From an uncultured Gemmatimonadota bacterium (GTDB lineage Bacteria > JAAXHH01), in assembly GCA_951812955.1 (NCBI GenBank), contig OX638340.1, positions 1,760,001 to 1,824,000 on the forward strand: a stretch of 64,000 nucleotides of DNA, written 5' to 3'. The translations under genes were made by a program, and so were the position numbers. The notes beneath the pieces were generated by a model. The model did no database searches and was not told the DNA's origin. It worked only from the letters and a program-made list of their open reading frames with translations. This document shows, piece after piece, positions 1-64,000 of the stretch. The number at the start of each line of letters is the position of its first letter. Position 1 is the stretch's first letter.

Positions 1-479
1 CGACCGCCGGTCTCGGCGATATCCTTGTAGGACACTCCCGATTTCAGCAGGGCAATAACCGCCTTGGCATTGACCAGCGAGATGTTCTGTTCAAGGCCTT
101 CCCTGAGGCGGTTTCGCCAGTATTCCGCGTCGCCCGATTGATCCCGGGAACCCGATACCCAGACATCGCCGTTACGGGTCTCGACGGCGTACACCGGCAC
201 GTCGTCCGCGAAGAGATCAAAGGTACAGCCGCTCTCAAGGTCGAAGTCCGCATGGTGCCAGTGGCAGGTCAGAATGCCGTCCTTGATCGTGCCGCGATGC
301 AGCGGAAAACCCATGTGGGGACAGCGGTTGTCCACGGCGTGCACCTGCCCGTCGTCATGATGGAACACGGCGATCGGTCCGTCGTTGCCGCTGACGACGA
401 TGCTCCCCTTCTCCTTCAGTTCATCCACCGATGCGACCCGGATCGGGTCACGCAAGGCCGTCTTCGAGGTGCCGTTCAT
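1..479 (-). CDS. Rieske [2Fe-2S] domain protein, 5' portion; the gene runs off the window start
   Basis: Minus-strand translation from ATG at 479 (GAGGAG RBS just upstream) gives MNGTSKTALRDP...HAVDNRCPHMGFPLHRG...LTCHWHHADFDL. This is the CXH...CXXH Rieske motif. Absent from the ORF track because no stop codon lies inside the window. Confidence 0.6.
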   Translation of the reverse strand, partial: MNGTSKTALRDPIRVASVDELKEKGSIVVSGNDGPIAVFHHDDGQVHAVDNRCPHMGFPLHRGTIKDGILTCHWHHADFDLESGCTFDLFADDVPVYAVETRNGDVWVSGSRDQSGDAEYWRNRLREGLEQNISLVNAKAVIALLKSGVSYKDIAETGG

Positions 480-649
480 GATGATTCTCCTCAGGCTGCG
501 ATTCGATGATTGTACGTTGTATCATAACAAAATATAGGTGCTGCTATTCAATTTATGTATACAAACCAATAAGTCAATAATATTATTTATAAAATATATT
601 TAATTATTATTGTTCCCATTTTTAAATTACACTTTATAATACGAGGAGA

Positions 650-1321
650 TTGCACCAACGTACGGGACAGTCGCTTAATTCGCGGAGCATGACCATGCCA
701 CAACGGGAAGGCGCCACCCGCCGCCAGATTCTGGAGTTGCTCAAACGACGGGGCGACATGACGGCCGGGCAACTCGCCGAAGAAATTGGGATCACTTCCA
801 TGGGCGTTCGCCAACACCTGAGCGGCCTTGAGCGCGACGACCTGGTCGAGACGCGGGTCGTGCGGCAGGACCGCGGCCGGCCGGCGCACTACTTCGGCCT
901 GACGAATGAGGCGGAGCACCTTTTCCCGGCTCGATACGGCCAACTCGCGGTGGAACTGCTCGAACAGATTGCCGAAATCGACGGACCGGAGAAGGCAGAC
1001 AACCTCTTCGCGCTTCGTACGGAGCGTCTCGAGCAGGCCTACAAAGAAGAGATGGCCGGGCAACCCCTGGCGGATCGGGTGCGCGTCCTCGGCGAAATCC
1101 GGGACCGGGAGGGATACATGGCCGAATCCCATCCGGAAGGTGATGAGTACGTCCTGGTGGAACACCACTGCCCGATCTACGAAATTGCCCGCCGTTTCCC
1201 CCGGGTCTGCCAGCTCGAACAGGAGTTGTTCGAACGAACGCTGGATGCCGGAGTCCGCAGGGACGAACACAAGATACTCGGCGACAACCGGTGCCGTTAC
1301 CTGGTCCGAAAGCGCGATTGA
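650..1321 (+). CDS. Winged-helix transcriptional regulator (ArsR/MarR-like N-terminal HTH) with a Cys-containing C-terminal domain
   Basis: N-terminal RRQILELLKRRGDMTAGQLAEEIGITSMGVRQHLSGLERDDLVE reads as a winged-helix HTH. C-terminal HHCPIYE/PRVCQLE/NRCRY Cys motifs. Start uncertain: TTG at 650 or ATG at 689 (MTMPQ). Confidence 0.5.
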   Translation: MHQRTGQSLNSRSMTMPQREGATRRQILELLKRRGDMTAGQLAEEIGITSMGVRQHLSGLERDDLVETRVVRQDRGRPAHYFGLTNEAEHLFPARYGQLAVELLEQIAEIDGPEKADNLFALRTERLEQAYKEEMAGQPLADRVRVLGEIRDREGYMAESHPEGDEYVLVEHHCPIYEIARRFPRVCQLEQELFERTLDAGVRRDEHKILGDNRCRYLVRKRD

Positions 1322-1415
1322 CGGCGAGCGAACGGCACCTGGTAAAAAATGAGATCGGCGGCCGGCTACCGGCTTGCCTGTATGGTCCGAAAGCGCGATT
1401 GACGGCCGGCTACCG
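1300..1415. repeat. Direct repeat: the 23-bp 3' end of the regulator gene (ggtccgaaagcgcgattgacggc, 1304-1326) recurs exactly at 1384-1406; ggccggctaccg also occurs twice
   Basis: Read directly from the sequence. Copy 1 includes the TGA stop of the 650..1321 CDS. Confidence 0.7.
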
Positions 1416-1441
1416 ACCTGGCTGGATGCAGGGCGTTTCCC

Positions 1442-2467
1442 ATGAGCAAACCACGAATCTGGTACCTGCCGACGCCGTCTCACACTGCCGGCGTCTTCAA
1501 GGATGAAACCTACCGGCGATTGCTGGCGAGTTTCGACGTGGTAGTGAACGAAACCGACCGCGCGATGACCGCCGGCGAGGTGGAAGAAGGGATAGCCGGC
1601 TTTGACGGACTCGTCACCGGATGGGGCGTCATGCCGATCAGCGGGACAGCCCTGGAGCGGGCCGATCGATTGAAGTTCGTCGTGCACTCCGCCGGATCGG
1701 TCAAATACCTATTCACCTCCGAGATGGTCGCCGGCCACTTGGCGCCCAGGGGAATCCGTGTCGTCAGCGCGCGGGGTGCCATCGCCCTGAATGTGGCGGA
1801 ACACGCGGTCGGCGCACTGATCATGATGAGCCGCCGGTGGGTCCACGATGCACTCAACATTCGGAATCGGGGCATGTGGCGGGATCCGGACAAGAACTGG
1901 TCTAACCAGTTTTTACGGGGCTCCGTGGTGGGTATCGTGAGCGCCAGCATGGTGGGTCGGGAGGTGATCCGGCTTCTCCAGCCCTTCAACGTCCGCATCC
2001 TCGTTTTCGATCCTTACCTGAGCGATTGGGACGCCGGCCGCATGAACGTGGAACGAGTGGACATGGACACGCTGTTCGAGACATCGGACATGGTTACCAT
2101 CCACGCGCCGTCAATCCCGGAGACGGAACGCATGATCGGCGCGGAACAGCTTCGGCTCCTGCGCGACGACGCCGTCCTGGTCAATACCTCGCGGGGATCC
2201 GTCCTGGACCACGACGCGCTGTACGAAGAAGCCAGGACCGGCAGAATCCAGGTCCAGCTGGACGTGACCACCCCTGAACCCCTGCCGCCCGATCACAGAT
2301 TGCGCGGCCTCCCCAACGTGGTCATCACGCCCCACAGCTCGGGAACCGGCGCTTACGGCCACCTCGAGATCGGCGAGATAACGCTGAGCGCGCTGGAGCA
2401 CATTTTCTCGGGACGGGAACCGGTGCCGGGCGAGGTGGACCTGGCGTGCTGGGCGCAGATTGCGTAG
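1442..2467 (+). CDS. D-isomer-specific 2-hydroxyacid dehydrogenase family protein (NAD-binding)
   Basis: Family-typical layout: NAD-binding Rossmann segment (VGIVSASMVGREV...VFDPY), VNTSRG and HAP/ITPHSSG catalytic-region motifs, 341 aa. Confidence 0.75.
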   Translation: MSKPRIWYLPTPSHTAGVFKDETYRRLLASFDVVVNETDRAMTAGEVEEGIAGFDGLVTGWGVMPISGTALERADRLKFVVHSAGSVKYLFTSEMVAGHLAPRGIRVVSARGAIALNVAEHAVGALIMMSRRWVHDALNIRNRGMWRDPDKNWSNQFLRGSVVGIVSASMVGREVIRLLQPFNVRILVFDPYLSDWDAGRMNVERVDMDTLFETSDMVTIHAPSIPETERMIGAEQLRLLRDDAVLVNTSRGSVLDHDALYEEARTGRIQVQLDVTTPEPLPPDHRLRGLPNVVITPHSSGTGAYGHLEIGEITLSALEHIFSGREPVPGEVDLACWAQIA

Positions 2468-2551
2468 GGTGGGCTAGAGGTGGTCAGACAAAGTCACTAT
2501 AATGAATCTGTACGGCTCTATAAATAAACCGTCAATTCACGCTATTGTACT

Positions 2552-2983
2552 TTACTTGGAATTGAGCGCGAAGCGTGACAGCATCTCACAAATCTTTTTA
2601 GGCGGCCTGGGCCATGAATATGTGCCTCGTTCCCAAGAAAGTGTTTCAAAAGTTTCTGGCGATGCCTCTTCCACAATACGCATTAATTCATCATGCAGAA
2701 TCAGGTGCCAGATATCGCCTATCCTGAAACACATGTGCAGGTTCTTTCCAATGTACTTCCTGTCAACTAACATGCGTCCCTTGAGTTGAACTTTCAGGGT
2801 TTGATCACCATCTTTGTGATATGCCAAAAAATCAGCACCTTGCCAGTCGTCTGACAACTTGATACAGTTGAAGCCGTAATCAGCAAGTTTACTTGCTACT
2901 TTGTGGAAGTTGTATATCTCCTTCTGCTTGCTATTCAGTTCATCATAGTTAATTCTATCCAGTTTCATGCATCGTTTCTCCAT
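2552..2983 (-). CDS. Hypothetical protein on an AT-rich single-gene insertion; possible small PD-(D/E)xK-like fold
   Basis: ORF lies in a ~520-bp low-GC patch (2470-2990) flanked by high-GC genes. Weak D...D...VQLK pattern (GADFLAY...GDQTLKVQLKGR). No confident family. Confidence 0.35.
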   Translation of the reverse strand: MEKRCMKLDRINYDELNSKQKEIYNFHKVASKLADYGFNCIKLSDDWQGADFLAYHKDGDQTLKVQLKGRMLVDRKYIGKNLHMCFRIGDIWHLILHDELMRIVEEASPETFETLSWERGTYSWPRPPKKICEMLSRFALNSK

Positions 2984-3867
2984 AGTTGCACCCGCCGCCG
3001 CGCCGCACCCACCGTATTCTCCATCAACATGGCCACGGTCATGGGACCGACTCCCCCGATGCGGGGCGTGATCCAGCCGGCGACTTCCGCCACATCGTCA
3101 TCCACGTCGCTCAGGAGCTTCTTGCCCCTCCGGGTGATGCCCGCGGCTACTACGGCCGCGCCGGGTTTCACCATGTCTTTCTTGATCAGTCCGGGCGAAC
3201 CCGCGGCGGCTACGATGATATCGGCTTCGCGCAGGTGGGCGGCCATGTCGGGCACGGCCGAATGCAGTACCGTAACCGCCGCGTTGCAGTTGGGCCTTTT
3301 TAACGACAGCAGCAGGGCCAACGGGCGGCCGATGGTCAGTCCACGGCCGACGATTGCCACGTTTTTCCCTTCAATGGGTACACCGTAATGGACCAGTAAG
3401 GCGAGGATGCCGTTGGGCGTACAGGGCAGGGGACCCGGCTTGCCGATCACCAGCCGGCCCAGGTTGATGGGATTGAGTCCGTCCGCGTCCTTGTCCGGCG
3501 CCACGGAGAGCAGCGCTTCGTCCTCGTCGAGCCAATCCGGCAGCGGGATCTGCACGAGGATGGCGTCGACCTCCGGATCTTCGTTCAAGCGGCCGATATT
3601 CTGTAGCAGTTCCTCTTGCGAAGTGGATGCGGGCAGGTGGGTATGGATACTCCAAATGCCGATCTCCTCACACGCCCGGTGCTTCATGGAGATATAGGTC
3701 GCGCTGGGCCCGTCGTCTCCGACCAGGATCGTCGCCAGACCCGGCGTGATCCCCTGCTCGCGCATTTCGGCCGTTTCTTTCGCGAGCCTGGCCTGTATTT
3801 CGTCGGCCAGCTTGCGGCCGCTCATGATGACCGGGCCTTTGCCGGAACTCATTGGCTTACCTTTCAT
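2965..3867 (-). CDS. folD: Bifunctional methylenetetrahydrofolate dehydrogenase/cyclohydrolase FolD
   Basis: Full-length match to the FolD pattern (ILVGDDGPSATYISMKHRACEEIGI, NAAVTVLHS, GGVGPMTVAMLMENTV). True start is probably an internal Met (3852 or 3825). Confidence 0.9.
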   Translation of the reverse strand: MKGKPMSSGKGPVIMSGRKLADEIQARLAKETAEMREQGITPGLATILVGDDGPSATYISMKHRACEEIGIWSIHTHLPASTSQEELLQNIGRLNEDPEVDAILVQIPLPDWLDEDEALLSVAPDKDADGLNPINLGRLVIGKPGPLPCTPNGILALLVHYGVPIEGKNVAIVGRGLTIGRPLALLLSLKRPNCNAAVTVLHSAVPDMAAHLREADIIVAAAGSPGLIKKDMVKPGAAVVAAGITRRGKKLLSDVDDDVAEVAGWITPRIGGVGPMTVAMLMENTVGAARRRVQLWRNDA

Positions 3868-3924
3868 ACAATCAATCGTATCGCGCCACCAAATTTCGGT
3901 GCGCTGATCGCATCACCCCGGTAG

Positions 3925-5364
3925 TCACTCGATCCCCGCGGCTTTCTTCGCGATATCCATGCACCGCAGCAGGTCGTAACCCCGGAAGATCGTGATCTTC
4001 TGCGCCTCGAGCGAACCCTCGGCATGGATGGCCAACAGTTCATGGTACCCGCCGAAATCCGAAGCCGTCAGATCGCGGATGAGATTGATGGCCTTCATCC
4101 GGTCCATGGTCGGCACGCCCTTGCGGCCGCCCAGGTAGCGCTCCAGGTCGTCCTTCGTCTCGTCGTTGTGCCAGTCCGCTTCAGACGGACCCGTGACCAG
4201 CAGGGCACCGGCGATGTCCTGCACGTCCCGCACGGCCTCGTGATAGTTGTTGGCGAAATGATACTTGGCGATGTTGGTCGTGAGCGTGTCCGGCACCGCG
4301 ATGCCGTCCACCACCTTGCAGTCCATGGCGGCCGCCCGGGTCAGGGCGCGGACCGTCTCGGTGTAGGTAATGAGCCGCGTGGCCTTGTCGCGGATGTGGC
4401 TCGCCTTCTCCACCCCGTTGTACACGGCAATCAGCGCGGCGGCGCCGATGAAGAGGTCGAGGAGTGGCGGCTTGTAGGACACGGCCGTGAAACGGTGAAA
4501 CTCCACGAAGGCGTTCGCCAGCACCCCGGCGAAATCCCACTCGCCGGCCAGGAATACGCGCTCGTTCGGGACGAACACGTCGTCGAACACGGTCAGGGTC
4601 TCGACCAGGTGGTGTTTCGAACTGACCGGGTGATGATAGGTACTCTCTCCCGAGAACCCGAAGGGACTGGCGATGAGCCGGACGCCCGGCGTGTTGACGG
4701 GTACGGAAAACGCCACGGCATAGTCCTGGTCTTCCTCTGAAATCGCCCGGGTTGGCAGCACGATCACGTCGTCCACGTAGGCGGTGCCCGTTGTATGGGC
4801 CTTGGCGCCCCGGACCACGATACCATCGGGCCGGCGCTCCACGATGCGCACGTAGTAGTCGGGATGGGTCTGCTGGGAGGGCAGGCGGCTGCGGTCTCCT
4901 TTGGCGTCCGTCTGCGCCACGGCCAGGCTCAGGTCGCGGTCGCGGCATGCGGCATGGTAGTTCTTCACGCGTTCCAGATAGTTGGTGCCATGCTTCTCGT
5001 CGATCTGCCGCGCGACGAGCCGCAGGGAAAACAGGGCGTCCGTGCCGATCTCCTTGATGAGCAGCACCACGCCGCTGCCCTCGCGGGTGCTCGTCTCGAT
5101 CATTTCCCGTCGCTTCAACAGGTCTTCCGTATTGGCCGGCGGGATGAAGTAACGGCTGACGCGTTCGCCCGTCTCGGGACAAATCACCGTGAACAGGTCC
5201 CTGTGGGCCTCGTCTTCGGCGAGTTGGTAGTCAAGGGCCGTGTGCTCAGCGCCTGCGCGCAATTCCGGGTGCTCCATGAGATCCGGCACCCGCTCGCCGC
5301 GAAAGTAGATCGTCCTGCCGTCCCGCAAACCTTCCAGATATTCTGAAGCCGTTCTCAGACCCAT
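3925..5364 (-). CDS. 4-hydroxyphenylacetate 3-monooxygenase oxygenase-component (HpaB) family flavin-dependent monooxygenase
   Basis: ~480 aa with HpaB/4-hydroxybutyryl-CoA dehydratase family similarity along its length. ORF trimmed to ATG 5364 (MGLRTASEYL) with a GGAGAG RBS; the upstream 72 codons look like read-through. Confidence 0.7.
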   Translation of the reverse strand: MGLRTASEYLEGLRDGRTIYFRGERVPDLMEHPELRAGAEHTALDYQLAEDEAHRDLFTVICPETGERVSRYFIPPANTEDLLKRREMIETSTREGSGVVLLIKEIGTDALFSLRLVARQIDEKHGTNYLERVKNYHAACRDRDLSLAVAQTDAKGDRSRLPSQQTHPDYYVRIVERRPDGIVVRGAKAHTTGTAYVDDVIVLPTRAISEEDQDYAVAFSVPVNTPGVRLIASPFGFSGESTYHHPVSSKHHLVETLTVFDDVFVPNERVFLAGEWDFAGVLANAFVEFHRFTAVSYKPPLLDLFIGAAALIAVYNGVEKASHIRDKATRLITYTETVRALTRAAAMDCKVVDGIAVPDTLTTNIAKYHFANNYHEAVRDVQDIAGALLVTGPSEADWHNDETKDDLERYLGGRKGVPTMDRMKAINLIRDLTASDFGGYHELLAIHAEGSLEAQKITIFRGYDLLRCMDIAKKAAGIE

Positions 5365-5528
5365 ATCACTCTCCGAATGCTGGTTTACAACAATGACTTT
5401 TTGTCCGCGGCGCCAGGTCCCTGTCGACACTTCGGCGCGTATCCAGCGGCGATTCCACCGCCAGGCCGCCGTCCATCCTCCATCGATCGTCAGCTCTTCT
5501 AAGTGTTTCCATCGGCGATTTCGAATCG

Positions 5529-6278
5529 CTACGTCGCCGTCCAACCTCCGTCGGCCGATAAAACGGCACCCGTTGTCCATGCGGCCTCGTCCGAAGCCAG
5601 ATGCAAAATCGCGCGGGCAATCTCGTCAGGCGTGCCGAATCGGCCCATGGGATGGCGTTTCTTCAACCGGTCGTACAGGGTGGTATGATCCCGCACAGAT
5701 CTGTTCATAGGCGTGTGTACCCAGCCTGGGGCCACGGAATTGACCCGTATGCCGCGGTCGGCGTATTCGACGGCCAGGACGCGCGTCAGCTGGTCGAGGC
5801 CCGCCTTGGAAGCGCCATAGGCCGCCGCTCCCTTCATGCCCGTTTGCCCAAGGACGGAGCTGACATTGACAATACTCCCGGAGCCCTGGGCAATCATGCC
5901 TGGCAGTACCGCCCGGATGAGACGGAACGCACCGGAAAGATTGGTCCCGATGGTCTCGTCCCAGAGTTCGTCACTGATCTCATCGGCCCTCGTCAACGTC
6001 GACGTGCCCGCATTGTTCACCAGCACGTCGATACGGCCGAAAGCGGCCGTCGTTTCTTTGGCCATGCGCCGGCAATCTTCCGTTTTGGCCACATCCCCGG
6101 ACACGGCCACTACGCGTCCGCCGGCGGCCTTTATTGCGGCAACAACTTCATCGAGCGGCGCCTTCCGACGGCCCGTGACGCAGACCGCGGCGCCTTCCTC
6201 GGCGAAGAGGCGGGCCGTGGCGGCCCCGATCCCCGTACCGCCACCGGTAATAAGCGCGACACGATCTTTCATCCTCAC
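5529..6278 (-). CDS. SDR family NAD(P)-dependent oxidoreductase
   Basis: TGGGTGIG glycine-rich motif, NNAG motif, catalytic YGASK; 249 aa. Confidence 0.85.
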   Translation of the reverse strand: MRMKDRVALITGGGTGIGAATARLFAEEGAAVCVTGRRKAPLDEVVAAIKAAGGRVVAVSGDVAKTEDCRRMAKETTAAFGRIDVLVNNAGTSTLTRADEISDELWDETIGTNLSGAFRLIRAVLPGMIAQGSGSIVNVSSVLGQTGMKGAAAYGASKAGLDQLTRVLAVEYADRGIRVNSVAPGWVHTPMNRSVRDHTTLYDRLKKRHPMGRFGTPDEIARAILHLASDEAAWTTGAVLSADGGWTAT

Positions 6279-7138
6279 GGCCGGCTCTCCTCGAGAAACT
6301 TCTCGACCGGCGCGCCGTCGGTACGCGCACCTTCGATCAGTTCACTACCGGTTAACGCACCCTCTCCAAATATGACAGGAAATGTCTCTCCGGTTTTAAC
6401 CGCATGCGTAGCGGCATCCATGTAAGCAATACTGAAGGCCCGCCGCGGCTTGCCTGTCGGGTTCCGCGCCGAGCGGTGCAGGAGCAGGTTGTTCAGGAGG
6501 ATGGCCTCGCCCGCCTCGGCTTCCATGTGGATGCAATCTTCGTCCCTTGCGTACCTGGCCTGATCGGCTTCGGAAGGGAAGTGCATTTCATTGATGACCC
6601 CGTGTTTATGGCTGCCAGGCACCACCTGCATGCAGCCGTTTTCGACCGTCGCCGCATCGAGGGCGGTCCAGATCGTCACCTCCGGGTTCGAATCCAGCCC
6701 CCAACCGATGCCGACGTCCTGGTGCCAGGGTAGATGGGTGCCATGCTCGGCCGGTTTGTTCATGAACATGGCGCGGAAAATGGAGACGTTGGGACCGATG
6801 AGGGCCTCCGTAATCTCTCGAAATACCGGGTGCTGCATATACCCCAGGAATAGCGGATCCAGTTGCAGGTCGTCGATGCGCCGATATGCGAGTGTCCCTT
6901 CGCTTTCCTCGAAGGTCCTGGTCGGCAGTTTGCCGTATTCGCCCGTGGTCGTATCGCGCTGCATGGGCATGCCTTCGTACCGGACATTCCCCAGCATAAT
7001 TTCATCAATGCGGTCGCACATCGCCTGTAAATGGCCGCTTGAAGCTACCTGACCAAGGCGCAGGTAGCCGTCTTCGGCAAACCGTGCCACCTCCCTCATG
7101 CCGAACTGATGAATGGACATTGGCTCCTCCTTCTGCAT
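6275..7138 (-). CDS. Phytanoyl-CoA dioxygenase (PhyH) family Fe(II)/2OG oxygenase
   Basis: WHQD (H-x-D facial-triad motif) and overall PhyH-like length and sequence. 4-bp overlap with the downstream SDR gene suggests an operon. Confidence 0.7.
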   Translation of the reverse strand: MQKEEPMSIHQFGMREVARFAEDGYLRLGQVASSGHLQAMCDRIDEIMLGNVRYEGMPMQRDTTTGEYGKLPTRTFEESEGTLAYRRIDDLQLDPLFLGYMQHPVFREITEALIGPNVSIFRAMFMNKPAEHGTHLPWHQDVGIGWGLDSNPEVTIWTALDAATVENGCMQVVPGSHKHGVINEMHFPSEADQARYARDEDCIHMEAEAGEAILLNNLLLHRSARNPTGKPRRAFSIAYMDAATHAVKTGETFPVIFGEGALTGSELIEGARTDGAPVEKFLEESRP

Positions 7139-7153
7139 CGCATCGATGGATCG

Positions 7154-7954
7154 CTACAGCACCCCGGCGAAACGAAAGAAGTTTTCCAGGATCTTCCGGC
7201 CGTGGGGATAGACATCCACATAGTATTCCGGATGGAACTGCGTGCCGTACAAAGGCCGCTCCCTGTGCTTTATCGCCTGGATCCGGCAGTTTTCGTTCGA
7301 CGCGATGAGGTCGAAATCCGGCGGCACCGTCTTCATCTCCGCATAGTGCGACTGCCGCACGATCACCGGATCGGGCAACTCATCGAACAGCGGATCCGGT
7401 TGCATCACGGTCACCGGGTGGAATCCCTCTTCGCAGAAATAGCCCAGGGCATCGGGATTGGGATCGAGAACGTCCGGTTCGCCCGGCAGCAGCGGCCGCA
7501 TCATCTCGTCCTCGAGCTGCGTCAGGTTTCGAAAGCCATTGTTGAACATGAACCCCATAAGTTGGTGGCTAGCGCACAGTCCCATGGTGGGCACGTCCGC
7601 CATCGCATTCATCGTATCTTCGAAGCCATAGAATGCATCGGGCTTGAAATGCTGGAAAAAGGTACCGCAACCGCTGAGCAAAATGGCCCGGGGATTCAAC
7701 GGCTTCACGATATCGGGCGTCATCTGCTCCTGGTGCAGCATCAGGCAGGGCTGCCCGGAAACGTCTTCGAGCCGCCGTTTCAACCAGAAATCCCGACCGT
7801 CTTTATTATAGGATTCCGGCGTCCCTATGCGAATCCAGATGATCAATTGACCCTCACGCGGTCCTCGCGCTTCAAGCCCTGCGGCCTTGTCAAAACGTGG
7901 TTTGAGGCTTACCGGATTGGTAATGCAGGATAAATAAACGAGGGGAAATTGCAA
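7154..7954 (-). CDS. Class I glutamine amidotransferase-like protein
   Basis: LLSGCGT, MGLCASHQL (G-x-C-x-G nucleophile elbow), QFHPE (His/Glu of the triad). N-terminal beta strand LIIWIRIGTPES. Start uncertain (TTG at 7954 per the ORF track). Confidence 0.6.
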   Translation of the reverse strand: MQFPLVYLSCITNPVSLKPRFDKAAGLEARGPREGQLIIWIRIGTPESYNKDGRDFWLKRRLEDVSGQPCLMLHQEQMTPDIVKPLNPRAILLSGCGTFFQHFKPDAFYGFEDTMNAMADVPTMGLCASHQLMGFMFNNGFRNLTQLEDEMMRPLLPGEPDVLDPNPDALGYFCEEGFHPVTVMQPDPLFDELPDPVIVRQSHYAEMKTVPPDFDLIASNENCRIQAIKHRERPLYGTQFHPEYYVDVYPHGRKILENFFRFAGVL

Positions 7955-8121
7955 GGCATTTCACCGTTCCCGTACATCGTCGGCGCAACCCTCCTGAACG
8001 TATTCCCGCGACCCGACACATTCCTCCGACCCCGGGAATATACCCTTGCTTTTCGCACCTTCCTATTTACTATGCATGGGATATCGTCCTACCAAACCAC
8101 TATACAAGCAAGGATTATGCG

Positions 8122-9054
8122 ATGATTGTCATGGCTACGAACAATGGCGACGTGGGCATCCGGCAGGCGGTGGCCGCGCTCAAGGAAGGAAAGACCGCGG
8201 TGGACGCCATCGAAATCGGCATTCGGGAGGTGGAGGTGCACCGGCCGGACCGAAGCGTGGGGCTCCACGGCTATCCCAATATCCTCGGCTATCCCCAGCT
8301 GGACGCGCTCATCATGGATGGACGCACCCGCGACGTGGGAGCCGTAGGCGCGGTGACGGGCTACGATCATCCGATCTCGATCGCCCGCTGCGTAATGGAA
8401 AAGCTGATCCACGTGTTTCTCGTTGCCGACGGCGCGGAGCGGTTCGCCAGCGAAATGGGCTTTGATAAAAGCACCTACGTGGATCCCGAAATGCCCGAGA
8501 TTTACGCGAAGCACGTGCGCGAGCAACTGGGGATCGACGATCCCGATGAAATTCAGCACACAAAGGAGCTTTGGAAGCTCAGCCACCTGGCCGTCGATCC
8601 GCAGAAGGCCGGGGGCACGACCAACTTCATCGCGCAGGACGGCAAGGGCGACATCTGCGTGGGCGTGAGCACGAGCGGCTGGGGGTGGAAGTACCCAGGC
8701 CGCCTTGGGGATTCCCCGGTCATCAGCGCGGGCGGTTTCGCGGACAATCGCTACGGCGCCGCAGCGTGCACGGGCACCGGCGAACTGGCTATCCGGACCG
8801 GCGCTGCGAGGAATGTGGTGACTTACATGAAGATGGGCATGTCCCTGGAGGAGGCCACGGCCGAGGGGCTGCGCGACATGAACGAGCTCGATTCCCAGCG
8901 CGTGGGCGGCGTACAGATCATCTCCCTGGACGCCAGCGGCGCCCATATGGCAGGCACCACCTCAGACCGGAAGGGCAGCCACGTTTTCATGACGGCCGAC
9001 ATGGACGAGCCGGAATTCGTCGACGGCATCTCGGTGCCGTACGAGGGCTCGTAG
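8122..9054 (+). CDS. Ntn-hydrolase asparaginase family protein (isoaspartyl peptidase / glycosylasparaginase-like)
   Basis: GGTTNF... nucleophile-Thr region, DICVGVSTSGWGWKYPGRLGDSPVISAGGFADNRYGAAACTGTGE; typical ~310-aa plant-type asparaginase architecture. Confidence 0.8.
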   Translation: MIVMATNNGDVGIRQAVAALKEGKTAVDAIEIGIREVEVHRPDRSVGLHGYPNILGYPQLDALIMDGRTRDVGAVGAVTGYDHPISIARCVMEKLIHVFLVADGAERFASEMGFDKSTYVDPEMPEIYAKHVREQLGIDDPDEIQHTKELWKLSHLAVDPQKAGGTTNFIAQDGKGDICVGVSTSGWGWKYPGRLGDSPVISAGGFADNRYGAAACTGTGELAIRTGAARNVVTYMKMGMSLEEATAEGLRDMNELDSQRVGGVQIISLDASGAHMAGTTSDRKGSHVFMTADMDEPEFVDGISVPYEGS

Positions 9055-9130
9055 AAGGCATCTCTGTACCGCGTCAAATCGTAGAGCGTTCAGAAAAGGC
9101 ATCTCGGTACTATTCGAAAGCTCGTAAATA
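9025..9130. repeat. Degenerate tandem echoes of the asparaginase gene 3' end (three ~30-bp units, each ending tcgtag or tcgtaaatag)
   Basis: ggcatctcggtgccgtacgagggctcgtag (CDS end), then aaggcatctctgtaccgcgtcaaatcgtag, then aaaaggcatctcggtactattcgaaagctcgtaaatag. Confidence 0.6.
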
Positions 9131-9234
9131 GAATCGGACGCGGTTGAACGGCGCGGTCAATCGGACGCCAAATTGGACGAAGACGATCGGAGTGTCGGCC
9201 GCGGAATCAAACGCGGCCAAACGGAGCAGCCCAG

Positions 9235-9966
9235 ATGAATCTTGAGAATGCCATAGCCCATCTCGACGAACACGGTTACGTCGTGCTCAGGAAGGCGTTG
9301 ACCCCGGAAAAGGCTGATGACTTGCGTAATCGCTCGGCTGAGTGTGTTGCGTCGGAAAAGGCCGATGGGGAACACGTCTACTTCGACGGACAGGCGCAGC
9401 GGGTGTGGAATCTGGTCAACAAGGGCCGTATTTTCGAGGAGATGATCCAGCTGCCCCAGGTACTTGCGCTCCACGAACACCTGCTCGGTGACGATTGCAT
9501 TCTGAGTAGTTTTACCGTCAATCTCATCGGCCCGGGCGCCCCTGCAGGCGGCCTGCACGTAGACTTTCCGCTGGGACGATTTCCGCAGCCCGCGCCGCCC
9601 TTCGCCTTCTGCTCCAACACGATATTCGTGCTCGACGACTTCACGTCCGAGAACGGAGCCACGCAGATCGTCCCGGGCAGCTACAAGCGCGGCACCCCGC
9701 CCGAACCGGAAAAGGAGTACGACGACGTCATCCAGCTGGACGCCCGCAAGGGCGACATCGTCATCATCCACGGCGCGACATGGCACAGCAGCGGCGCCAA
9801 TCGCACCGAGCAGGAACGGATGATCCTGCTGGGGTTTTTCTGCCGCTCGTTCATGAAGCCGCAACAGGATCAGTTCAGGCTGGCGAGCCCCGAGGTCGTC
9901 GAACGGGCGACACCAACCCTGAAACGATTGCTGGGATTCGAATCGCAGTCGGGATTGCGGAATTGA
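9235..9966 (+). CDS. Phytanoyl-CoA dioxygenase (PhyH) family protein
   Basis: GGLHVDFP (H-x-D), downstream His in IIHGATWHSSGAN, PhyH-like N-terminus (HGYVVLRKAL). Confidence 0.7.
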   Translation: MNLENAIAHLDEHGYVVLRKALTPEKADDLRNRSAECVASEKADGEHVYFDGQAQRVWNLVNKGRIFEEMIQLPQVLALHEHLLGDDCILSSFTVNLIGPGAPAGGLHVDFPLGRFPQPAPPFAFCSNTIFVLDDFTSENGATQIVPGSYKRGTPPEPEKEYDDVIQLDARKGDIVIIHGATWHSSGANRTEQERMILLGFFCRSFMKPQQDQFRLASPEVVERATPTLKRLLGFESQSGLRN

Positions 9967-10071
9967 GCGTAAGAGCGGAACCGAGCGGAAGAGCGTAATT
10001 GATTCTGCTATCTGCTTGTCGAATGGTTCGAAACTCAAACTTCCCCTTCATATCAGAGAGAAAGAGACCAT

Positions 10072-10830
10072 ATGGCTGACACCCCTTCCCCGGACATCGT
10101 CCCCAAGACCTACACCTGTTACCGGGCCTGCGGCCCCATCGCGATCGACGGAAAGTTGAGCGATCCGTCCTGGATCCGCGCGCCGCGCACCGACCTCTTC
10201 GTCGACATAGAGGGGGACCTCAAGCCCATTCCGCGGTTCGGCACGCGCGCCATGATGCTGTGGGACGACGAGTACTTCTACGTAGCGGCGGACATGGAGG
10301 AGCCGGACGTGTGGGGCACGCTGACCAAGCGCGATTCGGTCATCTGCAACGACAACGACTTCGAGGTCTTCATCGATCCCGACTCCGACACCAACCACTA
10401 CATGGAATTCGAGATCAACCCCCTGAATGCCGCCTGGGACCTCTACCTGCCGAAGCCCTACAGCAAGGGCGGCCAGGCGGATCACGACTGGGATTTCGTG
10501 GGTGTGCAACACGCCGTCCACATCGACGGCACCGTCAACTGTTCCCACGACGTGGACCGCGGCTGGTCCACCGAGATTGCCTTCCCCTGGACCAGCATGG
10601 CCGAATACGCCGGTGTCGACTGCCCACCGAAAACCGGGGATTCCTGGCGAGTCAACTTCTCGCGTGTCGAATGGGAATACGAACGGTATAAGGACGGCTA
10701 TCTGCGCAAAGAGGGCGTTCCGTGCGACAACTGGGTCTGGTCACCGCAAGGCGTGATCAACATGCACGTCCCCGAGATGTGGGGGCACGTCGTTTTCTCG
10801 GATACGGTGGTGGGTACGAAGGAGATGTAG
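10072..10830 (+). CDS. CBM9-like (carbohydrate-binding family 9-like / DOMON-like) domain protein
   Basis: WDDEYFYVAADMEEPDVW...DSVICNDNDFEVFIDPDSD...YMEFEINPLN matches the CBM9-like pattern (LW.D..LYVA...D... then DsVEvFiD). Confidence 0.55.
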   Translation: MADTPSPDIVPKTYTCYRACGPIAIDGKLSDPSWIRAPRTDLFVDIEGDLKPIPRFGTRAMMLWDDEYFYVAADMEEPDVWGTLTKRDSVICNDNDFEVFIDPDSDTNHYMEFEINPLNAAWDLYLPKPYSKGGQADHDWDFVGVQHAVHIDGTVNCSHDVDRGWSTEIAFPWTSMAEYAGVDCPPKTGDSWRVNFSRVEWEYERYKDGYLRKEGVPCDNWVWSPQGVINMHVPEMWGHVVFSDTVVGTKEM

Positions 10831-10836
10831 CCAGGC

Positions 10837-11283
10837 GTGAATACTTATAGCCACACCCAGTTCGGAACAGTCAACGTCGTCATCGTTATCGCCATCCTGC
10901 CGTTGGTCTTACTGCCTGCATGGCTGGCCGGAGCAGCCCCCATAGCCGGGCTGATCCTGATCCTCCTCCTGGGGATCCTAGTGCTGTTCTACAACCTGAC
11001 CGTCACAATCGATGACGCGCATCTTCGCATCCGCTTCGGGATCGGCATAATCCGCAAGAGGTTCCCCCTCGACCAGATCGACACTTGCCGACCGGTCAGA
11101 AATTCCTGGCTTTATGGGTGGGGAATCCGGCTAACGCATCGAGGCTGGCTTTACAACGTATCGGGACTGGAGGCAGTGGAACTGAAGATGAAGAGCGGTA
11201 AGACCTGTCGCATCGGGACGGACGAGCCCGCGGCACTGGCTGCCGCCATCAAGGAGAGGTTGGACAACCTGAGACCTGCGTAG
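10837..11283 (+). CDS. Hypothetical membrane protein (two N-terminal TM helices, C-terminal PH-like segment)
   Basis: GTG start; hydrophobic N-terminus VNVVIVIAILPLVLLPAWLAGAAPIAGLILILLLGILVLF. Last backbone gene before the low-GC island. Confidence 0.5.
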   Translation: MNTYSHTQFGTVNVVIVIAILPLVLLPAWLAGAAPIAGLILILLLGILVLFYNLTVTIDDAHLRIRFGIGIIRKRFPLDQIDTCRPVRNSWLYGWGIRLTHRGWLYNVSGLEAVELKMKSGKTCRIGTDEPAALAAAIKERLDNLRPA

Positions 11284-11322
11284 AAATAAGATCCTGACCA
11301 GGCGGATCCAGGGATCATCGGA

Positions 11323-11357
11323 CTTATATCTTCGGTCTTATATCTTCGGTCTTAAAT
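11323..11357. repeat. Tandem 14-bp repeat (cttatatcttcggt x2 plus partial copy) at the left edge of the low-GC island
   Basis: Read directly: cttatatcttcggt at 11323-11336 and 11337-11350, then cttaaat. Confidence 0.8.
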
Positions 11358-11395
11358 TTCTCGTCGATTTAAGAGTAAACCCGATATGCCCAGAC

Positions 11396-11566
11396 CTACT
11401 GCTTTTCTCGCAACATAGCCTTGATTTCAGACACCTCGGATTCGATGTTTTTCAAGCTGCCTTTGATTTCAGTTACAAGGGCGTTTGTTTCGGCCCACAG
11501 ATCTGGAATCTTGCCGAATACATTTGCTTGCTGACCAACCTTTTTTGATAACCAGTTCATCGGCAT
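11396..11566 (-). CDS. Small hypothetical protein (56 aa, predicted helical/coiled-coil)
   Basis: Not in the ORF track (<60 aa). ATG at 11566 preceded by an AAAGAGG RBS. Translation MPMNWLSKKVGQQANVFGKIPDLWAETNALVTEIKGSLKNIESEVSEIKAMLREKQ; stop TAG at 11396-11398. Confidence 0.35.
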   Translation of the reverse strand: MPMNWLSKKVGQQANVFGKIPDLWAETNALVTEIKGSLKNIESEVSEIKAMLREKQ

Positions 11567-11948
11567 CCTCTTTCATTTTCGAAATGTCTTAACGGGTGGC
11601 CGTGTTATTGAGTCCTTCCCATCTATCCGTCCTAACACTGCTATTTCGATACTATTGCGTTTTACAGGCCGAAGTAAAGAAGATCCTGAACTCATCTGAT
11701 GAATCAGCGGATTTCTGCCTTTGTCATTTCTGATTCTCCAGGTGTTCTTCCGTTTTCTGGTTCACTCGTTTGATCACGTAACCTTGAAATCGGTGGCGCA
11801 AATTCCGTGAATGTATAACCTCACTAGAATACAGTGGACTAGAAGCGAGATTTCTCGTGTTTTTATCAGAATTGTGAGTAAATGTTAACATTGAAAAACT
11901 AGGTTCCTTTATCTTTCTCCTCCCTTTATAACACAACTGAACGTTCGA

Positions 11949-11986
11949 GAATTACCCATACACAGGTGAATTACCCATACACAGGT
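11949..11986. repeat. Perfect 19-bp tandem direct repeat (gaattacccatacacaggt x2) ending 30 bp upstream of the hsdR ATG; candidate operator or promoter element
   Basis: Read directly: 11949-11967 and 11968-11986 are identical. Confidence 0.8.
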
Positions 11987-12015
11987 ATAGATCAAAAGCA
12001 AAACGGATATACAGC

Positions 12016-14781
12016 ATGCAGAGCGCCAACCAAACACCTGAACAGAAGGCACGAGACATCATCGACGTCAGGCTGGAACGCGCTGGCTGGAACTTACAGT
12101 CGAAGAACGAGATCGACTTCAGCGCTGGTCGCGGTATTGCCGTTCGCGAGTATCCGACAGACATAGGCCCCGCGGATTACGTCCTTTTTGTCGACAAGAA
12201 ACCAACCGGCGTGGTTGAGGCCAAACCTGCCACGCAGGGTCAAAATATCACGACTGTCGAGGAGCAGTCATCTGGTTATGCCAATGCCAACCTCAAGTGG
12301 GTAGACAACAAAGAGCCACTCCCCTTTGTCTACGAATCTACCGGCGAGCTCACGAGGTTCACCGACAGTCGCGACCCGAATCCTCGCTCACGAGAAGTGT
12401 TCAGCTTCCATCGGCCAGAGACCATGGCGAACTGGCTCAGCCAGTCCAATCCACTGCGTGAGCGGCTCCAGGGGCTGCCGGAATTGGATGTCAAAGGACT
12501 CAGGGCGTGCCAGATAAACGCCATCGAGAACCTTGAAACATCCTTCAAAAAGGACCACCCTCGCGCCCTCATTCAGATGGCTACCGGCTCCGGTAAAACC
12601 TACACAGCCATTACCTCGATCTACCGACTGCTCAAGCACGCTGACGCCAGGCGAGTCCTCTTCCTTGTAGACACCAGAAACCTCGGCGAACAGGCCGAAC
12701 AGGAATTCATGGCCTACGTGCCCGGTGACGACAACCGCAAGTTCACCGAGCTGTACAACGTCCAGCGCCTCAAATCGTCCTACGTCGCCAACGACAGCCA
12801 GGTCTGCATCAGCACGATCCAGCGTATGTATTCGATTCTGAGGGACGAGGAACTGGATGACGCTACAGAGCAAATCAACCCGGCGGAAATGGTGCAGCCC
12901 AAAAAACCAGTGCCGGTTGCCTATAACGAGAAGATCCCACCGGAGTTCTTCGACTTCATCATCATCGACGAATGCCACCGCTCGATTTACAACCTGTGGC
13001 GGCAAGTCCTCGAGTATTTTGATGCCTATCTCATCGGCCTGACTGCTACGCCGGACAACCGAACCTATGGATTCTTCCGAAAGAACGTGGTCAGTGAATA
13101 CCCACATGAGGAAGCCGTCGCCGACGGCGTAAACGTCGGCAACGAAGTCTATGTCATCGACACGGAAAGGACAAAGCACGGCGGAAGACTCAAGGCGGAG
13201 CAGCAAGTTGAAAAACGCGAGCGCCTGACGCGGCTCAAACGCTGGGAGATTCAGGACGAGGACGTCACCTACACCGCCAAGGAACTCGACCGGTCCGTCG
13301 TCAACCCCGACCAGATCCGCACCGTCATCCGCACTTTCCGTGACAAACTGCCTGAGATATTCCCGGGCCGCGCCGAAGTCCCGAAGACGCTCGTTTTTGC
13401 AAAGACCGACAGCCATGCCGACGACGTCATCCAGACCGTGCGCGAAGAATTCGGCGAAAGTAACGAGTTCTGCAAGAAGGTCACTTACAAAACCGAAGAA
13501 GACCCGAAATCCGTCCTCGCCCAGTTCCGCAACGACTACTATCCGCGCATCGCGGTAACCGTGGATATGATCGCCACGGGTACCGACGTAAAGCCGCTCG
13601 AATGCCTGCTCTTCATGCGTGACGTGAGGAGCCGTAACTATTTCGAGCAGATGAAAGGTCGTGGCACCCGCACCCTCGACCATGACGATCTCAGACAGGT
13701 CTCGCCCTCCGCCGCCAGCGGAAAGACCCACTACGTGATCGTGGACACCGTAGGGGTCACGAAATCGCTCAAGACCGCCAGCCAGCCGCTCGTCACCAAG
13801 CCCTCCGTGCCACTCAGGGACCTCCTCATGGGGGTGATGATGGGCGCATGCGATGAAGACACGGTGAGTTCGCTCGCCGGGCGCCTCGCGCGGCTTGATC
13901 AACAACTCGATTCCGCCGATAAAGAGCGGATCAAGAAGCAAGCCGGCGGTATCGAACTCACTCAAATCGTTGGCGATCTACTTGCCGCCATCGACCCTGA
14001 TCGCATTCAGGAAAAGGCGCATGGAATCGAACCCGTGCCCGACGGTGTTGAACCACCACCTGCCGTTTGCGAGAAGGCCCGGGAGCAGCTGGTCCATGAC
14101 GCAGCCGACGTGTTCAACGGCGAACTGGTCGAATTGATCGACTCGATACGTCGCGACAAGGATCAGACGATCGACCATGACAGCTTGGACAAGGTAACCC
14201 GCGCCGAATGGGAAGGCGACACGCGCGAGAACGCCGAAGCCATAGCGCAGGACTTCCGGCAGTATCTCGAAGCGAATCGCGATGAGATCGAAGCGCTGAC
14301 CATCTTCTTCGCCCAACCGCACCGTCGCCGGGAGTTGACGTACGCCATGATTCGTGAAGTCTTCGATAGACTGAAGAGCGACCAGCCTCGACTGGTCCCA
14401 TTACGGGTCTGGCAGGCCTATGTTCTGCTCGACGAATACAAAGGCGGTCAGCCAATCAGCGAACTGACTGCGCTTGTAGCGTTGATTCGCCGTGCCTGTG
14501 GCATCGATGGAAAGCTTTCGCCCTATTCGGAAACCGTGCGCCGGAATTTCCGGGACTGGATCATGAAGCGACACAGCGGTAGCGGAGAGAAGTTCAACGA
14601 CGAGCAGATGGACTGGCTGCGAATGATCCGCGAACACATCATCACTTCGTTTCATCTTGAACGCGATGATCTGGATTTAGCACCATTCGATAGCAGGGGT
14701 GGAATGGGGCAGATGTACAAGCTCTTCGGTGACCAGATGGATGAATTGATTGGCGAGTTGAATGAGATACTGGCGGCGTAA
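12016..14781 (+). CDS. hsdR: Type I restriction enzyme R subunit (HsdR)
   Basis: 921 aa. N-terminal PD-(D/E)xK nuclease (ADYVLF...VVEAKP), helicase motif I MATGSGKTYTA, motif II FIIIDECHRS, typical HsdR length. Confidence 0.9.
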   Translation: MQSANQTPEQKARDIIDVRLERAGWNLQSKNEIDFSAGRGIAVREYPTDIGPADYVLFVDKKPTGVVEAKPATQGQNITTVEEQSSGYANANLKWVDNKEPLPFVYESTGELTRFTDSRDPNPRSREVFSFHRPETMANWLSQSNPLRERLQGLPELDVKGLRACQINAIENLETSFKKDHPRALIQMATGSGKTYTAITSIYRLLKHADARRVLFLVDTRNLGEQAEQEFMAYVPGDDNRKFTELYNVQRLKSSYVANDSQVCISTIQRMYSILRDEELDDATEQINPAEMVQPKKPVPVAYNEKIPPEFFDFIIIDECHRSIYNLWRQVLEYFDAYLIGLTATPDNRTYGFFRKNVVSEYPHEEAVADGVNVGNEVYVIDTERTKHGGRLKAEQQVEKRERLTRLKRWEIQDEDVTYTAKELDRSVVNPDQIRTVIRTFRDKLPEIFPGRAEVPKTLVFAKTDSHADDVIQTVREEFGESNEFCKKVTYKTEEDPKSVLAQFRNDYYPRIAVTVDMIATGTDVKPLECLLFMRDVRSRNYFEQMKGRGTRTLDHDDLRQVSPSAASGKTHYVIVDTVGVTKSLKTASQPLVTKPSVPLRDLLMGVMMGACDEDTVSSLAGRLARLDQQLDSADKERIKKQAGGIELTQIVGDLLAAIDPDRIQEKAHGIEPVPDGVEPPPAVCEKAREQLVHDAADVFNGELVELIDSIRRDKDQTIDHDSLDKVTRAEWEGDTRENAEAIAQDFRQYLEANRDEIEALTIFFAQPHRRRELTYAMIREVFDRLKSDQPRLVPLRVWQAYVLLDEYKGGQPISELTALVALIRRACGIDGKLSPYSETVRRNFRDWIMKRHSGSGEKFNDEQMDWLRMIREHIITSFHLERDDLDLAPFDSRGGMGQMYKLFGDQMDELIGELNEILAA

Positions 14782-14928
14782 GTCGGTCTTTTGCCAGGCT
14801 TCTTACTGCTGCTCCCTTCTGCCGCACTACTTTACATATTGACCATTATCTTTACATCATGTAGTTTTTCTTGGTATATTATAGCAAGTAAAGAAATTCA
14901 ATAATACTCCAACAATTGATCTGCATCA

Positions 14929-15177
14929 TTGGAGCGTATCGTGCCCAAAGTCAGCGCCAAGCGACAGATAACGCTTCCGGCTGATCAGTGCCGTCTGGTC
15001 GGTATCGAGCCAGGCGACGAGTGCCAGAGTTTCGTGGCCGATGGCCGCATTACCATAGTCCGCCAGGAGCCCGGCAGCGCCTGGGGATGTCTGTCGCATC
15101 TCGAAGGGGATCAGACGGTTTCAGACGAGGAGTCGCGCCAGAACGCCATGGAGAGAAAGCGGGACCAAACGCCTTGA
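14929..15177 (+). CDS. vapB: AbrB/SpoVT-family antitoxin (VapB-like)
   Basis: SAKRQITLPADQCRLVGIEPGDE swapped-hairpin motif. Start more likely GTG at 14941 (GGAGCG RBS) than TTG at 14929. Stop overlaps the PIN gene start (TTGA). Confidence 0.65.
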   Translation: MERIVPKVSAKRQITLPADQCRLVGIEPGDECQSFVADGRITIVRQEPGSAWGCLSHLEGDQTVSDEESRQNAMERKRDQTP

Positions 15178-15575
15178 TCGCAATCGACACCAATGTCCTG
15201 CTGCGCTATCTCCTGAAAGATGATGAGGCGCAGGCTGAACGGGCGCGTAGCGTTATCGAGTGCGGCGAGCGCGTGCTCATTACGGACGTGGTACTGGCGG
15301 AAACGGTATGGACGTTAGCCGGCCGCAGATATCGCGCGAGCCGGACCGATCTGATCGATCTGGTCAACAAACTGCTGCAAGATGCCAACCTGTGCTTTGA
15401 GGATGACGAAGTGGTCTGGAGCGCCCTGCAGGCCTTTCGCAGGACGGAGGCGGACTTCGCCGACGCCCTGATCGTGTGCAAGGCCAGAAAGACGGTCCCC
15501 GCCGGCGACGAGTTGAGCGCGGTTTACACCTTCGATGATACCGCCTTGCAGTTGCCCGGTACCGCAGAGCCGTAG
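15174..15575 (+). CDS. vapC: PIN-domain toxin (VapC-like)
   Basis: TTG start overlapping the vapB stop. LIAIDTNVLLRYLL (first acidic residue of the PIN fold), later TDVVLAE, ~133 aa. Confidence 0.7.
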   Translation: MIAIDTNVLLRYLLKDDEAQAERARSVIECGERVLITDVVLAETVWTLAGRRYRASRTDLIDLVNKLLQDANLCFEDDEVVWSALQAFRRTEADFADALIVCKARKTVPAGDELSAVYTFDDTALQLPGTAEP

Positions 15576-15689
15576 CGCGTGTCTGGTGTATCGGCGCACG
15601 GGAAGTATGCCGGTATCTTTGTGAGTAGATGGATGAAGTTACTGATGAGTTGAATGAGGCGTTGGTGGCGTCTTTGACGGACTGATTTT

Positions 15690-17231
15690 GTGAATACTAT
15701 GATTCCAAATGGATGGGCCCATACATCGCTTGAAGCGGTGTGTCAGGTTCTCGATTCTAAGCGTATACCGTTAAATAACAGCGAACGTTCTCGACGTATC
15801 GCTGGTAAGTCCGCTGATGATCTTTACCCCTACTACGGCGCTACAGGTCAAGTCGGTGTAATTGACGATTTTATCTTTGATGGAGAACATGTTTTATTGG
15901 GCGAAGACGGTGCCCCATTTAATGATCCTTTCAAGGTAAAATCTTATCTGGTAGATGGGAAATTCTGGGTCAACAATCATGCTCATATTCTCAAATCAGC
16001 TATCCCAAACAGATATCTATGCCACTATCTCAATCAGATTGACTATTCTGGCTATGTAACAGGAACGACAAGACTGAAGCTTACTCAGACCGCATTAAAG
16101 CGAATTCCTGTTCTTGTTGCTCCCAAAGCCGAACAACACCGCATCGTCGCCAAAATCGAGGAACTGTTTTCCAAACTGGACAAGGGCATTGAGAGCCTGA
16201 AGGCGGCGAGGGCAAAGCTCGATGTCTATCGTCAGGCCGTGCTCAAGCACGCCTTCGAAGGCAAGCTCACGGCCCAGTGGCGCGAAGAGAACAAGGACAA
16301 GCTTGAGACACCCGAGCAATTACTCTCACGCATCAAAAAAGAGCGGGAAGCACGTTATAATAGGCAACTGCAGGAGTGGAAGGACGCCGTCAAGAAATGG
16401 GTGGAAGGCGGTAAGTCAGGAAAGAAGCCGACGAAACCTCCGAAGTTGGAGGAAATACCACACTTATCGATAACCGAAACAGTAACTCTTCCACCCCTCC
16501 CCGCTAATTGGGCTTATTTACACTTGGGGCTTGTGATCGACGAGCCCAAGTACGGTAGTTCGAAGAAATGTAACTACGACTACAAAGGCACAGGGGTTTT
16601 GAGAATACCTAATATCGTCCGAGGTGCAGTCGACACGTCCGATCTCAAAGGGACTCACTTCGAAGAGGACGAGAAACGCGCCTACGGTTTGAGGAGTGGT
16701 GAAATTCTCGTGATCCGATCAAACGGAAGTATCTCCGTAGTAGGTAGGTGCGCTCTAATCTCAAAAGCAGAAGAGCAGTATCTGTACGCTGGTTACCTTA
16801 TCCGCCTACGTAGTAACTTGACCGCGTTGCATCCCGAGTACCTTGTAGCTCTACTGTCAAGCCATCTGTTACGAACTCAAATCGAGCACAAAGCAAAATC
16901 GACTAGCGGTGTCAACAACATAAATTCGGGTGAAATCCAATCGCTCATCGTCCCTTTGTGCAGTCTCAGTGAGCAGGAAATAGTAGTCGAACGACTGTCT
17001 GCAAGTCTATCCTCGATTGACGCTATCAAGGGTGAGATCGACAATCAGCTACTACAAACCGAAGCCCTGCACCAATCCATCCTCAAGAAAGCATTCTCGG
17101 GCCAGCTCGTCCCGCAAGACCCGAATGACGAGCCCGCGTCAATTCTGCTTGAGCGCATCAATGGCGTAAAAGCTGCACTATCTCAAAACAACACACAGAG
17201 AAGACGTAGACACGAGAAGGCAACGGCATGA
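15690..17231 (+). CDS. hsdS: Type I restriction-modification specificity subunit (HsdS), two target-recognition domains
   Basis: Two variable TRDs separated by conserved helical spacers (PKAEQHRIVAKIEELFSKLD and SLSEQEIVVERLSASLSSID) and C-terminal AFSGQL. Lower GC within the TRDs. Confidence 0.9.
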   Translation: MNTMIPNGWAHTSLEAVCQVLDSKRIPLNNSERSRRIAGKSADDLYPYYGATGQVGVIDDFIFDGEHVLLGEDGAPFNDPFKVKSYLVDGKFWVNNHAHILKSAIPNRYLCHYLNQIDYSGYVTGTTRLKLTQTALKRIPVLVAPKAEQHRIVAKIEELFSKLDKGIESLKAARAKLDVYRQAVLKHAFEGKLTAQWREENKDKLETPEQLLSRIKKEREARYNRQLQEWKDAVKKWVEGGKSGKKPTKPPKLEEIPHLSITETVTLPPLPANWAYLHLGLVIDEPKYGSSKKCNYDYKGTGVLRIPNIVRGAVDTSDLKGTHFEEDEKRAYGLRSGEILVIRSNGSISVVGRCALISKAEEQYLYAGYLIRLRSNLTALHPEYLVALLSSHLLRTQIEHKAKSTSGVNNINSGEIQSLIVPLCSLSEQEIVVERLSASLSSIDAIKGEIDNQLLQTEALHQSILKKAFSGQLVPQDPNDEPASILLERINGVKAALSQNNTQRRRRHEKATA

Positions 17232-17983
17232 CCGGCAAACTTGCCATCAACATCGATAACCTGCTGCGCCAGCGTGCCATCGAAGAGGCGCTGGTGAACG
17301 CCATCGACCATCGCTCATACGAGGAGCGGGAGCCGGTTGAAGTTCGGATCACCCGCGATGAGTTGCTGGTCCTGAGTTATCCCGGGGCGGACCGCTCCAT
17401 CCGTATGGACGACTTCAAGCAGGGGCAGGCCGTGAGCAGGCGCTACCGGAACCGGCGAATTGGTGAGTTTCTGAAGGAACTCGACCTCGCCGAGGCCTGC
17501 TCAACCGGGGTGCCGAAGATTTTCACGGCCATGCAGCAGAACGGCTCACCGGAACCCATCTTCGAAAGCGACGAGAACCGGACCTGGTTTCGCGTGCGCC
17601 TGCCGGTGCATGAACGGGCATTACTTGCCACGACCGACCAGGATACCATACATGATACCCAACATGATAACTCATTGATAAATAAAAGGAAAAGTCACGG
17701 TACCCAACACGGTACCCAACATGATACCCAACATGATATCGACCAAGTCGAGCAACTGGTGGCTGTGCTCACTGGAGAGATGAGCCGAGCTAGTATCCAG
17801 GCAGGATTGGAACTCAAAGATCGGCCCCATTTCATCGAATCGTATCTAAAGCCTGCCCTGGAGGCCAAGTTGATTGAAATGACCCTCCCGGACAAACCCA
17901 CCAGTCGCCACCAGCGCTATCGCCTAACTGCCGCTGGAAAGGCTTTAGCTGAGCAAATCAAACGAGAGAACACCGCCAAATGA
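17228..17983 (+). CDS. HATPase_c_4 (RecG-like C-terminal / Schlafen-like ATPase core) plus C-terminal winged-HTH protein, lacking the usual N-terminal AlbA_2 domain
   Basis: VNAIDHRSYEEREPVEVRITRDELLVLSYPGA...SRRYRNRRIGEFLKELDLAEACSTGVPKIFTAMQQNGSPEPIFESDENRTWFRVRLP matches the HATPase_c_4 pattern. 4-bp overlap with hsdS stop and hsdM start. Internal TQHD low-complexity repeats (17641-17738). Confidence 0.6.
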   Translation: MTGKLAINIDNLLRQRAIEEALVNAIDHRSYEEREPVEVRITRDELLVLSYPGADRSIRMDDFKQGQAVSRRYRNRRIGEFLKELDLAEACSTGVPKIFTAMQQNGSPEPIFESDENRTWFRVRLPVHERALLATTDQDTIHDTQHDNSLINKRKSHGTQHGTQHDTQHDIDQVEQLVAVLTGEMSRASIQAGLELKDRPHFIESYLKPALEAKLIEMTLPDKPTSRHQRYRLTAAGKALAEQIKRENTAK

Positions 17984-19467
17984 ACACCGCTCCCATCGTA
18001 TCCAAAGTCTGGAGTTTCTGCAACACCCTGCGCGACGACGGGGTGAGCTATGGCGATTACCTGGAACAACTCACCTATCTGATATTTCTGAAGATGGCAG
18101 ACGAGTACGCCAAACCGCCGTACAGTCGGGACGTCGGCATCCCGGTCGAATTCAACTGGCAGAGCCTGAGATCGAAGAACGGCGCGGAACTCGAAGGCCA
18201 CTACGTCGCGCTGCTTCGAGCCTTCGGCACCAGGACGGGCATGCTGGGCCAAGTCTTTACCAGGGCCCAGAACAAGATCCAGGATCCGGCAAAGCTGTTC
18301 CGCCTCATCGCCATGGTGGACGACACCGAATGGGTCACCATGGGCGCCGACATAAAAGGGGATATCTACGAAGGGCTCCTGGAGAAGAACGCCGAAGATA
18401 CCAAGACCGGCGCGGGCCAGTATTTCACGCCGCGTGCTCTCATCCGGGCCATGGTCGAGTGCGTACGGCCCGAACCGGGAATGCTCATCGCTGACCCGGC
18501 CTGCGGTACGGGCGGTTTCTTTCTCGCTGCATACGACTTCATCACCAACCAGGACAATTTCAGGTTAGACAAGGATCAAAAAGCGTTCCTGAAACACGAG
18601 GCGTTTCACGGCAATGAAATCGTCCCCAATACACGCCGTCTTTGCCTGATGAACATGTTCCTGCACAATATCGGTGAAATCGACGGCGGCGTCCCGATAT
18701 CGCCCAACGACGCGCTGGTGGCCGATGCCGGCAAGCGTTACGACTATGTGCTGGCGAATCCGCCCTTCGGCAAGAAAAGTTCCATGAGTTTCACGAACGA
18801 GGAAGGCGAACAGGAAACCGACGACCTGACCTACAACCGGCAGGATTTCTGGGCGACGACCTCGAACAAACAGCTGAATTTCGTGCAGCACATCCGCACG
18901 ATGCTCAAGACCACCGGCCGCGCTGCTGTCGTCGTTCCCGACAATGTACTGTTCGAAGGCGGGGCCGGTGAGACGATCCGCAAAAAGCTGCTGGACAACA
19001 CGGACTTGCACACCATCCTGCGCCTGCCGACGGGCGTGTTCTACGCGCAGGGCGTCAAGGCCAATGTGATCTTCTTCGACAATCACGAAGCCAGCCCGAA
19101 TCCCTGGACGAAGCAGGTCTGGTACTACGACTACCGCACCAATATCCACCATACGCTGAAGAAGAAACCACTGCGCTTCGAGGACCTGTCGGATTTCATC
19201 AACTGCTACAACCCGCAGAATCGCCACCAGCGCAAGGCGACCTGGGACGAAAACGATGCACCGGAAGGCCGTTGGAGGAGTTACAGCTACGAGGAGATAA
19301 TCGCGCGCGACAAGACCAGTCTCGACATCTTCTGGCTCAAGGACAAAAGCCTGACGGACCTGGACAACCTGCCCGAACCTGATGACCTTGCCGAAGAGAT
19401 CATAGAGAACCTGGAGGCAGGTCTCAACAGCTTTCGCGAGGTGCTGGCTGGATTGGGGAGGCAGTAG
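17980..19467 (+). CDS. hsdM: Type I restriction-modification DNA methyltransferase subunit (HsdM), N6-adenine
   Basis: Motif I DPACGTGGFFL, motif IV NPPFG, N-terminal HsdM_N-like region, 495 aa. Confidence 0.92.
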   Translation: MNTAPIVSKVWSFCNTLRDDGVSYGDYLEQLTYLIFLKMADEYAKPPYSRDVGIPVEFNWQSLRSKNGAELEGHYVALLRAFGTRTGMLGQVFTRAQNKIQDPAKLFRLIAMVDDTEWVTMGADIKGDIYEGLLEKNAEDTKTGAGQYFTPRALIRAMVECVRPEPGMLIADPACGTGGFFLAAYDFITNQDNFRLDKDQKAFLKHEAFHGNEIVPNTRRLCLMNMFLHNIGEIDGGVPISPNDALVADAGKRYDYVLANPPFGKKSSMSFTNEEGEQETDDLTYNRQDFWATTSNKQLNFVQHIRTMLKTTGRAAVVVPDNVLFEGGAGETIRKKLLDNTDLHTILRLPTGVFYAQGVKANVIFFDNHEASPNPWTKQVWYYDYRTNIHHTLKKKPLRFEDLSDFINCYNPQNRHQRKATWDENDAPEGRWRSYSYEEIIARDKTSLDIFWLKDKSLTDLDNLPEPDDLAEEIIENLEAGLNSFREVLAGLGRQ

Positions 19468-19608
19468 GCGGTAGATGAACTTGTTAGGGACTCACTTACC
19501 GCGTATTACGATTATGTTCCGTTTATTTTCACTGTATTGAAGTTACTCCGAAAAACCAGTTAGGTTCGATTCATTTTCCATCGCAAGTATGTAAATCACT
19601 GAATTACT

Positions 19609-21777
19609 ATGAATAGTAACTGCAAAACTGAAGTTCGATCCGAATCTGAAATAGTCACCGATTTAGAGAGTTTGAGCCAGGAAAAAGGGTACATCTATTC
19701 CTTCTGTCGAATGGTTGATGAATACCTGTGGTTGAAACCCAGCGAACCCGAAATCCCTGATTGGCACAGTCAATTAAACATACGTGAGTTAACTTTCTTA
19801 TTAGGGTTAATGGTCAAGTATCAATTGACCATATCTGATTCTCCGACTGAACGGGAGTCTGACCTACATATCGATAAGACCAATGAGTTGTTTCATGAAC
19901 TTCATCAAACTCATGCTTTTCCGAAAACAAAGGAAGTAAACGCCGCCCAAGTGAACTTAGAAGATTGGGAATCGGGGTTGAAAAACACCTATACCGACTG
20001 GATCAAAAGCGGTAAAGGTATCGTCGAGCCGGTTTTTTATGGTGAAGAAGGTGCATACGATTTCCAGTTCCTCAAAATGGCAGCATGGAGGTACAAACTT
20101 GATAATCAGTGGATAAAGTCGAACATAGGTATGGATGTTGATACTTTAACTGATATCGCAGGTAAGATTAAACGACTTACCGAATATCGCGCCAATGATG
20201 TAACCAGGACGTCAGACTTCAGAGATTCATGCTTTCGGTTGATATCAGTCTTCTTAATTAAGCCAGATGGCGTTCCTGGCGCTAATAGAGAAGAAATCGA
20301 AGTCTTTCTTGAAACCTTTTCTGTTGAACCACGGGACGGAGTTAATCAGAACCTTAACACGATTGGTGAATACAACACGGCAGACTCGCACCCCATTATT
20401 AAGATTAACAATGAACTTTATTTCATTCCCATCTACTACAACCTAGCAAAATCCATCTACGAGAACCCCTTCTACTGGATTCTCAAAGACAGTGATTACA
20501 GACAAACAGGACTTCAGAACAGGGGTGATGTTACAGAAGAAATAGTATTCGAACTGTTACGACGAGTTTTTGGTATAGACAACGTTTTTCGCAGGGTAAA
20601 AATAAAACGTGGAAACAGAGACATAACGGATATCGACGTTCTTGCAGTATGTGGGAGTAAAGCTGTCATTGTACAGGTGAAATCTAAGAGACTTACGGTG
20701 CTGTCGAAAGGTGGTGATGGCAAGAGCATAGAGAAGGATTTCAAACAAGCTGTTCAGGATGCTTACACCCAAGCGTTATTGTCGAGAAACTTCCTGCTAG
20801 AGACAGATGAAACACTGACGGTTAATGAAGAAAGGCTAATGCAGGTCAAAGGGAACATCGATGATGCCTATATAATCTGCGCTACTGGTGATCATTATCC
20901 TGCAATTACTATTCAGACAAAGTCATACCTCAAAAAGAAGGCAACCGACCCTTACCCAGTTGTACTAAGCGTTTTTGACCTTGATACTATATCGTTTTAC
21001 CTCAGAGAACCGTATGATTTCATATACTACGTTCGTCAACGCACTATACATGCGGGTCACTTCGAGGCTGATTCAGAAATGGCCTTTCTTGGTTTTCATC
21101 TAAACAAAAAACTATTTCCCACAGATGGATATGATATCACGATTATCCCACAATATTATGCATATCTCATCGATATTAGTTTTCCAGTCCTAAAGGGTGA
21201 GCATCCTATTTCGGATGCAGCATACAAGGTATTCCACAAGTGGAAAAACAACGATTTTGATGAGCTAGTTAATGAAATCAAAGTTAGAAATACCGGTCAT
21301 CCACAACTGACAGATTTGATTTTCTTTTTGTTCGATTTAGCAGGATCAGTAGCCGACAAGATTTTCGAAATCTTCGGCGAAATCAAACGAACCACTCGTG
21401 GTGACCTAAAGCCTCACGATGCTACAATTCCAATAGACCAAGCCGGGAAAGGTATAACACTGTTCTGCTACCCTTCGACGTTAGAACTTAGTGAGACAAT
21501 AATCCAAGATCAGTTTCGAGGCTTTGCAGCTGCTCGGAAATACAAAAGCAAAGCTAATGAATGGTTAGCGCTCGCATCATCCGCACAAAGTTCAAATCTG
21601 TTTGACTGTCTCTGGTATAGTAAAGAAGTATGGTGTTATGATGAGAGTTTCGAGCGTCTATCAAAACACATGATTAAACAAGGACATCCCATTCGTACTG
21701 ACGGACGGAAAATAGGTAGAAATTCACCCTGCCCTTGTGGAAGTGGATTGAAGTTTAAAAAGTGCCACGGAAAATAA
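19609..21777 (+). CDS. Large hypothetical protein with a NERD-like PD-(D/E)xK nuclease core and C-terminal SEC-C zinc-binding motif; candidate defence nuclease
   Basis: 722 aa, very AT-rich. Central EEIVFELLRRVFG...RDITDIDVLAVCGSKAVIVQVKSKR fits E...D-x-D...Q-x-K as in the NERD consensus (EIDHIVI...GIFVIETKN). The extreme C-terminus NSPCPCGSGLKFKKCHGK is a SEC-C motif. Confidence 0.5.
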   Translation: MNSNCKTEVRSESEIVTDLESLSQEKGYIYSFCRMVDEYLWLKPSEPEIPDWHSQLNIRELTFLLGLMVKYQLTISDSPTERESDLHIDKTNELFHELHQTHAFPKTKEVNAAQVNLEDWESGLKNTYTDWIKSGKGIVEPVFYGEEGAYDFQFLKMAAWRYKLDNQWIKSNIGMDVDTLTDIAGKIKRLTEYRANDVTRTSDFRDSCFRLISVFLIKPDGVPGANREEIEVFLETFSVEPRDGVNQNLNTIGEYNTADSHPIIKINNELYFIPIYYNLAKSIYENPFYWILKDSDYRQTGLQNRGDVTEEIVFELLRRVFGIDNVFRRVKIKRGNRDITDIDVLAVCGSKAVIVQVKSKRLTVLSKGGDGKSIEKDFKQAVQDAYTQALLSRNFLLETDETLTVNEERLMQVKGNIDDAYIICATGDHYPAITIQTKSYLKKKATDPYPVVLSVFDLDTISFYLREPYDFIYYVRQRTIHAGHFEADSEMAFLGFHLNKKLFPTDGYDITIIPQYYAYLIDISFPVLKGEHPISDAAYKVFHKWKNNDFDELVNEIKVRNTGHPQLTDLIFFLFDLAGSVADKIFEIFGEIKRTTRGDLKPHDATIPIDQAGKGITLFCYPSTLELSETIIQDQFRGFAAARKYKSKANEWLALASSAQSSNLFDCLWYSKEVWCYDESFERLSKHMIKQGHPIRTDGRKIGRNSPCPCGSGLKFKKCHGK

Positions 21778-21847
21778 CATCCGATCCTGAAACTTGATCT
21801 TGCAAGGGTCTGTCACGGAAAGGTTCGGTCATAGAGTATTAAGCTTA

Positions 21848-22918
21848 TTATTCTTCTTGTTCTTCGGGATATGGGAGGACTGGGGCTGTTGTCCAGCCTT
21901 CACGTTCAGGTGAATTATGTCCTGTACATATAGTTCTGCCCTCTGTCGAAACTACTTTCGCCCCACGGTGTATACAAGCCCGAATAACTGCTTTTCTAGG
22001 GTGATCCTCGTCTTCTTTAGACGCACTTATAATTGCGTTAAAATGTTCGTTTCCCTCTTCTTGCTTCTCTGGCAGTCGCTTACCCAGCAATCTGTCAAGT
22101 ATCTCCGTTGATAAATTGCGTCGTGATCCGTGGTGCGGGACCTGAAAATGGTCAATTCCTGGAAGTGTCAGTCCTACTGATGGCGCATAATCCAGTGCCT
22201 CGGTAAGTGCACCTCGTCCTGCATCCGCAGTCAGTAATACCTTTTTCTCGCAAAGATTAGCATACTGGATCACACTCATCTCATTTTCAAAGCTAGTTTC
22301 TTCCGGTGAAAACGTTTCTTCACCCCATGCAGATCTTATAAACGAAACAACACTTTTTACGAAAGCACGTCCATGTCCTAACAATGATTGAGCTGTCCCT
22401 TCCGGAGTTCTATCGGATTCAACAATGAGATTCAGATACCTTTCTTTTGATGGTGCAAGGACCGTGAACTCTCCGATTTGTTCTCCTTGAAATGGTGCCA
22501 ATATCGGTATCTCTCGTGCCTTAGCAATCTCTTCAAGTTCGGCAATGTTTGGGTATATTTCCTTTAGCCTACGAACCAGATTCTCCACATTTGTAAAACG
22601 AGCAAACCGGTCAATTAACTCATCTGCATATAGCCATGGTCGTAACATCCACAACTCTGAGACGCTAAATGCTTCGAGGACTTTTCGTAGCCCGCCTGTA
22701 TGGTCGCCATCGGAATGACTGGCTATAACGGCATCAATCGTGCTAGGGTCATCATAATACTTTTTGATATGCTCAATTACAATGTCTCCAGAATCCTGAA
22801 ATCCTCCATCAGTTACGTGAACTCTCTTGACACCAGCTATGGAATACCGAAGTGGTATTGCATCCCCGCTCTTGCTTGACTTTACGTCAAGGAAATCAAT
22901 TTCAAAAAAGTATGACAT
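21848..22918 (-). CDS. MBL-fold metallo-hydrolase, ComEC-like lactamase domain
   Basis: ASHSDGDHTGG (HxHxDH metal-binding motif). N-terminus FFEIDFLDVKSSKSGDAI resembles the start of the ComEC/Rec2 lactamase domain (FLDVGQGDA). Later HFQVPHHGS. AT-rich. Confidence 0.6.
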   Translation of the reverse strand: MSYFFEIDFLDVKSSKSGDAIPLRYSIAGVKRVHVTDGGFQDSGDIVIEHIKKYYDDPSTIDAVIASHSDGDHTGGLRKVLEAFSVSELWMLRPWLYADELIDRFARFTNVENLVRRLKEIYPNIAELEEIAKAREIPILAPFQGEQIGEFTVLAPSKERYLNLIVESDRTPEGTAQSLLGHGRAFVKSVVSFIRSAWGEETFSPEETSFENEMSVIQYANLCEKKVLLTADAGRGALTEALDYAPSVGLTLPGIDHFQVPHHGSRRNLSTEILDRLLGKRLPEKQEEGNEHFNAIISASKEDEDHPRKAVIRACIHRGAKVVSTEGRTICTGHNSPEREGWTTAPVLPYPEEQEE

Positions 22919-22921
22919 ATG

Positions 22922-23422
22922 CTACTCTTGCTCCTTGATTTTAGCGTTTCTTACGCGCTTAGCTACATATTGAGTCTGTTTTCTATAAGAGAATAAAAAT
23001 ATCAACAATAACCCCGCCAAAATTATTAAAACTATTTCATCATCACTTATAGACCACAAATGCTTCAACTCGTCAAAGATTTTGAGGAAAACTAACACAA
23101 TCACTAGCGAACTCAGCGTACGATACATGTTGTTCTGTTCTGACAAGACCTCGATCTTTGAATCCACTTCTACTGCTTCCAGATAATCCTTGTAGTCTGC
23201 GAACCGAACAAATTTGATCTTTTTGAGTAGGGGTTCCAATATCAACGATCCAATCCTGCTAATGACCAACCCTGCCATGTAGTATATAAACACTCCTATG
23301 ATCCAGTCCTTATGGACTAATGAAAATGAGGTGATTTGTTCTCCCAGACCAGCAAATAGAACTCCAGGAAGTAGATAGTTAAAAATGTTATATGACGACA
23401 GCTTTTCAATTACAGTTTTCAT
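22922..23422 (-). CDS. Small hydrophobic membrane protein (about 4 TM segments), translationally coupled to the MBL gene
   Basis: Hydrophobic stretches (IFNYLLPGVLFAGL; WIIGVFIYYMAGLVISRIGSLIL; LSSLVIVLVFLKIF; IVLIILAGLLLIFLF). Stop is 3 bp from the MBL gene start. Confidence 0.5.
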   Translation of the reverse strand: MKTVIEKLSSYNIFNYLLPGVLFAGLGEQITSFSLVHKDWIIGVFIYYMAGLVISRIGSLILEPLLKKIKFVRFADYKDYLEAVEVDSKIEVLSEQNNMYRTLSSLVIVLVFLKIFDELKHLWSISDDEIVLIILAGLLLIFLFSYRKQTQYVAKRVRNAKIKEQE

Positions 23423-24268
23423 CAGGTTTGCCTTTTTGTTTTATTGCCTAAAACATCCTCCATAACAACAAAATCTAATGTACACAACTAATCGTCGTAC
23501 TAGCTAGTAAGTGAAACTTCCACTCCTATCCTGCTTTAAAATGGTATGTCAACACCAGAAGTGATTTTTGTACAGCACCTAATTGGGTAGTGATATGTTT
23601 TTAAATCTCGTTGAATGTAACCCTAATGTATCGACAAATCCCGATTATTTACAAGTAATTAACCCGTAGATTGCCTCTTTAAACAGATTGACATGGGAGG
23701 TTCTACATGGTAACCTGAACACGTCAACGATTCCAATTCGGCTCGAGCCGGGTATTCTGCTGAATATAGAACCCACAAAGGTAGATTTGCAAAACCTCCC
23801 GCAATCTTTAGGTGGAGCGTTGACACTGCCCGTCACCAACAAACAGATTGGTGCTAAAGCTGGGGTTCGCCATGAGGGTTTTCGGTACCATAGTACTGTG
23901 GGTGTTAGCACTGTAGGAACTTAGATGTTCATAGTTGCCATGTTTTATTCCAATTCGGTTTCCTAGGAGCTAGAGCAGGACAATCTCGATTTAGTAGCAA
24001 AGGAACATCAGGTCTCTGTTTTGGAGAATACCCTTGAGAAGTTGAGGGCTCAAACCAACTTGGTGGATGAACTGACGGCCGTTCAGATAGAAAACATCAA
24101 ACTGATGGATAAGTTGATCAAAGCGAACAACGACTAGATTAATATGGTAAACAAGCATTTCATAAAGCATAGGTACCGTCCCATTGACCGGGGAGGGTTA
24201 GATTGCAACTAAGTCTTAGGATTGGTCGCCAGAGACTGAACGGTTCGGTGCCCTGATTGCGTGGTTGA

Positions 24269-24400
24269 ATGGTCAAGTTCGAGGAAATTGACAAGCAGTT
24301 CGACCGGGTGGATGTACCACTGGACGTGCTGGTGCTGAACATGCGTGAACTCAGAACCGATGTGACAGATGGTCTTAGAAAACACGCAATAGAAAGATAG
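24269..24400 (+). CDS. Small hypothetical ORF (43 aa)
   Basis: MVKFEEIDKQFDRVDVPLDVLVLNMRELRTDVTDGLRKHAIER; weak RBS; first of a same-strand series of short ORFs. Confidence 0.2.
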   Translation: MVKFEEIDKQFDRVDVPLDVLVLNMRELRTDVTDGLRKHAIER

Positions 24401-24413
24401 GAGGGAGTGAAGA

Positions 24414-24566
24414 ATGGAAAATGACGGACAACTGGAACAGATTATCGAACTGTTGATGGACTTAAATTCCCACATGGCAGACCTTAAAGAACTCATCAAG
24501 GTTTCAAACAATCAACTGGATATCATCAAAAGTTACTTGGACAGCATAGATCGTAATTCAGCATAG
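24414..24566 (+). CDS. Small hypothetical protein (50 aa), helical
   Basis: AGGAGGGAG RBS 6 nt upstream. MENDGQLEQIIELLMDLNSHMADLKELIKVSNNQLDIIKSYLDSIDRNSA. Confidence 0.3.
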   Translation: MENDGQLEQIIELLMDLNSHMADLKELIKVSNNQLDIIKSYLDSIDRNSA

Positions 24567-24574
24567 GAGTCAAT

Positions 24575-24751
24575 ATGTCGTTGGGAGGATATACGTATAT
24601 AGCGGACACTGAGACATTGAAATCAAACTACGAGTTATTGCAGAAAAGCCTTATTCAACTTATCAACGAGACGAATAGTGCTGAAATAATGCTCAAGGCG
24701 ATTTCGTTAATGATCGAACTAGATTCCACCTATACCAAGGGAAATAGGTGA
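24575..24751 (+). CDS. Small hypothetical protein (58 aa)
   Basis: AGGAG RBS. MSLGGYTYIADTETLKSNYELLQKSLIQLINETNSAEIMLKAISLMIELDSTYTKGNR. Starts 9 nt after the previous stop. Confidence 0.3.
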   Translation: MSLGGYTYIADTETLKSNYELLQKSLIQLINETNSAEIMLKAISLMIELDSTYTKGNR

Positions 24752-24761
24752 AGGGGTCTTT

Positions 24762-24878
24762 ATGCCCACAGGACCGAAGGGCGAGAAGCGGCCTCGTGAC
24801 TTCGTCGGATCGGTCATTACAGTCGGCAAGATCACCACTGGTTTAATAGAAGAGACCAGAGTAAGCCCTGCCAAGTAA
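24762..24878 (+). CDS. Small hypothetical ORF (38 aa)
   Basis: GAAGGGG RBS. MPTGPKGEKRPRDFVGSVITVGKITTGLIEETRVSPAK. Confidence 0.2.
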   Translation: MPTGPKGEKRPRDFVGSVITVGKITTGLIEETRVSPAK

Positions 24879-24995
24879 AATGCCGGAACTAGGCCAGGTC
24901 GATACGACTGACCGCGTCATGCCGGACCGAGATCGGCTGGTATGCCGGCGAATGTGCGGTGGGGAGGTCAAAGTACCAGATAGCGGAGGATTGAC

Positions 24996-25151
24996 ATGAA
25001 GCAACTGGAGCAGAAGGATATTAAGATCGCATTGGATAGGCTCAATGCCGAAATAGAACAAAAGCAACGCACGGTGGACCATTATCAAGGTGAATTGGAT
25101 AGCCTTAAAAACGTTGCGGAGCTTTTGGAGTCTCTTCTGGGATCACAGTAA
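24996..25151 (+). CDS. Small hypothetical protein (51 aa), coiled-coil-like
   Basis: GGAGGA RBS. MKQLEQKDIKIALDRLNAEIEQKQRTVDHYQGELDSLKNVAELLESLLGSQ. Confidence 0.3.
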   Translation: MKQLEQKDIKIALDRLNAEIEQKQRTVDHYQGELDSLKNVAELLESLLGSQ

Positions 25152-25453
25152 ACTGATACTGGTGGAAGTCAGTATGGATTTTGGAAGAATTTAAGATCGT
25201 ACTCGAAATCGTAAGGACATTGCTTGGCCCATGATTGAAAGGAGGTCATGATGGACAGGTACAAAGGAATGTATCCGATTCCAATAAATAGAGAAATCAT
25301 TGAGACCAAGAGGAAGCATTGGGAAGTCCTTCTATAAGCAGACCGAGTTCTCGAACAGGCTTCCAAGCAAATTGGTCTCGACACGTCCGAAGAAACATAT
25401 TAAAAATAAGAGAAATGCTTAACACAACGGGTTGGTTTCGTTATACTTAGTAT

Positions 25454-26191
25454 ATGAAAAGGATCATCCGAGACAAGCTACTGTTAATGCTGAACATGCT
25501 GTTAGAAGTGTCTTCGATAAGTTCTATCGCTAGGATCGTCGGGGTCAACTACATCACCGTTCAGAAACTCATGCTGGATTCCGTTCAGGTGTGCAAAATC
25601 TTCCACCATAAAACCGTAATGGATGAAGACGCCAAGCAAATACAATGCGACAAATATGGAACTTCGTTTAGAACAAGGTCCAATGCGGTCTGGACGTAGA
25701 CGGCCATCCGGCAAGACACCAAGTTTATTCTGGCTTTCAAGGACGGAGACAGAACCAACGAAACCGCCAAGACGCTATTCGACGATCTGATGACGCGGCT
25801 GCGAAACAAGATGTGGATCCGGACGGACAGGCTTCCTTCCTACTCAGGGGCGATATGGGACTCGTTTTTCGTGTCTGCCACACATCAATTAGCGGGCGCC
25901 GCCGCAGTCTAATACTCCAACATAGAGCGCCAGAATCTCAACATGCACATGGGAGTGTGAAGGTACACCCGAGCGACCGATGCGTTCTCTAAGAAGATCG
26001 ACTATCTATACAACCTGCTCTCATTGTACTTCGTCTTCTACAACTTTATCCGAAAGCATCTGCTACTTGGCATGACTCTCGCTCAGGGAATCGGCCTTTC
26101 TGGTGAAACCCGCGACCTGGGTAAGATACTTGATGTGGTGGACGAAGCAGCCCCACTTCCGAACAGGCCGAAGACGTACAGAAAGTGCTAG
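25454..26191 (+). mobile_element. Decayed IS1-family transposase (InsA-like HTH ORF plus frameshifted InsB-like C-terminal fragments), IS remnant
   Basis: 25454..25699 encodes an InsA-like HTH (SISSIARIVGVNYITVQKLM, cf. IS1 InsA ...ATARIMGVGLNTILRHL). Downstream frames give ...KTLFDDLMTRLRNKMWIRTDRLPSYSGAI... and ...ERQNLNMHMGV*RYTRATDAFSKKIDYLYNLLSLYFVFYNFIRKHLLLGMTLAQG..., the conserved IS1-family transposase C-terminus. Reading frame is broken by stops and shifts. Confidence 0.6.
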
Positions 26192-26235
26192 GAACATCAT
26201 TCATTCTTTTGTCACAAGGAGTATTCACTGTGGAT

Positions 26236-26550
26236 ATGCGTAAACTTACGGTTAAAATATCTGATCCCAATGAGGAAGATTCATCGGGGTTTTTAGTTGA
26301 GGCTGTACCGATTGGGGCAAGCCTCGTCTTGACATCAGTAGGATACATCAGATTGAGGGCAGTGAGTGAAAGAACGGATGTATACGGTCTCGCTATTTTG
26401 GAGTTAATTCCTTCTGCAAAGTTGAATGGCTTGTATTACAGGATCAATATCTCTGACGGTAGCGCGAGTTACTCACGCTTTATCATAATGCCGAACGAAG
26501 ACGTCAATCTGCATGATTTAATGTTGTATGAAGAGATGCCGGAAGGCTGA
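26236..26550 (+). CDS. Hypothetical protein (about 104 aa)
   Basis: ORF 26185..26550, probably starting at ATG 26236 or GTG 26230 behind an AAGGAG RBS. No recognisable family. Confidence 0.3.
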   Translation: MRKLTVKISDPNEEDSSGFLVEAVPIGASLVLTSVGYIRLRAVSERTDVYGLAILELIPSAKLNGLYYRINISDGSASYSRFIIMPNEDVNLHDLMLYEEMPEG

Positions 26551-26756
26551 AGGCTAAATTACCGATAACATACAATCCTTAGTACTACCTTAATTGAATG
26601 ATAGCGGTACCTAGAGTTGCTTGTAATCGGGCTCTCACAATCTCGTTTAAAAATTGGTCAACAATCAATGTGCTCTTAACACAGTGCAATTATACACCGC
26701 ACGTTCATCGAGAAACCACATTACTTGATACAACCTCGACTACACGATAAGGCTTT

Positions 26757-27539
26757 TTACTCACACCCCACCCCCACCTCGATCCCGATCGGGCAGTGAT
26801 CCGAACCCATGACGTCCGGCATGATCCACGCGTTGGAGACGGAAGGCATCAGGTCTTCGGTCACGTAGAAGTAATCGATCCGCCAGCCCACATTCCGCTT
26901 TCTCGCTCCGGACATGAGGTGCCACCAGGTATAGTTATCCGGTCCCTCGTCGTATTGCCTGAAGGTATCTACGTACCCCTGTTCGACGATCTTGTCGATC
27001 CAAGCGCGCTCCTTGGGGAGGAACCCGGATATTTTCACGTTGTCCTTGGGGCGGGCGAGGTCGATTTCCCTGTGGGCGGTGTTCACGTCGCCGCAGATGA
27101 CGAGCTTCTTGCCGTCCGCACGCAGCGATTCCCAATGGGCCAGGATGGCCGCGTAGAAATCCATCTTGTACTTCAGCCTTGTCGCATTCTGCTTGCCGTT
27201 CGGAAAATAGACGTTGAACAGCGTGAAATCGGGGTATTCCAGAACCAGTGTCCGGCCTTCGGAATCGAAACGCTCCTCGCCGAATCCCTTGTGCACGCTG
27301 ATGGGCTCGTGGCGTGAGTAGACACCGACTCCGCTGTATCCCTTCTTCTCCGCTTCAGACCAGTAACTTGTGTATCCGTCGACGTCCGTAATCTTGGCAT
27401 CCAGTTGCGATTCCTGGGACTTGGTCTCCTGGATACACAGGATATCGGGTGCCTCGCCCTGCAACCATTCTATGAATCCCTTTTTCGCCACCGCCCTGAC
27501 CCCGTTCACGTTCCAGCTCAACAGTTTCCATGAAGACAT
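26757..27539 (-). CDS. xth: Exodeoxyribonuclease III (Xth), AP endonuclease
   Basis: LLSWNVNGVRA, ILCIQETK, C-terminal SDHCPIGIEV; 260 aa. GC returns to backbone level. First gene right of the island. Confidence 0.92.
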   Translation of the reverse strand: MSSWKLLSWNVNGVRAVAKKGFIEWLQGEAPDILCIQETKSQESQLDAKITDVDGYTSYWSEAEKKGYSGVGVYSRHEPISVHKGFGEERFDSEGRTLVLEYPDFTLFNVYFPNGKQNATRLKYKMDFYAAILAHWESLRADGKKLVICGDVNTAHREIDLARPKDNVKISGFLPKERAWIDKIVEQGYVDTFRQYDEGPDNYTWWHLMSGARKRNVGWRIDYFYVTEDLMPSVSNAWIMPDVMGSDHCPIGIEVGVGCE

Positions 27540-27590
27540 GAATTACACCTTTCCTGGTTAAATCGTAAGTTGGTATGATCCAGTGCTCGG

Positions 27591-29849
27591 TCACAACTGG
27601 CCGGTTTCATCGTCCTTCTGGTCTTCGTTCTCTTGACCATTCAACACCTGCCCATCCGCATCCCGTCCGCTGGTTTCCCGAACCTTCCGGATCACAAACT
27701 CGACGTCCGAGATGCCGGTCTGCTCGATCCGGTCGCCTCTCGCACGGTGGCTGCGTATGGAGAATTCCTCCGCCTTGCGGTAATCCCGGGTCTCGCGCTG
27801 GGACTCGCTTTCCCTGATGATCAACACGATCTCCGGATCGGCTTCCGCCGTGAAAGCCAGCAACTCCGAATCACCCGGCACGAGTTCGTAGAGCTGGTTG
27901 ATCCGGCAGCGATCCATGGCGCAGCGCTTGATGCAGGCGAATCCTTCGAGATCGTGATAGGCGACCGTGAAAACGCGGCCCGGTTCCTCCATGGCGCAGT
28001 ACAGGATATCGAGGTCGACGTACATTTTGTCAAGGGTATTGTGGACGCCCGCGACGCCCCCGGAGCGTACGATCACGACCCGGTCGTAGAGGGAGACATT
28101 GAAGAGTGGCTGGCCGCTCTCGATGGTATAGCCCATGTACCCGGTTTCGGTGTCGTAACGGAGCACCAGGTCCCGGACCGCGGCATCGCGCTCGTCGATG
28201 GGCGTGAAGGGTTTGACCTCCGATCGGCGGGGATGTTCGTCGCGATAGCCGCGTATGAGTTGTTCCAGGAAATCGATCGCGAAGTCCGTCAGGTGATGCA
28301 AGTTGTGGAGCACGGTCTGGAGTTGGCCTTCGATCTCCCGCATCTCTGCCTCCGCCCGGTCGATGCCGTAACGGGTGATGCGATAAATCGGAATGTCCAG
28401 CAGCCGGTCCAGGTCCTCTTTCGTCAGGTTGTCGGCCGTAATCATGTCTTCCACGGCGGCCATGCGCCGCGTCGCGGTCATTTCGTGCCGTATCGCCGAC
28501 ATCAGCGACCTCACCAGGCGTCGATACTCCTCGGGACCATGGCCGATCGCGTCCAGGTTCCGGGCGATCATCTCGCGGCTCGGGCCGTAGTGTTCGAAGG
28601 CCAGGCTGCGGTACACGGTCGTCAGCAGGCTGCGGGCCGCATCGCGGATCTCGGGCGGTGCATCGGATAATTCGTTCATGCCCCGGTCCACCGCGCGAGC
28701 CGTGGTCGAAACCGGGCTGTACTTCGCGATGGCCTCGCGCACGGCGGTGTATACGCCCTCGATGTCCTCGACGTTCTCGATATCCTTGTACACCCGGTTT
28801 TCGATGAATACCTGTTCGAGCCTCCGGGCCCGGAGCCTTGCGCGCAGGTCTCTTTCCTCGATCTTCAGTTCCGCTTCCAGGATCTCCAGCAGCCGGTCCG
28901 TGCTGTGCCGGATCATGTCAGACACGGTCATCACGCGGGGATGGCCGTTGCTGATAACAAGCAGATTAGCGGCGATGGATACCTCGCAGGACGTGAAGGC
29001 GTACAGGCCCCGCAGGATGTCTCCGGTTTCCGCGCCAGGGTCGGTCCGGATCTCGATCTCCACGTCGCCGGTGGTGTAGTCGGTCAATCCCTTTACCGCG
29101 ATGCGCTTCGAACGAGCCGCCTCCTCGATAGATTTCATCAGGCTTTCTGTCGTTTCGCCGAAGGGCAGCGCACGGACCATGACCACGCCATCGTCCCGGG
29201 GCTCCAGCCGCGCGCGGGTATACACGCGCCCGTTTCCGTCTTCATATTCGCCCACATCCATGAGCCCACCGGTGGGGAAGTCTGGGTAGAGATGGAAGGG
29301 CTCCCCCTTGAGGCAGGACACCTGGGCTTCCATGACCTCGATGGGGTTGTGGGGCAGGATGCGGGTGGACATGCCCACGGCGATGCCTTCGGCGCCGAGG
29401 ATGAGCGCCACCGGGATCTTGGCCGGGAAGACCACCGGTTCGCGGGCGCGGCCGTCGTAGGAATCCACGTACTCCGTGATCTCCGGGCTGAGCAGCACCT
29501 CCCGGGCGAGTGGCGTCAACCGGCATTCGATGTAACGCGCCGCCGAGGCCTGCCCGCCCGTGAGCACCGACCCGAAATTGCCCTGCTTGTCGATGAAGAG
29601 GTCCTTGTTGGCCAGCGACACCAGCGCGCCGAATATGGATTGGTCGCCGTGAGGATGGAACTGCATCGTCTGGCCGACGACGTTGGCCACCTTGTGGTAC
29701 TTGCCGTCGTCGATCTCGAATAGGGTGTGGAGGATGCGGCGCTGAACGGGCTTCAGGCCGTCGTCGATTTCCGGAATCGCCCGGTTCTTGACGACGTAGG
29801 TGGCGTATTCGAGGAAATAGCGGTCGTATAGGGTTTCTACATCAGCCAA
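27591..29849 (-). CDS. parC: DNA topoisomerase IV subunit A-like (GyrA/ParC family)
   Basis: AIPEIDDGLKPVQRRILHTL and NVVGQTMQFHPHGDQSIFGALV at the N-terminus, active-site Tyr region ARYIECRLT, 752 aa, no obvious GyrA-box. Acidic C-terminal tail. Confidence 0.75.
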   Translation of the reverse strand: MADVETLYDRYFLEYATYVVKNRAIPEIDDGLKPVQRRILHTLFEIDDGKYHKVANVVGQTMQFHPHGDQSIFGALVSLANKDLFIDKQGNFGSVLTGGQASAARYIECRLTPLAREVLLSPEITEYVDSYDGRAREPVVFPAKIPVALILGAEGIAVGMSTRILPHNPIEVMEAQVSCLKGEPFHLYPDFPTGGLMDVGEYEDGNGRVYTRARLEPRDDGVVMVRALPFGETTESLMKSIEEAARSKRIAVKGLTDYTTGDVEIEIRTDPGAETGDILRGLYAFTSCEVSIAANLLVISNGHPRVMTVSDMIRHSTDRLLEILEAELKIEERDLRARLRARRLEQVFIENRVYKDIENVEDIEGVYTAVREAIAKYSPVSTTARAVDRGMNELSDAPPEIRDAARSLLTTVYRSLAFEHYGPSREMIARNLDAIGHGPEEYRRLVRSLMSAIRHEMTATRRMAAVEDMITADNLTKEDLDRLLDIPIYRITRYGIDRAEAEMREIEGQLQTVLHNLHHLTDFAIDFLEQLIRGYRDEHPRRSEVKPFTPIDERDAAVRDLVLRYDTETGYMGYTIESGQPLFNVSLYDRVVIVRSGGVAGVHNTLDKMYVDLDILYCAMEEPGRVFTVAYHDLEGFACIKRCAMDRCRINQLYELVPGDSELLAFTAEADPEIVLIIRESESQRETRDYRKAEEFSIRSHRARGDRIEQTGISDVEFVIRKVRETSGRDADGQVLNGQENEDQKDDETGQL

Positions 29850-30179
29850 GATCAGGCCCCTGTAGAGGTACGGACGCGTATCGAATTCCGATCGAATGCG
29901 AGCCGGAATCTGTACAGGCGCCAGCTGGAAACCGTACAGGCGCGGACCAGATTCCGGTGGAATAAAACAATCGCTGTATTGAACTTATACGTTTAAGTGC
30001 CGAAATACAATACATTTGTAGTGTGTCGCTCTTACACTTCAAGCTCGTTTTCACATTGCCCGGCGGTTCCATTCACATGCATAATGGACGAGGATATACG
30101 TGGGATATACCCCACCTGACCGACAAACCTGTCAATCCAGCCAACCACCGGCCGCGGCGAACCAAGGAGCGAAATTCCC

Positions 30180-32039
30180 ATGCCTTCACCCTGGGAACGA
30201 ATCGAAGAGAAGATTTACCGATTTCAGGATAGCTGCATCGTTTACGCCGTCGAGGGCACGGAAGGCGTCGTGCTCGTAAACGCCGGTACGGGCCTGGCCG
30301 CGGACCATCTCGACGAAATCGCACGGGGCAGGCCGGTAACGGTACTCCTCACCCATCATTTCCGGGACCACACGGACGGCGCCATTCGGCTCCATGGAAA
30401 GGGAGCGCGGATACTCGGTCCGTACTGGGACCAGGAGTACCTCGTCGATCCCGAACAGCACTTCAGGGAACGCCAGCAATGGAACTCGTACGACAACCGG
30501 TGGGACCGCTTCTCGCCCGTCCGGCCCGTGCCCGTCGACGCCTGGATGATGGATTGTGAAACGCGCGATATCGCGGGGCGGTTGTGGGAGGTCGTACCCA
30601 CGCCGGGTATGACCAACGGCGCGAGCAGCTACATGGTCACAGTCGATGGCAGGCGAATTGGATTTGTCGGCGAGGTGATCTGCGGGACCGGGAAGACGAC
30701 CCGGCTGGCACCGCTGCAGTACAACTACAACGACTACACGGGGGCATGGAATCTGTACCACGCGGCCAATCGGCTGCTCGAGACGGGGGCGGACCGGCTG
30801 CTCCCGAGCCTGGGAGATCCGGTGGATGATCCGGCCACCGCCATCGCGGCCTTCAAGGCCAACCTCCGGCGCCTCGAAGAGATTTCTCCCGGGGTGGCAG
30901 GACCACTGGAAGATCCGGACGAGGACGATATCGAAGAAGTGCTGCCCCACCTGTACCGGTCGAAATACGCCGGCGCGGAGACCCATTTCGTGCTGAGCGA
31001 CACGGGCAAGATCATGTCCATCGACTACGGCTACAACCTGAAGACCGGTTTCCAGCCAGGTAAATCCCACGTATCCAATCGCCGCCCGATCCTGCACGGT
31101 ATCAGCGGGCTCAGGAAGCGCTTCGGGATCGACCGAATCGACGCGACACTCGTCTCCCATTTCCACGACGACCACGTCAACGGGATCCCTATGCTCCAGC
31201 GTCTCTACGGGACGGAAGTCCTGGCGGGCGAACAGTTCAGCGACCTGCTCGTAAACCCGGTCAAGTACGACCGGCCCTGCCTCTGGCACGAGCCCATCAA
31301 CGTGTCGCGGCACATCCCCAACGAAACGACGGTCCACTGGGAGAACATCCCCATCACGCTGTATCCCATGTCCGGCCATACCCGCTTCGCCACGATGATC
31401 TGCATGGAGATCGACGGTACGCGCGTGGTCCACACCGGCGACCAGGCCTTCTTCGACGCGGAGGGTGGGGTGGGCTACCAGCCCGGCGCGCGCATGTTCA
31501 CCAACCACGTGTACAAGAATGGTCTCGACCTCGGATGCTACAAAAGTTTCCTGGAGGACCTCAAACGGTTCGAGCCGGAACTGGTCATCACGGGTCACAC
31601 CCGGCCGTACCGCACGTCCCCCGAATGGTACGCGGAGATCAACCGTGCCGCGGAAGCCTTTGACGATGTGCACCGCACGCTCATGCTGCTGGAAGACGAC
31701 GAGGCTCATTTCGGCGCCGAGTCCCAGGGCGGCAAGCTGGTTCCCTACCGCGTCCACGCGCCGGAGGGCGGCCCCATCGAATTTAGCGGTTGGGTACTCA
31801 ATCCGTTCCCGACGGAACAACCGGCGCGCATACGACTCGTGGGTCCTGAAGGCTGGCAGAGCGAGACGGTCACACTGTCCCTGGGTCCGCGGGAACAGAA
31901 GGATATACACCTCGTGCTGCACGTTCCTGAAGGTACCCGGTGCCGGCGGCAACCCGTGGCGCTGAACCTGACCGTAGGGGGCCGGCCCTTCGGGCAGGTG
32001 ACCGAAGCCCTGGTGACGGTGGGCATGCCGAAGTGGTGA
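30180..32039 (+). CDS. MBL-fold metallo-hydrolase with two tandem MBL domains
   Basis: Two His-cluster metal motifs, LLTHHFRDHTDG and LVSHFHDDHVNG; 619 aa. Confidence 0.7.
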   Translation: MPSPWERIEEKIYRFQDSCIVYAVEGTEGVVLVNAGTGLAADHLDEIARGRPVTVLLTHHFRDHTDGAIRLHGKGARILGPYWDQEYLVDPEQHFRERQQWNSYDNRWDRFSPVRPVPVDAWMMDCETRDIAGRLWEVVPTPGMTNGASSYMVTVDGRRIGFVGEVICGTGKTTRLAPLQYNYNDYTGAWNLYHAANRLLETGADRLLPSLGDPVDDPATAIAAFKANLRRLEEISPGVAGPLEDPDEDDIEEVLPHLYRSKYAGAETHFVLSDTGKIMSIDYGYNLKTGFQPGKSHVSNRRPILHGISGLRKRFGIDRIDATLVSHFHDDHVNGIPMLQRLYGTEVLAGEQFSDLLVNPVKYDRPCLWHEPINVSRHIPNETTVHWENIPITLYPMSGHTRFATMICMEIDGTRVVHTGDQAFFDAEGGVGYQPGARMFTNHVYKNGLDLGCYKSFLEDLKRFEPELVITGHTRPYRTSPEWYAEINRAAEAFDDVHRTLMLLEDDEAHFGAESQGGKLVPYRVHAPEGGPIEFSGWVLNPFPTEQPARIRLVGPEGWQSETVTLSLGPREQKDIHLVLHVPEGTRCRRQPVALNLTVGGRPFGQVTEALVTVGMPKW

Positions 32040-32117
32040 AGCAGTCGAAGTAGATGCCCTGTTTTACTTAAATATTTGAACCTTAAGATAAAGTTAATCA
32101 ATAGAAAGGGAACTTCC

Positions 32118-33200
32118 ATGATCGGACAGACCAGCCTGGCATCGCTGCCTTCGCTGCGATCCTATGAAAGTCACCGCATATCCAGCTGGAACCACTCCGG
32201 CGAAAATGCCGACAGCTGGCGGATCGAGGCCGGTGAAAAACGCGTGATTGGCGAAATCAACGGCCCGGGCTGCATCAAGCACCTCTGGATGACGCTGGGT
32301 CTCCAGGCGGAGGACTATTGCCGCCGTATCGTGCTGCGCATGTACTGGGACGGATGCGCCGAACCGAGCGTGGAATGTCCTATCGGCGATTTCTTCGGCC
32401 TGGGGCACGGCATGCGGAAGGATTTCATCACCGCGCCTCTGCAGATGAGCCCGCAGGATGGGAAAGGCTTCAACTCGTGGTGGCCCATGCCCTTCAGGGA
32501 GAAGGCCGTGCTGGAGGTGGAGAACCAGGGCGACGAAGGATACAATCACTATTTCTACATCGACTACGAGACCTATCCCACGGTAGAAGCAGTGGCGGAC
32601 CAGGCGTATTTCCACGTGCAATGGCGCCGGGAAGTCAATACGAGGGGTTGGGCCTACGAGGAAGGGTTGAAGCCGGCCGAGTACCGGAACGATCCGCGCT
32701 GGTATAATAAAAGCGACAGCGAAAACTACGTCATGTGCGACATCGAAGGAGACGGAATCTATTGCGGCGCACACCTGGACATCGACTGCTTCCAGCGCAA
32801 TCCGAACGACTGGTACGGCGAGGGCGACGACATGATGTTCATCGACGGCGAGGCGTGGCCGCCTTCGCTCCACGGGACCGGTACGGAGGACTGGTACCAC
32901 TGCGCCTACTGTCCGACTGAAGAGTACAACGCGCCCTATCACGGCATCATTCTATACAGCGGCACCGACGCATGGCGGTGGAAGGGCAAGAACACGGTCT
33001 ATCGCTACCACATCGAGGATCCGATCCGGTTTCGTGAGAGCTTCCGCATTTCCATCGAACACGGACATGCAAACAAGCTGAGCAACGACTACGCCAGCAC
33101 GGCCTATTACTACCTGTCCGAACCGCGGCGCGGTGGCCCAGCCCTTTTGCCGGTCGAAGCGAGGTTGCCTCGGCCGGACGAGGCGAAATACGGCGGGTGA
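32118..33200 (+). CDS. DUF2961/GH172-like protein (paralog 1 of a tandem pair)
   Basis: Trimmed to ATG 32118 (MIGQTSLASLP), which matches the start of paralog 2. Motifs DWYGEGDDMMFIDGE and HGTGTEDWYH. Family assignment is tentative. Confidence 0.5.
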   Translation: MIGQTSLASLPSLRSYESHRISSWNHSGENADSWRIEAGEKRVIGEINGPGCIKHLWMTLGLQAEDYCRRIVLRMYWDGCAEPSVECPIGDFFGLGHGMRKDFITAPLQMSPQDGKGFNSWWPMPFREKAVLEVENQGDEGYNHYFYIDYETYPTVEAVADQAYFHVQWRREVNTRGWAYEEGLKPAEYRNDPRWYNKSDSENYVMCDIEGDGIYCGAHLDIDCFQRNPNDWYGEGDDMMFIDGEAWPPSLHGTGTEDWYHCAYCPTEEYNAPYHGIILYSGTDAWRWKGKNTVYRYHIEDPIRFRESFRISIEHGHANKLSNDYASTAYYYLSEPRRGGPALLPVEARLPRPDEAKYGG

Positions 33201-33310
33201 CCGACAGTTCGCGGCAGTTTGCGCGTCCGAATAAAGTGAAATACGGAGAATGACCGGCGATCAGCACGGTAAAATCAAGGTCCGCCATTGCAGTCCACAA
33301 GGGAGGAATC

Positions 33311-34390
33311 ATGATCGGCCAGACCAGCCTGGCGTCGCTGCCAACGCTTCGCACCTACGAAAGCCACCGGATTTCAAGCTGGGAAGAGAACGGGGCCAAT
33401 ACCGACGCCTGGCGGATCGAGGCCGGCGAGAAACGCGTCATCGGGCAGATCGATGGGCCGGGGTGCATAAAGCATATCTGGATGACACTCGGTATTCCCG
33501 CGGAAGACTACTGCCGCCGTATCGTGCTGCGCGTTTACTGGGACGGGGCCGCGGAACCGAGCGTGGAATGTCCCATCGGCGATTTCTTCGGACTCGGCCA
33601 CGGCATGCGCAAGGATTTCATCACCGCGCCGCTCCAGATGAGTCCGCAGGACGGAAAGGGATTCAACTCCTGGTGGCCCATGCCGTTTATGGAAAAGGCC
33701 GTTATCGAGATAGAAAACCAGGGCGACGAAGGCTACTTTCACTACTTCTACATCGACTACGAAACGTATCCCACCGTTGACGCGGTGGCCGATCAGGCGT
33801 ATTTTCACGTGCAGTGGCGCAGGGAAGCCGATACGAAGGGATGGGCCTTCGAAGAAGAGCTCAATCCCGACGTATATCGCAACGACCCTCGCTGGCTGAA
33901 TACGAGCGACAGCGAGAACTATGTCATCTGCGACGTCGAGGGCGACGGTATATACTGCGGAGCCCACCTGGACATCGACTGCTTTCAGCGCAACCCGAAC
34001 GACTGGTACGGCGAAGGCGATGACATGATGTTCATCGACGGCGAGTCGTGGCCGCCCTCGTTGCACGGGACCGGCACCGAAGACTGGTATCACGGTGCAT
34101 ATGGCCCGACGACGGAATTCCAGGCGCCCTATCACGGGATCATTCTCTACAGCGGAAACCCCAACTGGAGGTTCAAAGGCAAGAACACCGTCTACCGGTA
34201 TCATATCGAAGATCCGATCCGGTTTAAAAAGAGTTTCCGCATGTCCATCGAACACGGGCACGCGAACAAGCTGAGTAACGATTACGCCAGCACGGCCTAC
34301 TACTACCTCTCCGCGCCACGGCAAGGCGGCCCGGTTCTCTTGCCGGTCGAAGAACGCCTCCCGCGGCCTGACGAACAGCAGTACGGTTGA
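33311..34390 (+). CDS. DUF2961/GH172-like protein (paralog 2)
   Basis: Alignable end to end with paralog 1 (MIGQTSLASLP..., VECPIGDFFGLGHGMRKDFITAPLQMSPQDGKGFNSWWPMPF identical). Confidence 0.5.
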   Translation: MIGQTSLASLPTLRTYESHRISSWEENGANTDAWRIEAGEKRVIGQIDGPGCIKHIWMTLGIPAEDYCRRIVLRVYWDGAAEPSVECPIGDFFGLGHGMRKDFITAPLQMSPQDGKGFNSWWPMPFMEKAVIEIENQGDEGYFHYFYIDYETYPTVDAVADQAYFHVQWRREADTKGWAFEEELNPDVYRNDPRWLNTSDSENYVICDVEGDGIYCGAHLDIDCFQRNPNDWYGEGDDMMFIDGESWPPSLHGTGTEDWYHGAYGPTTEFQAPYHGIILYSGNPNWRFKGKNTVYRYHIEDPIRFKKSFRMSIEHGHANKLSNDYASTAYYYLSAPRQGGPVLLPVEERLPRPDEQQYG

Positions 34391-34455
34391 CGGTAAATCG
34401 ACACCAGGCCGAAAGGCTGGCCAATCAACACGGCTAACGGCAACCAGTACAATAA

Positions 34456-35322
34456 ATGGAGGACCCCATGCTACCCCAGGAGCAGGTTGAATTCTACCAT
34501 GAGAATGGTTACCTGACCGTTGATAAAGTGCTTTCGGACGCCGAGGTCGTGGATCTGCAACGGGTGACCGACGAATTCGTCGAAAAATCCGCCGCTTTCA
34601 CCGAACACACGGACTTGTACGATCTCGAGCCCAATCATACTCCGCACGATCCGAAGGTGCGCCGTTTGAAGAGCCCGATCGAGCACCACGACGTATACAT
34701 GCGCACGATCAAGCACGACGGGATCCTCGACATCGTGGCGCAGTTGGTCGGCGACGGTATTCGAACCAACGGCAACAAGCTGAACATGAAGTCCGCTGAT
34801 TACGGCAGCCCGGTGGAATGGCACCAGGACTGGGCCTTCTACCCCCATACCAACGACGATATCCTGGCCGTGGGCGTCTGCATCGACGAAATGAACGAAG
34901 CGAACGGTGCCCTGCTGGTCATACCCGGTTCGCACAAGGGTCCGACCTACGACCACCACCAGCACGGCCGGTTCTGCGGCGCCGTGACCGATTCGGATTT
35001 CATTCCCGAAAACGTCGTGGCCCTGGAAGTTCCGGCGGGCGGCATCTCGATCCACCACGTGCGGACCCTGCACGGCTCGGCGCCCAACTATTCCGGCGCG
35101 CCCCGACGCCTGCTCCTGTTTCAATACGCTGCCGCCGATGCCTGGCCATTGTCCGGCGCGGGCGACTGGGATGCCTTCAACGGAAACCTGCTCCGGGGAG
35201 AACCGACCAACGAACCGCGCATGGCCGACCTGCCCGTCCGCATGCCCTTGCCCGGGGCTGAACGCGGGGGTTCCATATACGAGAACCAGTCGGTCCTCGA
35301 GAACAAGACCTGGGCCCGGTAG
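34456..35322 (+). CDS. Phytanoyl-CoA dioxygenase (PhyH) family protein
   Basis: EWHQDWAFYP (H-x-D), later HHVRTLHGSAPN; PhyH-like N-terminus (QVEFYHENGYLTVDKVLS). Confidence 0.75.
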   Translation: MEDPMLPQEQVEFYHENGYLTVDKVLSDAEVVDLQRVTDEFVEKSAAFTEHTDLYDLEPNHTPHDPKVRRLKSPIEHHDVYMRTIKHDGILDIVAQLVGDGIRTNGNKLNMKSADYGSPVEWHQDWAFYPHTNDDILAVGVCIDEMNEANGALLVIPGSHKGPTYDHHQHGRFCGAVTDSDFIPENVVALEVPAGGISIHHVRTLHGSAPNYSGAPRRLLLFQYAAADAWPLSGAGDWDAFNGNLLRGEPTNEPRMADLPVRMPLPGAERGGSIYENQSVLENKTWAR

Positions 35323-35365
35323 AACCTGGGCATGGGGTACGCGGCCCAATAAAGGACGCTGAGCG

Positions 35366-35863
35366 GTGAACGACTCGGCCCAAAGTGACGCGGATCACGT
35401 GAAACACACGGATCGCACGGATCGAACCGATCGAGCGGATCGAATGGGCCAAAACGACCAGACCGGTCACCATCATCCCATCTTGTTCTTCGACGGCGTG
35501 TGCGGCCTGTGCAACGGTTTCGTAGATCTGTTACTGAAGGCAGATACCCAGGATCGGTTCAGATTCTCGCCATTACAGGGTGAAACCGCGCATCGCATGC
35601 TGGGGCCGCAGGATCATGCAGGCGGCCCCCATTCCTTCGTTTACCTGGAAAACGACCATATCCACGAGCAGTCTAACGCGGTTTTACTCGCCCTGAGCCG
35701 ATTGGGCGGAGCCTGGCGGCTGCTCGACCTGCTTTACATATTTCCTCGTCCATTTCGGGATTTCGTCTACCGCATCGTTGCGCGAAACCGGTACCGCTGG
35801 TTTGGCAGGCACGACGAGTGCCGCATACCCGCGCCGGAAGAGCGAGAACGGTTTCTGCTGTGA
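35366..35863 (+). CDS. Thiol-disulfide oxidoreductase DCC family protein (DUF393)
   Basis: ILFFDGVCGLCNGFVDLLLKAD is the DCC-family CxxC signature. Start probably internal (about 35444). The N-terminal extension carries TDRTDRTDRADR from 9-nt tandem repeats. Confidence 0.65.
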   Translation: MNDSAQSDADHVKHTDRTDRTDRADRMGQNDQTGHHHPILFFDGVCGLCNGFVDLLLKADTQDRFRFSPLQGETAHRMLGPQDHAGGPHSFVYLENDHIHEQSNAVLLALSRLGGAWRLLDLLYIFPRPFRDFVYRIVARNRYRWFGRHDECRIPAPEERERFLL

Positions 35864-35941
35864 CGAGTGGTATAGGTTTTTTAACCGAGAACAGCCGGCT
35901 CGGTCATCACACACCAGGCCATCCTACAAATCTATTTCACC

Positions 35942-36811
35942 ATGACGGCGAGATTCACGTCCGATAACCATCCCTTCATAACGCCCGATCTGGTCAACGC
36001 GCTACCGAGCAAGCCCGCTGACGTCCGTTCTTCGTACGGTCAGGCGCTATCTCAGTTCGGCGAACTGCGCTTACCGAAGGGTGACGGTCCCCATCCTGTG
36101 GCGACCGTCCTGCACGGCGGATGCTGGCTGTCGCTTTATGCCGACCTGCATAACGCGGACGCGCTGGCAGACGCGCTGAGAGACGAGGGCATAGCGACCT
36201 GGAACGTTGAGTACCGATGCGTGGACCAGGACGGCGGTGGATGGCCAGGGACATTTCTCGACGCAGGGCGGGCGACGGACCACCTTCGGACGCTTGCCGC
36301 CGACCACGACCTCGATCTGGACCGTGTGATCACGCTGGGCCACTCGGCGGGCGGTCACCTGGCGCTGTGGACGGCCGCGCGCCACAGGTTGCCGCGAAAC
36401 AGCCCGCTCTGGACCGCCGATCCTTTGCCGCTCCGAGGCGCCGTGGTCCTGGCGGGTCCTGGAGATCTTAAAAGTTTTACGCCCCATGCAGATGCGGAAT
36501 GCCGGCAGGGCGTCGTGTCGGAACTGCTTGGCGGATCGGGCGTATCACTGGACGAGATGGAAGAAAGGTATCTATGCGGATCACCTGCTGAATTGCTGCC
36601 TCTTGGCCTGCGGCAGATCCTGATCAGCGCGGAACACGACTGGGTCGTGCCGCCCGATCTGGGAGAAGCTTACGCGGAGACCGCGCGGGATGCTGGAGAC
36701 GATATCGAACACCTGGTCGTTCCGGACGCCGGTCACCATGAGTTCATGGTTCCGGGTTCTGTGACCTGGCCGGCCGTACTTGGGGCGGTACGGACATTGC
36801 TTGAAACCTGA
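35942..36811 (+). CDS. Alpha/beta hydrolase (esterase/lipase-like, HGG plus GxSxG)
   Basis: HGGCW oxyanion-hole motif, GHSAGGHLAL nucleophile elbow, C-terminal DAGHHEF. Confidence 0.7.
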   Translation: MTARFTSDNHPFITPDLVNALPSKPADVRSSYGQALSQFGELRLPKGDGPHPVATVLHGGCWLSLYADLHNADALADALRDEGIATWNVEYRCVDQDGGGWPGTFLDAGRATDHLRTLAADHDLDLDRVITLGHSAGGHLALWTAARHRLPRNSPLWTADPLPLRGAVVLAGPGDLKSFTPHADAECRQGVVSELLGGSGVSLDEMEERYLCGSPAELLPLGLRQILISAEHDWVVPPDLGEAYAETARDAGDDIEHLVVPDAGHHEFMVPGSVTWPAVLGAVRTLLET

Positions 36812-37015
36812 GTAGGCGTGGCGCAAGATGGCGTGGTGCATGACGGACCAGCCGGAGGACTGCTGGAGAAAGCTGTGAGGGCCCGGCTGAAGGAGTTGGA
36901 GGCTTCGGCCGAATATCCTGGTCGCCCACGTCTTTACGAACGACCTCTACGAACGACCCGAATGACCCGAACCACCTCTTCGAACGTCACTACGAACTAC
37001 CTCAACGTACGAACC

Positions 37016-37468
37016 CTACTCATCCAGACTCAGCGTCCAGTTATTCCACTTGCGATCCGGAGATGCGCCCAGGGACCGGTAGAAGTACTCGGCGGCGGTG
37101 TTCCCGGTCATGACCGTCCAAATCACTTCGGCCGCATTCATGGATTTGGCATGCGCTGTGACCGCCTCCACCAAGGCCTTTCCGGCTCCCAGGCTTCGCG
37201 CGGTCTCATCGACATACAGCTCTTTGAGCACGAGCTTGGGCCGCAGGGTGTAGGTCCATTGAATCGGAAAGGTCACTACCATCCCGACAAGATTATCGTC
37301 GTGTTCGGCTACAAACGCGGTGAATAAGCGCTCGTCTCCAAAACCATGCTCGAGAATACTCTCCCGCGTCACGGCGAACTCATCGATGTATTCCTCGTAT
37401 TTCGCCAGACCGATCATGAGTTCGAGCAGTCGGTCGGTATCTTCAGGAACAGCCAGTCTTACGAGCAT
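37016..37468 (-). CDS. GNAT family N-acetyltransferase
   Basis: 150 aa; LVGMVVTFP...LYVDETARSLGAGKALVEAV (GNAT motif A R/Q-x-x-G-x-G/A). Confidence 0.75.
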   Translation of the reverse strand: MLVRLAVPEDTDRLLELMIGLAKYEEYIDEFAVTRESILEHGFGDERLFTAFVAEHDDNLVGMVVTFPIQWTYTLRPKLVLKELYVDETARSLGAGKALVEAVTAHAKSMNAAEVIWTVMTGNTAAEYFYRSLGASPDRKWNNWTLSLDE

Positions 37469-37548
37469 TTAGTAGAGTCCGTATTTGAGGTTTAGACCAT
37501 CCGACGCAGCGGGATCATACGCGGGCAGCCGCCAAGTCCATTCGATGA

Positions 37549-38667
37549 TCAATTCGCAGACTCACGCCCCTGATCGGCCAGCACGTCCCGCAGCGTAGTG
37601 AGAAAAGCGTCATTCTCTTCCGGCAGCCCGATGGTTACCCGCATGCCCCGTTCCAGCATAGGGTAACGGCTGACGTCACGGATGAGCACGCCCCGGTCGA
37701 TCAGTCCGTGGAAGATTTCGTCGACCGGCCGTTCCGCCTCGAACAAAACAAAGTTGGCATGGGAGGGATAGGGTCGGATGCCTGGAAGGTTCAGCAGAGC
37801 CTGGAAGACCCGTTGTCTTTCTGATTGGATTATCGCCGCCCGTTCTTCGATCAAAGTCTCCTGGGCGATCAGCTTGCGCGCGGCAATCAGGGAAATGATG
37901 TTGACGTTGTACGGAAGCTCGACCTTCTCGATTTCCCGTGTCAGCGCCTGATCGGCGACCAGGTATCCCAGGCGGAGTCCAGCGGCGCCGAGGGCTTTCG
38001 AAAAGGTGCGGGTAATGACAATGTTCGGATAATCTGAAATCAGTTCGACGCAGGATACGCCGCCGAATTCGTAGTAGGCCTCGTCCACGACGACCAGGCC
38101 ATCAGTTTCCTCCGCGATCCGCGCCGTGTCCGCCGGTGAAATCATGGATCCGGTCGGGTTGTTCGGAGAGCACAGCACGACCAGTCTGACTTCGGGATGG
38201 GCACTTTCTTCCACCAACCGGTCGACATCGAAGCTCATATCGGCCTTGAGGTATACGGTCCGGATATCTGCACCCGCAATCCTGCCCATGAGTGCGTAGA
38301 GCGTAAAGGTCGGCGCCGGCAGAACGACCCGATCACCCGTAGCAATCGTTGCCTGGAAAACTGCCTGGATCAGTTCGTTCGAACCATTGCCGATAAGGAC
38401 GTACCCGGGACCCAGCCCGTGCCGCTTGCCGATGGACTCCTTGACCTCGCCGGGAACGAATCCCGGATACCGACCCCAGTTTGCGGCCAGGGCCTCGTCC
38501 ACGATCTCCCGCTTGAGATCCTCGGGAACGTCGAAGGGGCATTCGTTCTGGTTGAGTTTGACCGGACAGTCGGGCTGGACCAGGGTGTAGCCGGACATGG
38601 CGCGGACCGCCGCCTTCACACTCCGGACAGCGGCATTGCGTGGCTTTTCATCCATCGGAGCGGCCAC
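37549..38667 (-). CDS. hisC: Histidinol-phosphate aminotransferase HisC
   Basis: Class II aminotransferase. LNQNECP, VVLCSPNNPTG, PLP-Lys motif RTFSKALGAAGLRLGY; 372 aa; immediately downstream of hisG. Confidence 0.88.
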   Translation of the reverse strand: MAAPMDEKPRNAAVRSVKAAVRAMSGYTLVQPDCPVKLNQNECPFDVPEDLKREIVDEALAANWGRYPGFVPGEVKESIGKRHGLGPGYVLIGNGSNELIQAVFQATIATGDRVVLPAPTFTLYALMGRIAGADIRTVYLKADMSFDVDRLVEESAHPEVRLVVLCSPNNPTGSMISPADTARIAEETDGLVVVDEAYYEFGGVSCVELISDYPNIVITRTFSKALGAAGLRLGYLVADQALTREIEKVELPYNVNIISLIAARKLIAQETLIEERAAIIQSERQRVFQALLNLPGIRPYPSHANFVLFEAERPVDEIFHGLIDRGVLIRDVSRYPMLERGMRVTIGLPEENDAFLTTLRDVLADQGRESAN

Positions 38668-38671
38668 CCTT

Positions 38672-39541
38672 TTAGTAAATCACCTTGTTGAGCGGGTATT
38701 CCACCAGGCCATGAGCGCCGGCCCGTTTGAGCGCCGGAACCAACTGGCGTATGGTGTGTTCCTCGATCATCACTTCGATGGCGACCCACTCTTCATCGGC
38801 CAGGGGGGACACAGTGGGGTTCTGCAGGGCGGGCAACAGCGCCGTTACCGCGGCCAGATCCGCTCGTCTGACGTTCATTTTCAGGCCGACCATTTCCTCG
38901 GCGAGCATGGCACCCTTGAGCAACAGGGCGATGTTTTCGATCTTGCGCCGCTTGTCCGGGTCTTCCCAGCTCTTCTTGTTCGCTATGAGCCGGTTGGTGG
39001 ATATCAACAACGTGTCGAGGACGCGTAACTTGTTGGCTCTGATCGAACCGCCGGTCTCGGTGATTTCGACAATCGCATCCGCCAGTTCCGGGGCCTTGGC
39101 TTCCGTCGCGCCCCAGGAGAATTCCACTTTCGCGCTAACGCCGTGTTTTTGCAGGTAGCTCTCGGTGATATTGACGACTTCCGTGGCGACCCGCTTGCCT
39201 TCGAGGTCCTGGACACTACGTATATCCGAAGACTCCGGTACGGCCAGCACCCACCGCAGCGGCCGCCGAGTATGCTTGGCATAGACCAGTTCCGCCACCT
39301 CCACCACGTCCGCCCCGGTCTCCACGATCCAGTCCTTGCCTGTAAGACCCGCGTCGAAGACCTCATCCTCGACGTACCGGCCGATCTCCTGGGCCCGGAT
39401 CAACATGATCTCCAGTTCTTCGTCGTCCACCCAGGGTGAGTAGGACCGGCTGCTGACCGTGCAATGAAACCCCGCCTTGCGCATGAGTTCAAAGGTGGAT
39501 TCCTGCAGGCTTCCCTTGGGCAGCGCCAGTTTGATCAGCAT
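38672..39541 (-). CDS. hisG: ATP phosphoribosyltransferase HisG (long form)
   Basis: Trimmed to [12 protein letters not shown] (classic HisG N-terminus); HisG C-terminal regulatory domain present. 4-bp gap to hisC. Confidence 0.85.
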
Positions 39542-39951
39542 TTTCTTATACTCCTCGTGACTCTTGTAGGGATCGAGGTCTTTTGTCACCTTAACGATTT
39601 TTACAGTGCATTCTCTTTCTGATCTAACTTGATACTCTAGCACACTCGACTAATTACCTTCGAGTTTCCCTCGAAGATCCTACCATCAGATAAACCGCCT
39701 GAAAATAACACGACCCTACAAAATTGTCCAATCCTATTGATAACCGCACCCCGAAGGCTTCGAAGAGCAAAGCAGCACGGCGTCGAGTTTTGTATTGATA
39801 AATCGACTACATAGTGAGTCAGCACCAGTATATGCACCGCGCCAGAGTAGACCAGGCACGGATATTATATCCCTTTCCGTTTAACGGCATTCGTTATATA
39901 TAGTATAGTGATACGTACTTTCGCAGATCGAGAAACCTGGGAGAGCTTACC

Positions 39952-40272
39952 ATGCGTAACCAGAAACTGGCTCCTGTGCATCCCGGTGAGATTTTGCTAG
40001 AGGAGTTTCTCAAGCCAATGAACCTGAGCCAGAACCGCCTTGCGCTTTCCATCGGTGTACCGCCACGACGCATCAACGAAATCGTACTGGGAAAACGAGG
40101 CATAACCGCGGATACGGCCCTCAGGCTGGCTCGCTACTTCGGCATGTCGCCACAGTTTTGGATGGGCATTCAGATGGATTATGCGCTCGACGTTGCCGAA
40201 GATGAACTCTCAGATCGTCTGACGACTGAGGTTCGGCCACATCCAGCAACTAAGCAAGCCGCATCCTCCTGA
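39952..40272 (+). CDS. higA: HigA-family antitoxin (XRE-type HTH), orphan; no higB upstream
   Basis: HPGEILLEEFLKPMNLSQNRLALSIGVPPRRINEIVLGKRGITADTALRLARYFGMSPQFWMGIQMDYAL is a near-textbook HigA. Three-frame reading of the 300 bp upstream shows no RelE/HigB-like ORF. Confidence 0.75.
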   Translation: MRNQKLAPVHPGEILLEEFLKPMNLSQNRLALSIGVPPRRINEIVLGKRGITADTALRLARYFGMSPQFWMGIQMDYALDVAEDELSDRLTTEVRPHPATKQAASS

Positions 40273-40362
40273 GTGCTTGTACCCGGGATGATTAATCTCG
40301 AAAACGGGAGCCATCCTTTATCTCGGAATCAAAATGGGACGATTATACAGACATGAAGATTC

Positions 40363-40935
40363 ATGGGACCTGAAAAGAACAACACCAATACGGGACGGTC
40401 ATCCTCCCGGCCTCCCCTCGGTTTAAAAAGGGGCAAACTTTGTCTCTCACCCTACCGCTCCGAATGGCCCGCACTGTTCGAATCTGAGAAGAAGTTCATC
40501 GCATCTGCAATAAGAGATCACGTTAAGGAAATTCAGCACGTCGGCAGCACGTCGATACCGGGCATGCCCGCCAAGCCCATACTGGACTTAGGGATCGCAG
40601 TTGACGAGTTTGAAAACGCGCGGACGTGCATCGAACCGCTTACGGATATCGGTTACTTATTTAGAGGCGAACACGGAATCCCCCGAAGGCATTATTTCAC
40701 CAGGGGCGATCCGACGACCCATCACATCCACCTGGTGGAGGAATCCAGTGACGAATGGACGAAGCTGATCCGTTTCAGGGACCTCCTGAGGGCAGATCCC
40801 AAAACGTCTGAAGATTACCGTAACCTGAAACTCGACCTGTGGGAGAGACTTCCAGGTGACCGCAAAGCCTACCAGGCCGCCAAGGCTGCCTTTATAGGGA
40901 AGGTCTTACAGCGGACAGACAAGAAAAAAGACTGA
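40363..40935 (+). CDS. GrpB family protein (UPF0157, nucleotidyltransferase-like fold)
   Basis: VGSTSIPGMPAKPILDLGIAV... matches GrpB. N-terminal start uncertain. Confidence 0.6.
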   Translation: MGPEKNNTNTGRSSSRPPLGLKRGKLCLSPYRSEWPALFESEKKFIASAIRDHVKEIQHVGSTSIPGMPAKPILDLGIAVDEFENARTCIEPLTDIGYLFRGEHGIPRRHYFTRGDPTTHHIHLVEESSDEWTKLIRFRDLLRADPKTSEDYRNLKLDLWERLPGDRKAYQAAKAAFIGKVLQRTDKKKD

Positions 40936-40973
40936 ATATTCGGTCACGCTGGTACTGTATTGAGCGACACTGC

Positions 40974-41573
40974 ATGGACACGAATAAGAAGATTGCCACG
41001 ATATTCGATATCGACGGTACACTGGTCGAAACTGCTGGTTTCGAAGATGAGCTATACATTGCCATGGTCAGGGACGTTCTTGGTGATGTCCGGATCCGCG
41101 AAGACTGGAGTACTTACAGGCATGTAACCGATATCGGTGTTCTGCGACAGGTGATGGAAGAGAACCAGATCCATGACGAGAGCAGAATCCAGGAAGTTCG
41201 TGCGAAGTTTGGAAAAACCGTGAGTCAGTACCTTCATGACGGAGGTGAATGCCTTCCAATCAACGGAGCCATTGGTCTTGTCGATATGCTCCTCTCTTCA
41301 AACCAATATGCGATTGGCATCGCCACAGGAGGTTGGGGACATACCGCCAAAATGAAACTGAACCATGCGGGATTTAACCTGCAGGACGTAGCCATGACTT
41401 CCAGCGACGATAGTGAAGAGCGTGTTACGATCATGCGGAAGTGTATAGACGCGCTTGGGGAATCATACCGTCGAATCGTTTACGTAGGCGACGCCGAGTG
41501 GGATGTTATTGCGACGCGGAAACTCGGATGGCAATTCATTGGAGTCGGAACACGACTGAAGGGAAAACGTTAA
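40974..41573 (+). CDS. HAD family hydrolase
   Basis: Motif I FDIDGTLVET; C-terminal YVGDAEWDV (motif IV). Confidence 0.75.
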   Translation: MDTNKKIATIFDIDGTLVETAGFEDELYIAMVRDVLGDVRIREDWSTYRHVTDIGVLRQVMEENQIHDESRIQEVRAKFGKTVSQYLHDGGECLPINGAIGLVDMLLSSNQYAIGIATGGWGHTAKMKLNHAGFNLQDVAMTSSDDSEERVTIMRKCIDALGESYRRIVYVGDAEWDVIATRKLGWQFIGVGTRLKGKR

Positions 41574-41695
41574 AACTGGGTCGAAGACCTTGCACATCAT
41601 GACACGTTTTTGAAAATGCTCCATGCTTAGAAGGGGTATATCTATCTCTTGTACCGGATCCAGTCTGAATCAAACTCTAAAGGGGCTGGAGAATA

Positions 41696-42667
41696 TCAAA
41701 GCAATCCAGCGCTACCGAGCCGTGTCCGCAGTCCTGCGATACCGTTCTCTACAAGTTCCGGTCTTCCTTCCTCCACCCCGTAGATAACCTCGTGACAGGA
41801 TGCCATCCAGGTGTAGGTCCGAAGCCTCCGCTCGTACTGTTCGTCCAAAGCTAGCCTGTAGCTGTCTCGAACCCTTTTAACGGCCTCCGTGCCATAAGTG
41901 ACATAGATACCGACGAAATCGATCGCGGGATCGCCGACCGTCGCGTCCTCGAAGTCAATCAGCCCATTCACAGTCACCCCGTCTTCATTCATCAGAATAT
42001 GCTCGCAACCCAGGTCGCAGTGCACCAGGGCGACATCCTTCAGTGTCGCGAGTTCGTAGTCGAGAAACCGGTCGAATCCGCGTTCTACCGCGTTGAGCGT
42101 GCTTTCTTCCGTGTCCCCGTCGGTGGATACAAGTAGTGGTAATACGTTGGTACGGACTTCTTCTCTCAGCGCGGAATAGCGTTGCCGCCACGTATCGACC
42201 GTGGGCTTCACGGCGCAGGCCTTGGCGACCAGCGATGTGGGTATGTCATGCAGCGAGGAAAGTGCCGCCCCTATGGACCCGGCTGTTTCCACGGATTGTT
42301 TATGACCGGGAGATGGTCGAGCAGACAGGGCCCGGCCGGGAATCCGCCGGTACCCCGCATAGGGCTGGCCGTTCCAACATCCTGCATGCTCGAAACGTGG
42401 TACGGCGAAGTCAACCCGGGAGGCAACAATGGGCAGTACCGCCCGCTCTTTTTGAAGGTTCTCAGCGACCACACTGTTCCTGGGAAAACGAAAGATCCAG
42501 CCGGGTTCGACAGCGGAGGACTCGACTTGCTCACCATGGTCATCCGGTTCGACTTCGAATGTCCAGTAAGACCAGCCTCCAGTGATGGGCTGGATTCGAC
42601 CCTGGTTTATGCTGAGATTGACGAGCAGATTTTCAACATCCCGGGTTGTCACAATAGGGTACTGCAA
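41696..42667 (-). CDS. Aminoglycoside phosphotransferase (APH) family protein kinase-like enzyme
   Basis: LVHCDLGCEHILM (Brenner motif) and LIDFEDATVGD (DFG-equivalent). Confidence 0.7.
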   Translation of the reverse strand: MQYPIVTTRDVENLLVNLSINQGRIQPITGGWSYWTFEVEPDDHGEQVESSAVEPGWIFRFPRNSVVAENLQKERAVLPIVASRVDFAVPRFEHAGCWNGQPYAGYRRIPGRALSARPSPGHKQSVETAGSIGAALSSLHDIPTSLVAKACAVKPTVDTWRQRYSALREEVRTNVLPLLVSTDGDTEESTLNAVERGFDRFLDYELATLKDVALVHCDLGCEHILMNEDGVTVNGLIDFEDATVGDPAIDFVGIYVTYGTEAVKRVRDSYRLALDEQYERRLRTYTWMASCHEVIYGVEEGRPELVENGIAGLRTRLGSAGLL

Positions 42668-42786
42668 TGATTGATTCTCCTCACAAATGATCAGAGACGT
42701 ACCGGTAACTGTGTCAGTCGTGATCTTTGTGGACTGCGCAACGGACAGCCGCGGATCTCAAGCGATGAAGCGCTCATTCACGTCAG

Positions 42787-44049
42787 CTAGAGTTTGTAAC
42801 AGCCGGCATTGATTTGACGAGTACCGCCTATCGACCCTTCATCCTCTGCACCAGAATCTTCGTTATCAACTTCCTCCGCCGCGTTAACGTCAACTACGCC
42901 CTCATTCACCATCATCCTCGCTTCCACCGCGCCTTTCTGATCCGGGTTGCAACTTATCACGCCCCAGTTGTAAACTCCCGCGAGATGATCATACAGGACC
43001 TGGGCCTCGACATCTTCTTCGATGGTAACGACGCCGGTATTGTACAATGTGGCGGTCCCTTCGAGAAAGTCGAATCGAGACTTCTGGAGCGTAACCGTGG
43101 TTTGCACGACCCACAGCGTCCCATCATAGAACACCACCCTGGTTTTCAGTGTGTCGCATTTTCTGGACAGGACTTCACTCAGGCTATCCGGGCACAGGAC
43201 CGTACCGATGCATATGAGACCGGCGAGGGCTCTGTCCAGTGAATCCTGATCTACTTCCTCGTGTATGGTGACGTTTTCGGTTGCGAAGATGCTCCTGTCC
43301 TTCCATGTCCGTATGTTTGTGGAGTTCAGAGACAGCTCGTGTTCCACGATCACAAAGCCCTCAGGAATCGCCCAGGTCAGCGGTGTGCCGGCCCTGGGAT
43401 CGAACCTGGATGCCAGCGTGGACAGGTTTTTCTCGCAGCAGAAGACTTTTCCCCTGACGTTGAGTGTCTTGATTTTTTGATCGATCAGTTTATCCGGCAC
43501 GGCCTGCACGATCTGCAGATCACCCGTGATGACCATGTCCGAGTCGTTGGCCATCGAAGCAAGGTAGACTTCATCCAGCAGGAGGTCGCCGACTACCAGA
43601 CGGGCGGAAGACCGGTAAGATGAATGACTTCCCGGGTTTTCCGTCAACCTGTTCATGATCGCTCCGGCTACGTGTTCAGGATAGAGGATGCTCCCTGAAT
43701 TGAGGATTCCGAACCACGAACTTTCCACGTCTTCAGCCTTGACATCAGGTTCCAGGATTATGCTGCCCGAGTTCATGATGAATAGCGGGGCTCCTTCGCC
43801 AGAGAGCGCTTCCCGGCCCATGACCTCCCTCGAATGAACGGTCATCAGTCTGACCTCTGTAGGAACTTCGATAACACTTCCCATATTGATGGTAAACATG
43901 GTCATAAGAGGCCTGGTTGCAGCGGATACCAGTACGTTCCCGGCGTTGACCTGCTTGATCCTCGATGCCGTCTGTTCCGTTGTTTCACGCATGTCCAGTG
44001 TACCGCAATTGATGCTGACCGAACGGGGGGTGCTTTTTTCGAGATTCAT
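42787..44049 (-). CDS. Hypothetical repeat-containing protein (possible beta-helix, DUF4097/bactofilin-like), co-oriented downstream of the ECF sigma factor
   Basis: 420 aa, no TM helix. Recurring short hydrophobic/Gly/Ser units (INMGSVIEV, IMNSGSIILEP, ILNSGSILYPE). Acidic tail. Confidence 0.3.
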   Translation of the reverse strand: MNLEKSTPRSVSINCGTLDMRETTEQTASRIKQVNAGNVLVSAATRPLMTMFTINMGSVIEVPTEVRLMTVHSREVMGREALSGEGAPLFIMNSGSIILEPDVKAEDVESSWFGILNSGSILYPEHVAGAIMNRLTENPGSHSSYRSSARLVVGDLLLDEVYLASMANDSDMVITGDLQIVQAVPDKLIDQKIKTLNVRGKVFCCEKNLSTLASRFDPRAGTPLTWAIPEGFVIVEHELSLNSTNIRTWKDRSIFATENVTIHEEVDQDSLDRALAGLICIGTVLCPDSLSEVLSRKCDTLKTRVVFYDGTLWVVQTTVTLQKSRFDFLEGTATLYNTGVVTIEEDVEAQVLYDHLAGVYNWGVISCNPDQKGAVEARMMVNEGVVDVNAAEEVDNEDSGAEDEGSIGGTRQINAGCYKL

Positions 44050-44144
44050 GGTTTTTCTCCTGTCTTATGTAGTGCATCCAAAGTCGAGACTGGGTGATTG
44101 AGATCGTAAGACTATACATCCTGGTCCTATACTGGTTTATGTGA

Positions 44145-44654
44145 TTAAGTGAGAAGGGATATCCCCGTGCGCAGTTTTTTTATCGCGGCATGCAGCCTGA
44201 AGCGGACGGTCGCAGCCGGGACCCCCGTCAGTTCTGCGATTTCCCTGCTAGTGAGACCTAAAACGAAGCGCATATGAAAGAGATCGCGGTGTTTCTCCGG
44301 CACGTGCTTCATGATTTCCGGCATGTTGGCCATCACGCCGGAACGATCATCCGGTCCGGATTCCCATCCTACGGTATTGCTCGACTCTTCCTGTAAGAGT
44401 TGAAGCCACTTGTGGAGGAACACCGCTTCTCTCTGCCTTGCACGTGTCTTGTCGACGAACAGGTTGCCCATGGTCCGATACAACCAGGCACGCCTCTGGT
44501 GGGGCGAAAGGGATCCCAGCAGTCCAAGGTGCTTCATGGCACGAATGAACGTCTCCTGTAAGAGGTCGTTCGCGTGGTCATTGTCCCTGGTCAGATGACG
44601 GGCATGTGCCGAAAGCGATGATGCGTATGTCCCATATAGATCATCTACGGTCAT
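44145..44654 (-). CDS. RNA polymerase sigma-70 factor, ECF subfamily
   Basis: Region 2 (LLQETFIRAMKHL...WLYRTMGNLFVDKTR) and region 4 HTH (LTSREIAELTGVPAATVRFRLHAAIKKLR); 169 aa. Confidence 0.85.
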   Translation of the reverse strand: MTVDDLYGTYASSLSAHARHLTRDNDHANDLLQETFIRAMKHLGLLGSLSPHQRRAWLYRTMGNLFVDKTRARQREAVFLHKWLQLLQEESSNTVGWESGPDDRSGVMANMPEIMKHVPEKHRDLFHMRFVLGLTSREIAELTGVPAATVRFRLHAAIKKLRTGISLLT

Positions 44655-44804
44655 GCCTTGATCCGATCATTGTTTACCGGGATCTCGAATGAGCACCTGT
44701 TCATATGTAGGACGAATTAAGTAGGAGGGCTGTTTGAAAAAAGTCAGGGCACAAATACAATCTGGCATGTTGATATAGCATGGCTCCGGGGCTGGGATGC
44801 TATT

Positions 44805-45098
44805 ATGATAAGATCGTTCCGCAGAAACGGCACTGAGGATATCTTGAGTGGACGGGATACACGTGCGGCGCGCTCCACATGCCCGTCCTCACCGTGGTCC
44901 GTTGTAGTACGGAAACTCGAGCAGTTAGATTCGGTCGATAGACTACGCGACCTGAATAGCCCACCAGGCAATCGTCTCCAGGTCCTGCGGGGTGCGCGTT
45001 CAGGTCAATACAGCATTCGAATTAACATCCAATACCGCATTTGCTTCGTTTGGTTGGATGCTGGTCCTCGAGATGTCGAAATCATCGACTATCACTAA
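44805..45098 (+). CDS. higB: HigB toxin (RelE/ParE superfamily, plasmid-maintenance killer protein)
   Basis: MIRSFRRNGTEDIL...LRGARSGQYSIRINIQYRICFVWLDAGPRDVEIIDYH matches the HigB family end to end. Confidence 0.8.
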   Translation: MIRSFRRNGTEDILSGRDTRAARSTCPSSPWSVVVRKLEQLDSVDRLRDLNSPPGNRLQVLRGARSGQYSIRINIQYRICFVWLDAGPRDVEIIDYH

Positions 45099-45120
45099 AC
45101 TGAGTTGCGAGGTGTCCCCT

Positions 45121-45435
45121 ATGGTACTTGTTCCTACAGATCGTATTCCAACCCACCCGGGTGAGATGCTGCTGGAGGAGTTCCTGATTCCGATGAAGTT
45201 GACACAGCGCGAGTTGGCTGAAGCCCTTCACGTACCATACCAGCGCGTGAACGAATTGGTTAACGGCCGACGAGGTATTACACCAAGCACGGCGCTGCGG
45301 CTGGGCAAATACTTCGATGTAACGCCCTCGTTCTGGCTTAACCTTCAGCTCCGTTGGGATCTTTATCATGCCATGCGGTCAGAGGCCCGGGATTTGGAAG
45401 CGATCGAGCCTCGTGGCATTGGCGTCGAAGTATAA
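45121..45435 (+). CDS. higA: HigA antitoxin (XRE-type HTH), paralog of the orphan higA at 39952
   Basis: Trimmed to ATG 45121 (MVLVPTDRIPTHPGEMLLEEFLIPMKLTQRELAEALHVPYQRVNELVNGRRGITPSTALRLGKYFDVTPSFWLNLQ), 23 bp after the higB stop. Confidence 0.8.
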   Translation: MVLVPTDRIPTHPGEMLLEEFLIPMKLTQRELAEALHVPYQRVNELVNGRRGITPSTALRLGKYFDVTPSFWLNLQLRWDLYHAMRSEARDLEAIEPRGIGVEV

Positions 45436-45548
45436 ACGACAGACGGGAAGTGGCGCATATGATTCGCTTGTCGGCGACGAAGGTATTGTAGTCTCCTCGT
45501 CTACAAACACCTTCTCGATCGGCATATTGAAAACTCTGGAGATCTTCA

Positions 45549-46259
45549 ATGCCAAGGACAGGCGACTTGAACATCTCCGCAATTTCCTTCGATGTGGACG
45601 CGACGCTGATCGACACGGATCGGGTCATCATGCGATCGATGCAGTCCGTTCGTGATGAGTTGATTCTGTGTGTACCTGGCGGGCGGGCTCAGGACCTTTC
45701 GGTAGAGCAGATGTGGTATATCCGTGACCAGGTGGAAAAGGGATTTACGGGTAACCTGAGAGACTACGACGAAATACGGAAAAGGTCTTTCATCAAGATG
45801 CTTGATCATGTCGGACACACCGGGCCTGATATCTCGACGCGTCTCAATGAAGTATACCTGAAACACCGTTACGAAGAAATCGAACCGTACGGGGATGTGG
45901 TACCCGCGCTCAATGCCCTTGGCCCGCATTTCAAACTGGGTCTACTTTCGAACGGTAACAACTACCCGGAGTACTTCGGACTCGCGGAACGTTTCGACTT
46001 TGCCATATTCGCTCAGGACATCGGTATAGAAAAGCCGGATCCGAGGACCTTTCAGATCGCGGCGCGTAGGGCGGGTTGTGATCTGGACCAGCTGTTACAC
46101 GTGGGAGATTCGCTTGAAACAGACGTCGAAGGCGCGCAGGCTGTCGGAGTACGCGCGGTATGGCTGAACAGGGAGGGGAAACCAAACGACTCTGGAATTA
46201 AGCCGGATTATGAAATCGCATTACTGACCGAACTGCCTGCGTTACTGGGGATAGACTGA
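45549..46259 (+). CDS. HAD family hydrolase
   Basis: Motif I FDVDATLIDT; LLSNGNNYP; HVGDSLETDVEGAQAVG. Confidence 0.7.
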   Translation: MPRTGDLNISAISFDVDATLIDTDRVIMRSMQSVRDELILCVPGGRAQDLSVEQMWYIRDQVEKGFTGNLRDYDEIRKRSFIKMLDHVGHTGPDISTRLNEVYLKHRYEEIEPYGDVVPALNALGPHFKLGLLSNGNNYPEYFGLAERFDFAIFAQDIGIEKPDPRTFQIAARRAGCDLDQLLHVGDSLETDVEGAQAVGVRAVWLNREGKPNDSGIKPDYEIALLTELPALLGID

Positions 46260-46302
46260 ATGACTGCACCCTCACTGAATGACTGTCCCCTCTTGGTATG
46301 AT

Positions 46303-46788
46303 CTACTCCAGTCTCCGAAACCCCAGCCGCTCTCCGGCGAATCCCTCCCGCCAGACGCTCGTACATGCCTCAACCATCTCATCCAGGTTTTCTGTTACTT
46401 CGCCGAAACGATTGCCCGGAACCAGTCCCATGTTGGGCGATAAGATCAAATTGTCCCGTCCGTAGAAGATCGCGAGATCGACCAGGCCCTTGCTATAGGA
46501 AACCTCGCGCAACGATGGAACATTCACCGCGCCAGGTGGAAAGTAGAAGTAGAGCAGATCGCCTGTGAACGGTGTAATCGTTGGATTTTCCATACCAGGC
46601 TCGCTTGGAGCGAAGGGTGGAACGAGAGCAAATACTTCGTTGCTCGCGTATTTGGCATGAAAGGCATCGCCCTCCTGCGGCAGCGCGTTCCACACCGCCT
46701 CGCACGTCTTCGGTGCAAGGTCGTCCAGCATCCGCGCGACACAGCTTACGCCGCGTTTTTTCAAGGTCACTTCAATAAACCGATCCAT
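46303..46788 (-). CDS. DUF3830-like (cyclophilin-like fold) family protein
   Basis: N-terminus MDRFIEVTLKKRGVSCVARMLDDLAPKTCEAVWNALP is characteristic of this family as I recall it; 161 aa. Confidence 0.4.
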   Translation of the reverse strand: MDRFIEVTLKKRGVSCVARMLDDLAPKTCEAVWNALPQEGDAFHAKYASNEVFALVPPFAPSEPGMENPTITPFTGDLLYFYFPPGAVNVPSLREVSYSKGLVDLAIFYGRDNLILSPNMGLVPGNRFGEVTENLDEMVEACTSVWREGFAGERLGFRRLE

Positions 46789-46899
46789 GTTGAACTCCTT
46801 GATTCTCAGTCAGTTCCAAGTCAGAAAACGAGCCGGTTGTGAAATCCCGCGAGGTTTACCCCGCGGATAACGGTCCGGCCGAAACCGGCGGCATTCGCG

Positions 46900-47625
46900 T
46901 CAGGCAACAATCATCAAAAGTCGCCCCAAACCGGACTGCGGTGTCAATCGATCCGCAAGGCGCATGGCTTCCCACATGGTCACCTGGTTCGCCGTCAGCA
47001 CCGTTTTCCCGACTGCAGCCTCGAGTTCGGGCAGGAAACCAGCGGTATGCAACGCGGTGTCGGGAATGAGCACAGTCTCCGCGTCCGGATGATCGTTGGC
47101 GCGCGCAAAACGCAGCACCTTGTCACGTTCGATCAGCGCGACCTCGTCACCCGACCAGGCACCGAGGCACCCCATTTTTACTACTTCGATGCCACCTGTT
47201 TCCAAAAAAGCGAGGAAGGCGTTTGACAGGGCCTCGGGGTAGGTCGAGGCAACGGCAACCCGCTTCAGTCCGAGCGCCTTTCCGGCGCTGAGGAACGCCA
47301 GCGATGTGCTCGAAGCCGGTACGCCGAGCGCATCCTCCAGCTCCTGTGCCTGGCGGCGCGCTCCCTCCACGCCAAAGGCAAAACTCCCGCTTGTACATGC
47401 CCACAGGCATACGTCGATATTATGCGGACGTAATTCCTTCGCTCCTGCCAACAGGTACTCCCGGCTGCCGGTGACCCGGCTCTCGTCGATACGATGCAGG
47501 TTTGGACTGCCGGTATGAACAACCTGAACCTCGACCGCAGGCTTCAGCGCGGCAGCAAGACGAGGGTAGTCGTCCTCCGCGGAATGAAGGGGGTAGAGTA
47601 TACCGACTTTCAGCTTGTTATTCAT
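46900..47625 (-). CDS. Asp/Glu/hydantoin racemase family protein (maleate isomerase / arylmalonate decarboxylase-like)
   Basis: Two-Cys family layout (CLWACTSGSF... and ...TALHTAGFL), 241 aa. Confidence 0.6.
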   Translation of the reverse strand: MNNKLKVGILYPLHSAEDDYPRLAAALKPAVEVQVVHTGSPNLHRIDESRVTGSREYLLAGAKELRPHNIDVCLWACTSGSFAFGVEGARRQAQELEDALGVPASSTSLAFLSAGKALGLKRVAVASTYPEALSNAFLAFLETGGIEVVKMGCLGAWSGDEVALIERDKVLRFARANDHPDAETVLIPDTALHTAGFLPELEAAVGKTVLTANQVTMWEAMRLADRLTPQSGLGRLLMIVA

Positions 47626-47778
47626 CCGTCTCGGTACCTCGTGCGAACCATATACGCATACGCTCTCGGCTCAAACCATTGCGGTCCGTCGCACTAGCCT
47701 ATACAGTTCGAAGCATGAGCCGTTGTAGTTCGTCGCGCAGTCCGTTACGCCTCCGAGCACGATTCCCCGCGCACGCCG

Positions 47779-48522
47779 TTATGGTTCGTCGCTCAAATAG
47801 TCATAAACAATCCGCGCATACCCCTCGGAATAGCTGCTCTCCATGTGGTAGGCATCGCCGTATTCCAGCGGCGTGAGCGGAGCGAGGTCGCACCGCGGGG
47901 AAGCGCCAAGGTCGATCGTACCCCGCCCCTTCGCGACGGAGTGGACTTCAACATCCTGGGCTGTTTCGCTGCAATCGATCAGCTGTTTGACGGCCGGCCC
48001 CGGACCGTCTGCCCTTGGAATAACCTTTAACCGCCAGGCCGGGGTAAGAGAAGGCATCGCTTCGCCCGGTGCATCCTTTTCCATGCTGGTATTTATACGC
48101 AATACGGGTTCACCACCATATGTGGTCTCCGTCACCATGCACCGGTCAACTTGCGTCACCTGCAACCCCGCGTACACTTTCGGCGTCCCGTAAATCTCCC
48201 TGCCCGCGGCGATACCGGCGGGGCCGTTATGAAAAACATGGGAACAGTAGAACCCGGTCTGATTCCTGAAGTGGCACTTCATAACGATAAAAGATTCCTG
48301 GAAGGGGCCGTAATTCTCGCAAATCGGTATATCCAATCCAGAGGCCACGCACAGCCCATCCTCCGCTGCTACCAATGGTTCCGGGAGAAAGCCCTGAACC
48401 GCGGCGGGCGCTGCGTGGAAGAACACGAATTGAAACCGGACGTTTCGATAGACCGCCGGCAGCGGTGGATAAAATGGGTTGTCAGGTGGAATGTTCCAGC
48501 CTTCGTCGTGTTTGAGTCCCAT
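47779..48522 (-). CDS. Acetoacetate decarboxylase (ADC) family protein
   Basis: Trimmed to MGLKHDEGW. N-terminal pattern PPDNPFYPPLPAVYRNVRFQFVFF...FLPEPL mirrors the ADC family N-terminus (P..P.Y...NRE...YRTD...PEPL). Confidence 0.55.
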   Translation of the reverse strand: MGLKHDEGWNIPPDNPFYPPLPAVYRNVRFQFVFFHAAPAAVQGFLPEPLVAAEDGLCVASGLDIPICENYGPFQESFIVMKCHFRNQTGFYCSHVFHNGPAGIAAGREIYGTPKVYAGLQVTQVDRCMVTETTYGGEPVLRINTSMEKDAPGEAMPSLTPAWRLKVIPRADGPGPAVKQLIDCSETAQDVEVHSVAKGRGTIDLGASPRCDLAPLTPLEYGDAYHMESSYSEGYARIVYDYLSDEP

Positions 48523-48739
48523 AATTAGATCTCTTGATTTCGGGGCCTGTGATGTACGCCTTAGACCAACGACGCTCTCGAGGGCCACGATTGAGGTGCG
48601 TCACTAAACAATTTCTGCCCGTCTGCTTTGTGTTTCATGATGCCAATCGGACCATGCATCTTGTCATTAACTTAATTGCCTCCCATATTAGGTAAAGGCT
48701 GGAATCACCATTATTCATATCGTAGATCCCGAATAGGAG

Positions 48740-50248
48740 ATGCGGAGCAGGTTCCCTGACCGCAGAGACGCAACCATGGCCAATTCAACGCCCAACATCA
48801 TCTACATCCTCGCGGACGACATGGGATACGGCGACATGGGGTGCAACAACCCCGATTCGAAGATCCCGACGCCCAACCTGGACCTGCTCGCCGAGGAAGG
48901 CATGCGGTTCACCGACGCCCACGCCCCGTCGAGCGTGTGCACGCCTAGCCGCTACGCCCTGCTGACCGGCCGCTACGCCTGGCGCACGCCTTTGAAGAAC
49001 AGCGTCCTTTGGCCCTACGATCCACCCCTGATCGAGCCCGGCCGGCTCACCGCGGCGGAGATGCTTCGCGGGCAGGGATACCGTACCGCCTGTATCGGAA
49101 AGTGGCATCTGGGCTGGGAGTGGACCACTCTGGACGGAAAGCCGGCTCACGAAGGCACGGCGGTGGGCAGGCCGGACCGTGAACTGCGGGAGGAACGGGA
49201 ACGTCAGGTCGATTTCGGCAAGCCCATGCGCGGAGGGCCAGTCGATTGCGGTTTCGACACGTATTTCGGCGTGGACGTCCCGAATTTCCCGCCCTACACC
49301 TGGTTTGAACAGGACCGCCTCGCCGGGGAGCCGACCGTACCCAAGCCCGATGAGATGTTCGGTTGGCCCGGAATCATGAAACAGGGCTGGACGCTCGAGG
49401 AGATGATTCCTGCATTCGTTCGCCGCGTGGTCAACTACATCCAAACATCCGGTCCCGATCCATTCTTTCTCTACTTTCCGCTCACTTCGCCCCACACGCC
49501 CATCGTGCCCAATACGCCGTTTAAAGGCCGCAGCGGCTCAGGACTTTACGGCGACTTCGTGTGCGAAGTGGACTGGGTCGTGGGCCAGGTCATGGCCGCG
49601 CTGGAACGCAAGGGCATTGCCGACGACACCTTGCTGGTCTTCACGAGCGATAATGGCCCGGAGTGCGCCCCCGCTGCGGACGGCGGAAGCTACGAACATG
49701 CACGGATCCACGGCCACTACAGCATGGGGGACCTGCGCGGCGTCAAGCGCGATACCTGGGAAGGCGGGCACCGCGTCCCCTTCCTCGCCCGGTGGCCGGA
49801 CGCGACACCCGCCGGCACGGTCTGCGACCAGCTTACCATCCTGGGAGATTTCATGGCGACCTGCGCGGAGTTGACCGGCGTCGATCTGCAGGAGGACGAA
49901 GGCGAAGACAGCGTGAGCATGCTTCCGCTGCTTCAGGGGGAAACCGGCGCTCCGGTGCGGGACTTCGCCATTCACCACAGTTGCCACGGGAAATTCGCCA
50001 TACGAAAAGGAAGTTGGGTATTTCTCGATTCCCAAAATGGGGACGACAACCGCGAACCCGATTGGTTCAAGGAAGAACGAGGCTACACCGCCCACGAATT
50101 CCCCGGCGAACTCTACAACCTCGAGGACGACATCTCGGAGCGGGTAAACAGGTATGGCGACCATCCGGATCTTGTCCGGGAGATGTCGCAGATGCTGGAA
50201 CGGGTGAAGTCGGAAGACATCTCGGAGAGGCCGTCGCCCACGGTGTGA
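48740..50248 (+). CDS. Arylsulfatase (Cys-type sulfatase family), apparently without a signal peptide
   Basis: SVCTPSRYALLTGRY (C-x-P-x-R formylglycine motif), ILADDMGYGD, GKWHLG. Likely start ATG 48776 (MANSTPNIIY). No hydrophobic leader. Confidence 0.85.
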   Translation: MRSRFPDRRDATMANSTPNIIYILADDMGYGDMGCNNPDSKIPTPNLDLLAEEGMRFTDAHAPSSVCTPSRYALLTGRYAWRTPLKNSVLWPYDPPLIEPGRLTAAEMLRGQGYRTACIGKWHLGWEWTTLDGKPAHEGTAVGRPDRELREERERQVDFGKPMRGGPVDCGFDTYFGVDVPNFPPYTWFEQDRLAGEPTVPKPDEMFGWPGIMKQGWTLEEMIPAFVRRVVNYIQTSGPDPFFLYFPLTSPHTPIVPNTPFKGRSGSGLYGDFVCEVDWVVGQVMAALERKGIADDTLLVFTSDNGPECAPAADGGSYEHARIHGHYSMGDLRGVKRDTWEGGHRVPFLARWPDATPAGTVCDQLTILGDFMATCAELTGVDLQEDEGEDSVSMLPLLQGETGAPVRDFAIHHSCHGKFAIRKGSWVFLDSQNGDDNREPDWFKEERGYTAHEFPGELYNLEDDISERVNRYGDHPDLVREMSQMLERVKSEDISERPSPTV

Positions 50249-50309
50249 TTAGTGATTCTGCCCCGAATGGCTGTGCAACGTATGTCGTACTTCCGGACTG
50301 AGTCAATCA

Positions 50310-50738
50310 TTGAGTGATTCAGGATACCCCGAGCCCACCGCCGGCGCACTGATTCAGGATCCGGAGGGCAGGATCCTGCTGCTCAAGTCCCACAAGTTCA
50401 AAGACCGGTACACCATACCCGGTGGGCATATCGAACTCGGGGAGACTGCGGAGGAGGCACTGCGAAGAGAGATTCGGGAAGAAACCGGGCTCGAGATCTA
50501 TGACGTGGAGTTCCTGCTCTATCAGGATTTTGTTTTTGACGACTCCTTCTGGAAGAAAAAGCACTTTATATTCCTGGATTTCGCCTGCAGGACCGACTGT
50601 ACTGAAGTAGAGCTAAACGAAGAAGCGCAGGATTACATCTGGTCGACCCCGGAAGACGCCCTGACGCTTCCGATTGACCGGTACACGGCCAGGGCTATCG
50701 AGGCCCTGGTGGCCAGGCGGAGTTCGAACGGGAAATGA
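50310..50738 (+). CDS. NUDIX hydrolase
   Basis: Nudix box GGHIELGETAEEALRREIREETGL. Confidence 0.85.
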   Translation: MSDSGYPEPTAGALIQDPEGRILLLKSHKFKDRYTIPGGHIELGETAEEALRREIREETGLEIYDVEFLLYQDFVFDDSFWKKKHFIFLDFACRTDCTEVELNEEAQDYIWSTPEDALTLPIDRYTARAIEALVARRSSNGK

Positions 50739-51385
50739 TTCGCTGTGTCCTCTTTGATCTGGATGGTACGCTGATCGATACCTGGAACCTCTACGTCCGG
50801 ACCATGGAGCGCACCCTCGAAGAGATCGACCACAAGAAAATCCCCGTTGACCAACTTGCGACGCTGCGGCTGAACTCCGAGCCACGGCTGCTGGGTCATT
50901 TCGTTCCACAGGACGAGGTGGGTAGCGCTCATCAGCGGTTTCTGGCGAACTACCATGCCCTTCATGCGTCTTGCTTCGGCGGAGTCTACCCGGGTGTTCA
51001 CGCGCTGTTGACATCCCTTCGAAATCGCGGTATCAGGACGGGGATCGTCACCGGAAAAAGCCGGGGTGCCTGGGAGATCACCCGACAGCACGTCCGGTTG
51101 GGTGACTTCGATACCCTGGTTTTCGATGACGATGTCTCTTTGCCCAAACCGGATTGCGAGGGGATCGTAAAAGCGATGGCCGACCTGGACGTCCCGCCAT
51201 CGGTGACGGTATACGTTGGTGATTCCCTGGATGACCTGAAAGCCGCGGACCGAGCGGGAGTCGGTTTTATTGGTGCAGGATGGTCGAAGACCGCTACGGA
51301 TATCGAGGCTTTCGAGCAGGCCGCCGCCGAGATCGGTCCGTATAACGGTTTGGACCATCCCGGCGAGGTTGAGCGGTTTTTGTAG
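50735..51385 (+). CDS. HAD family hydrolase (phosphoglycolate phosphatase-like)
   Basis: Motif I LFDLDGTLIDT, VTGKSR, YVGDSLDDLKAADRAG. 4-bp overlap with the NUDIX gene. Confidence 0.8.
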   Translation: MIRCVLFDLDGTLIDTWNLYVRTMERTLEEIDHKKIPVDQLATLRLNSEPRLLGHFVPQDEVGSAHQRFLANYHALHASCFGGVYPGVHALLTSLRNRGIRTGIVTGKSRGAWEITRQHVRLGDFDTLVFDDDVSLPKPDCEGIVKAMADLDVPPSVTVYVGDSLDDLKAADRAGVGFIGAGWSKTATDIEAFEQAAAEIGPYNGLDHPGEVERFL

Positions 51386-51403
51386 ATTCTGTTAAGCGGC
51401 GCC

Positions 51404-52303
51404 ATGGCAGAGGAGATCATCGTAGGAGGCGACCGCGACGGATCAGACCTTGGTGGAGGACCCATGCCGGACTATAACTACCATTTCCATCGCGATGATC
51501 TCAAGGCGGCCCTTGCGTGCCTGGATGAATACGGATTCTGCGTCATCCGGCAACTGATCGACCGGGAAATGGTCGCCGCGCTGAAGGAATCCATCGATCG
51601 GCAGCTGGACCCGGAAGGCGATCTGGCGCCGGCTTCCAACCGGTATCACATGGCCTTCGCCGAAGACAGCGAGCCTGTCTGGGACCTGGTCGAGAACCCG
51701 GATTACAAGCGGTTCATTCACACCGTGCACGGCACAACCGACCTTTGCCTGCATCGCTCCGCGGCCATACTGCGCACGCCGGGCGAGGGAATGGGCCGCT
51801 GGCACCAGGATCACCGGGGGCACATCGCCAGGCCGCAGCACGCCAACGACGTGCTGAACCGGTTTCCCATTCCGAGCGGCGCCTGGCTCTATCTCAATGG
51901 AAGCCATCCCGATCGCAGCGGCATCGCGGTCATCGAGAAATCCCACCATTTGGAGTGGGAAGGCCCCGAGGGTTACATCATGGGACCGAATCGCAGTGGT
52001 ATATATCCGGAGGGCGGTACCCCGGAAACTCCCTACGACGGCATGGCCGTGCCCGGGTGCGTCCCGGTCGTGGCAGATCCCGGGGACCTGATCTGCTTCG
52101 CCGCACTCACCTGGCACGCCAACATGGCCACTCGCGAACGGCGATACTCCTGCGGAATCGGGTTCCGCCCCAAGACCTGGCGCATTGACGCGCCCTGGCC
52201 ATTGCCCGATTCGGCCTTGGCCCTGGCTGAAAGACTCCCCGATCACCTCAAGCATTTTACCGAAGGTTACACGGGGTTTGACGGGGAGTGGAGGGCGGAG
52301 TGA
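51404..52303 (+). CDS. Phytanoyl-CoA dioxygenase (PhyH) family protein
   Basis: RWHQDHRG (H-x-D) and later LTWHANMA His. Likely start MPDYNYHFHRDDL at 51464. Confidence 0.7.
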   Translation: MAEEIIVGGDRDGSDLGGGPMPDYNYHFHRDDLKAALACLDEYGFCVIRQLIDREMVAALKESIDRQLDPEGDLAPASNRYHMAFAEDSEPVWDLVENPDYKRFIHTVHGTTDLCLHRSAAILRTPGEGMGRWHQDHRGHIARPQHANDVLNRFPIPSGAWLYLNGSHPDRSGIAVIEKSHHLEWEGPEGYIMGPNRSGIYPEGGTPETPYDGMAVPGCVPVVADPGDLICFAALTWHANMATRERRYSCGIGFRPKTWRIDAPWPLPDSALALAERLPDHLKHFTEGYTGFDGEWRAE

Positions 52304-52361
52304 CTCGGCGGAATGGCGTTATTACGTGTACACGCACAAACCAACCTGAGTAAGTCTACCG

Positions 52362-53057
52362 TTGATTTCAACTTTGTTCTTAGATGTCGGAGAGACCATT
52401 CTGGACGCCGAGGCGCAGCAAGACGCATTGACGGAAGTGCACAGAATGGTACTGAACGACTCTGGTTTTTCGTTGACGCAGGATGAATATAGACTGCTGT
52501 ACGAGGAGAAAATCCGGTCTTTCGTCCCCAGTGCAATGCACGCGATTACCTGGCACTTTGCTAGTCCGGACCATACCCTGCATAACGAGATCACCCGCGA
52601 GATTCGTGCGCACTATGGTGAAATCAGGAAAATAGGATGCCAACTCTATCCCGGAGTGGCCGAACTGCTTGAAAAGTTGGCGGATGGTTATTCGCTCGGA
52701 CTTGCCGCAAACGCTCCCGCTTCGGTCACGGACATCCTTGATGATTTAGGAGTGCTGTGCTGGTTCAGCCATACGGACGTATCCGGGAGTATCGGTATCA
52801 AGAAGCCGGACCATCGGTTCTTTGAAACCATCCTTACGCATGCAGACACGCGAGCGTCCGAAGCAATCATGATCGGCGACCGACTCGACAACGACATTAT
52901 ACCGGCCAGGCGTATCGGCATGAAGACGATCTGGGTACGATGGGGCCGCTATAGTATCTTGGAACCCCGCACTCCGGATGAAATCCCCGATAAGACCGTT
53001 ACCGACGTGCGGGAGGTACTGGACGCGGTAACCATGTTAAATTCGAGGTTATGGTAA
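52362..53057 (+). CDS. HAD-like hydrolase (degenerate motif I)
   Basis: TTG start per the ORF track. LFLDVGETIL replaces the usual DxD; motifs III/IV look HAD-like (GIKKPD; IGDRLDNDI). Confidence 0.5.
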   Translation: MISTLFLDVGETILDAEAQQDALTEVHRMVLNDSGFSLTQDEYRLLYEEKIRSFVPSAMHAITWHFASPDHTLHNEITREIRAHYGEIRKIGCQLYPGVAELLEKLADGYSLGLAANAPASVTDILDDLGVLCWFSHTDVSGSIGIKKPDHRFFETILTHADTRASEAIMIGDRLDNDIIPARRIGMKTIWVRWGRYSILEPRTPDEIPDKTVTDVREVLDAVTMLNSRLW

Positions 53058-53155
53058 CTATTCCGACATATAGAAATAGGAATTGAATTGATGTTTGGAA
53101 TCAGACAGTACAGTGGTTACTATAGATAAGGAAACTCTCGAAAGTTGGCGTATTT

Positions 53156-53356
53156 ATGAAGAAGACTGATACAGACAGATTCCGCCCTGAGTACTGCCGT
53201 GTAGATCTCGGTTCGGGCGTCCGGGGAAAGTACCTGAAGTCCTTCCAATCTGGAACTAACCTGGTATTGCTACATCCTGATGTAGCAAAGGCATTCCCCA
53301 CCGACGAGTCCGTAAACGCAGCTCTTCGTTCTTTAATGGACCAGGCGAAGGTATAG
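53156..53356 (+). CDS. BrnA-like / DUF4415-type antitoxin (orphan) on a low-GC patch
   Basis: RFRPEYCRVDLGSGVRGKYLKSF and LVLLHPDVAKAFPTDESVNAALRSL resemble the DUF4415/BrnA antitoxin pattern (EYDFS.A.RGK...LDPDV...F......N..LR). No BrnT-like ORF adjacent. Confidence 0.4.
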   Translation: MKKTDTDRFRPEYCRVDLGSGVRGKYLKSFQSGTNLVLLHPDVAKAFPTDESVNAALRSLMDQAKV

Positions 53357-53610
53357 GCAGACTCTAAAGAGTTTGTTGAAACCTCTAGCTGGTTGCGCTG
53401 TTCTTCCCCTCAACAACTCGCTTTGCTCTAACTGAACCCCGGTAATCGTCCTCTTGGGCTAGACCAGTACCGATTCTCCGGTCATAGACGCAGAATCCAC
53501 AGGTTCTTTCAGCGTGCGGTTCCTGTTGTTGCATATCTTGTTCAACGCGATATCTCGCGACTCGTGTTTAGGATACTGAAAGAACGAAAAGCGCAACGGA
53601 CTCTTAAGTA

Positions 53611-54333
53611 ATGAAAATCGCCATTTTGACTGATGTTCACGGAAACCTGCCGGCGCTAAAAGCAACTCTACGAGCCATCAGTCGAGAGGGTTGCGATGCA
53701 ATCTACCATACCGGAGACTGCATCGGAATTGGTCCGTATCCCGCGGAATGCCTGGATTTAATCCTGAACACACCACGTATGGTTCCGGTCATGGGCAATC
53801 ATGACGCCTGGTTCGCCTACGGCCTTCCCGATCCTCAACCCTCCTGGATGAGTGATGGCGAGGTGAGACATCAGCAATGGGTTCATTCCTGCCTCGATTC
53901 CTCGCTGCGAACCGTAGTCGGCGAATGGCCGTACCTGATACAGGAAGTATTCGAAGGCATCCGCGTGTCGTTCCTCCACTACGGCCTCAATGAATCAGGA
54001 CGGAACTTTGCGAAGTTCCACCAGGAACCCGAACCTGCCGATCTGGCTGAAATGTACGGTAGTCTGAATTCGGATTTGGTGTTTTACGGTCACCACCATT
54101 CAAATTCAGACATGGTGAGTAAAGCCAGGTATGTAAACCCGGGATCGCTGGGTTGTCATACCGAGGCAGTGGCGCGATTTGCAGTGCTTGTATGTCGAGC
54201 GTCGCGATATGAACTGGAAGTCCGCAGCATTTCATATGATGACAACGCTCTTTTTCGTGAATTCGAGAAACGCAAAGTTCCCGAGAGAGAGTTTTTAATC
54301 CGCGCCTTTTTCGGCGATAGATACCCGTTGTGA
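53611..54333 (+). CDS. Metallophosphoesterase (calcineurin-like phosphoesterase, YfcE-like)
   Basis: DVHGN, GDCIGIGP, GNHD, GHHH motifs. Confidence 0.85.
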   Translation: MKIAILTDVHGNLPALKATLRAISREGCDAIYHTGDCIGIGPYPAECLDLILNTPRMVPVMGNHDAWFAYGLPDPQPSWMSDGEVRHQQWVHSCLDSSLRTVVGEWPYLIQEVFEGIRVSFLHYGLNESGRNFAKFHQEPEPADLAEMYGSLNSDLVFYGHHHSNSDMVSKARYVNPGSLGCHTEAVARFAVLVCRASRYELEVRSISYDDNALFREFEKRKVPEREFLIRAFFGDRYPL

Positions 54334-54341
54334 GATGACTG

Positions 54342-55145
54342 GTGAAAATCAGTGACCTACCAGATCCCGTACGCGCACGCCTGAGAGGCTACTCGTCCGA
54401 CGGCCAAAACCTCCGAACCGAATCCTGCTCGGACGTGAATCTCTACACGCACAGGTTGGGGCGGAGGCCAGGCCTTATCCTGAAGACGAGAGACGTCCGG
54501 GTAAGGCCACAGGAACCGGACCTGCTGGCGGAAACCGTGGCTCTGACCTGGTTGCGGGAAAAACTCCCCGTGCCTGAATGCCGGTGTTTTCACGTAGAAG
54601 GCGATAAGCAATACCTGCTCATGACGCTTATGGAAGGCGTCACGGGTATTCATCCGGAAGCACTCGAAGATCCAGCGCATCTCATTCGGGAATTCGCGGA
54701 AGGCCTGCAGGCAGTACATGCGCTGGATATCGCTTCCTCTCCCCTGGATTGGCGCATGTCGCGATTCATTCCCTGGGCGGAAGGGTTGATTGAAAGCGGC
54801 ACGTTGGACGAGGACATCCCTGAAGGAAAGACCCGAACCTTTCTTTTTGAAAAGTTATCTGATATAAAGGAGGCGGTGCCGGGGGAGGAAGATCTCGTCT
54901 TTACTCACGGCGATTACTGTCTGCCCAACGTCATGTTTCAGGATGGCGGGCTGAACGGCTACATCGACGTGGGTTACGCCGGGGTCGGCGACCGGTACCT
55001 GGATCTCGTGGCGGCCCGCGGAACGATCCATCGGAACCTGGGGGAAGAGTGGATCGAACCGTTCTTCCAGGCATATGGTCTCGAGGAACCTGACCCGGCA
55101 AAACTGCATGCGTATCAAAAAGTGCATGATTGGGGAGACTGGTAG
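54342..55145 (+). CDS. APH(3')-like aminoglycoside/small-molecule phosphotransferase
   Basis: THGDYCLPNVMF and IDVGYAGVGDRYLDL closely match the APH(3') catalytic and DFG-like motifs (HGDFCLPN; IDCGRLGVADRYQDL). Confidence 0.75.
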   Translation: MKISDLPDPVRARLRGYSSDGQNLRTESCSDVNLYTHRLGRRPGLILKTRDVRVRPQEPDLLAETVALTWLREKLPVPECRCFHVEGDKQYLLMTLMEGVTGIHPEALEDPAHLIREFAEGLQAVHALDIASSPLDWRMSRFIPWAEGLIESGTLDEDIPEGKTRTFLFEKLSDIKEAVPGEEDLVFTHGDYCLPNVMFQDGGLNGYIDVGYAGVGDRYLDLVAARGTIHRNLGEEWIEPFFQAYGLEEPDPAKLHAYQKVHDWGDW

Positions 55146-55201
55146 CTTCGGCCGACTCGCTGATTGATTCACCAGTATCTGTAACCAACACGGAGTAGGG
55201 A

Positions 55202-56002
55202 TTGTACCGCAATCCACCCAGACTGTTGCAATATCAGGAAACATACGCAGCCCGCTTCAAGCAACGAAGCATGGCAGATTCGTATGAGCTCAGGCCTCCT
55301 TATCCGAATGAAACCTTCTCTATACTCCTGGGGTTGCTTGCGGAGCCGAAAGGTCGAGTACTTGACGTTGGGTGCGGTACCGGGAGAATAGCACGTTCAC
55401 TCGTCGATCACGTAGCGGGTGTGGACGCGGTCGACTTCTCCGGCGAGATGATCCGCGTGGGCAAATCGCTGGACAGGGGCGGCCACCCGAACCTGAACTG
55501 GCTCCATGGTCGAGTCGAAGAGGTTGAGCTGAAACCGGGTTACACTCTAGTGACCGCCGGAGCCAGCATCCATTGGATGGACTGGAACGTGGTTTTTCCG
55601 AGATTCGACGAGGTACTAAAGGCGGATGGATACGTCGCGATCATAGAAGGAGATCGTCCCTTTGATTCGCCGTGGGGTGAAGCAGAGCGCGAACTGATTC
55701 GACAGTATTCCACCAATCTACATTATCAGCAGATAGACCTGATCAAGGAACTTGTAGACCGAAACCACCTGCTTCCGGTTGGAGACCGGAGGACGGTGCC
55801 GGTCAACTTCTCCCAAACCGTGGCTGACTACGTTGAGTCCTTTCATTCGAGAGAGAGTATGTCCAGGGAACACATGGGTGACGGCAATGCGAAGGAATTC
55901 GACGCCGAGTTGTCCCGTATCCTGGCGGATTTCGCAGAAAATCAGGAGATGCTCCACTTCCAGTTGCAGACTAGAGTCGTCTGGGGCAGACCAATACCAT
56001 AG
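55202..56002 (+). CDS. Class I SAM-dependent methyltransferase
   Basis: VLDVGCGTGR (motif I). Confidence 0.75.
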   Translation: MYRNPPRLLQYQETYAARFKQRSMADSYELRPPYPNETFSILLGLLAEPKGRVLDVGCGTGRIARSLVDHVAGVDAVDFSGEMIRVGKSLDRGGHPNLNWLHGRVEEVELKPGYTLVTAGASIHWMDWNVVFPRFDEVLKADGYVAIIEGDRPFDSPWGEAERELIRQYSTNLHYQQIDLIKELVDRNHLLPVGDRRTVPVNFSQTVADYVESFHSRESMSREHMGDGNAKEFDAELSRILADFAENQEMLHFQLQTRVVWGRPIP

Positions 56003-56019
56003 AAAGATGAAAGACCCCC

Positions 56020-56853
56020 ATGAACATCCCCCACGCCGAAGTCGAGACCCTCCTTCGTGAGGCAGCCGATCAGATCGTCATGCCGCTGTGGAAAAACCTC
56101 GGCGAGGAGGATGTGACCGAGAAAAGTGAGGGTGATCTGGCGACGATCGCGGATACACGGTGCGAGGCGTTCCTGGCATCTCATCTGCCCGGGTTGATCG
56201 GCGGCTCGCTGGTGCTCGGAGAAGAGAGTGTCCACGAAGACCCGGGCCTGTTGTCCGCGCTGCATACGGATGCGCCTGTCTGGGTCATCGACCCCCTGGA
56301 TGGAACGCGATATTTCGCGGCAGGCCAATCGCAATTCGCCATCATGGTCTGCCTCATCCATTCGGGTGTGACCATCGGCGCATGGATTCTCAATCCGCTG
56401 GATGGCATCCTGACGAGCGCGGAGAGGGGGTGCGGAACCTACCAAGGAAGTAAGCGCCTGTCCGTGGATCCTTCTCGCCTTCCTCTGGAACGTGCTCGGG
56501 GCGTGGCGATGACGTGGTACCTCCCGGACTCCCTGAAGCCCACCGCCGATGCCGCGTCAGATACCTTTCTGTTCATCGAACGCACCCGGTGCGCCGGTTA
56601 TAATTATCCTTCGTTCGCGAAGAGCGAACTACATTTCCTTTTCTTCTATCGCACCCTGGTCTGGGATCATGCACCGGGCGTCCTGATCGCGCAGGAGGCG
56701 GGCGGCTTCGTTCGAAGACTTGACGGTACCGAATATTCACCGGCGGATGACCGCAAGGGCTACTGTGTGCTACGAACAGGGAAATGTGGGCGTTTATACA
56801 AAAGAGGCTGGTTCCGAGTATTTCGGTTGTCCGTTCAGATTAGTGCGTTGTGA
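56020..56853 (+). CDS. Inositol monophosphatase / CysQ family phosphatase
   Basis: WVIDPLDGTRYF (DPxDGT) and WDHAPG (WD-x-AAG-like). C-terminal 30 aa look atypical. Confidence 0.7.
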   Translation: MNIPHAEVETLLREAADQIVMPLWKNLGEEDVTEKSEGDLATIADTRCEAFLASHLPGLIGGSLVLGEESVHEDPGLLSALHTDAPVWVIDPLDGTRYFAAGQSQFAIMVCLIHSGVTIGAWILNPLDGILTSAERGCGTYQGSKRLSVDPSRLPLERARGVAMTWYLPDSLKPTADAASDTFLFIERTRCAGYNYPSFAKSELHFLFFYRTLVWDHAPGVLIAQEAGGFVRRLDGTEYSPADDRKGYCVLRTGKCGRLYKRGWFRVFRLSVQISAL

Positions 56854-56969
56854 ACCAATATCCATGGGATTACGTGATGTTTTTGATTCCGGCGCGGGAG
56901 AACCGGCACAGGTGTCATAGGAACAGACCCTCGGTCTAGAATTGTCAGTCACGAATCGGGAGGCGCGGG

Positions 56970-57452
56970 ATGAACAACAGCGACACGTGCATAACATGCG
57001 AAATGACGGCGCGAAGAAGGCAGGGGCAGGCGCCGCTCTGGGATCACATCTATCAGACCGAGTTCTGGGACGTCGTGCATGCATACAACTCGGCTCTGCC
57101 CGGGTGGTTGGTGTTGGTGGTGCAGCGTCACATCGAATCGCTCGACGAACTTACTGAGCAGGAAGCCGCTGAATTGGGCCACCTGATTCGCCGTGTCTCG
57201 CTGTCAATGAAGAGCGTAATCGGATGTATGAAAACATACGTCATACAATTCTCCGAGGCCAGACAACACCCGCATGTGCATTTCCATATCGTACCACGAA
57301 TGGCTGATCAACCGCCCGAGCGGCGAAGTACTGGAATCATGGGCTATCGGGGGGTCTCTAGGGAGGAGCGAATCAGTGAAGGCCGAATGAATGAAATCGG
57401 TGCTGAGATCAGAAGCCATCTGTCTTCACAGAGCCATGAACTTCCATTCTAG
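56970..57452 (+). CDS. HIT family (histidine triad) protein
   Basis: HVHFHIVPR histidine-triad motif; N-terminal CxxC-like CITCEM. Confidence 0.8.
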   Translation: MNNSDTCITCEMTARRRQGQAPLWDHIYQTEFWDVVHAYNSALPGWLVLVVQRHIESLDELTEQEAAELGHLIRRVSLSMKSVIGCMKTYVIQFSEARQHPHVHFHIVPRMADQPPERRSTGIMGYRGVSREERISEGRMNEIGAEIRSHLSSQSHELPF

Positions 57453-57744
57453 TTCTTCGAGATGTCACTCCAGCCTGACGTCGAAGCGCCCGATTCTCTG
57501 CGGTTCCGACTGCTGTGAGCCACCACTTCCGCGCTGCACGTTCATGCTCCAGACTGCCAGTTTCGTCATCGTTCACTTCCCTCAGCGTTAATCGGCGCAT
57601 CGAATTGACCCGGTGGGTTTCGCTGGGTACGCCCTAGCCGTCCTTGAGGCTGGCGACCAAAAGACCGAGGATCTTTCCCGGGACCGTGACTCGGCTACGA
57701 CCGGCCACGGAGCCGCGCCAACGCCCAACACGATGTCAATAATT

Positions 57745-57773
57745 CTTGACATGCAAGGTGATGTCTAGTAATT
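57745..57773 (+). promoter_or_regulatory. Sigma-70-like promoter (TTGACA-17-TAATTT) with an overlapping inverted repeat gacat-N8-atgtc upstream of the membrane-protein/XRE pair
   Basis: ttgacatgcaaggtgatgtctagtaattt read directly. AT-rich intergenic region about 50 bp upstream of ATG 57825; GGGAGA RBS. Confidence 0.4.
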
Positions 57774-57824
57774 TTTACAACATGTCAACTATATTAGTCA
57801 TTTTATCAGAATTGGGAGACTCTC

Positions 57825-58244
57825 ATGGATATGTCCTTTGAAGAGAAGAGCGTCTGGATTCAACTCTTCAGTCTCGTCGTCGGCCTGGGCGGCTACCTGG
57901 TAGTCGCCGGCCTAATGCTGTCGAACGGAGTCAGTGCTTTGCCGCCCTTCGTGCCGGTCTTTGCCGTGGCGGTCGTCCTCATCGTGGCCGTCAATATCGC
58001 AGGACACGTCGTCGCGGCGATCACCAACCGGTCGGACGAGGCCGACGAGCGCGATCGGCTTATCGGCTGTCGCGCAGAGAGCGGGTCGTCGTGGATCCTG
58101 GGCGTCGGAGTCATTGGCGCGATCCTGTCGCTGATCCTGTCGGTCGGCGGCGTCTGGGTGGCGCACCTGCTCCTCATCTCGCTGTTCGGTTCCGAGGTGA
58201 CTAAGGATGTGTTGCAGATAGCCTACTACCGTCGGGGGATCTGA
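57825..58244 (+). CDS. Small integral membrane protein (DUF2178-like), partner of the XRE regulator
   Basis: Four hydrophobic helices; the gene abuts an XRE-type HTH gene (2-bp gap), a common arrangement. Confidence 0.55.
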   Translation: MDMSFEEKSVWIQLFSLVVGLGGYLVVAGLMLSNGVSALPPFVPVFAVAVVLIVAVNIAGHVVAAITNRSDEADERDRLIGCRAESGSSWILGVGVIGAILSLILSVGGVWVAHLLLISLFGSEVTKDVLQIAYYRRGI

Positions 58245-58246
58245 AC

Positions 58247-58492
58247 GTGACTCAGTCGGGGATTAGCATCCGCAACCAGATCCGGACCCTGCGGTTCCAC
58301 CACGGCGAGATGACGCAGCAGAAACTCGCCGACCAGGTCGGCGTCACCCGGCAGACGGTAAACGCGATCGAGGGTGGCAAGTATTCGCCATCGCTCGAGG
58401 TCGCGTTTCGGATTGCCCACGTGTTCGGCAAGCCGCTCGAAGAAGTGTTTCAGTACGTCGCAGCGTCCCGGGTGACGGCGACAAACTCGTGA
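58247..58492 (+). CDS. XRE family helix-turn-helix transcriptional regulator
   Basis: MTQQKLADQVGVTRQTVNAIEGGKYSPSLEVAFRIAHVFGKPLEEVF is a canonical HTH_XRE domain. Confidence 0.85.
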   Translation: MTQSGISIRNQIRTLRFHHGEMTQQKLADQVGVTRQTVNAIEGGKYSPSLEVAFRIAHVFGKPLEEVFQYVAASRVTATNS

Positions 58493-58698
58493 GGCCGCAG
58501 GGAGGGTACAGCGGACCTTTGTGCTGTCTGTCGATATAATCGAAACCATTTAGTCGTACCGGCTTCGGCCGATGGTGAAGCCAGACAGGATGCGCTGCCG
58601 CTTGCCGATTTAGAGTCAGGCTAAGCACTGGCGTGGTTTACGCGGCCCCGCAACAACCACGGGGCCGCGATGGACCTGTTCACGATCCGAGTCAATCC

Positions 58699-59475
58699 TT
58701 ACCTCGCAGTTTGGATCGTCCGGACCGTTCCTGTGAAAAGGGACGGCGGATCTAGCCGCCATACGCGGGACTCGTCCGCGACCTTTATCAGGTGGGTATA
58801 TGTTCCGTCCTCTGAATCCAATACCTCTTCAGACCGGTGAGCGGGATCGGGGGTTAGCCCAGGGTATTCTCCCATAGATTCGGACGGCGCTGAATGCCGG
58901 GTGGACGCATCATACACCAGCGTAAGGTTGAAGAACTCCGGTTTGCTTTCCGATTTACCGTCACTGGCGTAGATAACAGCCGGCAGTACGGGAACGGTAC
59001 CGGTGTTACCGTAGACGGATGCAAACTCGGACGGCGCTACGTTTCCGTGAGGCAGAATGAGGAATCGATTACCGTCCCGCGTAATCTGAAGCAGGGCTTC
59101 CTCGGGCGATCGAATGCCCAGCTTTCCGGGAATTGCTATGCCGAAACGGTAAGTTAGGAGGTCTTCCTCATAGTCTGTCGCCGGCTCTCCCTCAAATTCC
59201 AGGATAGCCCCGGGCCCTCCGGGGAACAGGACGACGCGGGAACGATCATCGAACGGACTGCTCACAACCGGAGGGTGGTTGGGGCCGTGATGCACCAGTT
59301 TAACCACTGATTTCGGGTTGAAATCGACCGGTACCGATTGCGCATGCTGCGCCGGTTCGGTCGACTGCTCAGGTGGTGTCGACTGCACTGGACTGGAGAA
59401 ACCGATCCAGACGATCACGAACGTCACCGCGAGTAACGGGGCAAAGAAGTAGTTAGTCAGGATAGACCGTGACAT
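58699..59475 (-). CDS. Secreted/membrane-anchored protein with a cadherin-like domain (short paralog)
   Basis: Trimmed to ATG 59475 (AAGGAG RBS). Signal-anchor MSRSILTNYFFAPLLAVTFVIVWIGF. The region HHGPNHPPV...EGEPATDYEEDLLTYRF...AVIYASDGKSESKPEFFNLTLVYDAS is paralogous to the N-terminal domain of the 749-aa neighbour. Confidence 0.5.
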   Translation of the reverse strand: MSRSILTNYFFAPLLAVTFVIVWIGFSSPVQSTPPEQSTEPAQHAQSVPVDFNPKSVVKLVHHGPNHPPVVSSPFDDRSRVVLFPGGPGAILEFEGEPATDYEEDLLTYRFGIAIPGKLGIRSPEEALLQITRDGNRFLILPHGNVAPSEFASVYGNTGTVPVLPAVIYASDGKSESKPEFFNLTLVYDASTRHSAPSESMGEYPGLTPDPAHRSEEVLDSEDGTYTHLIKVADESRVWRLDPPSLFTGTVRTIQTAR

Positions 59476-59512
59476 TGGTAGCTCCTTGTTGAATTGTGAG
59501 TGAGAATCGCCA

Positions 59513-61762
59513 TCACAAACATCCATCGATCCGGTGATCCAAATCATCCGGGAGTCCGTTCTGTTGCAGATCCGCTGCCATGCCGGTTGCAACGGCGTTG
59601 ATGGACCCCTCGGTCAACTGGATGTCACCGCCAGCAACTCCGACACCGTTTGTGTCAAGGTCGTGCAAGCGTACCCTGTACTGAAAGTAGAGCTTATTCG
59701 TACCCGTTCCGTGTGTGTACCGAGCTTCCTTCCGATCCGGGTAGTCCACCTCGAGCCACAAGTACAGTTCGGTTGATGCCATTACCTCGACCGGTTCACT
59801 GAATTCCACTTCAACCTCTATGGTTTCTCCCCTGTCATAGTAGACTTCGTGTAAGGGGGTGGAGGATATCCTCAGGCCTATGATATACGGGAACGTAGGC
59901 TGGTTCCTCAGAATCACCGTCGCGGAGGCCGGAGAATCGGCGGTTACGTTTGATGGGAGATCAGCAAACGTCAACCGGATGGATTCTCCCCTCCCTTCAC
60001 GCTCGTCTGATTCCGAAACCGATACGACCGTGAAGGTCTTTACGGATTCATGAGGCTGAAAGGTTATACCTGGTGGTACGCCGGAGTAGTCTTCGGGCCC
60101 GGCGCCGTTTTCCTCTGTGACGGAGACCGGGACGGTGACCGGCAGGTACAACGGTGGCGGATCCAAGCGCACCTCGATTTCCACGCGGTCTGCGTTTCCA
60201 TCAACGGCGGTGTACTGAGAAGTTCCAAAGTGCACGGTGTGCATGTACTTGCCCGTTTCAACGATCTCAGACCACTCACCGGGGCCCTCTCGATTGTTGC
60301 CGCGGACCTGTACCTCGTAAGCCGCTTCCGTTAGTCCCTCGACTGTTGCGGAATCATTCATCGGCAGGCCGGCTGTATTTTCCGTCCAGGCCGACGTACC
60401 GGCCTCACGGTAACGATAGTCGTAGCCGGTCACCTCGAATCCGGAAGGGAATGGCGCCAGCGTGTCGTTATCCATATAACCCTCTGGCTCTGTCCAGAAG
60501 ATTTTGAACACCGTGTCTCCCGTTTCAGGTGTCCCGTGATACGAAGCGTTTAAGATTCCAGGAGGCGCGGGTACGCCCACGTCCCTGACCCTTATGGCGA
60601 AGTCAAGCACCGATCCGTTGCACCCTGTCGGGTTTCCTTCATTCTCGATGTAATTGATGTTATGCGTGTTTACCGCGCGTAAGCGGTATATGTTGTCCCC
60701 ATCCTCGTCACCCGGCGCTTCGAAGTCCGGAGGCGAATTGAAGGACAATCGCACGGTTCCTGAAGTTGCCCCGGTCTCTGATGCAACGGCAAACAGGTTA
60801 TTGTCCTCGCCCCCTTCCTCGAAACTGTAAAAGCCTGTGAACGTCAGGATCTCGCATCGGATCGTACCAGGCGCGCGGACCAGCCTCCAGTCACGTTGCC
60901 CGGCCGTCACCCCTGTCCACGCGGGGAACGTCCCGCCGGCCGGCTCCGATGTCCCCTCGTACCAATCTATGGGTTCCGGGTACTCCCAGCGCTGATCGCC
61001 CACGTATTCTGCCGGTGCCGAGAACTGGGCTGAGCCGTCGTAGATTATGTCCAGGTTGTACACTTCCGGACTGCTTTCGGCGTTTCCGTCGCTGGCGTAA
61101 ACCGCGGCCGGTAGACCGGAGATGCTGGCGTGCGCACCGTATACCGCGCGGAACTCGGCCGGCGTGATGTCGCCATCCGGAAGGATTTCGAAGTTGTTGC
61201 CCGACCGGGTAATCCGCAACAGGGCCTCTTCCGGTGTCTGGAGGCCGGTCATGCCGAATAGCGCAAAAGCGACACGGTAGGTTAGCTCATCACCATCCGG
61301 GTCGCTCGCCGGTTCTCCCGAAAACTCAACCAGGGCCGCAGGCCCCCTGGGGAAGAGAAGGACCCGGGACTCGTTTGGAATGTGCGAATTCATCACCGGG
61401 GGATGGTTGGACCCGTGATGCCTGGGTTCGAGCGTGAATCGCGGATTGCTGGCGCCGGACGTAACTTCGCCACTCGCAAATCGTGCGGAACCGGCGGCTT
61501 CACCGCTAGCATCGGTAAGCACGCTTTGTACACGGGGATTTCGCGAGGCAAGATCAGGCTGATGCTCTGAAGTCACACCGATCGAATTACCAGCAGCAGT
61601 ATCAGCAGTAACTCTTTGAGTTGGCTGCGCAGGCGGTGTCGCCTTTGCCGACTGCGTTGGTTCCGTCGATCGCATCGGGTTGGAGGATTTCCCACAGGAA
61701 ACCGCGAGCGTGACTGCGAGCATCGTTACTAGTGCGAAGAAATATCTGGTAGGCCATAGCAT
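59513..61762 (-). CDS. Large secreted multidomain surface protein (signal peptide/possible lipoprotein, cadherin-like domain, FN3-like, Calx-beta-like)
   Basis: N-terminus MLWPTRYFFALVTMLAVTLAVSCGKSS. SGEPASDPDGDELTYRV (cadherin-like DxDxDxLTY). YDYRYREAGTSAWTEN...YEVQVRGNNREGPGEWS (FN3-like). VTVPVSVTEENGAGPEDYSGVP...ESDEREGRGESIRLTF (Calx-beta-like). Confidence 0.55.
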   Translation of the reverse strand: MLWPTRYFFALVTMLAVTLAVSCGKSSNPMRSTEPTQSAKATPPAQPTQRVTADTAAGNSIGVTSEHQPDLASRNPRVQSVLTDASGEAAGSARFASGEVTSGASNPRFTLEPRHHGSNHPPVMNSHIPNESRVLLFPRGPAALVEFSGEPASDPDGDELTYRVAFALFGMTGLQTPEEALLRITRSGNNFEILPDGDITPAEFRAVYGAHASISGLPAAVYASDGNAESSPEVYNLDIIYDGSAQFSAPAEYVGDQRWEYPEPIDWYEGTSEPAGGTFPAWTGVTAGQRDWRLVRAPGTIRCEILTFTGFYSFEEGGEDNNLFAVASETGATSGTVRLSFNSPPDFEAPGDEDGDNIYRLRAVNTHNINYIENEGNPTGCNGSVLDFAIRVRDVGVPAPPGILNASYHGTPETGDTVFKIFWTEPEGYMDNDTLAPFPSGFEVTGYDYRYREAGTSAWTENTAGLPMNDSATVEGLTEAAYEVQVRGNNREGPGEWSEIVETGKYMHTVHFGTSQYTAVDGNADRVEIEVRLDPPPLYLPVTVPVSVTEENGAGPEDYSGVPPGITFQPHESVKTFTVVSVSESDEREGRGESIRLTFADLPSNVTADSPASATVILRNQPTFPYIIGLRISSTPLHEVYYDRGETIEVEVEFSEPVEVMASTELYLWLEVDYPDRKEARYTHGTGTNKLYFQYRVRLHDLDTNGVGVAGGDIQLTEGSINAVATGMAADLQQNGLPDDLDHRIDGCL

Positions 61763-62185
61763 AGGTAGCTCCCAAGTTGCTGAGTGAGGGAATTGGGAAG
61801 GAACTACGACTATGAAGGCCGGGAGGGGATCTTGACTGCCAACGTCGGGGAATTAGATCAGATGAAGCGATTTTGCCATGGGAGTCGTTTGTGGTATGTA
61901 TGAATTCAGGTAGGTATGGGAGTATCAGTGCGGTGCCGGGCAGTGAATTGAGGTGATGTCCACAAATTCGGATCAACCTGTCCAGCGACAGTTTGCCCTG
62001 CATGAACGAGAAGCATTTGCCCACCCAGTTACCGACCATGGCCTTTACCTCGCGGACGTGTCGTGACTGACGGCGTCTCTACCCCGTTTAACTAACGTGG
62101 TCGGTCGCGAGTTCCCATGAAACTGTTACATTTGTAAAAGAAACAGTTAACAATTGCAGACCGGGTCGGTAAAATCTGCTGCAAA

Positions 62186-63409
62186 TCAGGAATTTGAAAC
62201 ATTGGGCGGCCGCAACCCGACATATTTGGCCCGCGGCCGAATCAACTGGTCCCTTTCGTACTGCTCGATCGCGTGTCCGATCCAGCCGGCGGTGCGGCCC
62301 AGGGCGAACAGGGCCATGGCGCTTCCTTCGGGCATCTTAAGGACGCGAACCAGCGCCGTAAGGGCCAGGTCGATGTTGTACCTGTCCGGAATGAGCCGGT
62401 GGGTCGTATCGATGATTTCACGGGCAAGCTGCAGATCCTTCGAACCCGGAAATCGATCTTCCAGCTTGTGCAACAGCAGGCTCGCTCTCGGGTCCTCGCC
62501 GCGGTAAACGGCGTGCCCGAACCCTGGAATCTTCTCGCCAAGCCGCAGCCGGTGGGCGATCGCCAGTTCAGTGCTACCGGCCGATTCCACCTCTTGGAAC
62601 AGCGATTCGACGCGCTCGCTGGCCGCGCCGTGCTTATAGCCGCGCAGTGCGGCGAGTCCCGCGCAGACCGCGCTATAGGGCGTCGTACCTGCCGACGCGG
62701 CGCATCGCACCGTGAAGGTCGATACATTCAACTCGTGATCCGCGAACAGTACCAGCGTCGTATTGATCAACTCCGCCGCGCCATCTATATCCGCGGCCCA
62801 GGCCCTTCGCAAGGCCTGGGCGATCCCGCCCATCGGGTCTACGCCCGTGGCCACCCCCGTCATGAACCAGAGAATCCGCATGCCCGTAGCGGCGACCGCG
62901 TCCCTTCGCAGGTCCAGTGCGGCCAGGTCATCCGCCTCCGCAAGGGGCAGCAATGTTTGAAAGCGTTCGACGGGCTTCAGCGACTTCATTTTCAACCAGG
63001 ATTCCCGAAAATCTCTCTGGTAGGTATTTGAGAAAATCGGAAAGGAGAATCGTTTGTCTCCCGTCCAGATCAGTGCAGCGACGCGCTCAAACGATTCTTT
63101 CGCCGCAAGTATCGTCGCGTCGCGCCCTCTGTAAAACAACCTTTCGTCGGTGATCAGGGTAATGGCCGATTCAAGGATGGGATCTCCTGTATGCAAGGCG
63201 CGCTTGACCGCCCAGCCCGGATTCTGGCGGGCTTTCTTACGGGCCTTCAACCGCTCGATATCTTCACTGCGGTACAAACGCGTCCGCCGGCCGTCTCCGC
63301 TTTCTTCGGATCGGATCATGCCCCGGCTGACGTACGCATATAGTGTCGACGGATTGATGTTCAGTACGGAAGCCGCCTCGGTGGATGTCATGTATCTTCG
63401 GCTGTTCAT
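62186..63409 (-). CDS. Citrate synthase-family protein fused to an N-terminal MerR/excisionase-type HTH domain
   Basis: N-terminus MTSTEAASVLNINPSTLYAYVSRGMI (HTH_17-like). C-terminal GFGHAVYRGEDPRA and the citrate-synthase small/large domain pattern. Confidence 0.7.
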   Translation of the reverse strand: MNSRRYMTSTEAASVLNINPSTLYAYVSRGMIRSEESGDGRRTRLYRSEDIERLKARKKARQNPGWAVKRALHTGDPILESAITLITDERLFYRGRDATILAAKESFERVAALIWTGDKRFSFPIFSNTYQRDFRESWLKMKSLKPVERFQTLLPLAEADDLAALDLRRDAVAATGMRILWFMTGVATGVDPMGGIAQALRRAWAADIDGAAELINTTLVLFADHELNVSTFTVRCAASAGTTPYSAVCAGLAALRGYKHGAASERVESLFQEVESAGSTELAIAHRLRLGEKIPGFGHAVYRGEDPRASLLLHKLEDRFPGSKDLQLAREIIDTTHRLIPDRYNIDLALTALVRVLKMPEGSAMALFALGRTAGWIGHAIEQYERDQLIRPRAKYVGLRPPNVSNS

Positions 63410-63444
63410 GAATTAGTCCTCTCGAAAATGAGCTGTTTGGCGGA

Positions 63445-63520
63445 CTGGGCCCGTGGCGTCACGGACGGGCCTGAGGTGTCAATGGCGGGCGCGTGGCGTC
63501 AATGGCGGGCCCGTGGTGGT
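63445..63520. repeat. GC-rich short direct repeats (cgtggcgtca and tcaatggcgggc, each twice) upstream of the citrate-synthase-like gene, next to an AT-rich palindromic divergent promoter region (63560-63700)
   Basis: Read directly: ...ggcccgtggcgtcacggacgggcctgaggtgtcaatggcgggcgcgtggcgtcaatggcgggcccgtgg... Confidence 0.5.
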
Positions 63521-63706
63521 TCCGGCCGCGGACGGTATGTAAGGTGCGCCGGATTTGCGAGGTGCGCCTTCTATTTATCCCAATTCGAAAATAGATGTTG
63601 ATTGATATTTTAATCAATATTGACAATATATCAAAACGCTTTTTTGTTATATACTGACCGGCCAGAGACGCGCAACGTTCAATCTGACTAGAACAGGAGC
63701 ATTGCT

Positions 63707-64000
63707 TTGCATCATATCGCGGTATTGCCCGGTGACGGGATAGGTCCGGAAATTACTCGAGAAGCGGTAAAAGTACTGAAGGTTGTCGGCAGGTACCACC
63801 ACCTGGATCTTGCCTTCTCCCATCATCTCATAGGAGGAGCTTCGATAGACGCCCGTGGCGATGCGCTTTCTAAAGAGGTAGTTTTACATGCAAGCAAAGT
63901 GACGCGGTCCTTTTCGGCGCGGTGGGCGGCCCCAAATGGGACCACCTCGACATGGCAGACCGGGCGGATCAATCCCTTATTCGTTTAAGGCAGGAACTGG
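63707..64000 (+). CDS. leuB: 3-isopropylmalate dehydrogenase LeuB, 5' part, with an apparent 1-nt frameshift near 63895
   Basis: [24 protein letters not shown] is the LeuB/ICDH N-terminal signature. After ...[11 protein letters not shown] the +1 frame continues [34 protein letters not shown] (conserved LeuB sequence) to the window end. Confidence 0.75.

Follow-up and report, generated by a model that had tools for sequence, protein, structure and literature searches.

Two adjacent genes on the minus strand of the DNA analysed here (a stretch of 64,000 nucleotides, below the window) encode a small membrane protein and a hydrolase of the metallo-beta-lactamase (MBL) fold, and they raise the question of whether the pair forms a defence module and what each protein would do in it. 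The open reading frames lie exactly where the initial annotation had placed them. As defined by ORF calling and by PADLOC matches, the first gene of the pair (22922..23422) encodes PDC-M48A, a four-transmembrane (four-TM) inner-membrane protein of 166 amino acids, and the second (21848..22918) encodes PDC-M48B, a soluble ComEC-type MBL-fold hydrolase of 356 amino acids and, by analogy with its homologues, a probable DNase; we call them M48A and M48B. The 3-nt gap reported before was also found by reading the sequence, but the order of the genes had been reversed: the MBL gene was said to stop 3 bp before the membrane gene, while in the direction of transcription the membrane gene comes before the MBL gene and its TAG stop (22924-22922) precedes by 3 nt the ATG of the downstream MBL gene (22918-22916). 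At this junction (22916..22936, minus strand, read directly from the sequence) an AAGGAG Shine-Dalgarno sequence of M48B is present at 22936-22931, inside the 3' end of M48A and 12 nt upstream of the ATG, a layout compatible with translational coupling of the two genes. Of 29 complete pairs that other genomes contain, 18 have the same 3-nt spacer and 5 more have overlapping genes. A scan for promoters and terminators returned sites no commoner than in shuffled sequences, and no remnant of a third (short MBL) gene was detected in the window.

The identity of the pair was searched for in the PADLOC models. M48A matches the PDC-M48A model PDLC04670 with an E value of 9e-63 (residues 1-162 against profile positions 1-162 of 164), and M48B matches the PDC-M48B model PDLC04676 with an E value of 2.6e-166 (residues 1-356 against profile positions 1-357 of 357). 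Since these matches are full-length and the homologues are counted in thousands, the pair is not a chance association. PDC-M48 is a two-gene candidate of PADLOC-DB v2 coming from a "guilt-by-embedding" screen, where the source cassette CAS_00157 corresponds to FAM_01875>>FAM_00178 (Payne et al., bioRxiv 10.1101/2024.01.29.577857), and Rousset et al. give the same cargo in their P2 hotspot tables under the entry 'hypothetical + Lactamase_B'. The previous statement that such a pair was undescribed as a defence system consequently falls, because both proteins match catalogued models end to end. Judging from these profile matches, the window pair is a member of PDC-M48, a computational candidate for an anti-phage or anti-plasmid family. 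Our literature search found neither the name 'PDC-M48' nor a published test of this candidate, and about half of the other PDC candidates failed when assayed.

Concerning M48B, the proposal that it has a ComEC-type MBL fold is supported both by its sequence and by its predicted structure. Its only Pfam hits are of Lactamase_B type (Lactamase_B, 1.6e-8), and ComEC domains are its only sequence matches to solved structures with E < 0.01, the beta-lactamase-like domain of ComEC (9ic4) being matched with E 1.4e-4 by the single sequence and 1.3e-5 by the profile. The AF2 model (pLDDT 89.2, pTM 0.89) has 9ic4 as its best PDB fold match (Foldseek E 3.8e-14, TM 0.73 on target). The N-terminus and the HHGS motif of M48B both align to ComEC, and the motifs FxDVxxGDAI, sHxDxDHxGGL and VPHHGSR are common to M48B and to the ComEC structures 9ic4 and 30bt. 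The stretch ASHSDGDHTGG, previously read as an HxHxDH motif, is indeed the MBL metal signature, but its correct reading is HxDxDH (H68-x-D70-x-D72-H73), the ComEC-type variant that appears as sTHPDADHIGGL in 9ic4 and 30bt. The metal-binding and catalytic set predicted from the sequence consists of D37, H68, D70, D72, H73, N212, S215, D232, H262 and H263, and the catalytic residues vary little or not at all among partner MBLs, even at 14-23% identity; a dN/dS of 0.17 indicates purifying selection. Other PADLOC matches are LmuA-MBL (2.6e-18), RTasMBL (9.5e-14) and Avs1a (3e-8). Some homologues of M48B carry the annotation 'competence protein ComEC' (P0088). On the basis of homologues with demonstrated DNase activity it is plausible that M48B is a DNase, as the DNA-degrading role suggested earlier would have it.

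The fold is also compatible with another function. The phosphorylcholine esterase Pce/CbpE is the second-best fold match of M48B (E 1.5e-10), and the pair might work outside immunity, either as a membrane phosphodiesterase with a substrate other than nucleic acid (lipid head groups or choline-phosphate, for instance, as with Pce or NAPE-PLD) or as a module serving mobile elements in addiction or competition. We consider this very improbable. The sequence of M48B is much more distant from Pce than from the defence MBLs and ComEC, and the relatives that were tested are DNA-specific nucleases, negative for beta-lactamase, RNase and choline-esterase activity (Tuck et al. 2025, Huang et al. 2025, PMC12642450). 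The genomic context bears on both sides of this alternative. The pair travels on plasmids (44 of them), prophages and islands, as an addiction module would, and its assignment to defence comes only from genomic association. The associations are with RM systems, 6A-MBL and the P2 hotspot: in the window the neighbours are a type I RM system, a PIN toxin and a NERD gene, in agreement with the defence island recognised at the outset; elsewhere they are type I and type III methyltransferases and PD-Lambda-1; and in P2-like phages the pair is found in the hotspot next to gpA, M48A and the MBL occurring in the E. coli P2-phage defence hotspot. The low GC content noticed before was confirmed (0.40-0.43 for the pair vs 0.55-0.64 for the host), and the best explanation of the setting is that the pair sits in a horizontally exchanged, low-GC defence block. 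The 'phage-like small ORFs' of the initial annotation found no such support: region 23423-26750 has no nucleotide match to phages, and in the syntenic relative the DNA aligned with it is variable and contains an IS3-type element. The NERD/SEC-C gene was considered as a conserved third gene and rejected, being limited to L062 and L063, which are syntenic relatives and in which it is frameshifted.

M48A is less easily placed. No Pfam or NCBIfam family matched it above threshold and the fold search found no structural relative in the PDB; the Pfam family '8xMP' was discarded (19 bits vs a cutoff of 30), and the literature on that name gave only unrelated PDB codes. Its AF2 model (pLDDT 88.6) shows four long hydrophobic helices, at about 13-30, 40-64, 101-120 and 130-146, and the charge distribution suggests an N-in/C-in topology, with a helical loop (65-100) predicted to be cytoplasmic. 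Conserved residues gather on the predicted cytoplasmic face, while the outward loop 121-129 is hypervariable. The motif GLxxSRxGS in TM2 is invariant or nearly so, and the invariant residues S55, S59 and K148 are predicted at the cytoplasmic membrane interface. M48A is under purifying selection (dN/dS 0.18 vs the L062 homologue) and is abundant, forming about 1,160 clusters at 50% identity distributed over many phyla, plasmids and P2-like phages.

The initial annotation had proposed that the hydrolase has a dedicated membrane partner and that conservation of the pair should be checked, and comparative data bear this out. A small four-TM protein, from one of at least four families, accompanies the MBL in 52 of 61 genomes: M48A lies directly upstream of it in 36, and other four-TM proteins are found upstream or downstream in 16 more. 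In metagenomes, an MBL adjoins M48A at 69 of 80 loci, the MBL subfamilies involved ranging from 259 to 386 amino acids. M48A and the MBL are co-inherited (Mantel r = 0.72, a value reached by 0 of 2000 permutations). The alternative upstream membrane proteins were examined as possible remote homologues of M48A; none was recruited by iterative HMM searches and neither PADLOC nor Pfam gave a hit for them, and on these sequence criteria we treat the alternative membrane partners as families separate from M48A.

These patterns make it possible to ask which of the two proteins is the effector. The roles could be reversed: M48A would be the effector, oligomerising into a pore or depolarising the membrane, and the MBL would sense or activate, for instance by detecting or processing DNA of the phage or a signal derived from nucleotides. 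In CBASS, Pycsar, retron and P2/P4 hotspot systems it is small TM proteins that act as effectors; two loci (L087, L105) have the layout MBL - cap2_3 - M48A, which resembles the arrangement of type II CBASS with its conjugated enzyme, Cap2/Cap3 and TM effector; and the TM2 motif, invariant or nearly so, was counted on the same side. However, the MBL is the killing nuclease in every characterised relative and here strictly keeps its catalytic residues, whereas M48A resembles no known pore-former. M48A is moreover replaced by at least four unrelated TM families, and at some loci two MBLs flank one M48A, which suggests that the MBL is the constant functional core. We therefore judge a reversal of roles rather improbable.

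If M48B is the nuclease, it must be asked how the host is spared. One answer, in line with the tethering proposed in the initial annotation, would be purely spatial: M48A would passively anchor a constitutively active M48B at the inner face of the membrane, where this 'gatekeeper' would cut phage or plasmid DNA on entry and give direct, not abortive, immunity. This agrees with the ComEC-type fold and motifs, and ComEC is itself reported to be a membrane-coupled nuclease acting on incoming DNA (Silale et al. 2021). The interchangeability of unrelated four-TM partners fits a generic anchor, and the basic C-terminal tail of M48A (mean net charge +3.45) would face the conserved acidic C-terminus of M48B (PYPEEQEE). 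Against this, M48B has no signal peptide and is presumably cytoplasmic for this reason, while the nuclease domain of ComEC is thought to act outside the membrane; a passive anchor would leave the strongly conserved polar motifs on the cytoplasmic side of M48A unexplained; and the nearest relatives in function are under tight auto-inhibition and lethal to the cell once released. M48B also retains an insertion (about 170-210) at the position of their inhibitory loop. Taken together, we regard a constitutively active, merely anchored nuclease as unlikely.

This insertion speaks for latency. In the protease-activated MBLs the active site is covered by two inserted loops, in which the cleavage sites also lie, and the published inhibitory loop is at 184-203. 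The insertion of M48B lies at about the position of this loop, is predicted to be disordered at 181-196, is the only low-confidence part of the AF2 model, and is specific to the long forms, being absent from short-form partner MBLs; across it M48B is colinear with the Lamassu-type profile LmuA-MBL (15-278 against 10-279). Residues 94-134 are modelled as three confident helices and form no loop. Since short-form MBLs that lack the insertion also pair with M48A, the role of M48A cannot depend on it.

Starting from the observed family identity, fold, conserved catalytic residues, co-inheritance of the two genes and context of defence and mobile elements, the reading that we favour, with a probability of roughly 0.45, is that this PDC-M48 member consists of a latent ComEC-type DNase controlled by M48A and released by a phage-induced membrane change. 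M48B would be a cytoplasmic DNase with a binuclear metal centre, of the superfamily of the latent Hachiman, AVAST, Lamassu, DRT and 6A-MBL nucleases. M48A would bind it and keep it inactive at the membrane, with the insertion at about 170-210 possibly helping latency. DNA injection, depolarisation or envelope stress may then release or activate M48B, and the freed enzyme would degrade DNA, probably that of the host as well as that of the phage, leading to abortive infection. A precedent is Kiwa, in which a four-TM membrane sensor works with a DNA-targeting partner (PMC11785009). We counted against this latent-DNase reading that the island has no protease gene which could release a zymogen-like MBL (no protease domain was found among the scanned island genes, and the immediate neighbours of M48B are M48A and the NERD/SEC-C gene), that no M48A-MBL fusion proteins occur among the top 150 representatives, and that about 15% of MBL loci, including those on Azospirillum and Acinetobacter plasmids, have no recognisable membrane partner. 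Small TM proteins are, besides, effectors and not sensors in most known systems, which also weighs against it.

For the window itself, these results are mostly a matter of correct annotation and not a discovery. Their wider interest is that the ComEC-like MBL nuclease has lately turned out to be among the killing modules that bacterial immunity reuses most widely and is so far understood only as a protease-activated zymogen, while PDC-M48 is a common two-gene form without a protease and with a dedicated membrane protein in its place. It is possible to speculate, with considerable doubt, that M48A and its analogues represent a second, protease-independent way of controlling this nuclease, in which a four-TM switch replaces the protease-sensor fusion and couples release to a phage-induced membrane event, and that M48A is also an unrecognised accessory of some ubiquitin-like 6A-MBL systems. 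In a more extreme version of this idea, M48A would itself be a tiny intramembrane serine hydrolase clipping the MBL loop by means of S55, S59 and K148. Knowing how PDC-M48 is controlled would tell if sensing at the membrane can generally serve as another trigger for this nuclease, and would also explain the presence of the M48A gene inside some 6A-MBL operons. The versions carried by E. coli P2-like phages, such as the convergent pair of D8 or 11W, and by Acinetobacter plasmids, such as the pOXA58 locus of A. baumannii, make PDC-M48 directly testable.

Comparing the pair with known systems, there is no structural difference from PDC-M48, with which it shares the full-length A and B matches, the order A>>B (adjacent genes, one strand, 3-nt spacer) and the type I RM neighbour; it stands beside the RM system, however, and is not embedded within it. 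With ComEC/Rec2, M48B has in common the fold and the HxDxDH and PHHGS motifs (9ic4, 30bt), but it scores only 27.8 bits against the TIGR00361 cutoff of 190, with only residues 61-91 matched, and it is a stand-alone protein lacking the fused channel and OB domains of ComEC, with about 65 extra residues between the conserved blocks and a separate, unrelated membrane partner that has no ComEC hit. The MBLs of HamM (HamMAB), AVAST type 1, Lamassu and DRT are protease-activated latent nucleases (Tuck et al. 2025, Huang et al. 2025, PMC12642450). M48B belongs to the same ComEC-like superfamily and has the same catalytic motifs, but in the window no trypsin-like protease-sensor gene adjoins it, and its 166-amino-acid four-TM partner is absent from these studies; relative to AVAST in particular, its 38.8 bits are far under the Avs1a equivalog cutoff of 420.

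6A-MBL, reportedly validated by van den Berg et al. in 2024, has an MBL of the same superfamily. It combines an E2-E1-JAB protein ('cap2_3') with this MBL and corresponds to operon type 6a of Iyer et al. 2006 (NCBIfam NF058523, NF058524). M48B reaches only 20.4 bits against the NF058524 cutoff of 220, while the control L087:524-1717 reaches 374 bits, and the window has no cap2_3 gene. Homologues of M48A are nevertheless found directly after bona fide 6A-MBL genes (L087 and L105) and between cap2_3 and the MBL (L075 and L079, the MBL of L079 being 65% identical to that of the window), and in L095 cap2_3 is directly upstream of M48A. Kiwa consists of the four-TM membrane sensor KwaA and of KwaB, a DNA-binding effector (DUF4868) that is not a nuclease (PMC11785009). 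M48A has no PADLOC KwaA hit and no fold match to it, so that homology is not indicated, and it is all-helical whereas KwaA has a cytoplasmic beta-barrel; the two systems are nonetheless alike in architecture and in proposed logic, a small four-TM sensor of phage-induced membrane disturbance acting with a cytoplasmic partner that targets DNA.

The pair consists of a membrane gene, M48A (23422-22922, minus strand), encoding a 166-aa protein, and a metallo-beta-lactamase (MBL) gene, M48B (22918-21848, minus strand), encoding a 356-aa protein. The two open reading frames are co-directional, and at their junction the M48A stop codon (TAG, 22924-22922) is separated by a 3-base spacer from the M48B start (ATG, 22918-22916), with an AAGGAG lying 12 nt upstream of this start, within M48A. 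The initial annotation had therefore identified a real gene pair, with correct limits and tight spacing; it had reversed the gene order, since the membrane gene is the upstream one and the MBL gene the downstream one. The GC content of the pair region is 0.40-0.43, compared with 0.55-0.64 in the genome.

A search of PADLOC-DB gave a full-length match of the 356-aa protein to PDC-M48B (E 2.6e-166) and a match of the 166-aa protein to PDC-M48A (E 9e-63). Judged by sequence, the locus is a member of an already catalogued candidate system (PDC-M48), and the proposal that such a pair had not been described as a defence system has to be given up. The PDC set comprises 145 phage defence candidates, drawn from genes that lie inside BREX, DISARM or type I RM systems (Payne et al., bioRxiv 10.1101/2024.01.29.577857); in the supplementary table of that work PDC-M48 is cassette CAS_00157 (FAM_01875>>FAM_00178, count 63), and another cassette joins the same MBL family to a different upstream partner. 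A full-text literature search found the name PDC-M48 in no paper, and in two studies testing other PDC candidates, PDC-M48 not among them, the numbers that worked were 4 of 8 and 0 of 2. New beyond the catalogue entry are the exchange of the MBL among at least four membrane-partner families, the constant association of M48A with this MBL superfamily, also within operons of the ubiquitin-like 6A-MBL system, and tractable versions of the system in E. coli phages and on Acinetobacter plasmids.

On the MBL side, we surveyed 61 genomes from many phyla, with MBLs at 52-87% identity. An M48A homologue lies directly upstream of the MBL in 36 of the 61 loci, and in 8 further loci this place is taken by a second (187-256 aa) or a third (156 aa) polytopic family. 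Another 8 loci (L039 and L051-L057, the latter from Acetobacteraceae and Rhizobiales) have no upstream partner; their downstream gene, which overlaps the MBL stop by 1-4 nt except in L056 (2-nt gap), encodes a protein of 215-277 aa with a soluble insert between two pairs of TM segments, and L039 additionally carries a tandem second MBL. Some small four-TM partner is found beside the MBL in 52 of the 61 genomes, and the alternative partner families have no PADLOC or Pfam match. Concerning M48A, a profile search for adjacent MBLs at 80 metagenome loci found one directly beside it in 69 (55 downstream, 10 upstream, 4 on both sides), drawn from widely divergent subfamilies 259-386 aa in length; of the other loci, most are truncated at a contig end or have an MBL close by. 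In one three-gene form (L001, 6354-9065) a short 302-aa MBL of the PDLC04673 type is upstream of M48A and a long 357-aa one downstream, and in another (L090, 2946-5394) MBLs flank M48A in the reverse arrangement; the window holds the long form only and shows no trace of another MBL. M48A and M48B have congruent distance matrices (Mantel r = 0.72, 0 of 2000 permutations), the 3-nt spacer is present in 18 of 29 pairs, and comparison with the syntenic relative L062 gives dN/dS of 0.18 for M48A and 0.17 for M48B, that is, purifying selection on both. This co-inheritance, together with the conservation of the cytoplasm-facing side of M48A, points to a direct partnership of the two proteins.

That the pair serves a function unrelated to defence appears very unlikely, and its surroundings elsewhere bear on this question: a set of 133 ORFs flanking 47 other loci includes 4 type I and 4 type III methyltransferases and 6 extra defence-type MBLs, and PD-Lambda-1 adjoins the pair in one locus (L040). 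In five metagenome loci (L075, L079, L087, L095, L105) an E2-E1-JAB fusion lies directly upstream of M48A; the three scanned with NCBIfam (L075, L079, L087) reach about 610 bits, the '6A-MBL cap2_3' cutoff being 320, and in L087 the gene is preceded by a 6A-MBL enzyme (374 bits, cutoff 220). M48A directly follows the 6A-MBL genes in L087 (524-4471) and L105 (410-4483), where no second MBL is present, and the order in L075 and L079 is cap2_3, M48A, MBL. It may be that M48A is an accessory gene of 6A-MBL that has gone unrecognised; 6A-MBL itself is cited in the literature as protecting P. aeruginosa against jumbo phages.

Relatives of M48B were also found on 44 plasmids and on 36 IMG/VR contigs, in the latter case frequently accompanied by small TM partners. 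On the A. baumannii plasmid pOXA58_005078 (NZ_CP027245.2, 13196-17757) the order is WYL regulator, 397-aa MBL, 'ThiF family' protein (751 aa, E2-E1-JAB-like) and M48B-like MBL (53.6% identity), and at least 12 plasmids of Acinetobacter have this M48B-like MBL at the identical 53.6%. The Acinetobacter plasmids combine a 6A-like pair with the M48B-like MBL and have no TM gene. Escherichia phage D8 (OM475426.1, 29200-30788) carries a 361-aa M48B-like MBL at 34.6% identity together with a true M48A homologue of 162 aa (E 2e-47), and in this and related Peduovirus genomes the two genes stand tail-to-tail in the P2-like phage defence hotspot beside gpA, so that their co-occurrence is independent of translational coupling. 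Such cargo is listed as 'hypothetical + Lactamase_B' in the tables of Rousset et al., whose main text mentions no MBL.

In the window, the pair lies after hsdR, a PIN toxin, hsdS, a Fic-like_C/HATPase gene, hsdM and a NERD/SEC-C gene and is convergent with these genes. Identity to the related genome L062 is 93.4% over the block that runs from M48A to hsdM (17713-23428) and about 85% in the core genes flanking it (topoIV-like, xthA), with a dS of about 0.2 in island genes and 0.74 in xthA; these sequence differences indicate recent exchange of the block. The 23.4-26.8 kb stretch, from xthA to M48A, is unalignable with L062, which has an intact IS3-type element there; together with the block it has the appearance of a hotspot for recombination or integration. 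The gene encoding a 251-aa HATPase_c_4 and Fic-like_C protein (17228-17983, plus strand) overlaps hsdS and hsdM by 4 nt each and is split into two ORFs in L062; embedding in a type I RM system is the signature by which the PDC candidates were nominated. Between hsdR and hsdS, a PIN-domain ORF and an overlapping small upstream ORF (82 aa, no Pfam match; 14929-15575, plus strand) are probably a VapBC-like toxin-antitoxin pair. The NERD/SEC-C gene (19609-21777, plus strand) encodes 722 aa, with a NERD domain and, at the C-terminus, a SEC-C motif; it was ruled out as part of the M48 system because it is frameshifted around residue 299 in both L062 and L063 and missing from every other M48 locus. 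Another MBL protein encoded in the window (30180-32039, plus strand, 619 aa, C-terminal Lactamase_B at residues 312-473), whose gene is divergent from the adjoining topoisomerase-IV-A-like gene, is essentially unrelated to M48B (profile search, E 0.0014).

Lactamase_B is the only Pfam domain of M48B, and its sequence matches to solved structures at E < 0.01 are ComEC domains only, with 9ic4 found at E 1.4e-4 from the single sequence and 1.3e-5 from a 58-sequence profile, and 30bt matching too. The blocks FxDVxxGDAI, sHxDxDHxGGL and VPHHGSR are common to M48B and ComEC. The AlphaFold2 model (pLDDT 89.2, pTM 0.89, residues 181-196 being the sole low-confidence stretch) finds its best PDB match in the beta-lactamase-like domain of ComEC (E 3.8e-14, TM 0.73 on target), followed by Pce/CbpE and then beta-CASP nucleases. 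The ComEC-type assignment of the initial annotation therefore holds at the domain level; its HxHxDH motif was misread, as ASHSDGDHTGG is H68-x-D70-x-D72-H73, or HxDxDH, the ComEC variant (compare sTHPDADHIGGL). A true ComEC was rejected, since M48B reaches 27.8 bits where the cutoff is 190 and has no channel domain. Among PADLOC profiles M48B matches the MBLs of Lamassu (2.6e-18), DRT (9.5e-14) and AVAST type 1 (3e-8), which are shown to be ComEC-like, DNA-specific nucleases in three 2025 papers (Tuck et al.; Huang et al.; PMC12642450), none of which mentions a membrane partner for them. Aligned with very divergent partner MBLs, M48B shows no variation at D37, D70, D72, H73, N212, S215, D232, H262 and H263, and H68 is kept in at least 90%.

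From the fold, the catalytic residues and the tested homologues, M48B would be a DNase. An insertion at about 170-210, present in long-form MBLs including that of the window and missing from short forms and the 6A-MBL enzyme, overlaps the disordered stretch and falls where the inhibitory loop of the published protease-activated MBLs lies (184-203); by analogy with these zymogen-type MBLs it suggests that M48B may be latent. Short-form MBLs free of the insertion pair with the same partner, M48A, and a domain scan of the island genes in the window found no protease; because of these two observations, membrane control of the latency is something we infer. A nuclease constitutively active at the point of DNA entry, as initially proposed, seems unlikely, and a reversal of roles, in which M48A would be a pore-forming effector, is quite improbable in our view. 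The best-supported reading, to which we give a probability of roughly 45%, is that M48B would be a DNase held latent under membrane control through M48A. A precedent for this logic is Kiwa, whose four-TM protein detects disturbance of the membrane by a phage and switches on a partner that targets DNA (PMC11785009), as the four-TM M48A is proposed to do for M48B.
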